From an uncultured Prevotella sp. (GTDB taxonomy: Bacteria; Bacteroidota; Bacteroidia; Bacteroidales; Bacteroidaceae): DNA of 64,000 bases. The stretch spans positions 13,372 to 77,371 of the forward strand of contig CALUEX010000050.1 in the NCBI GenBank assembly GCA_944319815.1, in the 5' to 3' direction. The translations under genes were made by a program, and so were the position numbers. This document shows positions 1 through 64,000 of this stretch, one piece after another. The stretch's first letter is position 1. Each line of letters starts with the position of its first letter. Under the pieces are notes generated by a model. The model did no database searches. It saw nothing but the letters and a program-made list of their open reading frames with translations, and had not been told where the DNA came from.

Positions 1-130
1 AAAATAAACAGATTAACGCATTTGGAGTTGAGGATTAGATAGTTATAAGAATTTCACGAAGGCTGACATCACATAGGATTAACATTTTACACGTAATAAA
101 TACGAGACTGCTAATCATCCGTGACATCCG

Positions 131-676
131 TCAACCTGCGTTGAAGACTTCGGAATAGCGCACTGTCCCACGTATGCCATTCAAACATCCACTCTTCAGC
201 TCTGCCACCATACAACATTCGTCAGGGGCCTCGAACGGGAACTTAATTCCAAACAATGAAGCCGTCTTGTAACCAAAGCGCTGATAATAGTCTTTATGCC
301 CAAGAAGCACGGCCACGCCATATCCCAATTCTGCCGCCCGCTTATGGGCTTCACTGATAAGCATTCCGCCAATTCCCCTTCCCTGGAAATCCGGATGCAC
401 GGACAATGGAGCAACAGCCAACGCCATACTGACTTTACCCTCACACTCCACGGTCACCCTTGACAGCAGGATATGCCCAACGACACGACCGCCGCAATCC
501 TCTGCCACCAATGACAGCTCTGGTATATACGCATCTGTTTCACGCAACTTTTCCACCAAAAGATGTTCCGTATGGTCACTTTCTTCCATATCCTTGAAAG
601 CCGTCATTATAACGTCGTTCACTTGACTGAAGTCACTTTTTGTTTCTTGCCTGATAATAATCTTATTATTCATCAT
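131..676 (-). CDS. GNAT family N-acetyltransferase (YhbS-like)
   Basis: ORF 181 aa; IIIRQET start, LAPLSVHPDFQGRGIGGMLI acetyl-CoA motif A, VLLGHKDYYQRFGY. Confidence 0.85.
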   Translation of the reverse strand: MMNNKIIIRQETKSDFSQVNDVIMTAFKDMEESDHTEHLLVEKLRETDAYIPELSLVAEDCGGRVVGHILLSRVTVECEGKVSMALAVAPLSVHPDFQGRGIGGMLISEAHKRAAELGYGVAVLLGHKDYYQRFGYKTASLFGIKFPFEAPDECCMVAELKSGCLNGIRGTVRYSEVFNAG

Positions 677-1342
677 TGCGCCTATTCGTCATTCTGATGC
701 AAAAATAATCATTTTTTATTGATTGAAGCCTGCTTGGGATTTCTATTCATACAATAATTCCATAATCTCGTTTTGTTTTTTAGTATGTTTTTTCATCGCA
801 TAAAAAGGACACCATCATGCACGATAAGCACGTATCAATGCTAACCGAAAGACATTTCCACAGTATGGCACTATCATGCTGTGAACAGGAACATCCTCTA
901 ATCACCAACCAAAGTCAACCGTAAAAAGCCAATGAACCACATTGGGCTGACGGCAACAATTCTACATAATTAAGGCTTCGCCGTTCAATACAGGCTGGCA
1001 TCAAGGCTGTATGTAACATATTTAGCCTGCAAGTTCTAACTCCCTGAATACCAAACCATTATAGGCAACAATGCAAACAGCCACATATCGGCTTGCAAAA
1101 CACGGCCTTTTAGACGCCGAAATAGCACATTCCAGCTTACGATATGTGGCATTTTACAGAATGCCAGACATTAAGCCACGGCTAATTGGATATTATGCAG
1201 ACGCATTCGGCAAATGATTGCTCCAACAGTGTCATGCCCAATGTTGAAGCAAATCATGGTCAATCGTAAATGCATTAACATCCAACTTGTCAGTAAATAT
1301 AATGCAATTATAATACAATATCATAATTTTACGGTAAAAATC

Positions 1343-1373
1343 TTGCACATTTAAAACAAAAGCATTACTTTTG
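1343..1373 (+). promoter_or_regulatory. Bacteroidales sigma-A promoter for the leader/pheA operon
   Basis: TTG at 1343-1345 and TACTTTTG (TAnnTTTG -7 consensus) at 1366-1373 with a 20-nt spacer, 25 nt before the leader ATG. Confidence 0.65.
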
Positions 1374-1398
1374 CCAGTGAATTTAAATAATTAAAGTC

Positions 1399-1476
1399 AT
1401 GAACAGGCAATACGCATCTTTCTTTTACTTTTATTTTTACTTTGCAAGGAATTGCGAAGCGGGAAGTTGCGTGTAA
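1399..1476 (+). CDS. Phe/Tyr-rich attenuator leader peptide MNRQYASFFYFYFYFARNCEAGSCV
   Basis: Hand translation: ATG 1399, TAA 1474-1476; 5 Phe + 4 Tyr, eight of them consecutive; lies directly upstream of a Phe/Tyr biosynthesis operon; not in the ORF track. Confidence 0.85.
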   Translation: MNRQYASFFYFYFYFARNCEAGSCV

Positions 1477-1520
1477 ATTTCAACTTAGGCAAACATATCT
1501 TGATACAGATACAAACAATG

Positions 1521-1553
1521 TCCCGCTTCAATTAAATGAGGCGGGATTTTTTT
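1521..1553 (+). terminator. Attenuator (rho-independent) terminator
   Basis: TCCCGCTTCA-ATTAAA-TGAGGCGGGA followed by T7; the 5' arm is also complementary to GAAGCGGGA (1456-1464) inside the leader ORF. Confidence 0.85.
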
Positions 1554-1590
1554 AATTAATTCAACCAAAAGTAAAACATAATGGCATAAC

Positions 1591-2463
1591 ATGAAAAGAA
1601 TAGCAATACAAGGTTCAATCGGGTCATTCCACGACATTGCAGCCCACCAATATTTCCAGGGCGAACAGATACAGTTAATCTGCTGCTCGACATTCGAGCA
1701 AGTGTTCGAGAACATCAAGCGCGACCCAACGGTCATCGGTATGCTGGCCATAGAGAACACCATTGCAGGCTCATTGCTCCACAACTATGAACTCCTGCGC
1801 AATTCCGGCACGACCATCGTCGGCGAGCACAAGTTGCACATCGAACACAGCATCTGCTGTTTGCCCGATGATTCATGGGACACGATAAAGGAAATACACT
1901 CGCACCCCGTCGCCTTGATGCAATGCCGTGGCTTCCTGGCAAACCACCCGGACATGAAAGCCGTCGAAGCCTCCGACACTGCCGGCGCCGCAAAGATGAT
2001 AGCAACGCAAAACTGTCGCGGATGGGCAGCTATATGCAATGCATCGGCAGCAAGACTTTATGGCATGAAAATACTTGAGGAATCTATAGAAGACAACAAG
2101 CATAATTTCACGAGGTTCCTCGTTGTTAGCAACCCTAACAAGGCGGACTTCCTGAGGCCATTGGAAACTACCAACAAGGCAAGCCTCGTATTCTCACTCC
2201 CGCATGAAGAAGGCAGCCTGTCACAAGTGCTGAGCATCCTCTACTTCTATAAAATCAACCTGACGAAAATACAGTCGCTGCCGATTATCGGGCATGAATG
2301 GGAATATATGTTTTACGTCGATGTAACTTTCGACAACCTGACTCGTTACCGTCAGAGCATTGACGCAATAATACCACTCACAAAAGAACTTAAAGTGTTA
2401 GGAGAATACAAAGATGACGGAAAACAACCACTCAACACTAATAAAACCGGCCAAGAGAATTGA
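1591..2463 (+). CDS. pheA: Prephenate dehydratase with ACT domain
   Basis: IAIQG..GSFH, AIENTIAGS, SHPVALMQC, NFTRF motif, NLTKIQSLP ACT signature. Confidence 0.93.
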   Translation: MKRIAIQGSIGSFHDIAAHQYFQGEQIQLICCSTFEQVFENIKRDPTVIGMLAIENTIAGSLLHNYELLRNSGTTIVGEHKLHIEHSICCLPDDSWDTIKEIHSHPVALMQCRGFLANHPDMKAVEASDTAGAAKMIATQNCRGWAAICNASAARLYGMKILEESIEDNKHNFTRFLVVSNPNKADFLRPLETTNKASLVFSLPHEEGSLSQVLSILYFYKINLTKIQSLPIIGHEWEYMFYVDVTFDNLTRYRQSIDAIIPLTKELKVLGEYKDDGKQPLNTNKTGQEN

Positions 2464-3601
2464 TGCCGTGGCTGAATATTACTTCAGCCGCAAACTCAAG
2501 GAAATAGCACGGCTGAACGCCGAAGGGCAGGACATAATCAGCCTTGCCATTGGCAGCCCTGATATGCCGCCTTCTAAAAAAACGATAGACAAGTTGTGTG
2601 AAGTTGCGCGACAAGACGACGCCCACGGTTACCAGCCTTCGGCAGGAACACCTGAATTGCGACAGGCCATGGCCGAATTCTACAAGCGTTGGTACGGCGT
2701 GGAACTTGACCCACAAACTGAAATACAACCGTTTATAGGTTCAAAAGAAGGCATCCTGCACGTGACGCTGGCTTTCGTCAACCCCGGAGAAAAAGTGCTC
2801 GTGCCAAATCCAGGATACCCTACTTATACATCGTTGAGCAAAATCCTCGGGGCGGAGGTAACATACTATAACCTGACAGAGGAGAATGGTTGGCAACCTG
2901 ATTTTGGCGAGCTCGAGCGTATGGATTTAAGCAACGTCAAACTTATGTGGACGAACTATCCCAATATGCCTACGGGAGCTGCCGCACACATTGAGACTTA
3001 CCGCAAGCTCGTAGACTTTGCCAAGCGTCACGGCATCGTCGTAGTAAATGACAACCCCTACTCTTTCATCCTCAACGAGCATCCGTTATCGCTGCTGCAA
3101 GTCGAGGGGGCGAAAGACTGCTGCATAGAGTTCAACTCGATGAGCAAAAGCCATAATATGCCTGGATGGCGAATTGGTATGTGCGCAACGAACAGCACCT
3201 TTATACAATGGATATTGAAGGTAAAGAGCAACATTGACTCCGGCATCTTCCGCGGGTTGCAGCTTGCCGCAGCCGAGGCATACCACAACAGCGACGAATG
3301 GCACAAGCAGGCAAACATCGAAATATACACCAACCGCCGTAAACTGGCTGAACAAATAATGACCGAGCTTGGTTGCACATTCGACAAGTCGCAAGTGGGA
3401 ATGTTCCTCTGGGGAAAAATCCCCGACATATACACCAACGCTGAAGAATTGACGGAAAAAGTGCTCCACAGAGCCAGGGTGTTCATAACGCCGGGATTTA
3501 TTTTCGGCAGCAACGGTGAACGATACATACGCATCTCACTATGCGCAAAAGACACGAAAATAAAAGAAGCATTAGAGAGGATTAAGAACATGACGGCATA
3601 G
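2414..3601 (+). CDS. PLP-dependent class I/II aminotransferase (probably aromatic/prephenate aminotransferase)
   Basis: GSKEG, NYPNMPTGA, DNPY, SMSKSHNMPGWRIG (PLP lysine), YIRISLC; operon context. Confidence 0.88.
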   Translation: MTENNHSTLIKPAKRIDAVAEYYFSRKLKEIARLNAEGQDIISLAIGSPDMPPSKKTIDKLCEVARQDDAHGYQPSAGTPELRQAMAEFYKRWYGVELDPQTEIQPFIGSKEGILHVTLAFVNPGEKVLVPNPGYPTYTSLSKILGAEVTYYNLTEENGWQPDFGELERMDLSNVKLMWTNYPNMPTGAAAHIETYRKLVDFAKRHGIVVVNDNPYSFILNEHPLSLLQVEGAKDCCIEFNSMSKSHNMPGWRIGMCATNSTFIQWILKVKSNIDSGIFRGLQLAAAEAYHNSDEWHKQANIEIYTNRRKLAEQIMTELGCTFDKSQVGMFLWGKIPDIYTNAEELTEKVLHRARVFITPGFIFGSNGERYIRISLCAKDTKIKEALERIKNMTA

Positions 3602-3654
3602 GCCATAACGAAGTAACATTTTGACCATTGAACAACATAAAAAAGCATAGATAT

Positions 3655-4719
3655 ATGGAACTTGAATTAGAACCGCTAAAACTGCCGAATGACAACGAAC
3701 GACTGACCGTCATTGCAGGGCCATGCTCCGCCGAGAGCGAAGAACAAGTGATGTCAACAGCCATGCAACTTGCAGCCAAGGGCTGCCACATCTTCCGTGC
3801 CGGAGTGTGGAAACCACGCACTAAGCCAGGGGGATTTGAAGGGCATGGAGAGAAAGCACTACCATGGTTGCAACACGTAAAAGAGACTACGGGGATGCTT
3901 GTTGGCATAGAGGTCGCAACCCCGGAGCACGTTGAACTGGCCTTGAAATATGGTATTGACATCTTGTGGATTGGAGCACGCACATCGGCAAACCCGTTTG
4001 CTGTACAGGCAATAGCCGACAGCCTGAAAGGCATCGACATACCTGTATTGGTTAAAAATCCTGTTAATCCTGACCTGGAATTGTGGATTGGAGCAATGGA
4101 ACGCATCAACCAAGCCGGCGTGAAACGCCTTGCTGCCATACACAGAGGCTTCTCAAGTTACGACAAGAAGATTTACCGTAACTTACCGATGTGGCAAATC
4201 CCCATCGAGCTTCGCCGCCGTGTACCCGACCTGCCAATCTTCTGTGACCCAAGCCATATCGGCGGAAGGCGCGAGTTGATAGCCCCGTTATGCCAACAGG
4301 CGATGGACCTCGGTTTCGACGGCCTGATTGTAGAAAGCCACTGCGACCCCGACAAGGCATGGAGCGATGCCAAGCAACAAGTGACGCCAGACGTATTAGA
4401 CTATATTCTTAGCCTGCTCGTCATACGCGACGAGACTGTCACAACCGAGGGCATAACCAATATGCGCCGGCAAATCGACGAAATTGACAACCAAATAATG
4501 GAAATGCTTACAAAAAGGATGCGTGTATGCCGCGAAATAGGCCAATTCAAGAAAGAGCACAACATGACCGTGCTACAGACATCGCGCTACAATGAAATAC
4601 TTGACAAACGTGGGGCACAGGGAGCACTATGCGGCATGGACCCGTCATTCGTCAAGACTGTGTTTGAAGCCATACACGAAGAGTCGGTAAGACAACAAAT
4701 GGAGATAGTAAACAAGTAA
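3655..4719 (+). CDS. Bifunctional DAHP synthase (type I-beta) / C-terminal chorismate mutase
   Basis: IAGPCSAES, RAGVWKPRT, IGART, DPSH; C-terminal RRQIDEIDNQIMEMLTKR AroQ domain; start moved to ATG 3655. Confidence 0.92.
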   Translation: MELELEPLKLPNDNERLTVIAGPCSAESEEQVMSTAMQLAAKGCHIFRAGVWKPRTKPGGFEGHGEKALPWLQHVKETTGMLVGIEVATPEHVELALKYGIDILWIGARTSANPFAVQAIADSLKGIDIPVLVKNPVNPDLELWIGAMERINQAGVKRLAAIHRGFSSYDKKIYRNLPMWQIPIELRRRVPDLPIFCDPSHIGGRRELIAPLCQQAMDLGFDGLIVESHCDPDKAWSDAKQQVTPDVLDYILSLLVIRDETVTTEGITNMRRQIDEIDNQIMEMLTKRMRVCREIGQFKKEHNMTVLQTSRYNEILDKRGAQGALCGMDPSFVKTVFEAIHEESVRQQMEIVNK

Positions 4720-4818
4720 AGCCGGATTGTGAAACAGGGAAAAGGGGAAATGGCATAACTTTTTCACTTTTCCCTGTTAATTCTTTATTCCAACCTCTTC
4801 AAAAAAGAAAACAAGACA

Positions 4819-5601
4819 ATGAAAATACTCGTTTTAGGAGCTGGTAAAATGGGCTGTTTTTTTCTCGACTTGCTAAGTTTTGAACACGAGACTGCAGTAT
4901 ATGAGAAGAAACCGGAACGTTTGAGGTTTACGTTCAATACCTTGCGATTTACGACAATGGAAGAAATTGAAAACTTCAAACCTGAACTCGTGATAAACGC
5001 AGTGACAGTAAAAAACACCCTCCCTGCATTTGAGGAAGTGCTGCCACATCTGCCCGATGACTGCATCATCAGCGATATTGCTTCTGTAAAGACCGGCCTG
5101 AAAGAATTTTACACCGAATGCAAGCACCGTTATGTATCTACACATCCAATGTTCGGCCCTACGTTCGCCAACCTTAACCAACTTAGTCATGAAAACGCGA
5201 TAATAATAAGCGAAGGCGACTACATCGGCAAGATATTCTTCAAAGACCTTTACCAACGTCTCGGACTAAGCATTTACGAATACACTTTTGAAGAACATGA
5301 CAAAACTGTAGCTTATTCATTGAGCATACCATTTGTCAGTACGTTTGTCTTTTCTGCCGTGATGAAGCACCAAGACGCCCCCGGCACGACCTTCAAACGG
5401 CACATGAACATAGCCAAAGGCGTACTTAGCGAAGACGACTACCTGCTGCAAGAAATACTTTTCAATCCGCACACATCAGGCCAAGTGGAACAAATCAGGT
5501 CTGAATTGAAAAAATTACTCGACATCATTGACAATAAAGACGAACATGGCATGAGCGAATACTTGGCTAAAATACGTGAAAACGTAAGGGCTAACTTATG
5601 A
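4819..5601 (+). CDS. tyrA: Prephenate dehydrogenase
   Basis: ILVLGAGKMG Rossmann motif, DIASVK, HPMFGP, EHD..VAY. Confidence 0.9.
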   Translation: MKILVLGAGKMGCFFLDLLSFEHETAVYEKKPERLRFTFNTLRFTTMEEIENFKPELVINAVTVKNTLPAFEEVLPHLPDDCIISDIASVKTGLKEFYTECKHRYVSTHPMFGPTFANLNQLSHENAIIISEGDYIGKIFFKDLYQRLGLSIYEYTFEEHDKTVAYSLSIPFVSTFVFSAVMKHQDAPGTTFKRHMNIAKGVLSEDDYLLQEILFNPHTSGQVEQIRSELKKLLDIIDNKDEHGMSEYLAKIRENVRANL

Positions 5602-5646
5602 TATTCAGATGTTCAATATTAAACAATAATCACAATGCCTTGAATT

Positions 5647-6597
5647 ATGGGTATTTCGATTTTCCTTGCATCACTATTCACCTTTGTTGAATTAAACTGC
5701 GAGAACTTATTTGATTACCGACACGACAGCCTGAAAATGGACATCGAATTCACGCCGGACGGCGACAGACGATGGACAAGATATAAATATTGGGACAAAC
5801 TGGACAACGTAGCAAAAGCCATCATTTCGTGCGGAATTGACGGGAATGACTGGAATATGCCCGACATGATAGCCTTGTGCGAAGTTGAGAATGACAGCGT
5901 GATGCACGACCTGACCAAACGCTCACTCTTGAGGAACGCCAACTACGACTACATCATGACCGACTCTCCTGACGAACGAGGCATAGATGTGGCCTTAGTA
6001 TATTCACAAGGAAGTTTTGCTCCCATAAACCACTATCCAATAAGAATTAATCCGATAAAAGGGATGCGGCCGACTCGAGATATATTATATGTTTCCGGAC
6101 AAATCATAACTGGCGATACACTGCACGTTTTCGTAGTTCATGCTCCAAGTCGTTATGGCGGAGAAAAACGCACAAGACCGCACCGAAAACTTGTGGCCGA
6201 CAGATTATGTGAGGCCATTGATTCATTATACAACCTGCACAAAAATCCCAATATACTAATAGCCGGCGATTTTAACGACTATGCCGATGGACTAATCGTG
6301 AAACAAGTATGTATGCGGGAACTAACAAATGTCTCTGCAAACGCCACGGGGGACAATGGAGCAAAAGGCACATACAAATATAAAGGTGCATGGAATAGCG
6401 TAGACCATGTGATAATAAGCAGAAGCCTGTTGGACAAAATGTTAGGATGTAAAGTTAACGATGCGGCGTTCTTACTTGAAGATGATGAAAAATATGGTGG
6501 TGTACAACCATTGAGGACGTATCGGGCATGGAAGTACCGTAATGGGTTCAGCGACCATCTTCCACTTGTAGTACAATTCCAACTAAGACGTTATTGA
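5647..6597 (+). CDS. Endonuclease/exonuclease/phosphatase family protein
   Basis: LNCENLFD, LCEVEN, AGDFND, VDHVIIS, FSDHLP catalytic motifs. Confidence 0.88.
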   Translation: MGISIFLASLFTFVELNCENLFDYRHDSLKMDIEFTPDGDRRWTRYKYWDKLDNVAKAIISCGIDGNDWNMPDMIALCEVENDSVMHDLTKRSLLRNANYDYIMTDSPDERGIDVALVYSQGSFAPINHYPIRINPIKGMRPTRDILYVSGQIITGDTLHVFVVHAPSRYGGEKRTRPHRKLVADRLCEAIDSLYNLHKNPNILIAGDFNDYADGLIVKQVCMRELTNVSANATGDNGAKGTYKYKGAWNSVDHVIISRSLLDKMLGCKVNDAAFLLEDDEKYGGVQPLRTYRAWKYRNGFSDHLPLVVQFQLRRY

Positions 6598-6631
6598 TAC
6601 TAAATTCGCGGTTTTATATACCAATAAAAAT

Positions 6632-6662
6632 AAAGCGGTTCCACTGATTGTGGAACCGCTTT
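6632..6662. terminator. Bidirectional intrinsic terminator
   Basis: AAAGCGGTTCCAC-TGATT-GTGGAACCGCTTT between convergent genes, with A/T tails on both sides. Confidence 0.85.
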
Positions 6663-6688
6663 TATTAAAATGATAATCCTAACTACGC

Positions 6689-7234
6689 TTATTTAACTTC
6701 CGTAATTATCTCACGCCCAGCCTTTATTGCTTCCATATTCAATGGAATAAGGCTGTGATGACGCTCGGGCAATGTCTTATAAAGAGCTTTCTCTACTCCG
6801 TTGTCACTGACAACAGGGCAAACCTTAAGCAATCCGCCAAGAACAATCATATTGAAGACTTTTGAATTTTTCATTTCAGCAGCCTTGTCCATGGCATCAA
6901 TCCGGTAAACCTTTATGTCCTTACGCGTAGGCGGGTTTATCACACCGAAACTATCATATATAAGAATGCCGCCCTCTTTTACCTTGGGCTCAAATTTATC
7001 TAAAGAGGGTTGGTTAAGCACAATGGCAATGTCATACTTACTCAAAATCGGCGACGAGACGCGTTCGTCACTGACTATAACAGTCACGTTTGCAGTGCCT
7101 CCACGCTGCTCTGGGCCGTATGCCGGCATCCATGTTACCTCTTTATCCTCCATCAAGCCCGAATAAGCCAAAATCTTACCCATAGAGAGTACACCTTGAC
7201 CTCCGAAACCTGATATAATAATCTCTGTTTTCAT
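6689..7234 (-). CDS. 2-oxoacid:ferredoxin oxidoreductase gamma subunit
   Basis: ISGFGGQGVL, YGPEQRGG, NMIVLGG. Confidence 0.92.
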   Translation of the reverse strand: MKTEIIISGFGGQGVLSMGKILAYSGLMEDKEVTWMPAYGPEQRGGTANVTVIVSDERVSSPILSKYDIAIVLNQPSLDKFEPKVKEGGILIYDSFGVINPPTRKDIKVYRIDAMDKAAEMKNSKVFNMIVLGGLLKVCPVVSDNGVEKALYKTLPERHHSLIPLNMEAIKAGREIITEVK

Positions 7235-7333
7235 AATATTATTTTTTTAGATGAAAGAATATGAAAAACACCATAACAGGTAAGTCCATGCCTACACATT
7301 CTTACATCATGTTTTCGCTTGAATTTATTAATA

Positions 7334-8101
7334 TTATATTCCAGTAGTGTCCTTTAAGTCACCTTTCTGATAGAACTTGAACATATTGTCTTCCATCCAC
7401 TTATTAGCTTTCACAGGCGACAATTTCCAACCACTGTTACAAGTGCTGACAATCTCAACAAGACTTGAACCCTTACCAGCCATAGATGCTTCAAAAGCCT
7501 TGCGCAAGGCTTTCTTTGCTGAACGAATAGCCGCTACAGTCTCAACGCTCTGTCTTGTAACATAGCACGTTCCTTCAAGAGATGCAGCTATTTCCGTAAT
7601 TTTCAATGGATAGCCATGCAAATGTGGGTCACGTCCGTATGGACAGGTAGATGTCTTTTGGCCAATCAACGTCGTTGGAGCCATTTGGCCACCTGTCATA
7701 CCATAAATCGCATTATTAATGAAGATTATGACGATATTCTCTCCTCTATTCAAGGCATGGATTGTTTCACAAGTACCTATACAAGCCAAATCCCCATCAC
7801 CCTGGTAGGTAAATACCATACGGTCCGGCCAGCAACGCTTAATGGCCGTTGCTACTGCTGGCGCACGTCCGTGAGCAGCCTCCTGCCAATCTATATCAAG
7901 ATACCGGTAAGCGAATACAGCACAACCGACAGGCGAAACGCCAACGGCCTTGTCTTCCATACCCATATCTTCAATGACCTCTGCCACCAACTTATGTACT
8001 ACACCATGAGAACATCCAGGGCAATAGTGCATCAAAGTATCATTCATTAATTCCGGTTTCTTATAGACCAAGTTCTCCGGAGATATTATATTTTCATTCA
8101 T
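7334..8101 (-). CDS. 2-oxoacid:ferredoxin oxidoreductase beta (TPP-binding) subunit
   Basis: YCPGCSHG, GDGD..IG..., NNAIYGMTGGQ. Confidence 0.92.
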   Translation of the reverse strand: MNENIISPENLVYKKPELMNDTLMHYCPGCSHGVVHKLVAEVIEDMGMEDKAVGVSPVGCAVFAYRYLDIDWQEAAHGRAPAVATAIKRCWPDRMVFTYQGDGDLACIGTCETIHALNRGENIVIIFINNAIYGMTGGQMAPTTLIGQKTSTCPYGRDPHLHGYPLKITEIAASLEGTCYVTRQSVETVAAIRSAKKALRKAFEASMAGKGSSLVEIVSTCNSGWKLSPVKANKWMEDNMFKFYQKGDLKDTTGI

Positions 8102-8190
8102 TTTATTGACTTTAATTTCTTTAGTTGAACTCCTAAGGTATAATTGAAAAGATTAACTTTCCGCATATACCCCATAGGTTAGCCTTTAAT

Positions 8191-9270
8191 TTAAAACTTT
8201 TCTTTCAAAGCCTTAACAATCTCATCAGGTTCCGGGACTATTCCACCCAAGCGTCCAAAATGTTCAACTGGCACCTTGCCGTTTACAGCCAAACGGATGT
8301 CTTCAACCATCTGCCCGGCATTAATCTCAACAGACAAAACGCCCTTCTTGCCCTCTGCCATTGCTGCCACTTCTTTTGTTGGGAACGGCCACAAGGTTAT
8401 GGGCCTAAGCAATCCAACCTTTATGCCTTCGTTACGCGCCATTTCCATGGCTTTTTCCGAAATACGTGCAGCACTTCCGAACGCAACAATTAGATAATCT
8501 GCATCTTCACATTGCTGAGTCTCATACCTTACTTCATTTTCCATGATAGTTTGGTATTTACGCTGCAAATGCAAGTTTCGTTCTTCCATACGTTCTGGCT
8601 GAAGCTCGAGGGAAGTTATAATGTTTGGCTCACGGTCTTTTGTACGACCAAATGTTGCCCACGGGCATTCCTTCTTTATTTCATCTTCAGTTCTACGTGC
8701 CTTATACGGAGGCAAAACCACACGCTCCATCATTTGCCCAATGACACCGTCACTAAGTATCATTGCCGGTATACGGTATTTGAACGCTAAATCAAAAGCC
8801 AGTCCCATGAAATCGGCCATTTCCTGAACAGAAGCTGGAGCAAGTACAATGACATAATAGTCACCGTTTCCACCACCACGTGTGGCTTGGAAATAATCGC
8901 TTTGAGACGGCTGTATTGTACCTAAGCCAGGGCCGCCACGTTGAACATTCACAATCACGCCAGGCAACTCTGCCCCTGCCATATACGATATGCCTTCTTG
9001 CATCAGGGCAATGCCGGGACTTGATGAAGATGTAAATACTTTCTTTCCTGCCGCAGCGCCACCATATACCATATTAATTGAAGAAACCTCGCTCTCTGCC
9101 TGTAAAACGACCATACCTGTTGTTTCCCACGGTTTCAGCAAAGACAAAGTCTCAATGATTTCACTCTGTGGCGTAATGGGATAACCGAAGAAAGCATCGG
9201 CTCCACAACGAATCGCAGCATGAGCTATCGCCTCGTTTCCCTTCAATAAAGTAACCTCTTGTTCTGCCAT
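8191..9270 (-). CDS. 2-oxoacid:ferredoxin oxidoreductase alpha subunit (VorB-like)
   Basis: KGNEAIA, YPITPQSE, QAESE, SSSPG, QRGGPGLG; start moved to ATG 9270 (MAEQEV). Confidence 0.92.
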   Translation of the reverse strand: MAEQEVTLLKGNEAIAHAAIRCGADAFFGYPITPQSEIIETLSLLKPWETTGMVVLQAESEVSSINMVYGGAAAGKKVFTSSSSPGIALMQEGISYMAGAELPGVIVNVQRGGPGLGTIQPSQSDYFQATRGGGNGDYYVIVLAPASVQEMADFMGLAFDLAFKYRIPAMILSDGVIGQMMERVVLPPYKARRTEDEIKKECPWATFGRTKDREPNIITSLELQPERMEERNLHLQRKYQTIMENEVRYETQQCEDADYLIVAFGSAARISEKAMEMARNEGIKVGLLRPITLWPFPTKEVAAMAEGKKGVLSVEINAGQMVEDIRLAVNGKVPVEHFGRLGGIVPEPDEIVKALKEKF

Positions 9271-9274
9271 AGCC

Positions 9275-9505
9275 TTAATCCTCCATTCGTTTTTTGTAAA
9301 CAGTAATACATCCGTCGGGGCATACAATAGCACACGAAGCACATCCTATGCACTCGTCCGCATTAACGGCCTCCACATACGGATAACCATGAACATTCAC
9401 TTTTTTTGCCATAGCGATGACGTCCTTAGGGCACGCCTCCACACATAGGGAGCATCCCTTGCAACGGTCTGTGTTCACCACAATGGCACCTTTAATTTTA
9501 CCCAT
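9275..9505 (-). CDS. 2x[4Fe-4S] ferredoxin (delta subunit)
   Basis: CKGCSLCVEACP and CIGCASCAIVCP. Confidence 0.92.
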   Translation of the reverse strand: MGKIKGAIVVNTDRCKGCSLCVEACPKDVIAMAKKVNVHGYPYVEAVNADECIGCASCAIVCPDGCITVYKKRMED

Positions 9506-9581
9506 ATCTATTAGATTTAATTAACTCGAGAGAAATTCGGCCCGAATTTGTTTTGGCCGGTAAAGCCTCCCCCGCACGACT

Positions 9582-9761
9582 TTACGGATTATACATATCT
9601 TTACAATAATAATCTAGAATGTCGTCAAGCATCCTTTTTGCTTCAACAGCAGGACTGTCAGGGTCCAGCTCGATAGCAACAATATAATTATTGATTGCTT
9701 CTTGCCAGTTACCCTGTTTCCTGAAGTGATTGCCTAATTCGTAATATTCATTTGCTGTCAT
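9582..9761 (-). CDS. 59-aa single-TPR mini-protein
   Basis: Hand translation [59 protein letters not shown]; matches the TPR consensus (Y..LG......G.W.EA...Y..A.ELDP); TAATG overlap with the folD stop; below the ORF-track cutoff. Confidence 0.8.
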   Translation of the reverse strand: MTANEYYELGNHFRKQGNWQEAINNYIVAIELDPDSPAVEAKRMLDDILDYYCKDMYNP

Positions 9762-10645
9762 TACTTATAATATTCCTTCTTACCTGCTGCCAATGTGTTT
9801 TTCATCAACGAACAAATAGTCATTGGACCTACACCACCTGGCACAGGGGTGATAAATGAACATTTTGGAGCAACCTCATCAAACTTCACGTCGCCATTAA
9901 GACGGAAACCGCTTTTCTTTGAAGCATCAGGTACACGTGTTGTACCTACGTCTATTACAACCGCGCCATCTTTCACCATATCGGCCGTTACGAAATCAGG
10001 CTGGCCAATAGCGGCAATAATTATGTCAGCTTCACGGCATTCTTGCTTCAATGTCTTAGAATGGCTATGACATACCGTAACTGTTGCATCTCCGTATTTC
10101 TTTTGCATCATTAATTGAGCCATTGGCTTGCCGACGATGTTGCTTCGTCCCAATATGACACACTTTTTGCCCGAGGTCTCTATGCCATACCTACGCAACA
10201 ATGTCAATATGCCGAGTGGTGTAGCCGAAATGAAACAAGGCAAGCCGATTGCCATCCTGCCGACATTGATTGGATGGAAACCGTCAACATCTTTACGGTA
10301 ATCAATCGCCATTATTATTTTCTGCTCGTCTATGTGACCGGGCAAAGGCAACTGCACGATGTAACCGTCAACGTTGTCATCCTCGTTAAGTTCCTTAACT
10401 TTGGCAAGAAGCTCATCTTCCGTGACATCTTCCTCAAATCGTATGAGCGTACTTGTGAAGCCACAAGCCTCACAGGCAATCACCTTATTCTTTACATAAG
10501 TTTCGCTTCCACCGTCATGGCCAACCAACACAGCTGCAAGATGCGGGCGCTTGCCGCCGCTTGCCACTATTTGCTTAACCTCCTCGGCTATTTCAGCTTT
10601 TACCGCAGCCGCGGTAGCCTTGCCGTCTATCAATTTATAATCCAT
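9761..10645 (-). CDS. folD: Methylenetetrahydrofolate dehydrogenase/cyclohydrolase
   Basis: [45 protein letters not shown]. Confidence 0.97.
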
Positions 10646-10663
10646 ACGACTCTATTTGATTAA

Positions 10664-12007
10664 TTACATCTTGGGCATATTCCTCATGCCTTTCATCGCA
10701 CTCATCATTTGGTTCATCTTTGAACCTGTCATCATCTTCATCATCTTGCGTGTCTGGTCAAACTGTTTTATAAGTTTGCTAACATCCTGCACTGTCGTAC
10801 CAGAGCCCTTGGCTATCCTTGCCCTGCGACTTGTATTCAAGATTTCAGGATTAGTGCGTTCCTTTGGCGTCATACTGAGGATTATTGCCTCTATGCCCTT
10901 AAAGGCGTTGTTGTCAATGTCAACATCCTTTATGGCCTTACCAACTCCAGGTATCATGGAAGCAAGGTCCTTGATATTACCCATCTTCTTGATTTGCTGT
11001 ATCTGTCCGAGAAAATCGTTAAAGTCAAACTTGTTTTTCTGGATTTTTTTCTGCAACCGCTTGGCCTCTTCCTCGTCAAACTGTTCCTGTGCACGTTCCA
11101 CAAGGCTGACAATATCTCCCATGCCCAATATGCGGTCGGCCATACGGGCAGGATGGAACACGTCTATCGCTTCCATCTTCTCGCCAGTACCGATAAATTT
11201 TATCGGTTTCGCAACAACTGTACGTATACTTATTGCCGCACCGCCACGAGTATCGCCATCGAGCTTTGTCAATACGACTCCGTCAAAATCAAGCCTGTCA
11301 TTAAACTCTTTTGCCGTGTTCACGGCATCCTGTCCTGTCATTGCGTCAACAACGAACAAGGTCTCGTCGGGATGAACAGAGTTTTTCAACGTCTCGATTT
11401 CATTCATCATCCCTTCGTCAACGGCCAAACGTCCCGCCGTGTCTATTATAACTACGTCATGGTTTTTGCTCTTTGCTTCCTTTATGGCGTTTTGGGCAAT
11501 CTCTACGACATTCTTGTTGTCCGGCTCTGAATATACAGGTATACCGATTTGCCCGGCAACGACCTTTAGCTGCTCTATAGCCGCAGGGCGGTAAACGTCA
11601 CAAGCCACAAGCAACGGGTTCTTATGCTGCTTCCTTTTCAGCATATTCGCAAGTTTGCCACTGAAAGTGGTCTTTCCTGAACCTTGCAGACCAGACATCA
11701 ATATGATAGACGGACGGCCGTCAAGTTTAAGCCCAACGCTTTCACCGCCCATAAGGTCAGCCAGCTCGTCGTGCACGAGCTTCACCATCATCTGCCCTGG
11801 CTTCACGGCCGTCAGAACATTCATGCCCAAGGCTTTCTTCTTTACAGTGTCGGTAAACGATTTTGCGACCTTATAGTTGACGTCGGCGTCAAGCAGTGCA
11901 CGCCTTACGTCTTTCAAGGTCTCGGCCACGTTTATCTCGGTGATTTTACCCTCACCTTTAAGTATCTTAAAAGAACGTTCAAGTCTCTCGCTTAAATTTT
12001 CAAACAT
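10664..12007 (-). CDS. ffh: Signal recognition particle protein
   Basis: MFENLSERL start (ATG 12007), GLQGSGKTT, DTAGR, TKLDGDTRGG, RILGMGD, Met-rich M domain. Confidence 0.97.
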   Translation of the reverse strand: MFENLSERLERSFKILKGEGKITEINVAETLKDVRRALLDADVNYKVAKSFTDTVKKKALGMNVLTAVKPGQMMVKLVHDELADLMGGESVGLKLDGRPSIILMSGLQGSGKTTFSGKLANMLKRKQHKNPLLVACDVYRPAAIEQLKVVAGQIGIPVYSEPDNKNVVEIAQNAIKEAKSKNHDVVIIDTAGRLAVDEGMMNEIETLKNSVHPDETLFVVDAMTGQDAVNTAKEFNDRLDFDGVVLTKLDGDTRGGAAISIRTVVAKPIKFIGTGEKMEAIDVFHPARMADRILGMGDIVSLVERAQEQFDEEEAKRLQKKIQKNKFDFNDFLGQIQQIKKMGNIKDLASMIPGVGKAIKDVDIDNNAFKGIEAIILSMTPKERTNPEILNTSRRARIAKGSGTTVQDVSKLIKQFDQTRKMMKMMTGSKMNQMMSAMKGMRNMPKM

Positions 12008-12346
12008 AATATTTTTAAAGTATCCTTTTTTAATGAAGTGACAAAATGTAAACTCCACAATGGGGATTTTGCCAATAGCCCCCACTCGTTCGCTTTAATA
12101 TCCCTGCAAATATAGTAATTTACTTACAAAGATTGTGATGGAGACCATAGTATTTAAAATATTTTAAAACACTTTCCTGTAAAAGTGCGCACGGCAAGTT
12201 CATGTGTGCATTTTTATCCTGATGGCACGACTATGACTTTGTAAGTTCAGACGTTTCAAGGCCTTTAATGCAACATAAAACTAAAGTGCGTTCAAAAGGG
12301 AAAAACTGTTATTGAAAGGCTCACAATACTTTTATTTTCAATATGT

Positions 12347-12378
12347 TTTGCACCATACCGGCAAAAACATTACCTTTG
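12347..12378 (+). promoter_or_regulatory. Bacteroidales -33/-7 promoter
   Basis: TTTG 12347-12350, 20-nt spacer, TACCTTTG 12371-12378, upstream of the AraC gene. Confidence 0.65.
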
Positions 12379-12448
12379 TCATCGGTATCCATTGCTACGC
12401 ACATCATGAAAGTCGCCATTGGATAATCGGCCTTTATAAATTTCGATT

Positions 12449-13018
12449 ATGGAAGAAACAACACTACACATAAAAAACATGGTTTGCGACCGTTGCATTG
12501 CCGCCGTATCAACGGTTATCCGCAACTTAGGCCTGACACCGGTATCCATAAAGCTCGGCATCGCGAAAGTCAAGGGAGAACTGGATGCAGGCAAACTTGC
12601 CATTATGCGTAAGCAGCTTGAAGATGAAGGTTTCATGCTGCTCGAGGACAGACAACAACAAACCGTGGAAAAAATAAAAAACACCATTGTCGAACTTGTG
12701 CATTACAACGAACAGCGACAATCAATAAATCTTTCCACTTACCTTTCCGAAAAGATGTGCACCGACTACAGTTCACTTAGCAAAACGTTTTCTGAATACA
12801 CCCAAATGACCATTGAAAAATATTTTATCTTACAACGTGTCGAGAGAGTAAAAGAACTTTTGTTCTACGACGAACTGTCAATATCCGAAATAGCCACTAA
12901 GATGAATTACTCAAGTGTTGCATACTTGAGCACACAATTCAAAAACATTACCGGCATGACGCCGTCACAATTCAAGGCGACAAACAGGAAAGAGCTGAAG
13001 CAACTCGACAAGATATGA
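12449..13018 (+). CDS. AraC-family regulator with N-terminal HMA-like CxxC domain
   Basis: LHIKNMVCDRCIAAV metal-binding motif; C-terminal SISEIATKMNYSSVAYLSTQFKNITGMTPSQFK AraC signature; directly upstream of the P1B-ATPase. Confidence 0.88.
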   Translation: MEETTLHIKNMVCDRCIAAVSTVIRNLGLTPVSIKLGIAKVKGELDAGKLAIMRKQLEDEGFMLLEDRQQQTVEKIKNTIVELVHYNEQRQSINLSTYLSEKMCTDYSSLSKTFSEYTQMTIEKYFILQRVERVKELLFYDELSISEIATKMNYSSVAYLSTQFKNITGMTPSQFKATNRKELKQLDKI

Positions 13019-13045
13019 TTCGAATGGCCATCGGCTATTCGTTAG

Positions 13046-13107
13046 TAGTTAAAGAACTTCAAGCAGTTACCGCTCGTTTCACTCACTAAGGAGTTAAAGA
13101 CAAATGC
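13046..13107 (+). repeat. Dispersed intergenic 'AGTTAA(A/G)G' repeat, copy 1
   Basis: Ungapped 49/62 identity with 16743-16804; related copy at 44621-44686. Confidence 0.75.
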
Positions 13108-13395
13108 TTTTTCCTTTGGGAAGTTAAGGTGTTATGAAGTTAAGATAACGTAAGTTCTGCGTAATCCGCTACATTACATTCATTGTTCCATCCCGTAAAA
13201 TCCAATAAAGAACGGCATTCGTCATCCATATACCACTAAGAACATAAATTCATAAATCTTTTCCACGATTTCGTAACGCCGCGACATGGCGTTTTGCTTA
13301 ATTTTGCACAAGGATAAAACACCTGGGCAACAACGAATGCCTTTCAACAAATCCCTGTGTGGTTTATTCCCTTGCAGACAACAAAAAATAATGTT

Positions 13396-15294
13396 ATGGA
13401 AAAGAAAACTATAGCTGTAACAGGTATGGCGTGCGCCGGATGCGCTGCCAACGTGGAAAGACGACTCAACCAGCTTAAAGGCGTTGAGTCGGCAAGTGTG
13501 AACTTTGCGGCACGCACTGCCCTTGTTGATTACGACCCTAAGGTAATCACCCCGAAAATGATGAAAGAGGAAATCATCAAGGCCGGGTACGACCTCGTGA
13601 TTGACGAGGACGAGTCTGTCGAGAAAATCGAGAAGACCGCTTACCGACGTTTGGTAAAAAGAATGATAACCTCATGGGTGATAGCGTTGCTTACGATGGG
13701 CATATCGATGGGATGGCTCGAAATAGGCGGGAAAAACGCTGCCAACCAAGTTATGTTGATACTCGCGTTGCTCAACATTGTTTATTGCGGCAGCCAGTTT
13801 TACGTCATTGCCTGGAAACAGCTCTGCCACGGCACGGCAAACATGGACACACTCGTTGCCATGAGCACAGCCATATCGTTCGCGTTCAGCGTGTTCAACA
13901 CCTTCTGGGGCGACACGTTCTGGGGTGAGCGCGGCATAGACAACCATACTTATTATGATGCCTCGGTCATGATTATCACGTTCGTACTTACCGGTCGCAC
14001 GCTTGAGGAGAGGGCGAAGAAAAGCACGGCGTCGGCCATACGCGCCCTGATGGGGCTTGCACCGAAGACGGCACGCCTCGTCAGCGGTGACAATACGGCA
14101 GAAGTGCCTATAGCAACGCTTGAAAAAGGCGACATAATCGAAATCCGCCAGGGCGACAAAGTGCCGGTAGACGGAACGGTGACTGCCGGTGAGGCGTACA
14201 TCGACGAAAGCATGATAACGGGCGAGCCTACCCCCGTTTTGAAAACGACGGGCGACAAGGTGTTCGCCGGCACTATCGTAAAACAATCCTCGCTCCGCTT
14301 CCGCGCCGAGGAAGTAGGCTCGGCCACGATGCTGGCCCAAATCATAAAGATGGTGCAAGAGGCCCAGGGCAGCAAGGCACCAGTGCAGCGTGTGGTAGAC
14401 AAAATCGCGTTGATATTCGTCCCTACGGTGCTGGGGCTTTCCGTGCTTACGTTCGTACTGTGGGTTACGCTCGGTGGTGAAGCCATGCTGCCGCGGGCCA
14501 TACTGTCAGCCGTTTCGGTGCTCGTCATCGCGTGTCCGTGCGCCTTGGGGCTTGCCACGCCCACCGCTCTGATGGTAGGCATTGGCAAGGCGGCACGCAA
14601 TAACATCCTGATAAAGGACGCCACGGCGCTTGAGGAAATCCGCAAGGTTGACGCCCTCGTTATCGACAAGACCGGCACGCTCACCATTCCCAACAAGGAC
14701 ATCGACTTCACCAAGGCTGCCGACCTACGTCTTGAAGAACGAGAGACCCTGAAGCCGCACGCACGTGAAGCCATGGAGGCATTGCAACAGGAGGGCATCG
14801 AGGTCTACATGATAAGCGGCGACAAGGACGAGGCCGCAAGTTATTGGGCGAAAAAGGCGGGTATTAAGCATTGGCGCAGCCAGGTGATGCCGCAAGACAA
14901 GGAAGACCTCGTAAGAAGCCTTCAGGCCGAAGGCCACCACGTAGCAATGGTGGGCGACGGCATCAACGACACGCAAGCGCTGGCCGCCGCTGACGTAAGC
15001 ATCGCCATGGGCAAGGGAACGGACATTGCCATGGATGTGGCGCAAGTTACGCTGATGGGCACAGACCTTAGGCGAATACCAGATGCCATAAAACTGTCGC
15101 GCGACACGGTGGGGATGATAAAGCAAAACCTGTTTTGGGCTTTCATATACAACGTCGTCTGTATTCCGCTCGCGGCAGGACTGCCTTACCTGTTTGGTGC
15201 CCACTGGCAGATAACTCCCATGTGGGCAAGTGCCCTAATGGCTTTCTCGAGCATAAGCGTAGTATTAAACAGCCTTAGGCTGAAACTTAAATAG
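13396..15294 (+). CDS. copA: Cu(I)-type P1B ATPase (CopA-like) lacking the N-domain
   Basis: N-terminal GMACAGC, TGE, CPC, DKTGT, SGD, GDGINDT, FIYN and MAFSS transmembrane motifs; only 19 aa between DKTGTLT and ETLKP; start ATG 13396. Confidence 0.85.
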   Translation: MEKKTIAVTGMACAGCAANVERRLNQLKGVESASVNFAARTALVDYDPKVITPKMMKEEIIKAGYDLVIDEDESVEKIEKTAYRRLVKRMITSWVIALLTMGISMGWLEIGGKNAANQVMLILALLNIVYCGSQFYVIAWKQLCHGTANMDTLVAMSTAISFAFSVFNTFWGDTFWGERGIDNHTYYDASVMIITFVLTGRTLEERAKKSTASAIRALMGLAPKTARLVSGDNTAEVPIATLEKGDIIEIRQGDKVPVDGTVTAGEAYIDESMITGEPTPVLKTTGDKVFAGTIVKQSSLRFRAEEVGSATMLAQIIKMVQEAQGSKAPVQRVVDKIALIFVPTVLGLSVLTFVLWVTLGGEAMLPRAILSAVSVLVIACPCALGLATPTALMVGIGKAARNNILIKDATALEEIRKVDALVIDKTGTLTIPNKDIDFTKAADLRLEERETLKPHAREAMEALQQEGIEVYMISGDKDEAASYWAKKAGIKHWRSQVMPQDKEDLVRSLQAEGHHVAMVGDGINDTQALAAADVSIAMGKGTDIAMDVAQVTLMGTDLRRIPDAIKLSRDTVGMIKQNLFWAFIYNVVCIPLAAGLPYLFGAHWQITPMWASALMAFSSISVVLNSLRLKLK

Positions 15295-15308
15295 ACTTTA
15301 TTTCTTTA

Positions 15309-15356
15309 GGAGTTAAGGAGTTATGTAGTAAAGTAGTTAAGACATTAGCCTTTTCA
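15309..15356 (+). repeat. Dispersed 48-bp intergenic repeat
   Basis: Reverse complement of 36668-36715 with 2 mismatches in 48 bp. Confidence 0.85.
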
Positions 15357-15357
15357 T

Positions 15358-15386
15358 TCCCCTCCCCTTGGGGAGGTTGGGAGGGG
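15358..15386 (-). repeat. REP-like CCCCTCCCAACCTCCCC(A/G)AGGGGA palindrome
   Basis: Same motif as the two copies at 48042-48065 and 48095-48118 on the + strand. Confidence 0.75.
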
Positions 15387-15450
15387 AATGGATTACCCGG
15401 ACGCTCAGACTGAGCGTCCCTACTTTAACTACTTTAAAAAAACTCCTTTA

Positions 15451-15643
15451 AACGTCAGTTCGGTATAATGTTAATGCCACATTGATATGGGAAATTACCC
15501 CTCTGTAGGGACATAATTCATTATGTCCGCACGTTCTGGAAGAACGTTTTTATTGACATAGCCTACTTATACGCCTCTCCGCGACGTGCGGACATAATAA
15601 ATTATGTCCCTACAGAGGGTGTTTTCTTATACCGAACTCACGT
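15451..15643. repeat. Nested inverted-repeat element (REP/MITE-like)
   Basis: Outer IR ACGTCAGTTCGGTATA / TATACCGAACTCACGT; inner ~37-bp IR (15497-15534 and 15584-15620) whose arms are GTAGGGACATAA..TTATGTCC hairpins. Confidence 0.8.
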
Positions 15644-15661
15644 ACTTTAACTATTAAAAAA

Positions 15662-16354
15662 TCAATATCCCGGTCTCTTTTCAGCCGATACAGTTACCTG
15701 CACGCTGAACGATGGATTGAAGTTATACCTAACGGCGGCCCCGATACGGTCGCCGATGGCGTTCAGGTCATAAAGCGGCATTGGCATCGGCGTATGCACT
15801 ATTGACTTCTGCCCGAACAAGTATCCCTCCCAATGCTCGTCAAACTTGTATCCCAGCACTGCGTTCAGCCCTGCGTCATGGTAGGCGTCGTGCGCCCAAT
15901 ACATATTATTGAGATAACCGCCTACGGCGATTGACAATTTGCCGGTAAGCGGAACGGCATACATTGCGGCCAGACTCTGCGTGAAACCAGCACCGCGCCA
16001 AGGACTGTCGCCAAACGTAGCGAACACCGACGCACCAAGATTGACATTCAGCCCCGGATGCAACCGCCAATCGTAATACCCCATCCAGTCGAACGGATAC
16101 ATATTTATATATGTCTGCCCCAAGCCGTTCAGTACCGGCAAATGCAAAGAGTCGGTCGGTGCAAAGCCCCCTACCCCATAGCCGTTGCTAACGTATATGT
16201 CTGTAGAAGCGTCCCTGCCGCCGACAATGACGTTGGCCGGTTCAGCCAGAACCACGCCCGTGGTATCAGCCACAGGCGCAATGCCCTTTACTTCCTGGGC
16301 ACTTACGCCAGCCGCACCCACACATAACGCAAATATAAACGCAAGCCTTTTCAT
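15662..16354 (-). CDS. Exported hypothetical protein, possibly an outer-membrane beta-barrel
   Basis: Signal peptide MKRLAFIFALCVGAAGVSA; alternating aromatic beta-strand pattern (AVLGYKFDEHW, AVRYNFNPSFSVQV). Confidence 0.6.
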   Translation of the reverse strand: MKRLAFIFALCVGAAGVSAQEVKGIAPVADTTGVVLAEPANVIVGGRDASTDIYVSNGYGVGGFAPTDSLHLPVLNGLGQTYINMYPFDWMGYYDWRLHPGLNVNLGASVFATFGDSPWRGAGFTQSLAAMYAVPLTGKLSIAVGGYLNNMYWAHDAYHDAGLNAVLGYKFDEHWEGYLFGQKSIVHTPMPMPLYDLNAIGDRIGAAVRYNFNPSFSVQVTVSAEKRPGY

Positions 16355-16742
16355 ACTTTATTGAGGATAATACGAGCGAACGGACGTGGGCCTACCCCAC
16401 TATGTCTTTTGTTTCGCTTAGCCATTTGCAAAGATAATCTCCATCGCGATAAAAACAAAAACTCATGTGCGTTTTTCACCTTTATTATCCTTTTTAGCCA
16501 CTGATTTTTGACTAATTTGCAACGCCCTGTGTTTCAACTCCATACACACAGCATGGCAATATGCCACATTTCGGCTTACAAAAGATGCCCTTTTGCCCTG
16601 CGTTTTGCCACATATTGCAGCGCAAAATGCCACCTTTTGTAAAATGCCGAATTTGGCACGGCCGAACACTTGGCTACTGAAATAAATCACGCACAAGTTT
16701 GGCTGCAAAACAATAAATCATTAACTTTGCATACAGGGATAG

Positions 16743-16804
16743 GAGTTAAAGAAATCGAAGGAGTAAACGTTCGCTTCGCTCGCTAAGAAGTTAAGGACAA
16801 ATGC
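16743..16804 (+). repeat. Dispersed intergenic 'AGTTAA(A/G)G' repeat, copy 2
   Basis: 49/62 identity to 13046-13107. Confidence 0.75.
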
Positions 16805-16975
16805 CTTGTCGGCTTATGCCTGTTAGCGCTTATAGAGCAATTCGCGGATACTCATATAAACTGATAACCCTAAAGTCAAACCGCATAACAAACAACCATA
16901 AAACCTCATAAACGTAAAAACCCATAACCCTAAAACCCCATAACCCCCAAACCCCAAAACCGTAAAACCGTAAAT

Positions 16976-17842
16976 ATGAATTTCTTTAAAGCATTGTTCG
17001 GCAGCAAGGAAGAAAAGCCGGAAGAGAAGAAGAAGGCAGAAGAAGAAAAAAACTTCGACGTTTTGAAATATGACGGAGTGCGCGCATTACGCTCAGGGCA
17101 AGCCGACTACGCCATCAGGTGCTTCAGGCACGCCCTCGGAATAAGAGAAGACCTTGAAGTGAGAGACTACCTGTCGCAAGCGTGCATCAGGGCAGATATG
17201 CTGCCCGAAGCATACGAACAGTTGCTGAAAATCGCTGAGGCACAGCCCGGCAACCAGCAAGTGTTCATCCGTATGGCAAACGTGGCCTACATGATGGAGG
17301 ACTACACGGCGATGGCCGACGCGTGCGAAAAAGCCATACTGATAGACAACGGCAGCGCGGAGGCTACGTTCCTGTATGCAAAGGCGTGCATCGGACACGG
17401 CGACACAACTAACGCCAGAGCCATGCTGACCAAGGCCATAAGCCTGAAACCAGACTACGCCGAGGCATACCTGCTGCGCGGCGAAACGAGGCTGAAATGC
17501 GGCGAGACCGACGAGGCCGACGAAGACGCAAGTCACTTGATGGCAAATTATCCCGAAAGCGAGGACGTGCTGTTGCTGAAAGCAAGGATAGAAGCTGCCA
17601 AGGGTGCGACAGGCGAAGCCATAGCATACTACGGCAGAGTAATAGACGCCAACCCATTCAATGCCGAGGCTTACCGCGAACGCGGCCAAATACGTATTGC
17701 CACGGGCGACGACGCCAATGGCAATGACGACTTGAAGCACGCCGACGAACTGGAAATTAACAAAAGCGATGACGCCGACGGCCAGAACGTAGAGAAGAAA
17801 GTAAACGACGCCTACAAGAACATAAACCCTCTGGGCATATAA
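16976..17842 (+). CDS. Tetratricopeptide repeat protein
   Basis: Multiple TPR units (A..L.PDYAEAYLLRGE, A.PFNAEAYRERG). Confidence 0.88.
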   Translation: MNFFKALFGSKEEKPEEKKKAEEEKNFDVLKYDGVRALRSGQADYAIRCFRHALGIREDLEVRDYLSQACIRADMLPEAYEQLLKIAEAQPGNQQVFIRMANVAYMMEDYTAMADACEKAILIDNGSAEATFLYAKACIGHGDTTNARAMLTKAISLKPDYAEAYLLRGETRLKCGETDEADEDASHLMANYPESEDVLLLKARIEAAKGATGEAIAYYGRVIDANPFNAEAYRERGQIRIATGDDANGNDDLKHADELEINKSDDADGQNVEKKVNDAYKNINPLGI

Positions 17843-18053
17843 AAAGGGCTGGCCGGTCTACTTTAAGCTGTTGGTATGGCTTTAACCCCAATCGGTCTAA
17901 TGATTGATTGGGGTTAAATTAATTATGCAACACCGTATCTTGGATTTTTCAGACAGAAAGGGCACTTACTGAAATACGGACTGTGGCGGCTTGTATATCT
18001 GCCAAGAATTATATACCTTTGTACTAAATTTCATTTCATTTTTATTCGATACA

Positions 18054-19820
18054 ATGAAAAAACGTACACTGGGAATTATCACGTATGCAGTCGTAGTCGC
18101 AACAACAATTATCTGCGCAACGTCGTGTACGTCTACTGTAACCAAACACAACATAGCCACCGCCGACAGCATCGTCAATGTTAACCCCAAAGCTGCCCTT
18201 GCTTTTATTGACAGCGTAACCGGGAGCGGCGACCTCAGTCGTGCCTCTAAAATGAAATTCGCGCTACTGAAAGCCAAGGCACGCAACAAGCTATACCTAC
18301 CAGCAGACACCGCCATGCTGGAAACTCTCGCCGAATATTACGACAACCACGGCACGGCCAACGACCGTATGCTCACTCAATACATCATCGGGTGCTCGTA
18401 CATCGACAGAAACGATGCACCGCGGGCATTGCAAAGTTTCCAAGACGCTATTGAAATGGCAGACACGACGGATACCGAATGCGACTATGGGACATTAAGC
18501 CGCATCTATTCACAGATGAGCAATATCCTAAACGACGAAATGTCTTTTACCTATGCATTAGAAGCCGGTAAAAAGTCCATAAGATATGCATTGGCGGCCA
18601 AAGACACGTTCAACGCCATATCAGGATACAGTTATCTGACGGCAAGTTATTATTTCACCCAACCTGACTCCGTACTGTCTGTTAACTTAAAGGCAGCTGA
18701 GATGTATAAAGAGCATGGATACATACAAGACGCAGCAGCCACATACGGCATTCCTATATTCCTCTTGATTGAAAAAGGAAAATTAAAGGAAGCCAAACCA
18801 TACATGGACTTATATGAAACATATTCAGGGATTTATGACAGCAAGACCAAAACGACCAAAAAAGGCCATGAAATATATTACTATGTAAAAGGTATGTATT
18901 ATGTGCTAACGCACAATCTTGATTCTGCCGAGTATTTTGCAAGAAAAGAATTACGTACAACTTCCGACTTCGACAACCGCCAAGGTGCGGCAAAGTGTCT
19001 TTACATGATTTATAAGAAGAAAAGACAAACGGACTCAATAATTAAATATGCCGAAATGTGGAATGCCGCAACAGACTCTGCGTATGCAAATATGTCAACT
19101 ACACACTTGCAGCAGATGAGAGCTAAATACGACTATAGCCAAAGCGAACGAATAGCTGAACGGAATGCCGCTGAAGCTACACGTATGAAACTGTTGGCCG
19201 CCATATTCGTATTGGCTTTGGTGCTTTCACTGTTTTTCATTCTTTTCATTATGCAAAAGCGCAAGAAAGACGCCGCAATAGCAAAACAGCTTAATGCGAA
19301 AAATGCCTTATATCTTTTACTCTTGGACAAGAAAGAGAAAGAATTGCGCGAAGCCCAAAACGCCAAGCAGGTCAATGAAATATTAATAAAAGAAAAAGTG
19401 GCAGAAGTCAAGAACCTGCAGGATAAGTTGTCAGAATTGCACGGACTATCTATAGAAACTGATATAGACCGTGACAAAAACATCCATGAGGCGGCAATAA
19501 CATACCACCTGCATGAACTCGCAAGCTCTGGCTGCAAAGCTAAACAAAGCGACATTGACGAACTGCAAAAACTTTTTGAAACCAATATGCAACATTTCAT
19601 AGCCGCCTTAAACAAATACAACAGGCTTAATAAAACGGAAACTACAATATGTTGCTTGGTAAAGCTGAACTTCATACCGTCAGAAATAGGGTGCTTGCTA
19701 AACATATCGCCACAAAACCTTACTAACATCCGTAAAAGGTTAAATAAAAAAATATTCGGTGTTGACGGTGGCGCAAAAGATTTAGACTATAAAGTCAGAA
19801 AATTACTTCCAAACGACTAA
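18054..19820 (+). CDS. Membrane-anchored TPR-like sensor with C-terminal HTH (one-component regulator)
   Basis: Signal/lipobox-like IICATSC; helical TPR-like periplasmic region; TM LLAAIFVLALVLSLFFILFIM; coiled coil; LNKTETTICCLVKLNFIPSEIGCLLNISPQNLTNIRKRL LuxR-like HTH; start ATG 18054. Confidence 0.78.
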   Translation: MKKRTLGIITYAVVVATTIICATSCTSTVTKHNIATADSIVNVNPKAALAFIDSVTGSGDLSRASKMKFALLKAKARNKLYLPADTAMLETLAEYYDNHGTANDRMLTQYIIGCSYIDRNDAPRALQSFQDAIEMADTTDTECDYGTLSRIYSQMSNILNDEMSFTYALEAGKKSIRYALAAKDTFNAISGYSYLTASYYFTQPDSVLSVNLKAAEMYKEHGYIQDAAATYGIPIFLLIEKGKLKEAKPYMDLYETYSGIYDSKTKTTKKGHEIYYYVKGMYYVLTHNLDSAEYFARKELRTTSDFDNRQGAAKCLYMIYKKKRQTDSIIKYAEMWNAATDSAYANMSTTHLQQMRAKYDYSQSERIAERNAAEATRMKLLAAIFVLALVLSLFFILFIMQKRKKDAAIAKQLNAKNALYLLLLDKKEKELREAQNAKQVNEILIKEKVAEVKNLQDKLSELHGLSIETDIDRDKNIHEAAITYHLHELASSGCKAKQSDIDELQKLFETNMQHFIAALNKYNRLNKTETTICCLVKLNFIPSEIGCLLNISPQNLTNIRKRLNKKIFGVDGGAKDLDYKVRKLLPND

Positions 19821-19993
19821 GGATAAACATAATCACGCCATTATGTGTAAAAAGTGTAAAATGCTTGTAAGTGCGTGATAATAACGACATTATGCAGTTT
19901 TTGTGTAAAATGTGTATTTGTTAAAGTGCCAAGAAATGTTTTAAGCCACAACTTTATCACATATCTTTGCAACAAATCAAAACACAAATTACC

Positions 19994-20386
19994 ATGAAAA
20001 AAGCGTTATTATCAGTTTCATTTTTAATATTGTCATTCACGGCAAGCAATGCTTGTCAAGTCAATGCGACATGGCAACTGGAGTTACCAAACTATATAAA
20101 TTTGGAATTGCGTATTCTTGCCATACCTCCTGAGGGTACTATAAATGAACCGCGACGTGCCCCTATACGACGCCCGACGATAGGATATGACGGCAACACC
20201 TTATATTTATATGGGCAATTCGGTGACTTAACGCTTCTGTTGCTTAACAACGGAGCGGAAGAATATACAACAGTTGTACCTGCCGGCGCAAACGAAGTGG
20301 CACTACCAAATTACACACCAGGCATATACGAATTGCAAATGAACGACGGCAGGTATATCTATACTTGCGAAATAGAAATAGAATAA
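19994..20386 (+). CDS. Secreted DUF3244-like immunoglobulin-fold protein
   Basis: Signal peptide MKKALLSVSFLILSFTASNA; RAPIRRP, then LP...GIYELQM.DGRYIYTCEIEIE tail typical of DUF3244 proteins; follows a TPR regulator. Confidence 0.6.
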   Translation: MKKALLSVSFLILSFTASNACQVNATWQLELPNYINLELRILAIPPEGTINEPRRAPIRRPTIGYDGNTLYLYGQFGDLTLLLLNNGAEEYTTVVPAGANEVALPNYTPGIYELQMNDGRYIYTCEIEIE

Positions 20387-20545
20387 AAGAATTTTATTAC
20401 CTTAATAATATTAAGAAGAAAAAGCACCATGACAATACTGCAACGGCAAAGGGACGGGAATAGCTGACGACCTAACCCGCTGCATATTGTGGAAGCGAAA
20501 AAACTAATAACTTCCGTGCAAAAAGCTCTCCAGAGCAAAGACAGC

Positions 20546-20553
20546 TATATTTG
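20546..20553 (+). promoter_or_regulatory. -7 promoter element for the precursor gene
   Basis: TATATTTG 47 nt upstream of the precursor ATG; no clear -33 TTTG. Confidence 0.45.
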
Positions 20554-20600
20554 CCGAGGTCGAGTTTTAGTCAATGTAGAACTACAAAAACTGTAGAATT

Positions 20601-20804
20601 ATGAAAACAAAAGAAAAATTTGACATTGAGACCATCGTTTCGAATGATGTGCTTGACATAAACCTCATGAGCCAAGTGTTAGGTGGCGTGTCACCTGGTA
20701 ACTTGACTTGTCTTGAACTCTGCATCAGAAATTGCAATGGTTTTAAGTGTTCACTTTGTTCAACATTATGTATTGATAATTGTAGTGGAGTTATCTACGT
20801 TTAA
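20601..20804 (+). CDS. RiPP precursor peptide: double-glycine leader plus 38-aa 7-Cys core
   Basis: Leader ends LDINLMSQVLGG (hydrophobic at -12, -7, -4); core VSPGNLTCLELCIRNCNGFKCSLCSTLCIDNCSGVIYV; adjacent to rSAM and a C39 exporter. Confidence 0.88.
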   Translation: MKTKEKFDIETIVSNDVLDINLMSQVLGGVSPGNLTCLELCIRNCNGFKCSLCSTLCIDNCSGVIYV

Positions 20805-20824
20805 TTCTAAGATGTAACAACCAG

Positions 20825-20880
20825 CCACTAAAACTACTTTACAATTTGTTAAACAATAAAGATTTAAGTAGTTTTAGTGG
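20825..20880 (+). promoter_or_regulatory. Intercistronic stem-loop after the precursor gene
   Basis: Perfect 15-bp IR CCACTAAAACTACTT / AAGTAGTTTTAGTGG with no poly-U tail. Confidence 0.6.
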
Positions 20881-20906
20881 TTAACGTCATTAAAAAATTA
20901 TAAATT

Positions 20907-22241
20907 ATGAATACACTACGAAAATCACGCTATTGTTTCTTAATCAAAAGGGACAATATTTGCTTGGCATACACATCATCAACTAACAGTTTCTATAAAA
21001 TAAACGATTATGTTGCAGACTTAATCGAAAATACGAATATGGCGGTTTGCGACACGGATAGCTGTGAAAACAGTGAAGAAATAAAATCGCTCCACAACCT
21101 TAAACTACTCACCACTGAAGCTGAAGACAACGACGTGGTAGACCTACTGCGGATGAAATTCTTAATGCATTCATATTCAAAAGAGGATATAGCTGTCACG
21201 ATTTGCCCAACATTGTCGTGCAACCTTAGATGCCCATATTGCTTTGAAAAGAACAAGAAACAAGGCTTTATGGATGAGAAAACCTGCGATGCCGTAATTG
21301 ATTTCATCAACAGCCACACTTATGCCAAAACCCTATCACTGAATTGGTATGGCGGAGAGCCATTGCTCTGCACAAACACGATAAGATATTTCCTGACAAA
21401 GCTATCTGACATAAAAGATATTAAACTTGTTTCACATGGAATGGTAACAAACGCCACGCTATTGAAGGACGAAAACCTCGAATTGTTCAAGGAATATCCA
21501 TTAAACTCAATACAAGTCACATTTGACGGCATTAAATCTACCCACGACACAAAAAGAATATATGCTGACGGACGAGGCTCGTATGATGAGATAGTCAAAA
21601 ACCTTAAAAACTTCGTTGAATATTATCCTGAAACATTTGTTTCCATAAGAGTAAACATTGATAAAAACAATGCAAACCAGTTCATGACAATATATGAGAC
21701 CATCAAAGGATTGTTTCCCGACAAGAAAAACATCATAGTATATCCTGGAATAATAAAAGATTGTGGAATAAGGAAGTCTAATTCACCAATATTGATGAAT
21801 GAAGATATTGTAAGGATAAATGAGCAATTTACAAAAAGAGGCTATCCGTTAAAATTTCCGCACACGGTAGAATCAGGATGCTGTGCAAATTGCTTGTCAA
21901 GCTACATCATAGGTCCACAAGGTGAAATATACAAATGCTGGGAAGACGTAGGCTGCGACACATGCGTTATCGGCAACATCTATGACAAGAAATATACCAA
22001 TATGCCGTTGCTTGCTAAATATATGCTATATGGTTCACACATTCTCGAGAATGAATGCAAAGAATGTCCTCTTATACCCATTTGCTCAAACGACTGCGCT
22101 CATAATCGAATTAACAATAAGTTCGCAAATACGGAATACGAATTATGTAGTATTTATAAAAACAACGATTTCTCAGCATTAAATACACTACTTTACAATT
22201 TTTATTGTAAATTTGTAACAAACAAAGCAAACCAACAATGA
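20907..22241 (+). CDS. Radical SAM/SPASM peptide maturase
   Basis: CNLRCPYC (CX3CX2C), WYGGEPLL, SPASM GC...GEIYKCW...CKECPLIPICSNDC-X16-C; ~70-aa N-terminal extension that may be an RRE. Confidence 0.92.
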   Translation: MNTLRKSRYCFLIKRDNICLAYTSSTNSFYKINDYVADLIENTNMAVCDTDSCENSEEIKSLHNLKLLTTEAEDNDVVDLLRMKFLMHSYSKEDIAVTICPTLSCNLRCPYCFEKNKKQGFMDEKTCDAVIDFINSHTYAKTLSLNWYGGEPLLCTNTIRYFLTKLSDIKDIKLVSHGMVTNATLLKDENLELFKEYPLNSIQVTFDGIKSTHDTKRIYADGRGSYDEIVKNLKNFVEYYPETFVSIRVNIDKNNANQFMTIYETIKGLFPDKKNIIVYPGIIKDCGIRKSNSPILMNEDIVRINEQFTKRGYPLKFPHTVESGCCANCLSSYIIGPQGEIYKCWEDVGCDTCVIGNIYDKKYTNMPLLAKYMLYGSHILENECKECPLIPICSNDCAHNRINNKFANTEYELCSIYKNNDFSALNTLLYNFYCKFVTNKANQQ

Positions 22242-24541
22242 AAAGCACCACTTTGAAAGACACTATGCTATTAGTCTTATGCACTTTTGCTTTGTTACCG
22301 ACCGCCAATGTCTACGCACAGCAACAAGGCAAGGCAAAGGTTTCAGGAATCATATCTGATACCAAAGGAAAGACCTTGTCTGGCGTATCGATACTCGTCA
22401 AGACTGGGAGCGAGACTTTCGGTAACGTATCAAACGAGGATGGTGTGTATGAAGTCACGTTTACGAAAGTCGATACAGTTAGCGTGACGTTCAGCCATGT
22501 TGGTTATAACAGCTTCAGCTTTGTAGCTGGCGGAACGAAAGACATAAAAAGAAACGTGACGCTCGCAAGAAACGGGATAATGCTAAGCGGTGTAACCGTA
22601 GAAGCGCCAAGCGTGATAATAGGCGACCATGTAACATACATACCGACCAAACAACAAGTGAATGGCGCAAATTCGGGCATAGGTCTGCTGTTTAACCTTA
22701 TGATACCGCAAATAGACGTGAACCCTGTAACTGGTGAAATAAAGACCTCTGACAACTCTTCTTTCGCGCTAAGCATTGACGGTAGGCAAGCCTCCGTGCA
22801 AGAAATTAACCGATTAAGACCCAAGGATGTGGAGCGTGTGGAACTACACGAGAATCCACAGGGAATGTTTGCAACCGTTGACAAAGTGGTAAACTATGTT
22901 ACAAAGAAGTATGAAAGTGGAGGCTATGTTGACGTTAGAACTAATACACACTTATTGTATCCAAACGGTGAATATACAGCACAGGCGAGCTTTGACCGAA
23001 AAAATGTTAACTTACTTGCCATTATTGGCACAGGGTTCGATAACGACAACTTATCCGGCTCGCGAACAACAGAATTGTTCAACTTGAATCCTGCATTTAC
23101 AAAATATTCATATACAAACGCCTCCGATGTAAAAAAACGTTTTGACGTAGGCCTACTGCAACTTAGCGTGAGGGGCAAGCGTTCGATGTTCATGGCTCAG
23201 GGACTAATAAGATGGAACGAAACACCCAAGAACCTAACAGGAATGCAAGTGGAATATTCAAACAATGTACACCCTATGACAAATGCGTTAAACAATGTTT
23301 ATTCAAAGAATCTCTCGCCATCTATAAACCTGTATCACCAGATACAAATAAACAACAAGCAACAAATAGTATGGAACGCTAAATACGATTATGCAAGAAA
23401 TAGTTACAGGCGCAACTATATAGAGACCACCACACCCATCACCAGTGATGTGACGGAAAACTATAATACATTAAATGCAACAATAAACTATAACTTGGCA
23501 TTCAACAACAACCAACTAAGCCTATTGCTGTGGAATGTCTACAATGCAAGCAATGCCGACTATAGAGGCACTGTGCAAAGCAACCAGGACTTATCTACGT
23601 ATGACCTATTGTTTTACCCGACATACACCCACAAATTCGGCAAGGCTCTAACTGTAAGTCTACAACTCGGTTTTGACCTAAACACGTACAAAGTGAATGA
23701 AGAAAAGCGAGTAACGAAGATATGGCCAAGGCCGAGAATTAACGCGAACATGATGTTGGGCAAGTCAAGCTACACTACGTTCATGTGGGGCTTGGGTACA
23801 GTCACACCACAGCTCTCGATGCTGAATAGTGCCGAACAGTACGTTTCCGAATATATGATAATGCGTGGCAACCCCAACCTTGGTACTGGAAAGGTGATGA
23901 ACGGCTATATGTCGTATAACAAGGGCTGGAAAAACGTCAACCTGTCAGCATATCTTTATTATAATGGAGTCCTTGACATCGGCAACAACTACTACCTGAC
24001 AGAAAATAATAAGATAATCCAAACGTTCATGACTAACGGCAATTACCATCACTACCAATTGGGCATCAACTGTATGTTCAACCTTCTCAAGAGGAATTTG
24101 CATTTGAAATTGACCGCCGCGTTCGACAACTTTAACCAAACTGGAATATACCATGAAAACCTACACGAACCAGTATTCACCGCCGACCTGTACTATAATA
24201 TCGGTAAATTTAGCCTTGCCGCATACTATAAAACACCGAGAAAGAGGCTTCACGATACGCCGATATACGACAAAGAAAAATGCAATTATGGACTTACGGC
24301 ATCGTGGGGACATCGCGGATGGTTCGTGCAAGTTGGTTGCCAACGTATCTTCGACAACCACGGCTACGGCAGAAGCTACTACGACTATGGATGCTACAAG
24401 CTCAACCAAGCTATCTTCAACAACAACACAGGACACATTGCGTACATCAACCTGTCTTACAGTTTCGATTTCGGACGTAAGGTTGAGCGTCAAAACATTA
24501 ATCTAAACCAGGGCAATGGGTCTGGAATACTGCATCCATAA
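22238..24541 (+). CDS. Outer-membrane beta-barrel protein (TonB-dependent-receptor-like) with carboxypeptidase-regulatory-like N-domain
   Basis: Signal peptide; VSGIISDTKGKTLSGVSI..FSHVGY domain; plug-like IDGRQAS..INRLRPKDVERVE; amphipathic strands ending YINLSYSFDFG; ATGA overlap with the rSAM stop. Confidence 0.8.
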   Translation: MKSTTLKDTMLLVLCTFALLPTANVYAQQQGKAKVSGIISDTKGKTLSGVSILVKTGSETFGNVSNEDGVYEVTFTKVDTVSVTFSHVGYNSFSFVAGGTKDIKRNVTLARNGIMLSGVTVEAPSVIIGDHVTYIPTKQQVNGANSGIGLLFNLMIPQIDVNPVTGEIKTSDNSSFALSIDGRQASVQEINRLRPKDVERVELHENPQGMFATVDKVVNYVTKKYESGGYVDVRTNTHLLYPNGEYTAQASFDRKNVNLLAIIGTGFDNDNLSGSRTTELFNLNPAFTKYSYTNASDVKKRFDVGLLQLSVRGKRSMFMAQGLIRWNETPKNLTGMQVEYSNNVHPMTNALNNVYSKNLSPSINLYHQIQINNKQQIVWNAKYDYARNSYRRNYIETTTPITSDVTENYNTLNATINYNLAFNNNQLSLLLWNVYNASNADYRGTVQSNQDLSTYDLLFYPTYTHKFGKALTVSLQLGFDLNTYKVNEEKRVTKIWPRPRINANMMLGKSSYTTFMWGLGTVTPQLSMLNSAEQYVSEYMIMRGNPNLGTGKVMNGYMSYNKGWKNVNLSAYLYYNGVLDIGNNYYLTENNKIIQTFMTNGNYHHYQLGINCMFNLLKRNLHLKLTAAFDNFNQTGIYHENLHEPVFTADLYYNIGKFSLAAYYKTPRKRLHDTPIYDKEKCNYGLTASWGHRGWFVQVGCQRIFDNHGYGRSYYDYGCYKLNQAIFNNNTGHIAYINLSYSFDFGRKVERQNINLNQGNGSGILHP

Positions 24542-24572
24542 CGATACGTAACAATAACGAAACAAAACCAAG

Positions 24573-26771
24573 ATGCCGAAGTTCAAAACCTATATCCAGC
24601 ATGACTCCATGGAATGCGGCATAACGTGCCTACGCATGGTGTGCAGCTATTACGGCGTTGATTATAGCTCTGAATACTTGTCACGGCTGTGCTTCGCCAC
24701 TAACGAGGGCGTGTCGCTATTAGGGATGAGCGATGCGGCGGAACGGCTCGGGCTGCACACCGTATGCGGACGCTTGGGATTGGAACAGCTGCGCACCGTG
24801 CCCCTACCCTGCATCCTGCACTGGAACCAAAACCACTTCGTCGTACTATACCGCATAAGCAAAAACGGCAAGAAGTATTACATAGCCGACACGGGCAAAG
24901 GACTCGTGACACGTTCGGAAAAAGAGATGAAGGAATGCTGGATAAGCACACGCTCAAATGGAGAAGACAGGGGCGTGGCGATGCTGATAGAAACTACTCC
25001 CGCGTTTTACGACCGTATGAAACATTCAGGCAACGAAGGCGAGAGCCGCTCGTTCCGCTTCCTGTTCGGCTACCTAAAGAAATACAAGACGTACTTCGGG
25101 CAAATTGCCGTTGGACTGGCTTTAGGCTGCCTTCTGCAACTCGTATTGCCGTTCCTGACGCAAGCAATAGTTGACGTGGGCATAAAGAACAAGGACATTG
25201 GCTTTGTATGGCTCGTGTTGCTGGGGCAACTTATGCTGACGGTTAGCCGCACGGCGCTCGACTTCATACGCCGTTGGCTGTTGCTGCACATCAGCATGAG
25301 GGTGAACATATCACTGATAAGCGACTTCTTCATTAAACTTCTTAGGCTGCCGATGTCGTTTTTCGACACGAAGCTGATGGGCGACCTGATGCAAAGGATA
25401 AACGACCACACGAGGGTAAACAACTTCTTGACGGGGCAGACGCTCGGAGTTGCGTTCTCCATGCTTAGCCTCGTAGTCTTCGGCGCGGTGCTACTGATGT
25501 ACGACGCCGCGATATTTGCGATTTTCGTGGTAGGCAGTGCCGTTTATGCGTTGTGGATAACGATATTCCTCAAGCGGCGCAAGGTGCTTGATTATGAACT
25601 GTTCGAGCAACAGGCCATAAACAACAACAAAACTTACGAGTTTATCACCTCGATGCAGGAGATAAAGCTACAGGACTGTCGCCACCGTCGCCGCTGGGAA
25701 TGGGAGGACACGCAAGCCGACCTGTTCAACGTGCAGATGAAAAGCCTGAAACTGCAACAGGCCCAAGAGGCCGGGAGCATATTCATTAACGAGCTGAAGA
25801 ACATCGTAATCACCGTGGTGTCGGCCACGGCCGTAATCCACGGTGACTTGACTCTCGGAATGATGCTGGCCGTGCAATACATCATAGGCCAGCTTAATGC
25901 TCCGGTAGAACAGTTGATGAGTTTCTTCTACTCGCTGCAGGACGTAAAGATAAGCCTTGAACGCATAAACGAGATACACAAGGCGAAAGACGAGAACGCC
26001 GGCGGACACGACATGATGCCGCAGCCACAACCGCAAACTATAAGATTAGAGAATGTCAGCTTCATGTATGACCCGCATTCGCCGTGGAAAACTATTGACG
26101 GCGTGAACATAGAGATACCGAAAGGCAAGGTGACGGCCATAGTTGGAGCGTCGGGCAGCGGGAAAACAACATTGATAAAGCTGATGCTGGGATATTATCC
26201 CGTAAGCGAAGGGCGCATAACCATTGGCGGAACTGACATTGCAAGGCTGAACCTTGACGAATGGCGCAGACGGTGCGGAGTGGTGATGCAGGACGGCATC
26301 ATATTCTCGGAGTCAATCGCGAGGAACATTGCCGTTGACGACAACGACATTGACAAGGAGCGTATGGCAAAAGCCGCAGAAACGGCTTGCATCAAAGACT
26401 ACGTGATGAGCTTGCCGCTGAAGTTCAACACGAAAATCGGCCATGACGGGAACGGCCTGAGCCAAGGGCAGAAGCAGAGAATACTGATAGCCAGGGCGGT
26501 GTACAAGGCTCCAGACTTCATCTTCCTTGACGAGGCCACCAACTCGCTTGATGCTAACAACGAGAGAAAGATTGTGGATAATCTTGACAGCTTCTATAAA
26601 GGTCGCACGGTAATAATAGTTGCGCACAGGCTTAGCACTGTAAGGAATGCCGACCAGATAATAGTAATAGACAAAGGGCGCGTGGCGGAGACGGGCACGC
26701 ATGACAGCCTTACCTTACGCAAAGGGTTGTATTACGAATTGGTGAGAAACCAACTTGAACTTGGCGATTGA
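24573..26771 (+). CDS. Peptidase-containing ABC transporter (C39 PCAT)
   Basis: QHDSMECG catalytic Cys, LHWNQNHFVV His; TM domain; GASGSGKTT, LSQGQKQR, LDEATNSLD. Confidence 0.95.
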   Translation: MPKFKTYIQHDSMECGITCLRMVCSYYGVDYSSEYLSRLCFATNEGVSLLGMSDAAERLGLHTVCGRLGLEQLRTVPLPCILHWNQNHFVVLYRISKNGKKYYIADTGKGLVTRSEKEMKECWISTRSNGEDRGVAMLIETTPAFYDRMKHSGNEGESRSFRFLFGYLKKYKTYFGQIAVGLALGCLLQLVLPFLTQAIVDVGIKNKDIGFVWLVLLGQLMLTVSRTALDFIRRWLLLHISMRVNISLISDFFIKLLRLPMSFFDTKLMGDLMQRINDHTRVNNFLTGQTLGVAFSMLSLVVFGAVLLMYDAAIFAIFVVGSAVYALWITIFLKRRKVLDYELFEQQAINNNKTYEFITSMQEIKLQDCRHRRRWEWEDTQADLFNVQMKSLKLQQAQEAGSIFINELKNIVITVVSATAVIHGDLTLGMMLAVQYIIGQLNAPVEQLMSFFYSLQDVKISLERINEIHKAKDENAGGHDMMPQPQPQTIRLENVSFMYDPHSPWKTIDGVNIEIPKGKVTAIVGASGSGKTTLIKLMLGYYPVSEGRITIGGTDIARLNLDEWRRRCGVVMQDGIIFSESIARNIAVDDNDIDKERMAKAAETACIKDYVMSLPLKFNTKIGHDGNGLSQGQKQRILIARAVYKAPDFIFLDEATNSLDANNERKIVDNLDSFYKGRTVIIVAHRLSTVRNADQIIVIDKGRVAETGTHDSLTLRKGLYYELVRNQLELGD

Positions 26772-26873
26772 AACTGCATTGTCCGTATGTGCCTGAAACG
26801 TGAAACAACTTTGGAGCGTCGTGTTACGGCCAAATAAAAATCATCAAAACAACTAACATTAAAAAATCAAGCA

Positions 26874-27059
26874 ATGGACGGGAAAGACAATGTTGAATTG
26901 AGAAGTGAGAAAATGCGACATATTATAGGCGAAATCCCTCCAAAGTTGATTAGATTGGGAACAGCCATTACCGTGGCCGTTTGCATCTTGATAGGGGCGT
27001 GCCTTTGGTTTGTCAAAATAAACGGCGAACGCTTGTTTTCTCTAATTTTTAAGATATAA
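26874..27059 (+). CDS. 61-aa protein matching only the N-terminus (cytoplasmic helix plus TM) of HlyD-type adaptors; mini-adaptor or remnant
   Basis: VELRSEKMRHIIGEIPPKLIRLG then TM TAITVAVCILIGACLWFV, resembling the ELRSEE...PP..IRWG start of Bacteroidales HlyD proteins; stops soon after the TM. Confidence 0.6.
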   Translation: MDGKDNVELRSEKMRHIIGEIPPKLIRLGTAITVAVCILIGACLWFVKINGERLFSLIFKI

Positions 27060-27067
27060 CTTAAAAT

Positions 27068-27103
27068 ATAGGCACTATAAAATATTTTATTTATAGTGCC
27101 TAT
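27068..27103. terminator. Hairpin between the convergent RiPP locus and fcl
   Basis: ATAGGCACTATAA / TTATAGTGCCTAT 13-bp IR. Confidence 0.7.
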
Positions 27104-27154
27104 TGATGCGAATTAATCCTTTCGCGTTCCTACCTTACATTAACATATTTATGC

Positions 27155-28261
27155 TTACGCATGAAGATGATTTATACAAATCCCCTGCTTATACCAATCG
27201 TAAAGTTTCCTTACGCCTTCGTCTATCTCTATCTTGTGATGCCAGCCAAGGGAGTGCAGCTTCGACACATCCGTTAACTTGCGGGGTGTGCCGTCAGGCT
27301 TAGAAGTATCCCAAAGCAACTTACCCTTGAAGTCAACAGTCGAAATGACTTTCTGTGCAAGTTCACGTATGCTAAGCTCCTTGCCCGTACCTACATTAAT
27401 GTGGCAGTTCCTGATTTCGCGAGTTCCCGGTGCGTAAGTGTCCTTAAAATCTACATTCAGCAAGACGTGAACACTGGCATCGGCCATGTCTTCGCTCCAT
27501 AAGAACTCGCGCATCGGGCTACCTGTACCCCATAAAGTAACAGCCTCGGCTGTTATGCCGAACGTTGCAAGCTCTCTCGTAATCTCGGCTTCGCTACTTG
27601 TGCCAGTGACTCCTTTTACGGGACGCAAGTCAAGGTCTTTTCGTACATCCGCCCATCGACCTTCATTCAAACACTTGGCCAAATGCACCTTGCGTATCAT
27701 GGCTGGCAGTACATGGCTGTTCTCTAAGTGAAAATTATCGTTAGGGCCGTAAAGATTTGTCGGCATCACGGCTACATAGTTGCAACCGTATTGAAGACTG
27801 AAGCTCTCACACATTTTCAGTCCTGCAATCTTGGCTATGGCGTATGGCTCGTTGGTATATTCAAGCTCAGATGTCAGCAAGGCATCTTCACGCATGGGTT
27901 GCGAAGCCATACGGGGATAGATGCAAGTGCTGCCTAAAAAGAGTAATTTGTTTACACCGTGACGGAAACTCTCACCGATGACATTCTGCTGTATCTGAAG
28001 ATTTTGATAGATGAAATCCGCCCGATAGTTGAGATTGGCCATTATGCCGCCAACATGAGCTGCAGCCAAAACGACTGCATCAGGTTGCTCTTCATCAAAA
28101 AAACGTTTCACGGCCACGGGATTTAGCAAATCAAGTTCATCATGACTACGACCTACCAGATTCTCATATCCCCGTGTCTTAAGATTGTTCCATATTGCCG
28201 AACCTACCAAACCGCGGTGCCCGGCAACATATATCTTTGAATTCTTTTCTAACATTGCCAT
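27155..28261 (-). CDS. fcl: GDP-L-fucose synthase
   Basis: AGHRGLVGSA, AAAHVGGI, FLGSTCIYP, YAIAKIAG, PTNLYGPNDNF, WGTGSPMREF, KPDGTPRK. Confidence 0.96.
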   Translation of the reverse strand: MAMLEKNSKIYVAGHRGLVGSAIWNNLKTRGYENLVGRSHDELDLLNPVAVKRFFDEEQPDAVVLAAAHVGGIMANLNYRADFIYQNLQIQQNVIGESFRHGVNKLLFLGSTCIYPRMASQPMREDALLTSELEYTNEPYAIAKIAGLKMCESFSLQYGCNYVAVMPTNLYGPNDNFHLENSHVLPAMIRKVHLAKCLNEGRWADVRKDLDLRPVKGVTGTSSEAEITRELATFGITAEAVTLWGTGSPMREFLWSEDMADASVHVLLNVDFKDTYAPGTREIRNCHINVGTGKELSIRELAQKVISTVDFKGKLLWDTSKPDGTPRKLTDVSKLHSLGWHHKIEIDEGVRKLYDWYKQGICINHLHA

Positions 28262-28315
28262 TTCATGTTTAACCCCATTAAACTCATAAATGTTTAATGG
28301 GGCTTTATAAATAAA

Positions 28316-29401
28316 TTATTCTGCCATTTGAACCTTAATATATAACTTCTTAACAAACTTCATGTCATGCCGAACCATAATCTTGACCAATTCTTCAAAA
28401 GTGGTTTTAGTAGGATTCCAACCTAACACTTTCTTCGCTTTAGCAGGATTGCCAAGAAGTTGGTCTACTTCGCATGGACGGAAATATTTAGGGTCAACCT
28501 CCACAAGTACCTTACCTGTCTTCACGTCTATACCTTTTTCATTGACACCCTCTCCTTTCCACTGCAATTCTATACCAGTTTCCTTAAAAGCCAAAGTACA
28601 AAATTCGCGGACTGTATGCATTTCGCCTGTGGCAATAACAAAGTCGTCTGGTTCAGGTTGTTGCAATATCATCCACATACATTCCACATAGTCACGAGCA
28701 TATCCCCAATCGCGACGTGCATCAAGATTACCGAGATAGAGTTTATCTTGAAATCCTTGAGCTATGCGACAAGCTGCAAGTGTTATCTTACGTGTGACAA
28801 AATTCTCACCACGGCGTTCACTTTCATGGTTAAACAAAATACCGTTACAGCAGTACATTCTGTAACTTTCACGATAATTCTTCATTATCCAGAAACCATA
28901 TAACTTGGCTACTGAATAAGGGGAACGCGGGTAGAAAGGCGTGGTTTCCGTCTGTGGAACTTCCTGCACCTTACCATACAGTTCCGACGTTGAAGCCTGA
29001 TATATACGGCAAGTCTTGTCAAGACCACATATACGCACAGCTTCCAACAAGCGCAATACGCCTACGGCATCAGTGTCTGCAGTATACTCAGGCACATCGA
29101 AAGATACTTTAACATGACTTTGAGCCGCAAGATTGTATATTTCCGTCGGCTTGGTCTCCCCTATTATACGTATAAGAGACGACGAATCCGTCATGTCGGC
29201 CCAATGCAGATTGACAAGGCGTGCCTTCTTCATGTCACGCACCCACTCATCAAGATAAAGGTGTTCAATCCTACCAGTATTAAATGATGATGAACGGCGC
29301 AACAGTCCATGCACCTCATAACCTTTCTCAATAAGGAATTCTGCCAGGTATGAACCATCCTGGCCTGTAATTCCTGTAATCAAAGCAACGTTTTTTTTCA
29401 T
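28316..29401 (-). CDS. gmd: GDP-mannose 4,6-dehydratase
   Basis: [53 protein letters not shown]. Confidence 0.97.
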
Positions 29402-29434
29402 TTCAACAATTTAAAAGTTTTATTTATGTTGGTT

Positions 29435-30508
29435 CTATTTTTCGCCTTCTGCAAACTGCTTGATACGCTGTTCTTCAGAAAGTTTGCATATCAGCAACTT
29501 ATCATCTTTCTCAGCCACGATATAGCCATCCAAGCCCTGTATTACGACTTTATGCTTATTCAACGTATGAACTATGCAATTATGCGTGTCATAAAGCAAC
29601 ACATTGTCACCAATGACACCATTCCCATATAAGTCCTTTTTGGTATGCACCAAAAGTGAGCCCCATGTGCCAAGGTCGCTCCAACCAAAGTCAGCAGGAC
29701 ATACAAATATCTCCTCCGCTTTCTCCATTATCGCATAGTCAACGGATATATTTTCACATTCCGGAAATCTCTTATTAATTTCGTCTTGTTCTGCCGGCGT
29801 ACCGTACACGGAAGACATACTTTCGAATATCTTGCTCAAAGTCGGTTGATATATCCTGAACGCATTGACGATAGTATTAACACTCCATATAAAGATGCCT
29901 GCATTCCAAAAATAGCTCTTATTCTTGACATATTTTTGTGCTGTCTCCAAATCAGGCTTCTCTTTAAAAGAATCGACACGGAATATTTCCTTGTTACGTG
30001 GCGAACTTGACGAAAGGTCTGCTTGTATATAACCATACCCCGTCTCTGGACGTGTAGGCTTCATTCCAAGTGTTATTATTGCATCGGTCTCGCTTACAAA
30101 CTTTAAGCCTTGCGACACCACGCGCCTGAACTCGCCTACATCCGTTACGATATGGTCACTGGGTGAAACAACAATATTGGCATTCCTGTCCTTAGCCTTT
30201 ATGCGCCAACTTACATACGCTATGCAAGGGGCAGTATTGCGGCGGCACGGCTCACACAGTATATTACCCTCTGGCATATCGGGCAACTGCTCCTTCACCA
30301 AATCCTTATACTTTGCGCTTGTTACGACCCATACGTTCTCTGAGTCACACAAACCTTTAAATCTGTCATAAGTCAACTGTAACAAAGTACGTCCTGTACC
30401 CAGCACATCGATAAACTGTTTAGGCTTGTCTTCCGTACTCATCGGCCAAAAGCGACTCCCCACTCCACCGGCCATTATGACTAAATGATTATTTGTTGAA
30501 TAAGTCAT
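29435..30508 (-). CDS. manC: Mannose-1-phosphate guanylyltransferase
   Basis: IMAGGVGSRFWPMS..PKQF, EPCRRNTAP, PSDH, TGYGYI, WNAGIF, WSDLGTW. Confidence 0.93.
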   Translation of the reverse strand: MTYSTNNHLVIMAGGVGSRFWPMSTEDKPKQFIDVLGTGRTLLQLTYDRFKGLCDSENVWVVTSAKYKDLVKEQLPDMPEGNILCEPCRRNTAPCIAYVSWRIKAKDRNANIVVSPSDHIVTDVGEFRRVVSQGLKFVSETDAIITLGMKPTRPETGYGYIQADLSSSSPRNKEIFRVDSFKEKPDLETAQKYVKNKSYFWNAGIFIWSVNTIVNAFRIYQPTLSKIFESMSSVYGTPAEQDEINKRFPECENISVDYAIMEKAEEIFVCPADFGWSDLGTWGSLLVHTKKDLYGNGVIGDNVLLYDTHNCIVHTLNKHKVVIQGLDGYIVAEKDDKLLICKLSEEQRIKQFAEGEK

Positions 30509-30581
30509 AAAACTTTAATAACTCTTGAAAATTTTAAAGGCAAAGATAGTAAAAAAAACTATACACAATGATAAAAACATG

Positions 30582-30613
30582 AAAAAAGGCGGAATTTTTA
30601 TTCCGCCTTTTTT
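30582..30613 (-). terminator. Intrinsic terminator downstream of xylA
   Basis: AAAAAAGGCGGAAT / ATTCCGCCTTTTTT. Confidence 0.85.
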
Positions 30614-30628
30614 CTGATTACATTTCTT

Positions 30629-31945
30629 TTATTTGCAATACCAACTTAAGATAGCCTCATAAAGCTCCTGCTTTCCTGAAGTTTGTTTAGGCTCACCTTT
30701 CTCTTTTGCATATGCGACGATGTCTTCAAGCGAAAGTTTACCTTCTTCAAACTCCTTGCCTTTACCAGAATCAAACGATGCATAACGGTCTTTGAGCATT
30801 TGACAGATTGGAGATTTTTCCATCAGATTTGCAGCATTCTCCAATGCACGGGCCATTGCGTCCATACCGCTTATGTGGGCAATGAAAAGGTCCTCAAGGT
30901 CTGTAGAGTTACGACGAATCTTTGCGTCGAAATTAGAACCACCATTGCCAAGACCACCATTTCGGATAATATGCATCATGGCCTGGGTGAGTTCCCAGTT
31001 GTCAATCGGGAACTGGTCTGTATCCCAGCCATTTTGATAATCACCACGGTTTGCGTCTATGCTGCCTAACATTCCATTGTCAACCGCTACTGCAAGTTCA
31101 TGCTCGAAAGTGTGACCTGCCAAAGTTGCATGGTTCACTTCAATATTCACCTTAAAATCTTTGTCCAAGCCGTTAGCACGCAAGAAACCTATAACGGTCT
31201 CCGTGTCAACATCGTATTGATGCTTTGTTGGCTCCATCGGTTTAGGCTCAATAAGGAACGTACCGGTAAAACCTTTTGAGCGAGCATAATCGCGAGCAGC
31301 TTTCAACATAGTGGCCAAATGGTCTTTTTCACGTTGCATCTGGGTATTCAGCAAACTCATGTATCCTTCACGTCCACCCCAAAATACATAATTGGTACCA
31401 CCAAGTTTGATTGTGGCGTCAATGGCATTTTTTATTTGTACAGCCGCACGTGCCACAACATCAAAATCAGGATTAGTCGCAGCTCCGTTCATATAGCGTT
31501 TATGCCCAAAAACATTAGCCGTACCCCAAAGGTTCTTGATGTTCGTGCCTTCCATCTTTTCCAAGGCATAATCGGTTATTGCTTTCATGCGGGTCTCATA
31601 TTCCTCGATAGTGCTTCCCTCATCAACAAGGTCTACATCGTGGAAACAGAAATATTCGATTCCGAGCTTACTCATTATCTCAAAACCTGCATCCATCTTG
31701 TCCTTGGCACGCTCTACGGCATCAGCCTTAGCATCCCATGGATATACACGGGTTCCACCACCAAACTGGTCGCTACTTGCCGGACCGAGCGTATGCCACC
31801 ATGCCATGGCAAACTTCAACCAGTCTTTCATCTTTTTGCCCATTATTACCTTTTCTGCATCATAATAATGATAAGCCAATGGGTTTGTGCTATCCACACC
31901 CTCATACTTAATCTTCCCTATCTGCGGGAAATACTCTTTTGCCAT
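30629..31945 (-). CDS. xylA: Xylose isomerase
   Basis: [48 protein letters not shown]; start ATG 31945. Confidence 0.97.
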
Positions 31946-32005
31946 AATAATTGATTTTAGTAGGTTATTAATATCCAACAATGTCCCGACTTCGTCGTAT
32001 ACAAG

Positions 32006-33505
32006 TTATTTGTTTATCTGTCTTTGCAACTTGTCTTTCCACAAAGAATATGCTTCAAGATACTCTGCCCTGTGCGTCTCGTCTGGCTCTATTACGGAAA
32101 GTTTCTTAAGTGTAGCAAAAGCCTCGTCATGGTCTTTGTATATTCCACATCCAATACCTGCGCCTTTGGCCGCCCCTACACTGCCGTCAGTCTCGTAAAG
32201 TTCTATTACAGCCCCGCTGACTCCTGCCAGTGTGTTGCGGAAAATATCACTCAAGAACATATTAGCCCTACCGGCATGTATCTTCCTGATGTCCATGCCC
32301 ATCTGTTGCATTACTTCCATCCCGTAACAGAAACTGAACACTATGCCTTCCTGGGCAGCACGCATCATGTGAGCCTTTCCATGCTTATTAAAATTCACGC
32401 CATGTATCGAGCATCCGATTTCCTTGTTCTCCAATACACGTTCAGCACCATTACCAAACGGTATTATCGTTACGCCATCGCTTCCTATCGGCACGGAGGC
32501 CATCATGTCATTCATGTCTGAATAAGACATTCCTTCTGGAGCAACGTTCCTGCGCATCCACGCATTTAATATACCGGTTCCATTAATACACAACAAAACC
32601 CCTAAACGGTCTAAATCCTTTGTATAATTGACATGGGCAAACGTGTTGACACGGCTTCGCCTATCATAATTCACATCACCAAGGACACCATACACAACAC
32701 CTGACGTACCTGCGGTTGAAGCTATCTCACCAGGATTAAATACATTGAGGCTCAAGGCATTGTTTGGCTGGTCACCAGCCCGATAACTTATAGGCGTACC
32801 TTCCTTTAGCCCGAGCTCTTTTGCTGTCGAAGCACACACTTCGCATTGAACACTGAATGTCGGCACTATGTCAGATATTATGCTGCTGTCGAAACCATAA
32901 TAATCAAGCAGGAAAGTTGCAATTTCCTTATTCTTGAAATCCCAGAACATCCCTTCGCTCAACCCTCCGACCGTCGTGTTTACCACACCACTAAGACGCA
33001 TGGCTATATAATCCCCAGGAAGCATTATCTTATATATCTTTCCAAACAGGTCCGGTTCGTTGTCCTTTACCCATGCCAGCTTTGCCGCAGTAAAGTTACC
33101 TGGCGAATTGAGCAAATGGCCAAGGCACAAATCTGTACCTAAGGCATCAAAAGCTTTCTCTCCATAAGGTACGGCCCTTGAGTCACACCATATTATTGAT
33201 GGCCGCAGCACTTTCAGCTCCCTGTCCACACACACAAGTCCATGCATCTGGTACGAAATGCCGATGGCCTTAATGTCTTCACCTGCAACTGAAGCCTCCG
33301 ACATTACTTTTCTCATGCTCAACTTTGCATTGTCCCACCACATCTGCGGGTCTTGCTCTGCCCATCCTGCCTTAACGGCTATTATCGGGGCTTCTTTTTC
33401 AGGATAAAAAGCCGATGACACACACACACCGCTGTCTGCATCCACTAATGATGCCTTTACAGACGAGCTGCCAATATCTAAACCCAATAAATATCTTCCA
33501 GACAT
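32006..33505 (-). CDS. xylB: Xylulokinase
   Basis: LGLDIGSSSVK, ISYQMHG, IIWCDSR, GDQPNNA FGGY kinase motifs; adjacent to xylA. Confidence 0.92.
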   Translation of the reverse strand: MSGRYLLGLDIGSSSVKASLVDADSGVCVSSAFYPEKEAPIIAVKAGWAEQDPQMWWDNAKLSMRKVMSEASVAGEDIKAIGISYQMHGLVCVDRELKVLRPSIIWCDSRAVPYGEKAFDALGTDLCLGHLLNSPGNFTAAKLAWVKDNEPDLFGKIYKIMLPGDYIAMRLSGVVNTTVGGLSEGMFWDFKNKEIATFLLDYYGFDSSIISDIVPTFSVQCEVCASTAKELGLKEGTPISYRAGDQPNNALSLNVFNPGEIASTAGTSGVVYGVLGDVNYDRRSRVNTFAHVNYTKDLDRLGVLLCINGTGILNAWMRRNVAPEGMSYSDMNDMMASVPIGSDGVTIIPFGNGAERVLENKEIGCSIHGVNFNKHGKAHMMRAAQEGIVFSFCYGMEVMQQMGMDIRKIHAGRANMFLSDIFRNTLAGVSGAVIELYETDGSVGAAKGAGIGCGIYKDHDEAFATLKKLSVIEPDETHRAEYLEAYSLWKDKLQRQINK

Positions 33506-33577
33506 AAAAAACTTGTTTTATAGATTAAACAGTCAGCAAGCCTAAAGACGTGCTTTCCAGTATAGTTTTTAAATATA

Positions 33578-33907
33578 TCAAAACAGGGATAAAGACCCGT
33601 CTTCTTCAGTTTTCACGCAATCTGCATCCTCAGGAACATAATCCTTGAAATCAAATTTCAATTGGTCTGATGCATTATTAAGGTTCAAGCGATACACACC
33701 ACGCATATTCGTTCGCTCTATTATCGAGTCTGGTGCCTTGCTGTTTTTCATTAAATAAGAAGCCACATAACGGTGCACATCCTCAAGCGATATGGCATCA
33801 AACAACCCGTTGCATCTATTGAACACGTGCATGGCTATTTTCCTAATGCTTAGCCCCTTAGGGCCTGCCTCATTCAAGACGAAAAGGATTTCGCTATCGT
33901 AGTTCAT
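33578..33907 (-). CDS. Hypothetical protein, winged-helix-like
   Basis: 109-aa ORF; ILFVLNEAGPKGLSIRKIA...RGVYRL pattern. Confidence 0.55.
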   Translation of the reverse strand: MNYDSEILFVLNEAGPKGLSIRKIAMHVFNRCNGLFDAISLEDVHRYVASYLMKNSKAPDSIIERTNMRGVYRLNLNNASDQLKFDFKDYVPEDADCVKTEEDGSLSLF

Positions 33908-33972
33908 GGAATTAGAATAAAGAAGGACCGGTAAGATTGCACTTCCAGCCCTTCCTAAATATCATCTATGGA

Positions 33973-34266
33973 TTAAGCCAACGTTATCATGTTGCCATCA
34001 GCCTTAATCTTACCCTCCTTGAAAAGCCAGCCCATACCCAAAAGCGTCTCGTTTTCGCTTATTTTCGCAGCCTTTGCAATCTCGGCTACGCTAAGAGCCT
34101 TACCGGCCGTGGCAAGAGCCTGATAAACATCACCAGCCCTGAATCCTACACTCTCTGCATTGATTTCAAATGTTACTTTTTTGGCAGTACTTCTTTTTGG
34201 TGCTGCTTTTTTCTCTACCGCAGTCTTTGTTGCGGTTCTCTTCACAGTTTCTCTCTTTTCAGTCAT
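33973..34266 (-). CDS. Winged-helix protein (DUF2582-like) with Lys/Ala-rich N-tail
   Basis: VGFRAGDVYQAL....LSVAEIAK..LGMGWLFKEGKI; N-tail KRTATKTAVEKKAAPKRSTAKK; start ATG 34266. Confidence 0.7.
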   Translation of the reverse strand: MTEKRETVKRTATKTAVEKKAAPKRSTAKKVTFEINAESVGFRAGDVYQALATAGKALSVAEIAKAAKISENETLLGMGWLFKEGKIKADGNMITLA

Positions 34267-34411
34267 AATCAAAGTAAAATCACATTAAAATCACTCTTAT
34301 ACAGATAACAATCTTTTACGTTATCCGATGCAAATATAATGCTTTTATCCAAATAACTGTAATTTTTTCCGAAAGAAATATATATTTAATTGAGCACCTA
34401 AGCTATAGCGT

Positions 34412-36178
34412 CTACTTTTCTTGACTTAAATCAACCTTTATCTGCAATTCATCAAGCTGTTTCGGGTCAAGTGGCGACGGAGCGTCGAGCATGACGTCGC
34501 GCCCGCTATTGTTCTTCGGGAAAGCAATACAGTCACGTATGCTGTCAAGACCAGCCATGATTGACACAAAGCGGTCGAGACCGAACGCAAGACCGGCATG
34601 GGGCGGCGCACCATACTTGAAAGCGTTGATAAGGAATCCGAATTGTGCCATAGCACGCTCGGGAGTAAAGCCAAGGATGTTGAACATCTTTTCCTGCAAC
34701 TTGCCGTCATGGATACGCAAGCTACCACCACCAACCTCAATGCCGTTGCATACAAAATCATAAGCCTTGGCACGCACACGCTCCGGATGTTCCTCCAGCA
34801 ATGGTATGTCGTCAGGATTTGGCATCGTAAATGGATGGTGGGTTGACATCAGGCGCTGCTCCTCGTCGCTCCACTCGAACAGCGGGAAGTCGATAATCCA
34901 CAAGCACTCAAATTTGTTCTTGTCCCTCAGCCCAAGCCTGTCGCCCATCTCCAAGCGCAACGTACACAACTGCACGCGCGTTTTGTTGGCATTGTCGCCA
35001 CTCATTATAAGGAGCAAGTCGCCGGCATTTGCGCTGACTTTCTCTTTCAGGCTCAGCATCACTTCTTGCGAATAGAACTTGTCTATGCTGCTCTTGACCG
35101 TTCCGTCCTCGTTGAACTTCACCCACACAAGGCCTTTCGCGCCTACCTGCGGACGCTTAACGAAGTCCGTCAGCTGGTCAAGCTGTTTTCTCGTATATCC
35201 AGCACAGCCAGGCACGCATATTCCGCCTATATACTCGGCACTGTTGAACACGCCGAACTCACCCGTGCCCTTCAGCACGTCCATCAGTTCCACGAACTCC
35301 ATACCGAACCGCAAGTCAGGCTTGTCGCTGCCGAAACGACGCATAGCCTCGGCCCACGTCATCTGCGGAAGTTTTGCAGGAAGCTCAACACCACGCACCT
35401 CCTTGAACAAATGGCGAGCCATATCCTCAAACAAGTTGATTACGTCATCTTGGTCAACAAACGACATCTCGCAGTCTATCTGCGTAAACTCAGGCTGGCG
35501 GTCTGCGCGCAAGTCCTCGTCACGGAAACACTTTGCAATCTGGAAATACCTGTCGAAGCCACTTACCATCAGCAGCTGCTTCAGCGTCTGCGGACTTTGC
35601 GGCAAGGCGTAGAACTGTCCCGGGTTCATGCGAGACGGCACGACGAAGTCGCGCGCGCCCTCTGGCGTACTACCTATTAATATAGGTGTCTCCACCTCAA
35701 TGAAATCCTTTGAGTCCAAGAAATTTCGGATAAGTATAGTCATGCGGTGGCGCAACTCCAAGTTCTTGCGCACACAAGGGCGGCGCAAATCCAAATAACG
35801 GTACTTCATGCGGATGTCGTCGCCACCGTCTGTATTATCCTCAATCGTGAACGGAGGCGTAAGGCTTTCGCTCAACACGTTAAGTTTCGTCACCGTTATC
35901 TCTATGTCGCCTGTAGGCAGGTTGGCGTTCTTGCTTTGGCGCTCATTCACAACGCCTTCCACCTGTATGCAATATTCGCGCCCCAACTTGTTCGCCTCGG
36001 CGCAAAGGTCGGCGTTGTCGTTCTCGTTGAAGACCAGCTGCGTTATGCCATAACGGTCACGGAGGTCAACGAAAGTCATGCCTCCCATCTTCCGGCTGCG
36101 CTGCACCCAGCCGGAAAGCGTCACCTGCTTGCCGGCATCCTGAAGGCGCAACTCACCACACGTATTCGTCCTATACAT
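34412..36178 (-). CDS. aspS: Aspartate-tRNA ligase
   Basis: [64 protein letters not shown]. Confidence 0.98.
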
Positions 36179-36470
36179 ATTATATGTAATTAAAAATTTA
36201 AATGCAAAATTACAAAAAATGTATGAACACGCAAAAATTAATGGTTAATTTCACTTTATGTATGTCCGCATTTTGTCGAATGCGACACTGACAGAAATTA
36301 AAATCTATTGCCACCGACATAGTTTCCAGCATTCATCCCTATAGGGACAACTGCCAATAACAACACTAAAAATGTCACAACCATTGCAGCTCAAACAAAT
36401 TAAATGTTACATAAACAAAAGTTACATCATAAGTCAAGCCAATTCTGCTATTTTACTGATGCTCAATATT

Positions 36471-36515
36471 TTGCAAGAGGTATTCTTTTACGTCATAAAA
36501 GAATACCTCTTGCAA
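36471..36515. repeat. Perfect 20-bp inverted repeat
   Basis: TTGCAAGAGGTATTCTTTTA-CGTCA-TAAAAGAATACCTCTTGCAA in the divergent aspS/DUF1573 spacer. Confidence 0.8.
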
Positions 36516-36667
36516 CGTGAAATATGGCATATTGAACGCTAAAACAGCACGTCTTGATTTTATGACCGAATAAACACGCCGTAAAAGCTGCATATCCTGA
36601 ACAATGATATGTAATAAGCGACCTCACAGTATGGACACACAAGGTGTGTGTAGGGGGGGGGAGTTGA

Positions 36668-36715
36668 TGAAAAGGCTAATGTCTTAACTCCTTTACTACA
36701 TAACTACTTAACTCC
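36668..36715 (-). repeat. Dispersed 48-bp intergenic repeat, second copy
   Basis: 46/48 match to 15309-15356 in the opposite orientation. Confidence 0.85.
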
Positions 36716-36822
36716 CATACCCCTTTAACTACTAATAAATGTAAAATAAAGCGCAAGATATATACTTATAGAGAAATAAAATGTATTTTTGCACAGGAAA
36801 ACATTAAACAAAAGGAACAAAA

Positions 36823-37218
36823 ATGAAAAGAGCTTTATTCGCATTATTGCTGATGACGCTGACTTTCGGATATGCATCGGCACAGAAAGAGGCTAAGATT
36901 AAGTTTGACAAGACGACCTATAACTTCGGCGACTTCTCGGAGAAACAACCCGTTCAGAAATGTACGTTTACTTTTACAAACGTAGGTGACGCCCCGCTGA
37001 TTATCAACCAGGCCACGGCTTCATGCGGATGTACAATACCTAAGTACACGAAAAAGCCGGTGATGCCGGGACAGAAAGGCACAATCGACGTTACTTATAA
37101 TGGTAAAGGCCGTTTCCCAGGACACTTCAAGAAGGCTATCACGGTAAGGACTAACGGTAACCCGGCAATGACCAGGGTGTACATCGAGGGGAAAATGCAG
37201 GAAGTGAAAGGAAAATAA
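36823..37218 (+). CDS. DUF1573 domain protein
   Basis: Signal peptide; F.FTNVGDAPLII...ASCGCT.P......V.PGQKG.I signature. Confidence 0.88.
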   Translation: MKRALFALLLMTLTFGYASAQKEAKIKFDKTTYNFGDFSEKQPVQKCTFTFTNVGDAPLIINQATASCGCTIPKYTKKPVMPGQKGTIDVTYNGKGRFPGHFKKAITVRTNGNPAMTRVYIEGKMQEVKGK

Positions 37219-37227
37219 AAAAATGGA

Positions 37228-37317
37228 TTAAGAATTAAGGGTTAAAAATTAAGAAAATACCATTGATGCAATATTTGACAGGACATATTTTCTTAATTCT
37301 TAACCCTTAATTCTTAA
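37228..37317. repeat. 32-bp inverted repeat made of heptamer units, between convergent genes
   Basis: TTAAGAATTAAGGGTTAAAAATTAAGAAAATA vs 37286-37317, 1 mismatch. Confidence 0.8.
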
Positions 37318-37383
37318 CTAAACAGTTTTTACATATAAGCAACCAGCCATATACCGAACTGACGTTAACTAAGCGGTTTTCAA

Positions 37384-40470
<3,087 letters not shown>

Positions 40471-40489
40471 ATACTACATTTTCAGGAAA

Positions 40490-42373
40490 ATGGACAAGAA
40501 TACAATCATTGGATTTGTACTCATAGCAGCCGTCTTAATAGGTTTTAGTTGGTACAGCAGACCATCGGAAGAAGAGCTTGCGCAACAAAGGATACAGGAC
40601 TCGATTGCAGCCGTAAACAAGCAGAAAGCCGAAAACCAATTAAAGGCAGAGCAACAGGCGGCGAAGAAGAACGAGGCCAGTCAAGCCGCGCAAGACACTA
40701 CCGTGGCTTTTTACAAAGCGTTGAACGGCAAGGCGCAGGACATCGTGCTCAAGAACTCGAAGGTTGAGCTCACACTCAGCACCAAAGGCGGCACGGTGGA
40801 AAAGGCCGTAATAAAAGGGTTCAAGGACAACAAGGGCAACGATGACCTTACCCTGTTCGACGCCCAAGACCAATCACTGAAGTTCATGCTGGCCGGGAAA
40901 GAGACCAACATCATAACGAGTGACTTATATTTCACGCCTTCAAATATAACGGACTCTACTGTCACAATGACCGCCGATGCCGGTAATGGCAAGTCTCTCG
41001 TGATGAACTACAGGCTCGGCAAGGACTATATGTTGCATTTCTCTATGCAAACCAACGGCCTTGGCGGAATGTTTGCGCCCAACTATGACAAGATGGACAT
41101 CGAATGGACCGACCGTTGCCGCCAGCAAGAAAAAGGCTTTACGTTCGAGAACCAACATTCATCCTTGACTTACCACAAGACCGAGGGAGGAACCAAGAAC
41201 CTTAGCGAAACCAGCGAAAAGGTTGATGAGACCATCGAAGACGTGATTGACTGGGTTGCGTTCAAAAACCAGTTCTTCAGCGCGGTTATGATTGCGAAGA
41301 ACGATTTAGGTGCTAACTCGGCAATGACAAGCATACCGCAGGAAAAAGGCTCTGGATACTTGAAGCACTACGCGGCCAAGATGAAGACAGCTTTCGACCC
41401 TACGGGAAAGCAGCCTACGGAACTCGAATTTTACTTCGGGCCTAACGACTTCAACTTACTGAAGAAGGTTGAGAAGCAAAGCACGTTCAACAAAGACCTT
41501 GAATTGCAACGCCTTGTTTACCTTGGTTGGCCGCTGTTCAGGATTATCAACCGTTGGTTCACTATCTACGTGTTTGACTGGCTGACAGACCTTAACATCA
41601 ATATGGGTATCGTGCTCATCCTTATAACGCTGTTGCTGAAAGTCATAACCTATCCTTTGGTAAAGAAAAGCTATATGTCTTCAGCAAAGATGCGCGTACT
41701 GAGACCGAAAATAGAGGAAGCCACGAAACAATACAACAAGCCTGAAGACCAGATGCAAAAGCAACAGGCAATGATGGCTATGTATTCAAAATACGGTGTA
41801 AGCCCGTTGAGCGGATGCCTTCCAGTGCTTATACAAATGCCTATCTGGATTGCCATGTTCAACTTCGTGCCAAACGCCATACAGTTGAGAGGCGAGAGTT
41901 TCCTTTGGATTAGCGACCTTTCGACATACGACCCGATTGTTGAATGGAGTACGAACATTTGGCTAATAGGCGACCACCTAAGCCTTACGTGTATCCTTTT
42001 CTGCGGTGCTAACGTACTTTACAACATCATGACAATGCGCCAACAGAAAGACCAAATGGTAGGAGCACAGGCCGAACAGATGAAGATGATGCGCTGGATG
42101 ATGTACCTGATGCCTGTTTTCTTCTTCTTCATGTTCAACGATTATTCTGCAGGCCTTAACTTCTATTATTTCATCTCGTTGTTCTGTAGTGCAGCAATAA
42201 TGTGGATATTGCGTAAAACCACTAATGACGAAAAGCTGCTTGCCATACTTGAAGCCCGCTATCAGGAGAACAAGAACAATCCGCAAAAGATGAGTGGACT
42301 TGCAGCAAGGCTCGAAGCCATGCAAAAACAAGCCGAAGAGTTAAAGCGGCAACGCGAACAGCAAAAAAAGTAA
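40490..42373 (+). CDS. yidC: Membrane protein insertase YidC
   Basis: MDKNTIIGFVLI TM, WVAFKNQFFS, GIVLILITLLLKVITYPL, SSAKMRVLRP, GCLPVLIQMP. Confidence 0.95.
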   Translation: MDKNTIIGFVLIAAVLIGFSWYSRPSEEELAQQRIQDSIAAVNKQKAENQLKAEQQAAKKNEASQAAQDTTVAFYKALNGKAQDIVLKNSKVELTLSTKGGTVEKAVIKGFKDNKGNDDLTLFDAQDQSLKFMLAGKETNIITSDLYFTPSNITDSTVTMTADAGNGKSLVMNYRLGKDYMLHFSMQTNGLGGMFAPNYDKMDIEWTDRCRQQEKGFTFENQHSSLTYHKTEGGTKNLSETSEKVDETIEDVIDWVAFKNQFFSAVMIAKNDLGANSAMTSIPQEKGSGYLKHYAAKMKTAFDPTGKQPTELEFYFGPNDFNLLKKVEKQSTFNKDLELQRLVYLGWPLFRIINRWFTIYVFDWLTDLNINMGIVLILITLLLKVITYPLVKKSYMSSAKMRVLRPKIEEATKQYNKPEDQMQKQQAMMAMYSKYGVSPLSGCLPVLIQMPIWIAMFNFVPNAIQLRGESFLWISDLSTYDPIVEWSTNIWLIGDHLSLTCILFCGANVLYNIMTMRQQKDQMVGAQAEQMKMMRWMMYLMPVFFFFMFNDYSAGLNFYYFISLFCSAAIMWILRKTTNDEKLLAILEARYQENKNNPQKMSGLAARLEAMQKQAEELKRQREQQKK

Positions 42374-42445
42374 AGCTAAGAAATTATTAACCAATTCAAT
42401 AAGGGCAGGCACTTTGTCTGCCCTTATGTTCAAAATCAAAATATT

Positions 42446-44611
42446 ATGAATAAAACCGTAATGATTGCAGCCGCACTTGCCATCGGCACTAATTCGGCTG
42501 GAGCACAAACCACAACCGACTTTATCGGAAAGAACAACATCACGTTGAAAAGCGACTTAATGACTCCAGAAGCACTTTGGGCGATGGGTCGCATTGGCGG
42601 TCATCAGGCATCGCCTGACGGCAAGAAAATAGTTTACCAAGTAAGTTATTACAGCGTAAAAGAGAACAAAGGACACTCCGTAATCTACGTCATGGATGCT
42701 GACGGCAATAACAACAAACTGCTGACGACAAGCGAAAAGAGTGAAAGCGATGCCGTATGGATTGCCGATGGGCAAAAAATAGCGTACCTATGCGACGGCC
42801 AAATATGGGAGATGAATGCAGACGGAAGTGAGCGCAAACAGCTAACAAACGACAAGACAGGTATTGACGGCTTCATATTCTCACCCAACGAAAAGAATGT
42901 TTTACTGATTAAACAAATCCCTTACCACGAAATAATAAAGGCGAACCCTTCCGATTTACCCAAGGCTACAGGACGGCTTATAACAGACATGAACTACAGG
43001 CATTGGGACGAATACGTTGAGTCAATCCCCCACCCTTTCCTTGCAGAAGTAACGACAAACGGCATAAGCGAGGGCACAGACATAATGAAAGATGAGCCGT
43101 ATGAAAGTCCAGTGAAACCTTTTGGCGGCATCGAACAATTCGCATGGAGTCCAGACTCTAAGACCATAGCTTACACCTCGCGCAAAAAAAGCGGCATTAA
43201 ATATGCGACTTCGACCGATACAGACATCTTCTTGTACGACATCACAACGGGGAAGACTACCAATATCTGCAAACCTGACGATTATGTCGAGCCTGAAACA
43301 GACCTTACAAAATCGATGAAGAACCAGGCTGTAAACTCTCTCGAAAACCTAAAGAACAACCCAGGCTATGACACAAACCCGCAATTTTCACCTGACGGTA
43401 AATACATTGCATGGCAAAGTATGGCACGCGACGGCTATGAAAGCGACCGAAACCGACTCTGCATATACGACATAAACACGGGAGAAAAGACGTATGCGAC
43501 CGAAACTCTCGATACAAACGTTGACGTTTTCTGCTGGGGAGCGAACTCCAACGACCTTTATTTCATCGCGGTGTGGCATGGATGCGAGAACGTTTACCAG
43601 ACCAACCAGAAAGGTGAGGTCAAGCAACTTACCGACGGCTGGAACGACTACGGTTCTGTGCAACTACTCAATGACGGGAAAAAATTATTGGCCGAAAGGC
43701 ACAGTATGTCACAGGCTTCTGAGCTTTACGTAATAAACCCGAGCAAGAAAGAGAAAGAGTCGAAAGCTGAACAAATAACGTTCGAGAACAAGCACCTGTA
43801 CGACCAGATGACTTTCGGCAAAATCCAGCAACGCTGGGTAAAGACGACCGACGGCAAAGACATGATGTATTGGGTTGTGCTTCCGTCACATTTCGACGAG
43901 ACAAAGAAGTACCCCACACTGCTTTTCTGTGAAGGCGGGCCACAAAGCCCTGTATCGCAATTCTGGAGCTATCGCTGGAATATGCAAATAATGGCTGCAA
44001 ACGGCTATGTGGTCATAGCCCCGAACAGGCGCGGACTACCTGGCTTCGGCAGCGAATGGAACGAGGAAATATCCGGCGACTGGACAGGCCAGTGCATGAA
44101 AGACTACCTGACAGCCATCGACGACGCCTGTGACAACCTGCCTTTCGTTGACAAAAATCGTCTTGGCGCAGTAGGAGCCAGCTTCGGCGGCTTCAGCGTC
44201 TACTACTTGGCCGGTCACCACGACAAGCGTTTCAAGTGCTTCATAGCTCACGACGGAGCTTTCAACCTCGAGTCAATGTACACAGACACGGAAGAGGCAT
44301 GGTTCAGCAACTGGGAGTATGAAGACGCTTTCTGGAACAAAGACTTGTCCGAGAACGCCAAGCGCACATACGCAAACTCACCCCACAAATTCGTTGACAA
44401 ATGGGACACGCCCATCCTTTGCATCCATGGCGAGAAAGACTATCGCATCAACGCCAACCAAGGTATGGGTGCATTCAATGCAGCAAGGATGCGCGGCATA
44501 CCGGCCGAACTGCTGCTCTTCCCTGACGAAAACCACTGGGTATTGAAGCCCCAAAACGGCATTCTGTGGCAGCGCACATTCTTCAACTGGCTCGACAAGT
44601 GGCTAAAATAA
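42446..44611 (+). CDS. S9 family peptidase (dipeptidyl-peptidase 5-like)
   Basis: Signal peptide, PD40-like propeller repeats, GGPQS, GASFGG nucleophile, HGEKDYR, FPDENHW. Confidence 0.9.
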   Translation: MNKTVMIAAALAIGTNSAGAQTTTDFIGKNNITLKSDLMTPEALWAMGRIGGHQASPDGKKIVYQVSYYSVKENKGHSVIYVMDADGNNNKLLTTSEKSESDAVWIADGQKIAYLCDGQIWEMNADGSERKQLTNDKTGIDGFIFSPNEKNVLLIKQIPYHEIIKANPSDLPKATGRLITDMNYRHWDEYVESIPHPFLAEVTTNGISEGTDIMKDEPYESPVKPFGGIEQFAWSPDSKTIAYTSRKKSGIKYATSTDTDIFLYDITTGKTTNICKPDDYVEPETDLTKSMKNQAVNSLENLKNNPGYDTNPQFSPDGKYIAWQSMARDGYESDRNRLCIYDINTGEKTYATETLDTNVDVFCWGANSNDLYFIAVWHGCENVYQTNQKGEVKQLTDGWNDYGSVQLLNDGKKLLAERHSMSQASELYVINPSKKEKESKAEQITFENKHLYDQMTFGKIQQRWVKTTDGKDMMYWVVLPSHFDETKKYPTLLFCEGGPQSPVSQFWSYRWNMQIMAANGYVVIAPNRRGLPGFGSEWNEEISGDWTGQCMKDYLTAIDDACDNLPFVDKNRLGAVGASFGGFSVYYLAGHHDKRFKCFIAHDGAFNLESMYTDTEEAWFSNWEYEDAFWNKDLSENAKRTYANSPHKFVDKWDTPILCIHGEKDYRINANQGMGAFNAARMRGIPAELLLFPDENHWVLKPQNGILWQRTFFNWLDKWLK

Positions 44612-44773
44612 ATTATTCAGGTAGTTAAAGTAGTTAAAGAAGTTATCACTCGCTTGCTCTCGTTAAGTAGTTAAAGACGTATGCTTCATCTTCAAACGCG
44701 GCAAGCAGGTATGTCGTCTTTAACTACTTTAACCGTATATACGCCTTGACTATAAATATTAAAATTACATACA

Positions 44774-46432
44774 ATGACAAACTCTGTTCAAAAAACACTT
44801 CGCGATTCCGCCGCAACAAGGTGGATGGTGCTGTTTTTCCTGGCGTTTGCGATGTTCTGTTCATACATCTTCATGGACATCCTCTCGCCCATCAAGGACC
44901 TCATGCAGTCAACCAGAGGCTGGGACTCTACCGCTTTCGGCACAATGCAGGGGTCAGAGACGTTCCTCAACGTCTTCGTGTTCTTCCTCATCTTCGCCGG
45001 CATTATCCTCGACAAGATGGGCGTGCGCTTCACGGCCGTGCTTTCAGGCGTGGTGATGCTCGTTGGCGCTACTATCAACTGGTACGCCGTAACCGAGTCG
45101 TTCATGGGCAGCAGCCTTGAGACATGGTTCAACAACAACCTCAACTACATTCCCGGCTTCGACGAACTCGGCATCTCGCCATTCTACCGCGGTATGCCCG
45201 CGTCGGCCAAGTTCGCCGCCATTGGCTTCATGATATTCGGCTGCGGCGTCGAAATGGCCGGCATAATGGTATCGCGAGGCATCGTCAAGTGGTTCAAGGG
45301 GCACGAAATGGCACTGGCCATGGGCTCCGAGATGGCATTGGCACGTCTCGGCGTAGCCACCTGCATGATATTCTCGCCCGTGTTTGCCAAGCTCGGTGGC
45401 GACATCGACGTGTCGCGTTCCGTAGCCTTCGGCGTGGTTCTCCTCATGATTGCGCTTATCATGTTCATTGTCTACTTTTTCATGGACAAGAAGCTCGACG
45501 CGCAAACCGGCGAGGCAGAAGAGAAAGACGACCCATTCAAGGTAAGCGACATAGGCAACATCCTGCGCAGCAGCGGTTTCTGGCTTGTCGCCCTCTTGTG
45601 CGTGCTCTATTATTCGGCAATATTCCCGTTCCAGAAGTACGCCGTCAATATGTTACAGTGTAACCTCACGTTCACCGAGCTTCCTGCCGACTCGTTCTGG
45701 GCAGGAAACACCGTTACCGTAATCCAGTACGTCATAATGCTCGTCGTGGCAGCTGCCGCCTTCGCCAGCAACTTCTCAAAGAAGAAGTCCATGCGCTCAC
45801 TCATGCAGGTAGTAGCCGTCGTTGCGCTTGTTGTGTTCTGCTATATGGGCTATATGCGCCAGAGCGCAGAGACGGTGTTCGCCGTGTTCCCCCTGCTTGC
45901 CGTCGGCATCACGCCCATCCTCGGCAACTACGTTGACCATAAGGGCAAGGCAGCCTCAATGCTTGTCGTCGGTTCCCTGCTGCTCATCGCCTGCCACCTC
46001 ACTTTCGCCTTCATACTGCCCATGTTCAAGGGCAATGCCGTTGGCGGTGTCGTCGTAGCCTACGTCACAATCCTCGTTCTCGGTGCCAGCTTCTCGCTCG
46101 TGCCCGCGTCGTTGTGGCCCAGCGTGCCAAAACTCGTTGACGCGAAAATCATTGGCAGCGCCTACGCCCTAATCTTCTGGATACAAAACATCGGACTGTG
46201 GCTCTTCCCGCTACTCATCGGTAAGGTGCTCGACAAGACCAACCCACAACTCGTCAGCGACCTTGAGAACGGCCTCATTTCTCCGCAAGAAGCCGCCGTG
46301 TCTTACGACTATACCGCCCCGCTCGTCATGCTTGCCTGCCTCGGCGTGGCCGCCCTCATCCTCGGCTTTGTCCTCAAGGTGGTAGACAAGAAGAAGGGCT
46401 ACGGCCTCGAAGAACCGAACATCAAGGAGTGA
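44774..46432 (+). CDS. MFS transporter, long form (MFSD1-like)
   Basis: Multiple TM helices, GIILDKMGVR motif A, GNYVDHKG second-half motif; extra central helices. Confidence 0.82.
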   Translation: MTNSVQKTLRDSAATRWMVLFFLAFAMFCSYIFMDILSPIKDLMQSTRGWDSTAFGTMQGSETFLNVFVFFLIFAGIILDKMGVRFTAVLSGVVMLVGATINWYAVTESFMGSSLETWFNNNLNYIPGFDELGISPFYRGMPASAKFAAIGFMIFGCGVEMAGIMVSRGIVKWFKGHEMALAMGSEMALARLGVATCMIFSPVFAKLGGDIDVSRSVAFGVVLLMIALIMFIVYFFMDKKLDAQTGEAEEKDDPFKVSDIGNILRSSGFWLVALLCVLYYSAIFPFQKYAVNMLQCNLTFTELPADSFWAGNTVTVIQYVIMLVVAAAAFASNFSKKKSMRSLMQVVAVVALVVFCYMGYMRQSAETVFAVFPLLAVGITPILGNYVDHKGKAASMLVVGSLLLIACHLTFAFILPMFKGNAVGGVVVAYVTILVLGASFSLVPASLWPSVPKLVDAKIIGSAYALIFWIQNIGLWLFPLLIGKVLDKTNPQLVSDLENGLISPQEAAVSYDYTAPLVMLACLGVAALILGFVLKVVDKKKGYGLEEPNIKE

Positions 46433-46526
46433 AGAGCGAATAGTGAATGGTGAAGAATTCAATAGCCATTCACCGACTAAACGATTAAGAACCGGCTCGT
46501 AACTCATTCAATATCAACACATTGCC

Positions 46527-46563
46527 AAAAGGGCGTGTTTTGCATTGCAAAACACGCCCTTTT
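46527..46563. terminator. Long palindrome or terminator derived from an intergenic repeat family
   Basis: AAAAGGGCGTGTTTTGCA-T-TGCAAAACACGCCCTTTT. Confidence 0.65.
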
Positions 46564-46833
46564 GCATTCCCATTCGTACCTTTTCGCAAGACGAAAAAGT
46601 ATATCTTATTATACCACAACATAAGTTCGACATAATAATACGCGAGTTCAGTATAAGAAACTAGCGTTAATAAAGATTGCCTTCCTGAATGAAATGCCCA
46701 TGTTTAACCCATTGCTACTATTCCAACAAACGAAAAAACATGAATTAACCCGTCGGTGCATTGCCGTTTGTTGAAATTGTCTTAACTTTGCATTCCTAAA
46801 TATCACCATATCAGGCGAAAACCGAACGAGGAA

Positions 46834-48078
46834 ATGACGAATAGGATATTAAATAAGATAAAGGGACATCCGCACATCGTGGAGGGAACGACTTACTCTA
46901 TATTGTTCACCATCGGCTCGTGCCATCTGCTGAACGACATGATACAATCGGTCATGCCGGCGCTTTACCCACTGCTGAAAGACAAGTTCGGCTTCACGTT
47001 CGCGCAAATAGGTATCATCACGTTGGTGTTCCAACTTACATCGTCAGTGTTCCAGCCGTTCATAGGCAACTACGCTGACCGGCACCCACAACCATACTCA
47101 TTGGCACTGGGGATGTGCTTCACGCTAACGGGGCTTCTTTCGTTGGCATTTGCCCCGGGTTTCGCGCCGATACTGCTATCGGTCGCGCTCATCGGCTGCG
47201 GCTCGTCGGTGTTCCACCCTGAGGCGTCGCGCGTGGCACAACTGGCGTCAGGCGGAAAGAAAAGCCTTGCCCAGTCAATATTCCAAGTCGGAGGCAACGG
47301 CGGCAGCGCCATAGGTCCGTTGCTGGCGGCACTCATCGTGATACCATACGGCCAGCACGCAGTGGCATGGTTTGCCTTGGCCGCATTGCTCGCCTCGATG
47401 CTGCTCACACGGGTCGGCAGTTGGTATAGCCTCATACTAACCAAGATAAAGACACAACACAGCAAGCGGGCGGCAGGTGTGTGCACCTTGCCCGAGAAAA
47501 CCGTGCGAATGGCTCTCGCCATCCTCGTGCTGATGATATTCTCAAAATACTTCTTCAACGCCTGTATGACAAGCTATTTCACGTTCTTCCTCATCGACAA
47601 GTTCGGCATATCCGTGCAAGCGTCCCAATACTGTCTATTCGCCTATCTTGCAGCTTTCGCCATAGGCACGCTGCTCGGCGGCTTTCTCGGCGACAGGTAC
47701 GGACGCAAATACGTAATACTCTTTTCCATACTCGGCGCAGCCCCCTTCACGCTCGCCCTACCCTACCTCAACCTGTTCGGCACGGTCGTAATGTCCGTGA
47801 TGACCGGTCTTATCATAGCCTCGGCTTTCTCGGCCATTGTGGTTTACGCCACCGACCTGAAGCCCGACAAGGTTGGCATGATAGCCGGCGTGTTCTTCGG
47901 CCTGATGTTCGGCCTTGGCGGCATAGGCTCCGCATTCTTCGGCTGGCTTGCCGACCATACGAGCATCGAGTTCATCTTCAAGGTCAGCACATGGCTTCCG
48001 CTATTTGGCATAGTTGCCATATTCTTACCAAACGTAAAAGCCCCCTCCCAACCTCCCCGAGGGGAAGTGAATGGATGA
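46834..48078 (+). CDS. fsr: MFS transporter, fosmidomycin-resistance (Fsr) family
   Basis: HLLNDMIQS, QPFIGNYAD, GSSVFHPEASR, SIFQVGGNGG, GGFLGDRYGRK. Confidence 0.85.
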   Translation: MTNRILNKIKGHPHIVEGTTYSILFTIGSCHLLNDMIQSVMPALYPLLKDKFGFTFAQIGIITLVFQLTSSVFQPFIGNYADRHPQPYSLALGMCFTLTGLLSLAFAPGFAPILLSVALIGCGSSVFHPEASRVAQLASGGKKSLAQSIFQVGGNGGSAIGPLLAALIVIPYGQHAVAWFALAALLASMLLTRVGSWYSLILTKIKTQHSKRAAGVCTLPEKTVRMALAILVLMIFSKYFFNACMTSYFTFFLIDKFGISVQASQYCLFAYLAAFAIGTLLGGFLGDRYGRKYVILFSILGAAPFTLALPYLNLFGTVVMSVMTGLIIASAFSAIVVYATDLKPDKVGMIAGVFFGLMFGLGGIGSAFFGWLADHTSIEFIFKVSTWLPLFGIVAIFLPNVKAPSQPPRGEVNG

Positions 48079-48118
48079 GAAAGTGAGAAGGCAGCCCCTC
48101 CCAACCTCCCCGAGGGGA
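48042..48118 (+). repeat. Two direct copies of the REP-like CCCCTCCCAACCTCCCCGAGGGGA
   Basis: 48042-48065 (inside the fsr 3' end) and 48095-48118. Confidence 0.85.
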
Positions 48119-48192
48119 GAGGTATGGGTGAGAATGTGAAAAGGTGAAAAAGCGGGAAGGTTATTATGAATTGTGAATTATGAATTACTTAA

Positions 48193-49413
48193 ATGAACGA
48201 CAGTAAAATCATAAACGACCCGATATTCGGATTTATCAAAATTCCACGCGGGTTGCTGCTGCACATAGTGGAGCATCCACTGATGCAAAGGCTGACAAGG
48301 ATTAAACAGCTCGGACTGACATCCATGGTCTACCCGTCGGCACAGCACACGAGGTTCCAACATTCAATCGGCGCGTTCCACCTCATGAGCGAGGCCATAA
48401 CGTCACTAACGCAAAAGGGCATATTCATCTTCGACAGCGAAGAGGAGGCCGTCGAGGCTGCTATCCTGATGCACGACATAGGGCATGGCCCGTTCTCGCA
48501 CGTACTTGAACATACGCTGATAAGCGGCATCAGCCACGAAGAAATATCGCTGCTGATGATGGAACAAATTAACCACGAGATGAAAGGCGAACTGAACCTC
48601 GCGCTAAAGATATTCAAAAACGAATACCAAAAAAAGTTCCTCCACCAGCTCATAAGTAGCCAGCTCGACATGGACAGGCTCGACTACCTGCGCCGCGACA
48701 GTTTCTTCACCGGCGTGACCGAAGGCAACATCGGCAGCGCGAGAATAATAAAGATGCTCGACGTGCATGACGACAGCCTCGTGGTGAACTCCAAGGGCTT
48801 GTACTCAATAGAGAACTACCTGATGGCCAGGCGGTTGATGTACTGGCAGGTGTACCTGCACAAAACAACCGTGTCAAGCGAGAAAGTGTTAGTCAATGCT
48901 CTTTTGCGCGCCAAGCAACTGGCACGCGAGGGCAAGGACGTTTTTGCCACGCCATGCCTACACTATTTCCTTTATAACGACGTCCATGCCGAAACATTCA
49001 AGACCGACGAGAAAGCACAGCACTATTATTCACAGCTCGACGATAACGACATCTGGAGTTCGCTGAAAGTGTGGATGGACTGTGACGACAAGATTTTGTC
49101 CATGCTCTCAGCCGACATCATAAACAGGAACCTTTTTAAGGTCGAAATATCCGGCACGCCGATAGACGGGGCACGCATAGAAGAAATACGCAACAGGCTT
49201 GCCGGGAAATTCGGCGTAAGCCCGGACGAAGCCCGATACCTGATGAGCGTTGACACCATACAAAAGGATATGTATGACGTCAACGACGACAGGATAACCA
49301 TATTGTTCAAGGACGACAATGTCAAGGATATTTCTGAAGCGTCTGAAGTGATGAACATCTCGCTGCTTTCCAAGAAAATCAAAAAATATTACCTGTGCTA
49401 CCAACGTTTTTAG
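48193..49413 (+). CDS. HD-domain phosphohydrolase (dNTP triphosphohydrolase-like)
   Basis: INDPIFG, QRLTRIKQLG, HTRFQHS.G, MHDIGHGPFSH, DMDRLDYLRRD. Confidence 0.9.
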   Translation: MNDSKIINDPIFGFIKIPRGLLLHIVEHPLMQRLTRIKQLGLTSMVYPSAQHTRFQHSIGAFHLMSEAITSLTQKGIFIFDSEEEAVEAAILMHDIGHGPFSHVLEHTLISGISHEEISLLMMEQINHEMKGELNLALKIFKNEYQKKFLHQLISSQLDMDRLDYLRRDSFFTGVTEGNIGSARIIKMLDVHDDSLVVNSKGLYSIENYLMARRLMYWQVYLHKTTVSSEKVLVNALLRAKQLAREGKDVFATPCLHYFLYNDVHAETFKTDEKAQHYYSQLDDNDIWSSLKVWMDCDDKILSMLSADIINRNLFKVEISGTPIDGARIEEIRNRLAGKFGVSPDEARYLMSVDTIQKDMYDVNDDRITILFKDDNVKDISEASEVMNISLLSKKIKKYYLCYQRF

Positions 49414-49424
49414 ACAAAAATGTT

Positions 49425-49610
49425 TACCTTTGCATAAGGCAGCTTGCACTTTGACAAAGAAACCGTAATGATACATTTTGCGGTATTTTATTTTGCAATC
49501 CGCATGATTTACACTATCTTTGAACAAGACAGGATGCATATCGGGAATGAAAATAATAACACATTTCATGATGTTTTATTTTGCATTCCGCGCGATTTAC
49601 ACTATCTTTG
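49425..49610 (+). promoter_or_regulatory. Tandem promoters upstream of lpxD, including a 37-bp direct duplication
   Basis: TACCTTTG 49425-49432; 49486-49522 and 49574-49610 differ at 3 positions, each with TTTG-19nt-TATCTTTG. Confidence 0.75.
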
Positions 49611-49635
49611 CAACTAATATAGTAATTACATTGTA

Positions 49636-50676
49636 ATGGAATTTACGGCAAGACAAATAGCAAGTTTCATAGAAGGCAAAGTAGAGGGCGACGAAAACGT
49701 CCAAATACACACTTTCGCAAAAATAGAAGAAGGTATGCCGGGAGCCATTTCGTTCCTGTCAAACCCCAAATATACACATTATATTTATGACACGAAGTCG
49801 AGCATTGTGCTAATAAATGAGGACGTTGTGCTTGAAAAGCCGGTAAAGGCTACCTTGATAAGGGTAAAGAACGCATACGAATGCGTAGCCAAACTGCTAC
49901 AAGTATACCAAGCCTCACTACCAAAGAAATGCGGCATTAGCCCAATGTCGTTCATTGCAGAAAGCGCAAAAGTAGGCAAAGACTGTTACGTAGGTGCATT
50001 CGCATACATAGGCGACAACACGGAAATTGGAGAAGGTTCACTTATCCATCCGCACGCAGTAATAGAAGATGGGGTGAAAATCGGTGCCAACTGCCAGATT
50101 TACCCCAATGTAACCATCTACCAAGGGTGCAAAATAGGCAATAACGTAACAATACATTCAGGCTCGGTCATAGGTGCTGACGGTTTTGGATTTGCACCAA
50201 ACACCGACGGATATGACAAAATACCACAAATCGGCATAGTAACAATCGAAGACGATGTTGAAATCGGAGCTAACACCTGTGTTGACCGCTCAACGATGGG
50301 AACAACCATCATACGCAAAGGCGTTAAACTTGACAACCTCGTACAGATAGCCCATAATGTTGAAGTTGGCGAAAACACCGTAATGTCAGCTCAAGTGGGA
50401 GTAGCCGGAAGCACAAAAATAGGCAAGTGGTGTATGTTTGGAGGACAAGTAGGAATATCAGGACATATCAGTATCGGTGACAAGACATTCCTCGGGGCAC
50501 AGTCTGGAGTACCAGGCAATATCAAAGGTAACGAGACCCTTATTGGAACGCCTCCGATGGAGCCAAAGGCTTACTTCAAGGCTATAGCATTAACTCGCAA
50601 ATTGCCAGAGATTTACAAACAGCTCAATAGTCTACAAAAGCAAGTGGAAGAATTAAAACAGACCAATAATAAATAA
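49636..50676 (+). CDS. lpxD: UDP-3-O-acylglucosamine N-acyltransferase
   Basis: ISFLSNPKY, hexapeptide repeats, [28 protein letters not shown]. Confidence 0.97.
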
Positions 50677-50681
50677 CGGAA

Positions 50682-52067
50682 ATGTCTAAACAGAATACAC
50701 TGAAAGGGAGCTTTGCCCTATGCGGGAAAGGCTTGCATACGGGACTGAATTTAACCATTACTTTCAACCCCGCAGCGGAAAATACTGGATATAAGATACA
50801 ACGAATTGACTTGGACGGACAACCCGTAATCGACGCTATTGCCGAAAACGTGGTTGATACCCAACGCGGGACGGTCCTCGGGAAAGGAGACATAAAGGTA
50901 TCAACCGTTGAGCACGCACTCGCCGCATTGTACGCCCTCGGCATAGACAACTGTCTCATTCAAGTGAACGGGCCGGAGTTCCCGATACTTGACGGGTCGG
51001 CCGCTCAATACATCAACAAAATCAAGGAGATAGGCATTGAGGAACAAAATGCGCCGAAAGACTACTATATCATACGCAACAAAATAGAAGTCAAAGACCC
51101 TGAGACCGGTTCGTGCATAACGATTTTGCCCGACGAGGAATTTAGTCTCACGGCAATGTGCTCATTTGACTCAAAGTTCATAAACAGCCAGTTCGCAACA
51201 CTTGACCACATAGAGGACTTTGCGGACGAGATTGCCCCTGCACGTACATTCGTATTCGTAAGGGACATAGAGCCCTTGCTCAGGGCAAACTTGATAAAAG
51301 GTGGCGACATGGATAATGCCATAGTTATATACGAAAGGCAAATTTCACAAGAACAACTCGACAAACTGGCCGACTTCTTGAGCGTTCCTCGTCTCGATGC
51401 TACAAAACTGGGCTACATCCAGCACAAACCTTTGGTTTGGGAAAACGAATGTACGCGCCACAAGTTGCTCGACATAATAGGTGATATGGCCCTGATTGGC
51501 AAACCCATAAAAGGGCGCATCATTGCAACCAAACCTGGCCATACAATAAACAATAAGTTTGCCCGACTGATGCGTCGCGAAATACGCAAGCATGAAATTC
51601 AAGCACCAATATACAACTGCAACGAGGCACCGATAATGGATGTCAACCGCATACGTGAGCTCCTTCCACACCGTTACCCTATGCAGTTGGTAGACAAGGT
51701 CATCGCACTGGGCCCAAGCAGCATTGTCGGTGTAAAGAACGTGACCAGCAACGAGCCTTTCTTCCAAGGACATTTTCCACAAGAACCAGTCATGCCCGGC
51801 GTACTTCAGGTTGAAGCCATGGCACAATGCGGAGGCCTACTTGTGCTAAATACCGTAGAAGAACCTGAAAGGTGGTCTACATATTTCATGAAGATAGACA
51901 ACGTGAAATTCCGCCAGAAGGTCGTTCCTGGTGACACTTTACTATTCAAGGTAGACCTCCTCGCACCTGTACGCCATGGGGTGTCATCAATGAAAGGCTA
52001 TGTATTCGTTGGCGACAAGATTGTTTCCGAAGCTACATTCACGGCCCAAATAGTCAAGAACAAATAA
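50682..52067 (+). CDS. lpxC: Bifunctional LpxC/FabZ
   Basis: GKGLHTG, TVEHALAAL, HKLLDIIGD; C-terminal LPHRYPMQLVD, FQGHFPQEPVMPGVLQVEAMAQ. Confidence 0.96.
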   Translation: MSKQNTLKGSFALCGKGLHTGLNLTITFNPAAENTGYKIQRIDLDGQPVIDAIAENVVDTQRGTVLGKGDIKVSTVEHALAALYALGIDNCLIQVNGPEFPILDGSAAQYINKIKEIGIEEQNAPKDYYIIRNKIEVKDPETGSCITILPDEEFSLTAMCSFDSKFINSQFATLDHIEDFADEIAPARTFVFVRDIEPLLRANLIKGGDMDNAIVIYERQISQEQLDKLADFLSVPRLDATKLGYIQHKPLVWENECTRHKLLDIIGDMALIGKPIKGRIIATKPGHTINNKFARLMRREIRKHEIQAPIYNCNEAPIMDVNRIRELLPHRYPMQLVDKVIALGPSSIVGVKNVTSNEPFFQGHFPQEPVMPGVLQVEAMAQCGGLLVLNTVEEPERWSTYFMKIDNVKFRQKVVPGDTLLFKVDLLAPVRHGVSSMKGYVFVGDKIVSEATFTAQIVKNK

Positions 52068-52127
52068 CACCTATTTTAATATATAAGGGCAGACACACCA
52101 TCTGCCCTTATCAAATTTTGCATTAAT

Positions 52128-52898
52128 ATGAACCAAATCAGCCCACTTGCATACGTTCACCCTGAAGCGAAATTAGGTGACAACAATATTATCGGTCCTT
52201 TCTGTTACATTGATAAAAACACCATCATAGGAGACAATAACGTGTTCCAGAATAGCGTGACCATCAATTATGGCGCACGCATAGGCAATGGCAACGAGAT
52301 ATTCCCTGGTGCAAGTATCAGCACGAAGCCGCAAGACCTAAAGTTCAAAGGCGAAGACACTACGTGCGAAATAGGCGACAATAACAGCATTCGCGAATGT
52401 ACCACCATTTCAAGAGGAACAGCATCAAAGGGAACAACAATAGTAGGTTCAAACAACCTGATAATGGAGAATGTCCATATTGCCCATGACTGCATAGTCG
52501 GCAGTGATTGCATAATAGGAAATTCCACAAAATTTGCAGGTGAAGTAACCGTCGACGACCATGCCATTATTAGTGGTGCCGTGTTGTGCCATCAGTTCTG
52601 CCACATAGGCGGCTTTGTCATGATACAAGGAGGCTGCCGCTTCAGCCAAGACATACCGCCATTCATCATTGCCGGAAAGGAGCCTACGCGCTATTGCGGT
52701 ATCAACCTTGTGGGATTACGCCGCAGGGGGTTCAATAACGAACTGATTAACAACATCCATGAAGCATACCGCTTGCTTTATTCTAAAGGCGTACTGAAAG
52801 AAGGCATTGAGGAAATACGCAAAAATTTGCCCGCAAGCCAAGAGCTCAATTACATAATTGACTTTGTTGAAAACTCTAAAAGAGGCATCATAAGATAA
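52128..52898 (+). CDS. lpxA: Acyl-ACP--UDP-GlcNAc O-acyltransferase
   Basis: Hexapeptide repeats, [32 protein letters not shown]. Confidence 0.96.
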
Positions 52899-52908
52899 AA
52901 TTCCCGTT

Positions 52909-53805
52909 ATGAAGACACTGATAGTCATCGTAGGACCTACGGGAGTCGGGAAAACATCTTTATGCTTAGATATTGCCGAAAGGCTTAATTCTGTCATCAT
53001 AAACGCTGATTCAAGACAGGTTTTCAAAGAAATACCAATCGGCACAGCAGCGCCAACAGATGACGAACAAAAAAGAGTCAAACATTTTTTCGTAGGGACG
53101 CTAAGCATCAATGATTACTACAATGCTTCAATGTTCGAAAATGACGTCATTGGCTTGTTGGACAAATTGTTTTTAAAAAAAGACAACGTTATAATGTCTG
53201 GCGGTAGTATGATGTACGTCGATGCCGTATGCAACGGCATCGACGACATTCCGTCCGTAGACGAGAAAATACGCCGGCAAGTTATATATATGTATGAAAC
53301 ACAGGGATTTGAAGTTATAAAAAGTGAACTAAAAAAACTTGACCCTGAATATTTCGATGTTGTTGACAAAAACAATCCCAAGCGTGTTATCCATGCTTTG
53401 GAGATATGCCTTTCAACGGGAAAAACATATACTTCTTTCAGGACATACAAAAAAAAGGAAAGACCTTTCAGGATAATGAAAATAGGTCTTTATCGCGAAA
53501 GGGCTGAGTTGTATTCAAGGATAGACCGGCGAGTGGACGAAATGATTGCCCAAGGGCTCGTTGAAGAAGCAAGAGCAATGTATCCGCATAGAACTTTAAA
53601 CTCACTTAACACCGTAGGATACAAAGAACTTTTTGATTATTTTGACGATAAATGTACGCTTGAAGATGCAGTATTTAAGATAAAATGCAACACACATAAA
53701 TACTGCCGCAAGCAACTTACCTGGTTTAAGCGAGACAAAGACATACGCTGGTTCTCGCCCGAAAATGTTGAAGAAATCATAAATTACATCAACAGTTTCA
53801 ATTAA
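52909..53805 (+). CDS. miaA: tRNA dimethylallyltransferase
   Basis: [43 protein letters not shown]. Confidence 0.96.
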
Positions 53806-53851
53806 AATGTAGCTTTTTCATTACATTTGCACATAAAATTACATTCTTATT

Positions 53852-56383
53852 ATGTTCAAAAAAATCAAAGACTCATACATCGATAGATTTTTAAATTGGT
53901 GTCTGCGCAAGATAAAGGCTTTTTGGCATTGGTACAAAGGATTGTACATCGGCAGCAAGTGGTACAAAAAAACACTCGTTGCCATCGTTTCACTAATCGT
54001 GGCTTTCTTCGTATATTTAGGCATGGTTGACATCAACTTCCTGTGGTTGTTCGGCAAGTCTCCAGGCTTCTCTCAAATAAAGAAACCGACCACAAGCGAA
54101 GCGTCCGAGATATACAGTGCTGACGGTGTAATGATTGGCAAGTATTTCAGCGAGAACCGAACTCCCGTAAAATACGAAGAAGTCAACCCCGTATTCTGGA
54201 AAGCATTGATTGACACTGAGGATGAACGTTTCTACAAGCACCGCGGTGTTGACCCTATAGGAATGTTTGCCGTACTGAAAGACGTTATTGTCAGCCATGA
54301 AGCACGCGGAGCGTCAACAATCACACAACAGCTGGCAAAAAATATGTTTCGAGTCAGGACACAATATTCCACTGGACTGTTGGGGAAAATACCTGGGGTA
54401 CGCATTCTCATAATGAAAAGCAAGGAATGGATTATTGCGACAAAACTCGAGATGCTGTATGACAAGCAGGACATTTTAACGATGTATGCCAACACTGTTG
54501 ACTTTGGCTCAAACGCATACGGCATAAAAACAGCCTGCAAGACATACTTCAACACAACCCCAGCTGAAATGACAGCCGAACAGGCTGCAGTGCTTGTCGG
54601 TATGCTTAAAGCGACGACTTATTACAACCCAATATCCCATCCGGATAACAGTTTGCAACGCCGTAATACGGTGTTGCATAACATGATGACCCATAATGAC
54701 TTGACGCGAGCCGAATTCGACTCCATCAGTGCCATACCTATAAAACTCAACTACAATGTCGAAAGTAACTATGACGGACAAGCGAAATATTTTCGTGAGG
54801 CTGTAGCCGACTACCTGAAAGACTGGTGTGACGAAAACGGTTATGACCTTTACAGCAGCGGACTGAAAATCTATACTACCATTGACACACGTATGCAAAA
54901 ATACGCTGAAGAAGCTGCAAGGAAACAGATGAGGCAAGTGCAACGCAACTTCGACAGGCATTGGAGCGGACAAGACCCTTGGCGCGACGAGAACCACCAA
55001 GTAATACCACATTTCATCGAGGATATAGCAAAAAGGCAACCTTCATATAAGATGTTGTTGCAAAAATTCCCGAACAACCCCGACTCAATAACATACTACC
55101 TCAACAAGCCACACAAGGTAAAGGTATTCGACTATGAGAAAGGTACCATAGAAAAGGAAATGAGCACGATGGACTCCATACGTTATATGGTGAAGTTCAT
55201 GCACTGCTCGTTCGTCGCGATGGAACCACAAACGGGTGAAGTCAAGGCTTGGGTTGGTGACATTGATTTCAACTCATGGAAATACGATAAGGTAACAGCC
55301 ATGCGCCAGCCTGGCTCTACCTTCAAGCTCTTTGTCTATACAGAAGCCATGAACCAAGGCCTCACGCCATGCGACAAACGGCGTGACGAATACATACGCA
55401 TGGAAGTGTACGACAAGCGTAAGCACGAAATGACCACATGGACGCCAACCAACGCCAACGGAAGTTTCTCGGGTGACTCTATTCCACTTAAAGGAGCATT
55501 TGCGAGGAGCATCAACTCCGTAGCCGTAAGACTTGGACAGGAAATGGGCATTAAAAATATAGCCAAGACCGCGCACGATATGGGCATTAACAGTCCACTC
55601 GACGAACAACCTTCATTAGCATTAGGGTCTTCTGACGTCAACCTGCTCGAAATGGTAAATGCCTACTGCACCGTAGCCAACGACGGCAAGCACGTTGCCC
55701 CTGTACTCGTGACAAGGATTGTTGACAAAGACGGCAACGAAGTATATAAAAGTCCTACGGAAGAAAAACAGGTTATCCCCTACAAGAGCGCATTCTTCAT
55801 GCAGCAACTCCTGATGGGCGGAATGCGTGAACCCGGCGGTACGTCACAAAGCCTGTGGGGCTACGTCAGCGGTGCAAAAGACACAGACTTCGGAGGCAAG
55901 ACCGGAACATCAAACAACCACTCTGACGCTTGGTTTATGGGCGTAAGCCCCAACATCGTTGTTGGTGCCTGGGTTGGTGGTGAATACCGTAGCATACACT
56001 TCCGTACCGGAGCGTTGGGCCAAGGTAGCCGCACCGCCTTGCCTATCTGCGGATATTTCCTGAAATCCCTGATGGATGACCAGCAATTCAAGAAATACCA
56101 CGGACGCTTCAACAAGCCTGAAGACGACGACATAACTCGCAGTATGTATATGTGCGACAGCTATTACCCTGCCAAAAAAGACACCGCGCTTGTTGACAGC
56201 ACCGCGCTTGCAGGCGACTCAATCATCGTCATGGGCGAAGACGGCATCCCCGTAAAGGTGCCCAAGCCGGCAGAGCAAAGCGCAGAAGATGGCGGAAAAC
56301 AGAAATCCACGGAAAATCCCGATAACAAACATAAAAAAGAGCACAAGCCTCACGAAGAAGTAATAAGGTTTGAAGACCTGTAA
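53852..56383 (+). CDS. Class A penicillin-binding protein (PBP1A-like)
   Basis: EDERFYKH, GASTITQQLAKN transglycosylase; RQPGSTFK (SxxK), SIN, GKTGT transpeptidase motifs. Confidence 0.93.
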   Translation: MFKKIKDSYIDRFLNWCLRKIKAFWHWYKGLYIGSKWYKKTLVAIVSLIVAFFVYLGMVDINFLWLFGKSPGFSQIKKPTTSEASEIYSADGVMIGKYFSENRTPVKYEEVNPVFWKALIDTEDERFYKHRGVDPIGMFAVLKDVIVSHEARGASTITQQLAKNMFRVRTQYSTGLLGKIPGVRILIMKSKEWIIATKLEMLYDKQDILTMYANTVDFGSNAYGIKTACKTYFNTTPAEMTAEQAAVLVGMLKATTYYNPISHPDNSLQRRNTVLHNMMTHNDLTRAEFDSISAIPIKLNYNVESNYDGQAKYFREAVADYLKDWCDENGYDLYSSGLKIYTTIDTRMQKYAEEAARKQMRQVQRNFDRHWSGQDPWRDENHQVIPHFIEDIAKRQPSYKMLLQKFPNNPDSITYYLNKPHKVKVFDYEKGTIEKEMSTMDSIRYMVKFMHCSFVAMEPQTGEVKAWVGDIDFNSWKYDKVTAMRQPGSTFKLFVYTEAMNQGLTPCDKRRDEYIRMEVYDKRKHEMTTWTPTNANGSFSGDSIPLKGAFARSINSVAVRLGQEMGIKNIAKTAHDMGINSPLDEQPSLALGSSDVNLLEMVNAYCTVANDGKHVAPVLVTRIVDKDGNEVYKSPTEEKQVIPYKSAFFMQQLLMGGMREPGGTSQSLWGYVSGAKDTDFGGKTGTSNNHSDAWFMGVSPNIVVGAWVGGEYRSIHFRTGALGQGSRTALPICGYFLKSLMDDQQFKKYHGRFNKPEDDDITRSMYMCDSYYPAKKDTALVDSTALAGDSIIVMGEDGIPVKVPKPAEQSAEDGGKQKSTENPDNKHKKEHKPHEEVIRFEDL

Positions 56384-56529
56384 CTTTAGTGAAGGACGAA
56401 GAGTGAAGAATGAAGATTTAAATCCACACGTTGATTAAAGACCTTCTTTCTTCACTCTTATTAATTGTTATTGGGCTCTCCCCTATTACCCCGTTTTTTA
56501 ATCTTCACCCTTAATTCTTAATTCTCAAA

Positions 56530-58251
56530 GTGCTCGACCTCGACAACAAGGAGCTTCAACAAGCACTCCAAATCATACAGTACACCCGCCGTTCGCTTTT
56601 CCTAACGGGAAAAGCCGGCACCGGTAAGTCTACATTCCTGAGGTATATCTGCGCCAACACAAAGAAAAAGCACGTTATCCTCGCCCCGACTGGCATAGCC
56701 GCCATCAACGCCGGAGGCTCCACCTTGCACAGCTTTTTCAAGCTCCCCTTCCATCCGTTGTTGCCAAACGACACCCGATATTCGGCACGCAACATCCGCA
56801 ACACATTGAAATACACTTCGGAGAAAAGGAAAATCCTGCGTGAAGTCGAACTGATTGTGATTGACGAAATCAGCATGGTGCGAGCCGACATAATAGACTT
56901 CATCGACAAGGTGCTGCGCATATACTCACGCAATATGCGTGAGCCGTTCGGTGGCAAGCAACTCCTGCTTGTCGGCGACATATACCAGCTTGAGCCCGTC
57001 GTTAAGGAAGACGAGCGCAAGATGCTCCACCCATTCTACCCTACTTGCTTCTTCTTCGGTGCCCACGTATGGCGCGAGATGAGTCTCGTCAGCATAGAGC
57101 TGCACAAGGTATACCGCCAAAATGACCCGACGTTCATCGGCATACTCGACCACATACGCACGGGCAACGCCGGCAATGCCGACCTGCAGCTGCTCAACAG
57201 TCGCGTTAGCCAGCCCCTCGACACCACGGGTAACAGCCTTGCCATAACACTCTCTACCCGTCGCGATTCGGTAGACTACATCAACGAACAACAGCTTGAA
57301 CAGCTGCCAGGTGAGGCCGTAACGTTCCACGGCGAGGTGAAAGGCGAGTTTCCCGAAAGCAGCCTGCCCTCGCCCGCCGAACTTGAAGTGAAGCCCGGGG
57401 CACAAGTAATCTTCATCAAGAACGACATAGACCGCCGGTGGGTCAACGGCACACTTGGCGTAATCGAGGGCATCGACGAAGGCGAAGGCGTAATCTACAT
57501 CGTAACCGAAGACGGCAACGAATACGACGTGCGCCGCGAACGATGGAGCAATATGCGCTATACGTTCAACGAGAAGGAAAAGAAAATCGACGAGGAAGAA
57601 ATCGGCAGCTACGTGCAGTTCCCCATCCGCCTGGCCTGGGCCATAACCGTACACAAGAGCCAGGGGCTGACATTCCGCCAGGTCAACATCGACTTCACGG
57701 GCGGCGTGTTCGCCGGTGGCCAAGCCTACGTTGCACTGTCACGCTGCACCTCGCTTGACGGCATCAGCCTTGCAACGCCAATACGCCGTGAAGACGTGTT
57801 CGTGCGCGGCGAAATCACGCAGTTCGCCAAGACGTACAATGACAACACACTCATCAACGGTGCACTCCGCGAGTCGGCTGCCGACAAGGAATACCACGAT
57901 GCCATGCAAGCCTTCGACCGCGGCGACTTCAATGCCTTCCTAACGTCGTTCTTCCGTGCAATCCATCACCGTTACGACATAGAGAAGCCTACGGCCAAAC
58001 GCCTCATCCGCCGCAAGCTCGGCATAATAAACACCCTGCGTGCCGAGAACGAACAGCTAAAGAAAGAGCGCGAAAAACAACTCAAATTCCTCAAGCGCCT
58101 TGCAGCCGAATACACCATTCTCGGCAAGGAATGCGAACGCGAGCACATGGCAGAGGCCGCAGCTGCCAACTACCGCAAGGCCCTCGAACTGTATCCTGAT
58201 GCCAAGGAAGCCGAAAGACGGCTGAAGAAAATCGAGAAGTCGAAGTCATGA
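56530..58251 (+). CDS. PIF1/RecD-like SF1B helicase with C-terminal TPR-like region
   Basis: TGKAGTGKST, LAPTGIAA, IVIDEISM, PFGG.QL..VGD.YQL, QFPIRLAWAITVHKSQG; GTG start. Confidence 0.88.
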   Translation: MLDLDNKELQQALQIIQYTRRSLFLTGKAGTGKSTFLRYICANTKKKHVILAPTGIAAINAGGSTLHSFFKLPFHPLLPNDTRYSARNIRNTLKYTSEKRKILREVELIVIDEISMVRADIIDFIDKVLRIYSRNMREPFGGKQLLLVGDIYQLEPVVKEDERKMLHPFYPTCFFFGAHVWREMSLVSIELHKVYRQNDPTFIGILDHIRTGNAGNADLQLLNSRVSQPLDTTGNSLAITLSTRRDSVDYINEQQLEQLPGEAVTFHGEVKGEFPESSLPSPAELEVKPGAQVIFIKNDIDRRWVNGTLGVIEGIDEGEGVIYIVTEDGNEYDVRRERWSNMRYTFNEKEKKIDEEEIGSYVQFPIRLAWAITVHKSQGLTFRQVNIDFTGGVFAGGQAYVALSRCTSLDGISLATPIRREDVFVRGEITQFAKTYNDNTLINGALRESAADKEYHDAMQAFDRGDFNAFLTSFFRAIHHRYDIEKPTAKRLIRRKLGIINTLRAENEQLKKEREKQLKFLKRLAAEYTILGKECEREHMAEAAAANYRKALELYPDAKEAERRLKKIEKSKS

Positions 58252-58623
58252 CGGCCAAACTAATTTACCATGTAATCTACAATAAAAAGCCAAAGAAATC
58301 ACATTCAAACGGTTTCCAAATAAATTCTTTATTTCCCCTTTTTGCCATTCATTCTCCCAAACGTCACCTTTTACGTTGCAAAAGGTGGCAAACAACACGA
58401 TGATATGTGGCTTTTTGCAACGCGAAAAGCCACATATTGCAATGCACACTGAAATGATGGGGGTAAATACGATTAGCCATTTGCAGAGTTTTTTCGATGA
58501 TTTTTGTACAATAACCAGCCACATAACTGGGTAGGAAATGAAAAAATCATTATTTTTGCATTGCATAATCCTGCCGCAAAAGCGGTTGACAACCACGATT
58601 AATCGAAATAACATACTATCCAA

Positions 58624-60672
58624 ATGATAAAAGACATCATTCATAATAACGAAGGCATGACGCCCATAGACCACGAGCTTGACATTCTTCGCACGACCTT
58701 CCCTGCATGTTTTCATACAGACGGCAGCTTCGACTTCACACGTTTCAAAGAGTACCTTAACGACAAGATGAATGTTGTAAACGAGGGTTACGGCCTACAT
58801 TTCCTTGGGAAAAACTATGCACGGCTGTTGGCCTCGCTTGAGACTACGACTGTTGTCGTACCTGACGAGGAGCACAATGACCTGCCCGAAAACCGCGACA
58901 GCCATAACATATACATAAGTGGCGACAACCTTGACGCATTGAAGCATCTGCTGCATTCGTATGAAGGGAGCATAAAGTGCATCTACATAGACCCACCGTA
59001 CAATACTGGTACAGACGGTTTTGTATATAACGACAACTTCAAGTTTACGCCTGAAAACTTGTCAGAGAGACTAAGCATTGGCGAAGATGAGGCCGCACGC
59101 ATACTCGACATGACACGCCGCGGCGCTGCGTCGCATTCAGCTTGGCTCACATTCATGCTGCCACGCCTCGAACTCGCACGCGACCTGTTGTCTGACGATG
59201 GCGTGATTTTCATTTCAATAGACGACAACGAACAGGCCAACCTGAAACTTCTGTGTGATGAGGTGTTCGGAGAGGAGAACTTCATGGCACAAATCATCGT
59301 ACAGTCAAACAAACGTGGGCAGACATATAAACAGTTATCAAAGACGCACGAATATTTACTGGTTTATGTAAGAAGTGAAAAAACCGTTATAAATGAACTT
59401 ATAAAAGATATTGATGGTATCATAAGAAAAGATGACATAGGGGAATTTACAGAAAGAGAACTAAGAAATCGCAACCCTAAGTATGGGCGTTTTAATCGTC
59501 CTAATTTATTCTATCCAATTTATGTAAATCCAACCAAAATAGATGCGAACGGATATTCTCCAGTTTCTGACAAGAAGTTTGATGGATGGATTGAAGTCTT
59601 ACCATACAATAGCATTGAAGAAGAAAGTTGTTGGCGTTGGGGAAGAAAAAAGCTCAACGACAACAACTCTGATAGCTCCATGTCAAGCAATGTTGTCGCA
59701 AGGAAGAAATCAAATGGCAATTATGGAATATACGAAAAATATCGTAAAAAAACATATAAGGCAAAGACTATTTGGTTTGATGGACTTGAAATGTTGGACG
59801 CGGATGATGATGAACTACTTATATGGGATGAAACTCAAGTGATAACAGAACAGGGAACAACTGAATTGAGAAAATATGGAATGGGAGATGTTTTTGATTT
59901 CCCCAAACCTTCATACCTAATTAAGAAGGTGCTTGCACTTGGTTCCAACACAGACTCAATATGTTTGGATTTCTTTTCAGGCTCAGCAACATCCGCTGAT
60001 GCGGTTTTTCAATTAAATGCAGAAAAGGGAGAACGCAAGTTTATACTTGTTCAACTACCGGAAGACATGGATTTAAAATTATCGTATTCCGCAAAAAGCG
60101 ACAAACAAAAAATCCAGAATATCATTGATTTCTTGGATAATAACAATCATCCACATACATTAGATTTTATTGGCATCGAACGCATAAAGCGTGCAGCCAA
60201 GAAAATAAAAAAAGAAAATCCTCTATTCCATGGCGACCTTGGCTTCAAGCATTACACCCTGAAAGAACCTGAAAGCAAGCTGATAGACCAGATTGAGGAT
60301 TTTGACACGACAACCAACGATACGTTCTTGATTGATACGTTGCTCAACGAGTTCGGCACAGCTACGGTACTTGCCACATGGCTTGTACGCGACGGCTATG
60401 GGCTGACGGACAAAGCCGAGGAACTTGACCTTGCCGGCTATAAAGCATATTATAAAGACAGACATCTGTACCTGCTCCACTCCGGCCTCTCCGATGCTGC
60501 TGTTGACGCACTCGTGACAAAGTATGAGAGCGACAAGGACTTCAACCCGCTTAACGTTGTAATATTCGGGTATTCGTTCAACTGGACCGAGATGGAGACA
60601 CTAAAAGTCAACCTGAGACGCCTACAGGCTACCGAAAAAAACCTGCGGCTGAACTTTGACGTGCGTTATTGA
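58624..60672 (+). CDS. mod: Type III restriction-modification methyltransferase (m6A, beta class)
   Basis: SGDNLDALKHL, IYIDPPYNTG, ISIDDNE, FPKP, DFFSGSAT; adjacent to res. Confidence 0.93.
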   Translation: MIKDIIHNNEGMTPIDHELDILRTTFPACFHTDGSFDFTRFKEYLNDKMNVVNEGYGLHFLGKNYARLLASLETTTVVVPDEEHNDLPENRDSHNIYISGDNLDALKHLLHSYEGSIKCIYIDPPYNTGTDGFVYNDNFKFTPENLSERLSIGEDEAARILDMTRRGAASHSAWLTFMLPRLELARDLLSDDGVIFISIDDNEQANLKLLCDEVFGEENFMAQIIVQSNKRGQTYKQLSKTHEYLLVYVRSEKTVINELIKDIDGIIRKDDIGEFTERELRNRNPKYGRFNRPNLFYPIYVNPTKIDANGYSPVSDKKFDGWIEVLPYNSIEEESCWRWGRKKLNDNNSDSSMSSNVVARKKSNGNYGIYEKYRKKTYKAKTIWFDGLEMLDADDDELLIWDETQVITEQGTTELRKYGMGDVFDFPKPSYLIKKVLALGSNTDSICLDFFSGSATSADAVFQLNAEKGERKFILVQLPEDMDLKLSYSAKSDKQKIQNIIDFLDNNNHPHTLDFIGIERIKRAAKKIKKENPLFHGDLGFKHYTLKEPESKLIDQIEDFDTTTNDTFLIDTLLNEFGTATVLATWLVRDGYGLTDKAEELDLAGYKAYYKDRHLYLLHSGLSDAAVDALVTKYESDKDFNPLNVVIFGYSFNWTEMETLKVNLRRLQATEKNLRLNFDVRY

Positions 60673-60686
60673 CAAAAAGAGCAACA

Positions 60687-63662
60687 ATGGAGATAATACT
60701 GCAAAAAGAATTACCCCATCAGCAAAATGCGGTGAATGCCGTATGCAAAGTGTTTGACGAGGTGGAACTTTACGGGCCAAAGGCGTATTACGAGAACCCA
60801 ACAATAAGCCATGACAGGCCAAGGATAGCTGCCAACATAGCGAAAGTGCAACGAGATATGGGCATACCGGCAGAGCATAAAGGCATAGGCCTGTCTGACG
60901 GCTGCCTTAACCTTGACGTCAAGATGGAAACGGGCACGGGCAAGACCTACGTCTACACGCACACAATATATGAACTAAACCGCCTCCACGGCTTCAACAA
61001 GTTCATCATTGCCGTACCTTCACTCGCAATAAAGGCGGGCACAGGACAATTCATCAGTGACACTTACGTTAGGCGACACTTCCGTGACGCTTGCGGATAT
61101 GGCACCGAGATAGAACTCGGTGTGCTTGAACCCGTGAAGAAAAAGAAGAAAGGACATTCGTATTTCCCGACTGTAGTTGCCGAGTTCGTTAAAGGGTCGT
61201 GCCGCAACAGCCACAAGATATATGTGCTGCTCGTAAATATGCAGATGATGAAAGTGGCAGCAAACTATATGTTAAGCCGCAACGACTACGACTTTGGCGT
61301 GGAAGGATTTTACCGCCCGTTCGACGCACTGCGTGCCACCAAGCCCATAGTCATCATAGACGAGCCTCATAGATTTTCGCGCGACCAAAAGGCCTACAAG
61401 GTGATTTTAAGCGAGATACAGCCACAGTGCATAATACGCTACGGGGCAACGTTCCCTGATACAGTCATTGGAAAAGGCAAGAACAAGACGAGCGTGAAAG
61501 ACTACCAAAATCTACTTTATGACCTGAACGCCTGTATGGCATTCAACAAAGGACTCATAAAGGGGGTGGCGAAAGAACATTTCGAGCCTGTGTCAGGAAA
61601 GGATGAAAGAGTGAAAATCACATCGGTGGAGAACAAGGAATGCGTACACCTGAGATACGAGAAAGCCGACGCCACCACACGCACCTACACACTGCACACA
61701 GGAGACCCGCTATCGGTTATAACGCCCGACTTCGAGGGGATAACGATAAATGCGGTTGGGACGTCAACTGTTGAGTTCTCTAACGGCATGGTGAAGAACC
61801 AAGGCGAGGAACTAAACGTTGACGTCTACATGAGTTCTTACCAAGAACAAATGTTGCGCCTTGCCCTTGAACGACACTTCGAAACTGAAAGAAAGAACTT
61901 CTGCGAACGCAAGTTCAAGATAAAGACGCTGGCCCTTTTCTTCATAGACGACATATCATCTTACCGTAAAGATAATGACGGGAAAACGCCATACCTGCGC
62001 GAATCGTTTGAACGCCTGTTAAAAGAAAAGCTAAAAGACGTCATAGCCTCATTAAGCGACAACGAAAAAGAATACCGCGAATACCTCAAGGCCAGCCTTG
62101 ACAACATAAGTGCCTGCCACGGAGGATATTTTGCACAAGACAACAGTGACACGGACGAGGCCGTAGCAAATGAAGTGAACATCATACTACGAGGTAAAAA
62201 ACAGCTGCTGTCGTTCGTAAATGAAGACGGCACACCGAACACACTACGTTTCCTGTTCTCGAAGTGGACGCTGAAAGAGGGATGGGATAATCCCAACGTG
62301 TTCACTATCACGAAGCTGCGCTCGAGCGGAAGCGAGATAAGCAAGTTGCAGGAAGTAGGTCGCGGACTGCGCCTACCGGTGGACGAGAACGGCAACCGAA
62401 TATCAAACGAGGAATTTATGTTGAACTACATCGTTGACTTCAACGAAAGAAAGTTTGCGGAAGAACTTGTAAACGAAATAAACAACGAGGTGCCTGAAGC
62501 CATCCACATAAGCGAAGAAAAACTAATAAGCGTGGCTCAAGCCTTAGGCATTTCCGACGATGAACTGTTTGAGGAACTTTGTTTCAAGAAGCATTACATC
62601 GACAGGCACTATAAAATCATACCCGAATATCGCGAGGCTTTGTTTGAGGAATATCCTCAATTCAAGGCTGGCATAGACCAAAGCAAGGTAAAAGACCGCA
62701 ACAAGGAAAAGCCACGACAAATAAAAATACGCAAGGCCGCGTATGAGGAGATACGCAGCCTATGGGAAATTTTGAACAAGCGTTATACGTTGTGTTATGA
62801 CAAGGACTTGGACGCATCCATATCAGATGCCGTGCTCGTCATATTGGAAAATGATGGGATATTTACCGATGTAGCCATTAGTAGTAAACGTAATGTTGTT
62901 GTAAGTGACGGAAACACATTATCAGTAAACGTCTCTACGGGAAAAACATATATCATCAACAGGCAAATAGCATACGGCACGTTCTTGAAAAAGATTTCAA
63001 CGACAACGAATATACCGGTCAACGTAATGCATAAAGCATTGGTTGAATATTCAAAACGTCACGGCACAATAGATAAAAAATACTTTAATGAGTTTTCAGT
63101 ATCCACGTTTGAGCGTTGTTTCAACTCATGGAAGGCGAAAAACCTGCAGGGAAGATTTAACTATGCCCGCAGCACTGCACCAATAGGAGGAACGGCACTG
63201 TCGTACCCTGACGGGACACCACGTGAGGACATCGCACAAGGAAGGATTGGCACGAAGATTGTACCGGGAACTCCAAGCGCAAAATACCTGTATGACACGT
63301 ATGCTTACGACTCACCCTTAGAACGCGACAACATCACGTCAGACATTGATGAAGTCATAGTCTACGGTAAAATCCCGAGGTCGAGCATCGCCATACCCGT
63401 AATCTCCGGTGGAACATACAGCCCTGATTTCATGTACGTAGTGAAGCGAGCAAACGGAGAAAAAGAGATAAACATTGTGGTCGAAACAAAGGATGTGGAG
63501 AACAAGACGGAATTGAGGGAAGAGGAACAAATCAAGATTGGTTGTGCCAAGGTATTCTTTGATATGCTTAAAAAAGACGGTTTCCAAGTACAATTCCACC
63601 CCCAACTCAACAACAAGAAAATGGCGCAGATAATCAAAGACGCATTAAGAATTGAGAACTAA
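60687..63662 (+). CDS. res: Type III restriction endonuclease/helicase subunit
   Basis: LPHQ, DVKMETGTGKT, IIDEPH, LKEGWDNPNVF, QEVGRGLRL, YSPDF...VETK PD-(D/E)xK; ATG 60687. Confidence 0.94.
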   Translation: MEIILQKELPHQQNAVNAVCKVFDEVELYGPKAYYENPTISHDRPRIAANIAKVQRDMGIPAEHKGIGLSDGCLNLDVKMETGTGKTYVYTHTIYELNRLHGFNKFIIAVPSLAIKAGTGQFISDTYVRRHFRDACGYGTEIELGVLEPVKKKKKGHSYFPTVVAEFVKGSCRNSHKIYVLLVNMQMMKVAANYMLSRNDYDFGVEGFYRPFDALRATKPIVIIDEPHRFSRDQKAYKVILSEIQPQCIIRYGATFPDTVIGKGKNKTSVKDYQNLLYDLNACMAFNKGLIKGVAKEHFEPVSGKDERVKITSVENKECVHLRYEKADATTRTYTLHTGDPLSVITPDFEGITINAVGTSTVEFSNGMVKNQGEELNVDVYMSSYQEQMLRLALERHFETERKNFCERKFKIKTLALFFIDDISSYRKDNDGKTPYLRESFERLLKEKLKDVIASLSDNEKEYREYLKASLDNISACHGGYFAQDNSDTDEAVANEVNIILRGKKQLLSFVNEDGTPNTLRFLFSKWTLKEGWDNPNVFTITKLRSSGSEISKLQEVGRGLRLPVDENGNRISNEEFMLNYIVDFNERKFAEELVNEINNEVPEAIHISEEKLISVAQALGISDDELFEELCFKKHYIDRHYKIIPEYREALFEEYPQFKAGIDQSKVKDRNKEKPRQIKIRKAAYEEIRSLWEILNKRYTLCYDKDLDASISDAVLVILENDGIFTDVAISSKRNVVVSDGNTLSVNVSTGKTYIINRQIAYGTFLKKISTTTNIPVNVMHKALVEYSKRHGTIDKKYFNEFSVSTFERCFNSWKAKNLQGRFNYARSTAPIGGTALSYPDGTPREDIAQGRIGTKIVPGTPSAKYLYDTYAYDSPLERDNITSDIDEVIVYGKIPRSSIAIPVISGGTYSPDFMYVVKRANGEKEINIVVETKDVENKTELREEEQIKIGCAKVFFDMLKKDGFQVQFHPQLNNKKMAQIIKDALRIEN

Positions 63663-63694
63663 CAGTAAACATTTGTACGATAATAAATCATGAT

Positions 63695-63735
63695 AAAGTC
63701 GGCATCAGGGCATATAATATCCTGATGCCGACTTT
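63695..63735. terminator. Terminator after res
   Basis: AAAGTCGGCATCAGG / CCTGATGCCGACTTT 15-bp IR followed by T-rich sequence. Confidence 0.82.
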
Positions 63736-63781
63736 ATTTATTCGGCAAATTTTATCATCTCTATAAATAAATATCAATAGT

Positions 63782-64000
63782 TTACAGATAAAATTCCTCA
63801 GTAAGCCTTGAATACCATGCGGAGCGCGTCATGTCGGCATTATTCAGGCATTCCTTGGCTTCCTCAAAACAAGGCGACGGTTGCTTGCCGTATTCTAAAA
63901 GGCAGCGGCTAACGGACTTATGCGGAACAGTCTTGACCATACACGCACGGCGTGGAAACAGTCCAGACAAGGCCGCCTCGCCATCGAACTCACGACGCAC
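63782..64000 (-). CDS. Probable C-terminal end of a gene cut by the window edge (unknown product)
   Basis: The only minus-strand frame open from the edge to a stop at 63782; convergent with res around a shared terminator. Confidence 0.4.
   Translation of the reverse strand: MRREFDGEAALSGLFPRRACMVKTVPHKSVSRCLLEYGKQPSPCFEEAKECLNNADMTRSAWYSRLTEEFYL

What the first reader, a model, noticed from the sequence alone, without database searches (positions are those of the whole stretch)
1399..1553. Unannotated dual Phe/Tyr ribosome-mediated attenuator in a Bacteroidales aromatic operon
A 25-codon leader, MNRQYASFFYFYFYFARNCEAGSCV, has eight consecutive aromatic codons (FFYFYFYF, 1420-1443). Just downstream, GAAGCGGGA (1456-1464) is the perfect 9-nt complement of TCCCGCTTC (1521-1529), the 5' arm of a T7-tailed terminator. 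A ribosome stalled on the F/Y run would leave 1456-1464 free to act as antiterminator. A ribosome that reaches the stop at 1474 would cover it and allow termination. Alternating Phe/Tyr codons would let one leader sense both branch end-products of an operon encoding PheA and TyrA. Classical attenuation is established for enterobacterial pheA; I cannot confirm whether this Bacteroidales version has been described.
Basis: partly seen in the sequence, partly recalled or inferred. Interest (0 to 1): 0.72.

Follow-up and report, generated by a model that had tools for sequence, protein, structure and literature searches.

The report
Phe/Tyr leader-peptide attenuator before pheA
A short upstream reading frame packed with phenylalanine and tyrosine codons, followed by a switchable terminator, very probably turns a Prevotella aromatic amino acid operon on when those amino acids run short; it is real and conserved, but it is an ordinary kind of bacterial control already noted for the same gene in a related bacterial class.

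Summary
Window 1399-1476 encodes MNRQYASFFYFYFYFARNCEAGSCV. GAAGCGGGA (1456-1464) is the exact complement of the 5' arm (1521-1529) of an 11-bp, T7-tailed terminator 38 nt before pheA. The operon is pheA, aminotransferase, DAHP synthase/chorismate mutase, tyrA.

An equivalent leader was found in 80 of 83 relatives (PheA 65-93% identical; records labelled Prevotella, Segatella, Bacteroides, Phocaeicola, Muribaculaceae and others) and in five of seven more distant PheA lineages sampled.

Three mutually exclusive helices are conserved with compensatory changes: anti-antiterminator 1:2, antiterminator 2:3 and terminator 3:4. Aromatic codons vary mainly by synonymous or Phe<->Tyr changes.

It is therefore a classical ribosome-mediated transcription attenuator (about 0.85). 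Joint Phe and Tyr sensing is plausible but inferred (about 0.55).

No Rfam 15 family matches, and I found no paper describing the Bacteroidales version. However, Guerin et al. 2021 annotated a pheA leader-peptide attenuator (…FYFYW…) in Flavobacterium psychrophilum, and C. glutamicum aroR is a published Phe-Tyr-Phe leader.

Verdict: a new member of a known kind, of moderate interest. No RNA evidence could be obtained.

The parts
1366..1373 (+). Predicted Bacteroidota -7 promoter box TACTTTTG (TAnnTTTG); the transcription start is predicted near 1380
   Evidence: Sequence. TAnnTTTG lies 21-62 nt upstream of the leader ATG in 72 of 80 related elements. The consensus is as reported for F. psychrophilum, B. 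thetaiotaomicron and S. copri. The start site itself is inferred, not mapped.
1399..1476 (+). Leader ORF, 25 codons plus TAA: MNRQYASFFYFYFYFARNCEAGSCV
   Evidence: An ATG-initiated aromatic-rich ORF is found at the same place in 80 of 83 relatives. The context upstream of the ATG is A-rich.
1420..1443 (+). Regulatory codon run FFYFYFYF (TTC TTT TAC TTT TAT TTT TAC TTT)
   Evidence: Across 80 elements the last four codons are near-invariant (TAY TTT TAC TTT). Positions -4 to -8 swap Phe and Tyr freely. Departures from the consensus codon are 81 synonymous, 110 F<->Y and 50 other.
1440..1447 (+). Region 1: 5' strand of the anti-antiterminator hairpin, overlapping the last Tyr/Phe codons
   Evidence: MFE fold. 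The helix 1440-1447/1452-1459 is paired in 93.9% of cells against at most 57% in slid registers, with 29 double-change cells.
1452..1464 (+). Region 2: 1452-1459 pairs with region 1, and 1456-1464 (GAAGCGGGA) pairs with region 3 as the antiterminator
   Evidence: The 2:3 helix is paired in 90.7% of cells against 35-53% slid, with GC->AU (7) and AU->GC (8) compensatory changes. Own-locus duplexes average -17.5 kcal/mol against -16.2 cross-locus, with 0 of 5000 permutations as low.
1520..1530 (+). Region 3: 5' arm of the terminator, shared with the antiterminator
1537..1547 (+). Region 4: 3' arm of the terminator
   Evidence: The 3:4 helix is paired in 84.9% of cells against at most 56% slid, and 8 of 11 pairs have compensatory changes (57 cells). 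The hairpin energy is -17.8 kcal/mol.
1547..1553 (+). T7 tract of the intrinsic terminator
   Evidence: Most relatives have T-rich tails.
1591..2463 (+). pheA, prephenate dehydratase with ACT domain (first regulated gene)
   Evidence: Pfam PDT 3.4e-57 and ACT.
2414..3601 (+). Class I/II aminotransferase
   Evidence: Pfam Aminotran_1_2 9e-64. The same gene order is seen in L001-L003.
3628..4719 (+). DAHP synthase fused to chorismate mutase
   Evidence: Pfam DAHP_synth_1 1.5e-42 and CM_2 3.4e-25.
4819..5601 (+). tyrA, prephenate dehydrogenase (the true start may lie further upstream)
   Evidence: Pfam PDH_N 1.9e-10. In L001 the homologue is 287 aa and starts 7 nt after the preceding gene.

Best explanation
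This is a classical ribosome-mediated (leader-peptide) transcription attenuator. It controls the operon pheA, aminotransferase, DAHP synthase/chorismate mutase, tyrA.

Proposed mechanism. Transcription starts about 20 nt before the leader ATG. A ribosome translates the 25-codon leader while RNA polymerase moves on.

When Phe-tRNA and Tyr-tRNA are plentiful, the ribosome runs through the FFYFYFYF run to the stop at 1474. There it covers region 2 (1452-1464). After it leaves, region 2 is captured by region 1 in the hairpin 1440-1447/1452-1459. Region 3 then pairs with region 4, the terminator forms, and transcription ends at the T7 tract (1547-1553), before pheA.

When charged tRNA-Phe or tRNA-Tyr is scarce, the ribosome stalls on the last aromatic codons (A site about 1432-1441). 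The stall melts helix 1:2 but leaves GAAGCGGGA free. That segment pairs with TCCCGCTTC (1521-1529) as soon as it is made. This blocks the terminator, and polymerase reads into the operon.

What is shown: the sequence features, their conservation and covariation, and the codon pattern. What is inferred: translation of the leader, the 3' end at the T tract, and the response to Phe and Tyr. I put the attenuator reading at about 0.85 and a real response to both amino acids at about 0.55.
For: Conservation: an aromatic-rich leader ORF is found 63-244 nt upstream of pheA in 80 of 83 relatives with PheA 65-93% identical. It is also found in 5 of 7 lineages at 42-53% identity. In one of these, L085, the pairing core itself has co-changed (GGCAGGA/TCCTGCC, duplex -17.9 kcal/mol).

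Structure: all three helices hold across 80 distinct sequences with compensatory changes, and 0 of 500 shuffles reach the observed covariation. Own-locus 2:3 duplexes are stronger than cross-locus ones (0 of 5000 permutations).

Geometry: the GCGG core of region 2 lies a median 15 nt after the last aromatic codon.

Coding signal: departures from the consensus codon are mainly synonymous (81) or Phe<->Tyr (110), against 50 to other residues.

Promoter: a Bacteroidota -7 box precedes 72 of 80 leaders.

Folding: with a ribosome mask, the 2:3 helix forms in the nascent RNA in every state except a ribosome at the stop codon. Helix 1:2 is lost only when the A site is on the last four codons, Y-F-Y-F.

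Precedent: F. psychrophilum has a pheA leader of the same design, with a mapped 5' transcript and condition-dependent read-through.
Against: There is no direct evidence of transcription start, 3' ends, leader translation or amino acid response. The public RNA runs were available only as assembled contigs and were uninformative.

At equilibrium the full-length RNA prefers the terminator in nearly all masked states. The nascent RNA prefers the antiterminator even with no ribosome. The decision therefore has to be kinetic, which cannot be computed here.

The last four codons are also the 5' strand of helix 1:2, so their invariance is not independent evidence for Tyr sensing.

In C. glutamicum aroR (Phe-Tyr-Phe) only Phe limitation had an effect.

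The shuffle controls do not remove the relatedness of the sequences, so the 0/500 figures overstate significance.
Confidence: 0.8

Rival explanations
1. The attenuator works the same way but in practice responds to phenylalanine only, or very unequally. On this reading the Tyr codons are kept mainly because UAC/UAU supply bases for helix 1:2 and an A/U-rich leader, not because Tyr-tRNA is sensed.
For: In the only tested Phe/Tyr leader, C. glutamicum aroR, Tyr availability had no effect. The invariant TAC TTT at the end of the run is part of helix 1:2. Guerin et al. labelled the F. psychrophilum element 'phenylalanine biosynthesis'.
Against: At positions -4 to -8, outside the core 8-bp helix, Phe and Tyr codons interchange freely and in about equal numbers, while other single-nucleotide neighbours (Leu, Ile, Val, Ser, Cys) are rare. 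Every leader keeps at least one Tyr and two Phe in its last 10 codons. The operon encodes both the Phe and the Tyr branch enzymes.
Confidence: 0.25
2. The leader and terminator form an independent small gene, either a small hydrophobic peptide or a roughly 170-nt sRNA with its own terminator. On this reading it merely neighbours pheA and does not regulate it.
For: The unit has its own promoter-like box and a strong terminator. Terminated leader transcripts can have functions in trans in other bacteria (general knowledge).
Against: The unit is linked to pheA in 80 of 83 relatives and in distant lineages, even though the genes further upstream differ. The peptide's C-terminal half and the stop position vary between lineages (…CEAGSCV, …SNKVKRE…, …TKE) while the RNA pairing segments are kept. 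The antiterminator covaries with the terminator arm, which a plain terminator does not need. No separate promoter box for pheA is evident in the median 27 nt between terminator and ATG.
Confidence: 0.05
3. The element is a ligand- or protein-controlled RNA switch, such as a riboswitch, a T-box-like element or a TRAP/PyrR-like protein-binding site. It would use the same terminator/antiterminator pair, and the short ORF would be incidental.
For: The terminator/antiterminator alternation alone does not identify the sensor.
Against: No Rfam 15 family matches beyond terminator-driven noise (E of 0.15 or worse, all far below gathering scores), and there are no gathering-level hits anywhere in the window. 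The only conserved segment beyond the helices is the in-frame aromatic codon run with an ATG, and it changes in the way a coding sequence does. The spacer between regions 2 and 3 is unconserved and varies from 28 to 65 nt, leaving no aptamer-sized conserved structure.
Confidence: 0.04

Closest known systems
Flavobacterium psychrophilum pheA-aspC3 leader peptide attenuation element (THC0290_N_0195; Guerin et al. 2021, ISME Commun 1:33, PMC9723704, SI D9 and Table S7)
   Same: Same phylum and same first gene, with pheA followed by an aminotransferase. It has a leader ORF of similar size (27 aa, MNTNNTFYSNNSFYFYWNIGRDCYMVI) with tandem Phe/Tyr codons. A region-2 segment inside the ORF (GGGATTGT) is complementary to the 5' arm of a T-tailed terminator (ACAATCCCGTC…GGCGGGAT-T9). 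No Rfam family covers it.
   Different: It comes from a different class (Flavobacteriia, not Bacteroidia). Sequence homology is not demonstrable: an HMM of the 80 Bacteroidales elements gives only 9 bits, over the terminator. Its aromatic run is shorter, is interrupted and ends in Trp. That element has a mapped transcript and expression data; this one has none.
Escherichia coli pheA attenuator (pheL leader; Rfam Phe_leader RF01859)
   Same: It works the same way: a short leader rich in the end-product's codons, then anti-antiterminator, antiterminator and terminator helices ahead of pheA. Its regulation by Phe-tRNA is summarised.
   Different: pheL carries Phe codons only, and E. coli tyrA is not in that operon (general knowledge). 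There is no sequence or structure match: the Rfam scan of 1200-1700 at E up to 10 does not list RF01859. Here the run mixes Phe and Tyr, and the operon includes tyrA and DAHP synthase/chorismate mutase.
Corynebacterium glutamicum aroR leader upstream of aroF (Neshat et al. 2014, as summarised in PMC11802643)
   Same: It is a leader peptide with mixed Phe and Tyr codons (Phe-Tyr-Phe) controlling an aromatic-pathway operon by attenuation. The idea of joint Phe/Tyr sensing was raised there.
   Different: It is from an unrelated phylum, has only three aromatic codons, and regulates DAHP synthase rather than pheA/tyrA. Experimentally only Phe limitation acted.
Bacteroid-trp leader (Rfam RF01692; Weinberg et al. 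2010, PMC2864571)
   Same: It is the curated example showing that Bacteroidota use leader-peptide attenuation for an aromatic amino acid operon.
   Different: It has Trp codons and sits before the trp operon, and it is a different RNA family. It gives no hit here.
Multivalent attenuators of E. coli (thr leader with Thr+Ile codons; ilvGMEDA leader with Ile/Leu/Val)
   Same: One leader carries codons for more than one amino acid, so starvation for any of them relieves termination (general knowledge, not tested here).
   Different: They involve different amino acids, different operons and unrelated sequences.

Membership tests
Ribosome-mediated (leader-peptide) transcription attenuators | A short ORF with a start codon lies in the 5' leader of an amino acid biosynthetic operon | tested here: met
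   ORF 1399-1476, 114 nt before pheA. Present in 80 of 83 relatives.
Ribosome-mediated (leader-peptide) transcription attenuators | The leader carries clustered codons for the pathway's end product(s) | tested here: met
   Eight consecutive Phe/Tyr codons at 1420-1443 (0 expected by chance). Aromatic identity is conserved through synonymous and F<->Y changes. The operon makes Phe and Tyr.
Ribosome-mediated (leader-peptide) transcription attenuators | An intrinsic terminator lies between the leader ORF and the first structural gene | tested here: met
   11-bp stem 1520-1547 plus T7, energy -17.8 kcal/mol. Conserved, with 8 covarying pairs.
Ribosome-mediated (leader-peptide) transcription attenuators | An antiterminator helix is mutually exclusive with the terminator | tested here: met
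   1456-1464 pairs with 1521-1529. 90.7% of cells paired across 80 sequences, with compensatory changes. Own-locus pairing beats cross-locus pairing.
Ribosome-mediated (leader-peptide) transcription attenuators | An anti-antiterminator helix overlaps the regulatory codons, so that a stalled ribosome frees region 2 | tested here: met
   1440-1447 pairs with 1452-1459, 93.9% of cells paired, 29 double-change cells. Ribosome-mask folding loses helix 1:2 only with the A site at 1432-1441.
Ribosome-mediated (leader-peptide) transcription attenuators | The leader is translated, and read-through rises when the cognate charged tRNA is scarce | not testable with these tools
   Only Logan contigs of RNA runs were available. 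Depth is flat or absent over the leader. No Ribo-seq or Term-seq data were accessible.
Rfam Phe_leader (RF01859), Leu/phe leader (RF01743), Bacteroid-trp (RF01692) and other curated leader families | A match to the family covariance model | tested here: not met
   cmscan of 1200-1700 at E up to 10 lists none of them, only weak terminator-driven hits. The gathering-level scan of the whole window gives 0 hits.
F. psychrophilum-type pheA leader (Guerin et al. 2021) | Same gene context and the same leader/antiterminator/terminator layout | tested here: met
   The published sequence has an F/Y(W) run, GGGATTGT complementary to ACAATCCC of the terminator's 5' arm, and a T9 tail, ahead of pheA-aspC3.
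F. psychrophilum-type pheA leader (Guerin et al. 2021) | Detectable sequence homology to that element | tested here: inconclusive
   nhmmer with the A2 profile gives 9.0 bits over the terminator only (best of 700 decoys 2.8 bits). L085 at 53% PheA identity gives 31 bits over the full length.
T-box leaders / riboswitches | A conserved ligand- or tRNA-binding structure upstream of the terminator/antiterminator | tested here: not met
   No Rfam hit. The spacer between regions 2 and 3 is unconserved and 28-65 nt long.

The most novel reading that the evidence does not exclude
The leader is a true two-input sensor. The four codons whose A-site occupancy melts helix 1:2 alternate Tyr-Phe-Tyr-Phe and are almost invariant across Bacteroidales. 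Shortage of either charged tRNA alone would then open the whole Phe+Tyr operon. That would make it the first aromatic attenuator shown to respond to both amino acids, since Tyr had no effect in C. glutamicum aroR. It would also be a convenient natural reporter of transcription-translation coupling in Shine-Dalgarno-poor Bacteroidota.
Probability: 0.5. Interest if true: 0.5.

Novelty: new member of a known kind. Interest (0 to 1): 0.4.

Why it matters
Prevotella/Segatella and Bacteroides are dominant gut bacteria, and their aromatic amino acid metabolism feeds host-relevant metabolites. Very little is known about how they regulate amino acid biosynthesis.

This element is a concrete, widely conserved and currently uncatalogued control point for their Phe/Tyr pathway. 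It is absent from Rfam 15 and is not called as a gene in the contigs examined.

It could be added to annotation pipelines as an RNA family with a leader ORF. It could also be used as a native Phe/Tyr-responsive switch in Bacteroidales genetics. Finally, it offers a way to test whether ribosomes couple to RNA polymerase in a phylum that largely lacks Shine-Dalgarno sequences.

Conceptually it extends a textbook mechanism and does not reveal a new one.

Tried and rejected
RNA evidence. I searched public RNA runs for the window and for Segatella copri G8 (L052) and laid them on the loci. Only assembled contigs were available. Chicken-gut metatranscriptomes gave depth 2-7 over pheA and nothing over the leader. 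The isolate transcriptomes gave flat contigs spanning leader and pheA. Neither supports nor refutes termination at the T tract.

Rfam. A permissive scan of 1200-1700 gave only terminator-driven weak hits (rli38, ncr1575, PyrG_leader and others, all far below gathering scores). The whole window gave no hit at gathering level.

Literature. Ten full-text searches found no description of a Bacteroidales pheA/tyrA leader. The B. thetaiotaomicron map mentions only unspecified sORFs 'reminiscent of leader peptides'. The S. copri RNA landscape preprint mentions no attenuators. Naville and Gautheret 2010 mention neither Bacteroidetes nor pheA. Vitreschak et al. 2004, which I recall as listing some attenuators in Bacteroidetes/Chlorobi, is not held. 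Prior mention there cannot be excluded.

Equilibrium folding of the full leader with ribosome masks did not by itself reproduce the switch, because the terminator wins in almost every state. Only the nascent-RNA model did.

Homology to the F. psychrophilum element could not be shown by profile HMM.

A window-wide scan for other leader-like ORFs followed by terminators found only false positives.

I considered and rejected the reading of the T-rich run in other frames (…LLLLFLL…). The conserved ATG is in the F/Y frame, and frame +2 has stop codons in 14 of 80 elements.

Full report
1. The observation

Reading window 1100-1800 and listing ORFs confirms every coordinate in the finding. An ATG at 1399 opens a 25-codon frame, MNRQYASFFYFYFYFARNCEAGSCV, which ends with TAA at 1474-1476. 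Codons 1420-1443 are eight consecutive Phe/Tyr codons. GAAGCGGGA (1456-1464) is the exact reverse complement of TCCCGCTTC (1521-1529). The latter is the 5' arm of an 11-pair hairpin (1520-1530/1537-1547, loop of 6) followed by seven T (1547-1553).

The 9-mer occurs nowhere else in the 64-kb window on either strand (0.39 expected). A run of eight TWY codons occurs once, against none expected. The 176-nt leader RNA folds at -45.3 kcal/mol, z = -4.65 against dinucleotide shuffles.

A hairpin, 1440-1447/1452-1459, joins the last aromatic codons to the 5' half of the antiterminator segment. It is extended by 1418-1423/1461-1466 and 1410-1416/1468-1474.

2. Context

Four genes follow on the same strand:
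- prephenate dehydratase with an ACT domain (1591-2463);
- a class I/II aminotransferase (2414-3601);
- a DAHP synthase/chorismate mutase fusion (3628-4719);
- prephenate dehydrogenase (4819-5601).

The operon therefore makes both Phe and Tyr from the common pathway.

A Bacteroidota-type -7 promoter box, TACTTTTG (TAnnTTTG), lies at 1366-1373, 25 nt before the leader ATG. The sequence just upstream of the ATG is A-rich, as expected for a phylum with few Shine-Dalgarno sites (consensus as quoted).

The PheA protein is 88-100% identical to many Prevotella-type proteins from gut metagenomes. The runs holding the window sequence are mostly chicken-gut samples.

3. Comparative evidence

I aligned the window's PheA with diverse representatives and scanned one genome per species of GTDB. 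This returned 80 loci with PheA 65-89% identical. Their records are labelled Prevotella, Segatella, Palleniella, Prevotellamassilia, Paraprevotella, Bacteroides, Phocaeicola, Muribaculaceae and others. Three further loci at 93% identity came from a contig look-up.

In 80 of these 83 relatives, an ATG-initiated ORF of 14-34 codons ends 63-244 nt upstream of pheA. Each has at least 6, and usually 8-9, aromatic residues in a 9-residue window.

The leaders fall into three types:
- …FYFYFA.NCEAGSCV (Prevotella-like);
- …FYFFFYFYFSNKVKRE… (Bacteroides/Phocaeicola-like);
- short forms ending …FYFYFTKE.

The stop codon falls before, just after, or 20-30 nt after region 2, depending on type. The RNA segments keep the same order and spacing throughout. 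The GCGG core of region 2 lies a median 15 nt after the last aromatic codon. The terminator ends a median 27 nt before pheA.

On an alignment of 80 distinct elements (A2), I counted pairs for the three helices taken from the window:

| Helix | Cells paired | Best slid register | Compensatory changes |
|---|---|---|---|
| Antiterminator 2:3 | 90.7% | 53.3% | 16 cells (GC->AU x7, AU->GC x8) |
| Terminator 3:4 | 84.9% | 55.9% | 57 cells, in 8 of 11 pairs |
| Anti-antiterminator 1:2 | 93.9% | 56.7% | 29 cells |

No shuffle out of 500 reached the observed covariation score or paired fraction for any helix. These sequences are related, so the shuffle figure overstates significance. The slid-register control, which keeps relatedness, is the more telling one.

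An alignment-free test agrees. Region 2 pairs with its own terminator arm at a mean of -17.5 kcal/mol. This compares with -16.2 for arms from other loci (0 of 5000 permutations as low), -8.9 for shuffled arms and -5.7 for other upstream windows.

A visible example: leaders reading …CRAGS (AGAGCGGGA) sit with terminator arms TCCCGCTCT, while …CEAGS (GAAGCGGGA) sits with TCCCGCTTC.

4. Evidence that the frame is read

In the last eight codons of the run, departures from the consensus codon are 81 synonymous, 110 Phe<->Tyr and 50 to other residues. Most of the 50 are at one position that tolerates Gly or Ser.

The last four codons are almost invariant (TAY TTT TAC TTT). Positions -4 to -8 exchange Phe and Tyr freely and in about equal numbers. 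Other single-nucleotide neighbours of TTY and TAY are rare. This is the pattern expected if the aromatic codons themselves are selected.

Every leader keeps at least two Phe and one Tyr in its last ten codons. Trp is rare (6 in 80 leaders).

One caution applies. The final TAC TTT is also the 5' strand of helix 1:2, so its invariance has two possible causes.

5. Breadth

I sampled PheA representatives at 42-53% identity through contig look-ups. Five of seven carry aromatic-rich leaders with terminators before pheA:
- L085: MNNASFAFSFWFYFYFIR;
- L086;
- L087: MTRFSGSYFYYFYFNHIDD;
- L088;
- L089.

In L085 the pairing core itself has co-changed to GGCAGGA/TCCTGCC (duplex -17.9). The whole L085 element still matches a profile of the 80 sequences (31 bits). 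L089 has two tandem leader-terminator units. Two lineages lack the leader: L084, where pheA follows frr by 8 nt, and L090.

Among the close relatives, L044 has lost the leader ORF and region 2. In L043, pheA is joined to a trp-like gene array. L013 has only 72 nt of upstream sequence, too little to judge. The taxonomy of the distant contigs is unknown.

6. How it most likely works

The anatomy is that of the trp/pheA attenuators of enterobacteria. I modelled a ribosome as a mask from 15 nt before to 11-14 nt after the first base of the A-site codon.

With the complete leader RNA at equilibrium, the local terminator almost always wins. The choice must therefore be kinetic, as in the classical systems.

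For the nascent RNA, once region 3 has emerged but region 4 has not, the model gives the following:
- the nine-pair antiterminator forms in every state except a ribosome at stop codon 1474, which covers region 2 (0 of 9 pairs);
- helix 1:2 is lost only when the A site is on the last four codons (1432-1441: Tyr, Phe, Tyr, Phe).

With ample Phe-tRNA and Tyr-tRNA, the ribosome reaches the stop and masks region 2. Alternatively, helix 1:2 closes behind it, which is probably what matters in lineages whose stop lies farther away. Either way the terminator forms and transcription stops at 1547-1553.

When either charged tRNA is short, the ribosome stalls on the end of the run. Helix 1:2 cannot form, region 2 pairs with region 3 as soon as region 3 appears, and polymerase reads into pheA.

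The helices, their exclusivity and their conservation are shown. Translation of the leader, the 3' end, coupling to polymerase and the amino acid response are inferred.

7. What could not be shown

All public RNA runs that hold this sequence or the Segatella copri homologue were available only as assembled contigs. They either miss the leader (depth 2-7 over pheA) or give flat contigs running from upstream of the leader into pheA. This says nothing about termination.

8. Comparison with what is known

No Rfam 15 family matches. A permissive scan gave only weak, terminator-driven hits, and the whole window has no hit at gathering level. The element is thus not a member of Phe_leader, Leu/phe leader or Bacteroid-trp.

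The kind is not new, however, even for this gene and phylum. Guerin et al. [quoted passage not shown] They reported a mapped transcription start, read-through in specific conditions and conservation in other Flavobacteriaceae, and noted the absence of an Rfam hit. Its sequence has the same layout: GGGATTGT inside the ORF is complementary to ACAATCCC of the terminator arm. Profile search does not establish sequence homology with the Bacteroidales family (9 bits over the terminator only).

Mixed Phe/Tyr leaders also have a precedent, aroR (Phe-Tyr-Phe) before aroF in Corynebacterium glutamicum. There, Phe limitation but not Tyr availability affected transcription. Leaders that sense several amino acids, such as thr and ilv in E. 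coli, are textbook knowledge.

Ten full-text searches found no paper describing the Bacteroidales element. The B. thetaiotaomicron and S. copri transcriptome papers do not mention it. Vitreschak et al. 2004, which from memory lists some attenuators in Bacteroidetes/Chlorobi, could not be read.

9. Verdict

I rate it a new, uncatalogued member of a well-known kind.

- Confidence that it is a ribosome-mediated attenuator of the pheA-tyrA operon: about 0.85.
- Confidence that both Phe and Tyr are effective signals: about 0.55.
- Interest: 0.4. A specialist would not be surprised. The element is nonetheless widespread in major gut bacteria, is missing from Rfam, and would be a useful tool and test case for transcription-translation coupling in Bacteroidota.

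Noticed in passing
L089:1100-1500: In a distant PheA lineage (46% identity, forest-soil metagenome contig), two complete aromatic leader-terminator units lie in tandem before pheA. The first is MNNSRNYIVYNSFYFFYYR with a T7-tailed hairpin. The second is MNTGLQFFANGFYYFFYYKRRRELHM with a T9-tailed hairpin. This looks like a tandem attenuator.
   Followed up: partly
L044:3890-4003: In this Prevotella MAG the leader ORF and region 2 are missing. A TAATTTTG promoter box is followed directly by a weakened hairpin (TCCCGCC…GGTGGGA-T5) that ends a few nt before pheA. This appears to be a natural loss of the sensor part.
   Followed up: partly
L043:2528-3340: pheA starts 5 nt after a 266-aa TrpA-like ORF, at the end of an array of four co-directional ORFs resembling a trp operon, and has no F/Y leader of its own.
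   Followed up: no
L084:719-1300 and L090:900-1271: Two distant PheA lineages have no aromatic leader. In L084 pheA follows the ribosome recycling factor gene by 8 nt. In L090 the 364-nt upstream region holds no F/Y-rich ORF.
   Followed up: partly
window 677-1365: About 690 nt between the GNAT acetyltransferase gene (131-676, minus strand) and the leader promoter hold no ORF longer than 48 codons and no Rfam match. In close relatives the gene upstream of the leader is different, so synteny breaks here.
   Followed up: no
L052:4830-4930: In Segatella copri G8, a 99-nt stretch just after pheA is replaced by an unrelated 36 nt in the strains used for RNA-seq. A 35-nt piece (4837-4871) recurs in many separate high-depth contigs, which suggests a short dispersed repeat.
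   Followed up: no
window 44681-44749 (+) and 56806-56738 (-): Two short ORFs with residue runs (Thr-rich MLHLQTRQAGMSSLTTLTVYTP and Cys-rich MCCGCCVPNIGCRLATTDGRGA) were flagged by a leader-like scan but are false positives. The first sits 25 nt before a 552-aa gene that contains the supposed terminator. The second lies inside a 573-aa ORF on the opposite strand.
   Followed up: yes
window 1-64000: No Rfam family reaches its gathering score anywhere in the 64-kb window: no tRNA, riboswitch or known leader.
   Followed up: yes

What the first reader, a model, noticed from the sequence alone, without database searches (positions are those of the whole stretch)
20688..20801. Precursor core has an internally duplicated Cx3Cx3C motif
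The core has Cys at positions 8, 12, 16, 21, 24, 28 and 32. Two modules align: TCLELCIRNCNG and LCSTLCIDNCSG, both C-x3-C-I-x-N-C-x-G, joined by FKCS. The i/i+4 Cys spacing puts thiols on one helical face and places Asn/Asp/Glu near each Cys, so several thioether cross-links (Cys to Asx/Glu beta or gamma carbon, or to alpha carbons) or a metal-binding product are plausible. The odd Cys count means not all can form disulfides.
Basis: partly seen in the sequence, partly recalled or inferred. Interest (0 to 1): 0.62.

Follow-up and report, generated by a model that had tools for sequence, protein, structure and literature searches.

The report
Cysteine-ladder peptide precursor beside radical-SAM enzyme
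A Prevotella gene encodes a small secreted peptide whose cysteine-rich end is built from back-to-back four-residue units (Cys-x-x-Asn/Leu/Phe). The neighbouring radical-SAM enzyme most likely staples these units into small sulfur-bridged rings, making this an uncharacterised variant of a known kind of modified peptide.

Summary
Window 20601-20804(+) encodes a 67-aa precursor. It has a 29-aa double-glycine leader and a 38-aa core with Cys at 8, 12, 16, 21, 24, 28 and 32. Two 12-residue modules share 7/12 residues (12 of 20,000 shuffles do as well).

The modules share only 19/36 bases, so this is not a recent DNA duplication.

The gene lies in a conserved operon: regulator, small secreted protein, precursor, hairpin, rSAM/SPASM maturase, outer-membrane barrel, C39 ABC exporter.

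The Cx3Cx3C spacing is not the conserved unit. It recurs only in a few near relatives (L106, L111/L116, partly L110) and in 3 of 66 further family cores. The commonest family spacing is Cx4C.

What is conserved is the residue three places after each Cys: Asn most often, then Tyr, Phe, Lys, Asp and Leu. The signal is 0.48-0.63 bits at +3, against at most 0.17 at any other offset. The window core reads as tandem tetrads: CLEL-CIRN-CNGF-K-CSL-CSTL-CIDN-CSGV.

The maturase resembles CteB. Its best curated match is TIGR04463, far below cut-off. CrpC, a member of that family, installs ranthionine thioethers in C-x-x-Z motifs.

Most likely product: a peptide with several Cys(i)-to-(i+3) thioether rings. 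The chemistry is untested. I rate it a new variant of a known kind, of moderate interest.

The parts
17991..19820 (+). 609-aa putative regulator (helical-repeat region, one TM segment, C-terminal HTH-like end)
   Evidence: ORF. Only weak hits: BT3442 family 53.6 bits against a cut-off of 940, and sub-threshold TPR_2/MarR traces. Genes of 580-582 aa sit at the same place in L106-L109 and L111, with a faint TPR_2 trace in L111. The regulatory role is inferred.
19967..20386 (+). 139-aa secreted protein of unknown function, conserved upstream partner of the precursor
   Evidence: ORF. Counterparts of 126 aa with the same C-terminal GIYEL..DG.YIY.CEIEIE motif lie upstream of the precursors in L111, L116 and L117. 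No Pfam or NCBIfam hit.
20601..20687 (+). Leader peptide (29 aa) ending in Gly-Gly
   Evidence: The consensus MxxKKFxIETIVxxDxLxxDLMSxVxGG has M1, G28 and G29 invariant in 18 relatives. A leader profile finds 76 proteins among 1.84 billion.
20688..20801 (+). Core peptide (38 aa, 7 Cys). It reads as tandem C-x-x-Z tetrads: CLEL CIRN CNGF K CSL CSTL CIDN CSGV
   Evidence: Cys+3 residues are L, N, F, C, L, N, V, so 5 of 6 non-Cys are in the favoured set N/D/F/Y/L/H, against a 12/31 background.
20706..20741 (+). Module 1: TCLELCIRNCNG
20754..20789 (+). Module 2: LCSTLCIDNCSG
   Evidence: 7/12 aa identical to module 1, 19/36 nt identical.
20823..20882 (+). 17-bp stem hairpin between the precursor and the maturase gene (probable transcript attenuator or stabiliser)
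   Evidence: -27.3 kcal/mol, z = -7.1, and 0 of 200 shuffles fold as well. The function is inferred.
20907..22241 (+). rSAM/SPASM peptide maturase, 444 aa, with an N-terminal RRE-like domain
   Evidence: Pfam Radical_SAM and Fer4_12. C105-x3-C109-x2-C112 and seven SPASM Cys (325, 344, 384, 387, 393, 397, 414) are invariant in 20 homologues. CteB is the best PDB match by sequence (7e-20) and by fold (E 6e-19, TM 0.63-0.71, full length). Best NCBIfam match is TIGR04463 at 180.7 bits, cut-off 525.
22238..24541 (+). 767-aa outer-membrane barrel with a CarboxypepD_reg-like N-terminal domain; its start overlaps the rSAM stop
   Evidence: The same gene follows the rSAM in L106-L118, where Pfam OMP_b-brl_3 is recorded.
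24573..26771 (+). C39-peptidase ABC exporter (PCAT), 732 aa
   Evidence: Peptidase_C39, ABC_membrane and ABC_tran. Q9, C15 and H88 of the C39 motif can be read in the sequence.
26874..27059 (+). 61-aa membrane protein, conserved last gene of the operon
   Evidence: 62-aa counterparts follow the PCAT in L106-L109. No family hit.

Best explanation
The ORF is the precursor of a ribosomally made, radical-SAM-modified peptide.

Proposed pathway (all steps inferred, none shown):
- The N-terminal RRE-like domain of the adjacent rSAM/SPASM enzyme binds the conserved leader.
- The enzyme handles the core one C-x-x-Z tetrad at a time. The Cys thiol binds the open iron of the first auxiliary cluster. The 5'-deoxyadenosyl radical abstracts a hydrogen from the residue three positions downstream (Asn15, Asn31, Leu11, Leu27, Phe19). 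A thioether forms.
- The result would be up to five to seven small, unnested 4-residue rings lying head to tail.
- The preferred acceptors are Asn, Asp, Phe, Tyr, His and Leu. These side chains can hold a stabilised beta- or gamma-carbon radical, which favours a non-alpha (ranthionine-type) link.
- The C39 ABC exporter then cuts after Gly-Gly and exports the 38-mer. The co-translated outer-membrane barrel is the likely route across, or receptor at, the outer membrane.

On this reading the Cx3Cx3C ladder and the two duplicated modules are tetrads packed without spacer residues.
For: Gene context is conserved across relatives.

The enzyme has the rSAM motif and a 7-Cys SPASM domain. It folds like CteB over its full length.

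Its top curated family, in all 20 homologues tested, is TIGR04463. CrpC, a member of that family, was shown to install ranthionine links inside CAGM, CAVD and CPLV motifs. Its substrates carry C-X-X-Q/D repeats (PMC13692751).

Cys+3 is by far the most constrained core position:
- 51 cores beside rSAM homologues: KL 0.48 bits, z 37.6, others at most 0.17.
- 66 further cores found by leader profile: KL 0.63, z 81, Asn at 194 of 478 sites against a 12% background.
- The rule holds for Cys-Cys gaps of 1, 3, 4, 5 and 6 (70-89% favoured residues). It is weaker (56%) for the last Cys of a core and fails for the rare gaps of 7-8.
- 59 of 69 peptides are individually enriched, p = 1e-9.

Precedents for short unnested thioether rings are NxxcB (Asn beta-carbon) and streptosactin (4-residue rings), both in PMC9389541.
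Against: - No chemistry was measured.
- The maturase scores far below the cut-off of every curated family: 181 vs 525 for TIGR04463 and 136 vs 340 for PapB.
- Only 1 of 6 CteB catalytic-site proximity residues is identical: F113/Y148/V180/T205/W345/E346 against F/F/T/S/H/Q (with PMC10288494).
- Lys is also common at +3 and is not explained.
- C21 has Cys and C32 has Val at +3.
- The +3 preference could reflect a turn or fold rather than an acceptor site.
- A sister clade of the same enzyme family, with CxCxC cores, lacks the rule.
Confidence: 0.55

Rival explanations
1. The enzyme makes thioethers of another type or topology. One option is sactionine (S to alpha-carbon) links, either in 4-residue unnested rings as in streptosactin or in a nested hairpin. 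Another is links to residues other than i+3.
For: The same enzyme class makes alpha-thioethers. Non-hairpin sactisynthases GggB and QmpB resemble ranthisynthases in sequence (PMC10288494). The acceptor set at +3 is chemically mixed, including Leu, Lys and Val, which an alpha-carbon link would tolerate.
Against: An alpha-carbon link should not select side chains, yet +3 is strongly biased towards Asn, Asp and aromatics. Cys are spread along the whole core rather than grouped in one half, so a nested hairpin is unlikely. CrpC, the characterised TIGR04463-family member, gave ranthionine-type MS behaviour.
Confidence: 0.2
2. The Cys are not cross-linked to carbon. The product would be a disulfide-rich or metal- or cluster-binding peptide, and the rSAM would perform a different change such as epimerisation, C-C or C-O cross-links, or Cys oxidation as in anSME.
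For: Seven Cys in 25 residues with i/i+4 spacing could chelate metals. anSME is the second-best structural match. The CrpA locus is linked to growth on pyrite and possible metal binding. Other family members of the SPASM group make non-thioether products (one search lists DynA, cyclophane formers).
Against: Cys is the only residue type kept in all cores, and it is kept together with a fixed +3 partner. The 7-Cys SPASM domain with an open AuxI site is typical of enzymes that bind a substrate thiol. The best family and structure matches are thioether formers.
Confidence: 0.15
3. The small ORF is not expressed, or is a decaying remnant, and the repeat is chance.
For: The precursor has no hit in Pfam or NCBIfam.
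Against: The identical protein is seen on 15 contigs. The leader is conserved in 76 representative proteins. The ORF sits at the same position in every related operon. The repeat is significant against shuffles and is kept through synonymous codon changes.
Confidence: 0.03

Closest known systems
CrpA/CrpC of Methanococcus voltae (TIGR04463 family; PMC13692751, 2026)
   Same: RRE + rSAM + 7-Cys SPASM enzyme acting on a Cys-rich, internally repeated substrate with C-x-x-Z motifs. TIGR04463 is the top curated match of the window enzyme and of all 20 homologues tested. Ranthionine links were localised inside the 4-residue motifs CAGM and CPLV.
   Different: The score is 181 bits against a cut-off of 525, so the window enzyme is not a member. 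CrpA is a 29-kDa protein with 17-residue repeats, not a 38-residue exported peptide. The CrpA locus has no GG leader, PCAT or outer-membrane barrel. It is archaeal rather than from Bacteroidota. Its favoured +3 residues are Q/D rather than N, L and F.
PapA/PapB (freyrasin) ranthipeptide of Paenibacillus polymyxa
   Same: Tandem short Cys-acceptor motifs, each closed into a small unnested thioether ring by one rSAM/SPASM enzyme (PMC9413430 abstract; the count of six C-X3-D motifs is from my own knowledge). The PapB model hits at 1.3e-39.
   Different: The score of 136 bits is below the cut-off of 340. Spacing is i+4 to Asp, against i+3 to mainly Asn/Leu/Phe here. The leader and export machinery differ.
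CteB/CteA (thermocellin, SCIFF) of Clostridium thermocellum
   Same: Best solved-structure match over the full length, including the N-terminal RRE-like domain and the SPASM domain.
   Different: 18-20% identity. One Cys-to-Thr gamma link rather than many repeats. Only 1 of 6 proximity residues is identical. The SCIFF model scores 89 bits against a cut-off of 425.
CefA/CefB 'Cys-every-fifth' RiPP system (NCBIfam NF038108/NF038107) and the CXXX-repeat system (TIGR04115)
   Same: Curated, biochemically uncharacterised systems defined by periodic Cys in the precursor. CefB hits at 3e-49. CefA weakly matches 2 of 18 family precursors. The family's commonest spacing is Cx4C.
   Different: CefB scores 168 bits against 600 and TIGR04115 scores 65 against 350. 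The window precursor matches neither precursor model. The window's spacing is every fourth residue, not every fifth.
Uncharacterised Bacteroidales rSAM + PCAT + OMP clusters (PMC10352776, 2023; Parabacteroides distasonis cluster in PMC9389541, 2022)
   Same: Same gene architecture: precursor with GG leader, rSAM, TonB-receptor-like barrel, peptidase ABC transporter, TPR gene.
   Different: Those papers give no product or motif rule. The P. distasonis enzyme (L014) falls in a different clade whose CxCxC cores lack the Cys+3 rule.
NxxcB (Streptococcus) and streptosactin GggB
   Same: Short-range thioether rings spanning four residues. Asn is the beta-carbon acceptor in NxxcB.
   Different: In NxxC the Asn lies upstream of the Cys, whereas here it lies downstream. 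Streptosactin links are to alpha-carbons. Neither enzyme family appears among the top hits.

Membership tests
rSAM/SPASM RiPP maturases (CteB-like thioether formers) | CxxxCxxC radical-SAM cluster motif | tested here: met
   C105, C109 and C112 are invariant in 20 homologues. Pfam Radical_SAM scores 66.5 bits.
rSAM/SPASM RiPP maturases (CteB-like thioether formers) | SPASM domain with seven Cys (Cx9-15Gx4C ... Cx2Cx5Cx3C ... C) | tested here: met
   C325, G339, C344, C384, C387, C393, C397 and C414 are invariant.
rSAM/SPASM RiPP maturases (CteB-like thioether formers) | N-terminal RiPP recognition element | tested here: inconclusive
   The AF2 model (pLDDT 88.9) has strands 3-32 and helices 34-89. 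Foldseek aligns 457-467 columns to CteB, which includes its N-terminal domain. There is no Pfam PqqD hit.
rSAM/SPASM RiPP maturases (CteB-like thioether formers) | Catalytic-site proximity residues like ranthisynthases (CteB F112, F152, T186, S210, H363, Q364) | tested here: inconclusive
   The window has F113, Y148, V180, T205, W345, E346: 1 identical and about 3 similar. Reference profiles for PapB, CrpC and AlbA were not available.
Ranthipeptides / sactipeptides | Thioether between Cys sulfur and a non-alpha or alpha carbon in the product | not testable with these tools
   Needs MS/MS, desulfurisation labelling or NMR.
Sactipeptides, type 1 | Cys donors in the N-terminal half and acceptors in the C-terminal half (nested hairpin) | tested here: not met
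   Cys are spread over core positions 8-32 in two repeated modules.
TIGR04463 (CrpC family) | Score at or above the curated cut-off of 525 bits | tested here: not met
   180.7 bits. The best E-value among 20 homologues is 6.7e-71.
TIGR04463 (CrpC family) | Substrate with repeated C-x-x-Z motifs | tested here: met
   Motif definition from PMC13692751.
PapB family (NF047865) | Score at or above 340 bits; C-X3-D motifs in the substrate | tested here: not met
   136.4 bits. The core contains no C-X3-D.
CefA/CefB Cys-every-fifth system | CefB at or above 600 bits; precursor matches NF038108; Cys every fifth residue | tested here: not met
   168 bits. The window precursor has no hit at E <= 10. Its gaps are 3, 3, 4, 2, 3, 3.
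CXXX-repeat peptide system (TIGR04115) | Maturase at or above 350 bits | tested here: not met
   65.1 bits, although the window core does contain CXXX repeats.
GG-Bacteroidales rSAM system (TIGR04148) | Maturase at or above 300 bits | tested here: not met
   58.9 bits.
Double-glycine leader peptides exported by C39 ABC transporters | Leader ending in GG, plus an adjacent transporter with a Peptidase_C39 domain | tested here: met
   G28 and G29 are invariant. Peptidase_C39 scores 100 bits in the 732-aa transporter. Cleavage itself is not shown.

The most novel reading that the evidence does not exclude
The maturase closes every tetrad of the core into an i-to-i+3 thioether ring. That would give five to seven contiguous, spacer-free rings, a rigid 'thioether ladder'. 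Acceptors would include Asn beta-carbons and also unactivated Leu and benzylic Phe carbons. This ring density and acceptor range has not been described for any characterised ranthipeptide or sactipeptide. It would also define a large Bacteroidota-wide C-x-x-N RiPP class, with export or uptake through a dedicated outer-membrane barrel.
Probability: 0.3. Interest if true: 0.7.

Novelty: new variant of a known kind. Interest (0 to 1): 0.5.

Why it matters
Bacteroidales dominate many gut communities, yet no rSAM-modified peptide from them has been characterised. Reviews list this gene architecture as uncharacterised (PMC9389541, PMC10352776).

The Cys+3 rule found here turns a vague 'Cys-rich core' into a specific, cheap-to-test prediction of which atoms are linked. 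It applies to the window peptide and to well over 100 related precursors.

It also ties the Bacteroidota family to the only characterised TIGR04463-type enzyme, CrpC. If the prediction holds, the hypervariable cores on a constant leader would be a natural library of multi-ring thioether peptides. The enzyme would be a candidate tool for stapling short C-x-x-Z motifs.

Tried and rejected
- Word-based homologue search with the precursor found only itself.
- Pfam and NCBIfam gave no hit for the precursor, even at E <= 10.
- The AF2 model of the precursor was too uncertain (pLDDT 55.6) to judge the helical-face idea.
- Catalytic-site proximity profiling could only be compared with CteB. The paper's supplementary profiles are not held.
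- Literature searches for CefB, Clo7bot, OhkG/FlmE, TIGR04463, 'Cys-every-fifth' and CxxN found no characterisation. CrpC turned up by another search.
- Searches for Prevotella or Bacteroidota ranthipeptides found nothing specific.
- Recent tandem DNA duplication was rejected: 19/36 nt identity, with different codons at shared residues.
- Asn positioned relative to the downstream Cys (an 'N-x-C' or NxxC-like reading) was rejected. The -2 and -1 offsets carry far less information than +3, and the rule holds, though more weakly, for the last Cys of a core.
- Membership of the CXXX-repeat, CefB, PapB, SCIFF and GG-Bacteroidales families was rejected on curated cut-offs.

Full report
**1. What is there**

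Window 20601-20804(+) is a 67-codon ORF: MKTKEKFDIETIVSNDVLDINLMSQVLGG|VSPGNLTCLELCIRNCNGFKCSLCSTLCIDNCSGVIYV. The finding's coordinates, 20688-20801, are the 38 codons after the Gly-Gly.

The two modules are TCLELCIRNCNG and LCSTLCIDNCSG.
- They share 7 of 12 residues at an offset of 16.
- Only 12 of 20,000 composition-preserving shuffles of the core give any 12-mer self-match that good.
- With the Cys held fixed, 35 of 20,000 shuffles match the four non-Cys identities.
- Four Cx3C gaps arise in 27 of 20,000 shuffles.

At DNA level the modules share only 19 of 36 bases. Five of the seven shared residues use different codons. The repeat is old, or convergent, and is maintained at protein level.

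**2. Surroundings**

The ORF lies in a co-oriented operon:
- A 609-aa putative regulator (17991-19820).
- A 139-aa secreted protein (19967-20386).
- The precursor.
- A 17-bp-stem hairpin at 20823-20882, with -27.3 kcal/mol and z = -7.1.
- A 444-aa rSAM/SPASM enzyme (20907-22241).
- A 767-aa outer-membrane barrel whose start overlaps the rSAM stop (22238-24541).
- A C39-peptidase ABC exporter (24573-26771).
- A 61-aa membrane protein (26874-27059).

The same order is seen next to rSAM homologues of 56-64% identity, in metagenome contigs L106-L109, L111-L118.

The genome is a 2.78-Mb Prevotella-like assembly with one copy of the precursor and one of the enzyme. Earlier notes of this scan call it Prevotella.

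The locus looks accessory:
- Only 10 of 121 species of the genus have any homologue at E <= 1e-40, and only one at 46% identity.
- The locus has 37-41% G+C, against 45-59% in the flanks.

**3. The enzyme**

It has the C105-x3-C109-x2-C112 cluster motif. It also has the seven SPASM cysteines (325, 344, 384, 387, 393, 397, 414). All are invariant in 20 homologues.

An AF2 model (pLDDT 88.9) matches CteB best over its full length (E 6e-19, TM 0.63-0.71). Next come anSME, TigE and SuiB. By sequence, too, CteB is the best solved relative (7e-20).

It is below the curated cut-off of every NCBIfam model:

| Model | Score (bits) | Cut-off (bits) |
|---|---|---|
| TIGR04463 | 180.7 | 525 |
| Clo7bot maturase | 169.8 | 600 |
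| CefB 'Cys-every-fifth' | 168 | 600 |
| PapB | 136.4 | 340 |
| SCIFF maturase | 89 | 425 |
| CXXX-repeat maturase | 65.1 | 350 |
| GG-Bacteroidales maturase | 58.9 | 300 |

All 20 homologues tested match TIGR04463, the Clo7bot maturase and CefB, and these three give the best E-values of any family across the set.

I mapped the six CteB catalytic-site proximity residues (PMC10288494) through the CteB alignment. The window has F113, Y148, V180, T205, W345 and E346, against F, F, T, S, H and Q in CteB. One is identical and about three are similar. The reference profiles of other enzymes were not available, so this test is inconclusive.

**4. Do homologues conserve the motif?**

The precursor itself has no family hit, and a word-based search found only itself. 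I therefore read the small ORFs upstream of rSAM homologues in 79 genome loci, 24 metagenome loci and 13 looked-up contigs.

The leader is conserved, with consensus MxxKKFxIETIVxxDxLxxDLMSxVxGG. The cores are hypervariable.

The nearest relatives do carry Cx3C runs:
- L106 (enzyme 64% identical): CTIACYVDCLGNC...CGNYCIQDCGDNC, which is again two duplicated blocks.
- L111/L116 (64/60%): CSPLCIQFCGLDC.
- L110 (68%): mixed Cx3/Cx4 spacing. Its CFKNCNN and CSDNCNN motifs are clearly homologous to the window's CIRNCNG and CIDNCSG.

Equally close relatives do not:
- L114 and L080 (62-63%) have irregular or Cx5C spacing.
- L081/L117 (53-56%) carry eight CPTLQS repeats.
- L004 (46%) carries Cx4C repeats such as CDYNM.

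A profile of 18 precursors searched against 1.84 billion representative proteins found 76 family members. Among the 66 cores not already in hand, only 3 contain Cx3Cx3C, and the commonest gap is Cx4C at 172 of 424.

**5. What is conserved instead**

I tabulated residues at offsets -5 to +5 from every Cys. One position stands out: Cys+3.

| Data set | KL at +3 (bits) | z | Largest KL at another offset |
|---|---|---|---|
| 51 cores beside rSAM homologues | 0.48 | 37.6 | 0.17 |
| 13 cores of the window's near clade | 0.87 | 20.9 | 0.44 |
| 66 further cores from the leader profile | 0.63 | 81 | 0.16 |

- In the 66 further cores, Asn occupies 194 of 478 sites, against a 12% background. Tyr, Phe, Lys, Asp and Leu follow.
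- The rule is anchored on the upstream Cys. N/D/F/Y/L/H fill 70-89% of +3 sites whether the next Cys is 1, 3, 4, 5 or 6 residues away. They fill 56% after the last Cys of a core, against a background of about 33%. For the rare gaps of 7-8 the figure is only 33-42%.
- It is not an artefact of within-peptide repeats. In 59 of 69 representative peptides, Asn at +3 exceeds that peptide's own background (p = 1.4e-9). For about half of the peptides, +3 is the richest offset.

In the window the +3 residues are L, N, F, C, L, N and V. The core therefore reads CLEL-CIRN-CNGF-K-CSL-CSTL-CIDN-CSGV. The Cx3C ladder is simply C-x-x-Z tetrads packed without the one- or two-residue spacers that most relatives have.

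A tree of 50 maturases places the window with L110 (support 97/93), inside a Prevotella clade (100/99). Its sister is a Muribaculaceae/Porphyromonadaceae group whose cores read NNNNDNN, NHNHNNNFY and the like at +3. A separate 12-row clade with CxCxC or CTCGSANSN cores lacks the rule.

**6. Mechanism**

The closest experimentally studied system is CrpC of Methanococcus voltae.
- It belongs to TIGR04463.
- Its substrates carry repeated C-X-X-Q/D motifs.
- It was shown by MS, alkylation and deuterium desulfurisation to install ranthionine-type thioethers localised to the four residues CAGM and CPLV, and to CAVD. The Cys always precedes the acceptor.

NxxcB (Asn beta-carbon) and streptosactin (4-residue rings) are further precedents for short unnested rings. 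The Nif11-type precursors beside distant homologues in Firmicutes also read C-x-x-D/N/E, for example L033 ACFVDACAGNACAAE.

I therefore propose the following, all of it inferred:
- The enzyme binds the leader.
- It ligates each Cys thiol to the open AuxI iron.
- It abstracts a hydrogen from the +3 residue and closes a 4-residue thioether ring, tetrad after tetrad.
- The PCAT then cleaves after GG and exports the 38-mer.

The acceptor set (Asn, Asp, Phe, Tyr, His, Leu) consists of side chains that can stabilise a beta- or gamma-carbon radical. That favours non-alpha links. This point is chemical inference, not a result.

Confidence in the i-to-i+3 thioether model is about 0.55. Confidence that this is an rSAM-modified, exported Cys-rich RiPP is about 0.85.

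**7. What does not fit**

- Lys is frequent at +3.
- C21 has Cys and C32 has Val at +3.
- The enzyme is remote from every curated family.
- The proximity residues differ from those of CteB.
- The +3 bias could be structural, for example a turn.
- The 'one helical face' idea is unsupported. The AF2 model of the precursor has pLDDT 55.6, with only residues 37-43 helical.
- Metal binding cannot be excluded.

**8. Novelty**

The gene architecture has been noted as uncharacterised in Bacteroidales (PMC10352776) and in P. distasonis (PMC9389541). Periodic-Cys precursors are curated, as CefA and the CXXX-repeat system, but have not been studied biochemically as far as I could find. I found no paper describing the Bacteroidota C-x-x-N rule or any product of this family.

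I rate it a new variant of a known kind, namely rSAM/SPASM thioether RiPPs. Interest is moderate at 0.5. The feature is real and gives a sharp, testable prediction for a large gut-bacterial peptide family. The general category and the likely chemistry have precedents.

Noticed in passing
window 20823-20882: A strong 17-bp-stem hairpin lies between the precursor stop and the rSAM start (-27.3 kcal/mol, z = -7.1). It is not followed by a T-run. A similar inverted repeat follows the L106 precursor. It may set the precursor-to-enzyme transcript ratio.
   Followed up: partly
window 19967-20386; L111:4696-5076; L116:139-519; L117:1540-1920: A small secreted protein (126-139 aa) with a conserved C-terminal GIYEL..DG.YIY.CEIEIE motif always sits just upstream of the precursor. 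It has no Pfam or NCBIfam hit and its role is unknown (immunity, chaperone or signal partner).
   Followed up: partly
window 26874-27059; L106:12920-13108: A 61-62-aa single-pass membrane ORF is conserved directly after the C39 ABC exporter. No full-length HlyD-type adaptor is present in the operon.
   Followed up: no
L111:5311-6474 and L112:2265-3428: A DDE_Tnp_1 transposase is inserted on the opposite strand between the small secreted-protein gene and the precursor in a related operon.
   Followed up: no
L106:8338-10622 versus L107:8338-10635: The outer-membrane barrel gene is split into 704 + 57 aa in one sample but is an intact 765 aa in three others. This is a frameshift variant or an assembly error.
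   Followed up: no
L012, L013, L017, L030 (precursors upstream of position 6001 / 1925): A sister clade of the maturase has cores with CTCGSANSN-type repeats or CC motifs and a conserved C-terminal [LI]QFG tail. These cores do not follow the Cys+3 rule, which suggests a different modification.
   Followed up: partly
L033:5438-5752; L044:5-349 and 803-1141; L075:4851-5925: Distant rSAM homologues (29-33% identical) in Lachnospiraceae, Acidobacteriota and Victivallales sit next to Nif11-type precursors whose short cores also read C-x-x-D/N/E (for example ACFVDACAGNACAAE). The tetrad rule may extend beyond Bacteroidota.
   Followed up: partly
P0141 and P0124: Other family members also show internal duplication of multi-tetrad blocks, for example P0141 with CGDKCGTDCGTY and CGDKCDSDCSTY. 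Module duplication is a recurrent way these cores grow.
   Followed up: partly
window 19000-24000: The RiPP locus has 37-41% G+C against 45-59% in the flanking genes, and it is present in few species of the genus. It is probably a horizontally moving accessory island.
   Followed up: partly
P0148: A 2155-aa protein matched the precursor profile in seven stretches. It is possibly a large Cys-rich repeat protein, or a low-complexity false hit. I did not examine it.
   Followed up: no
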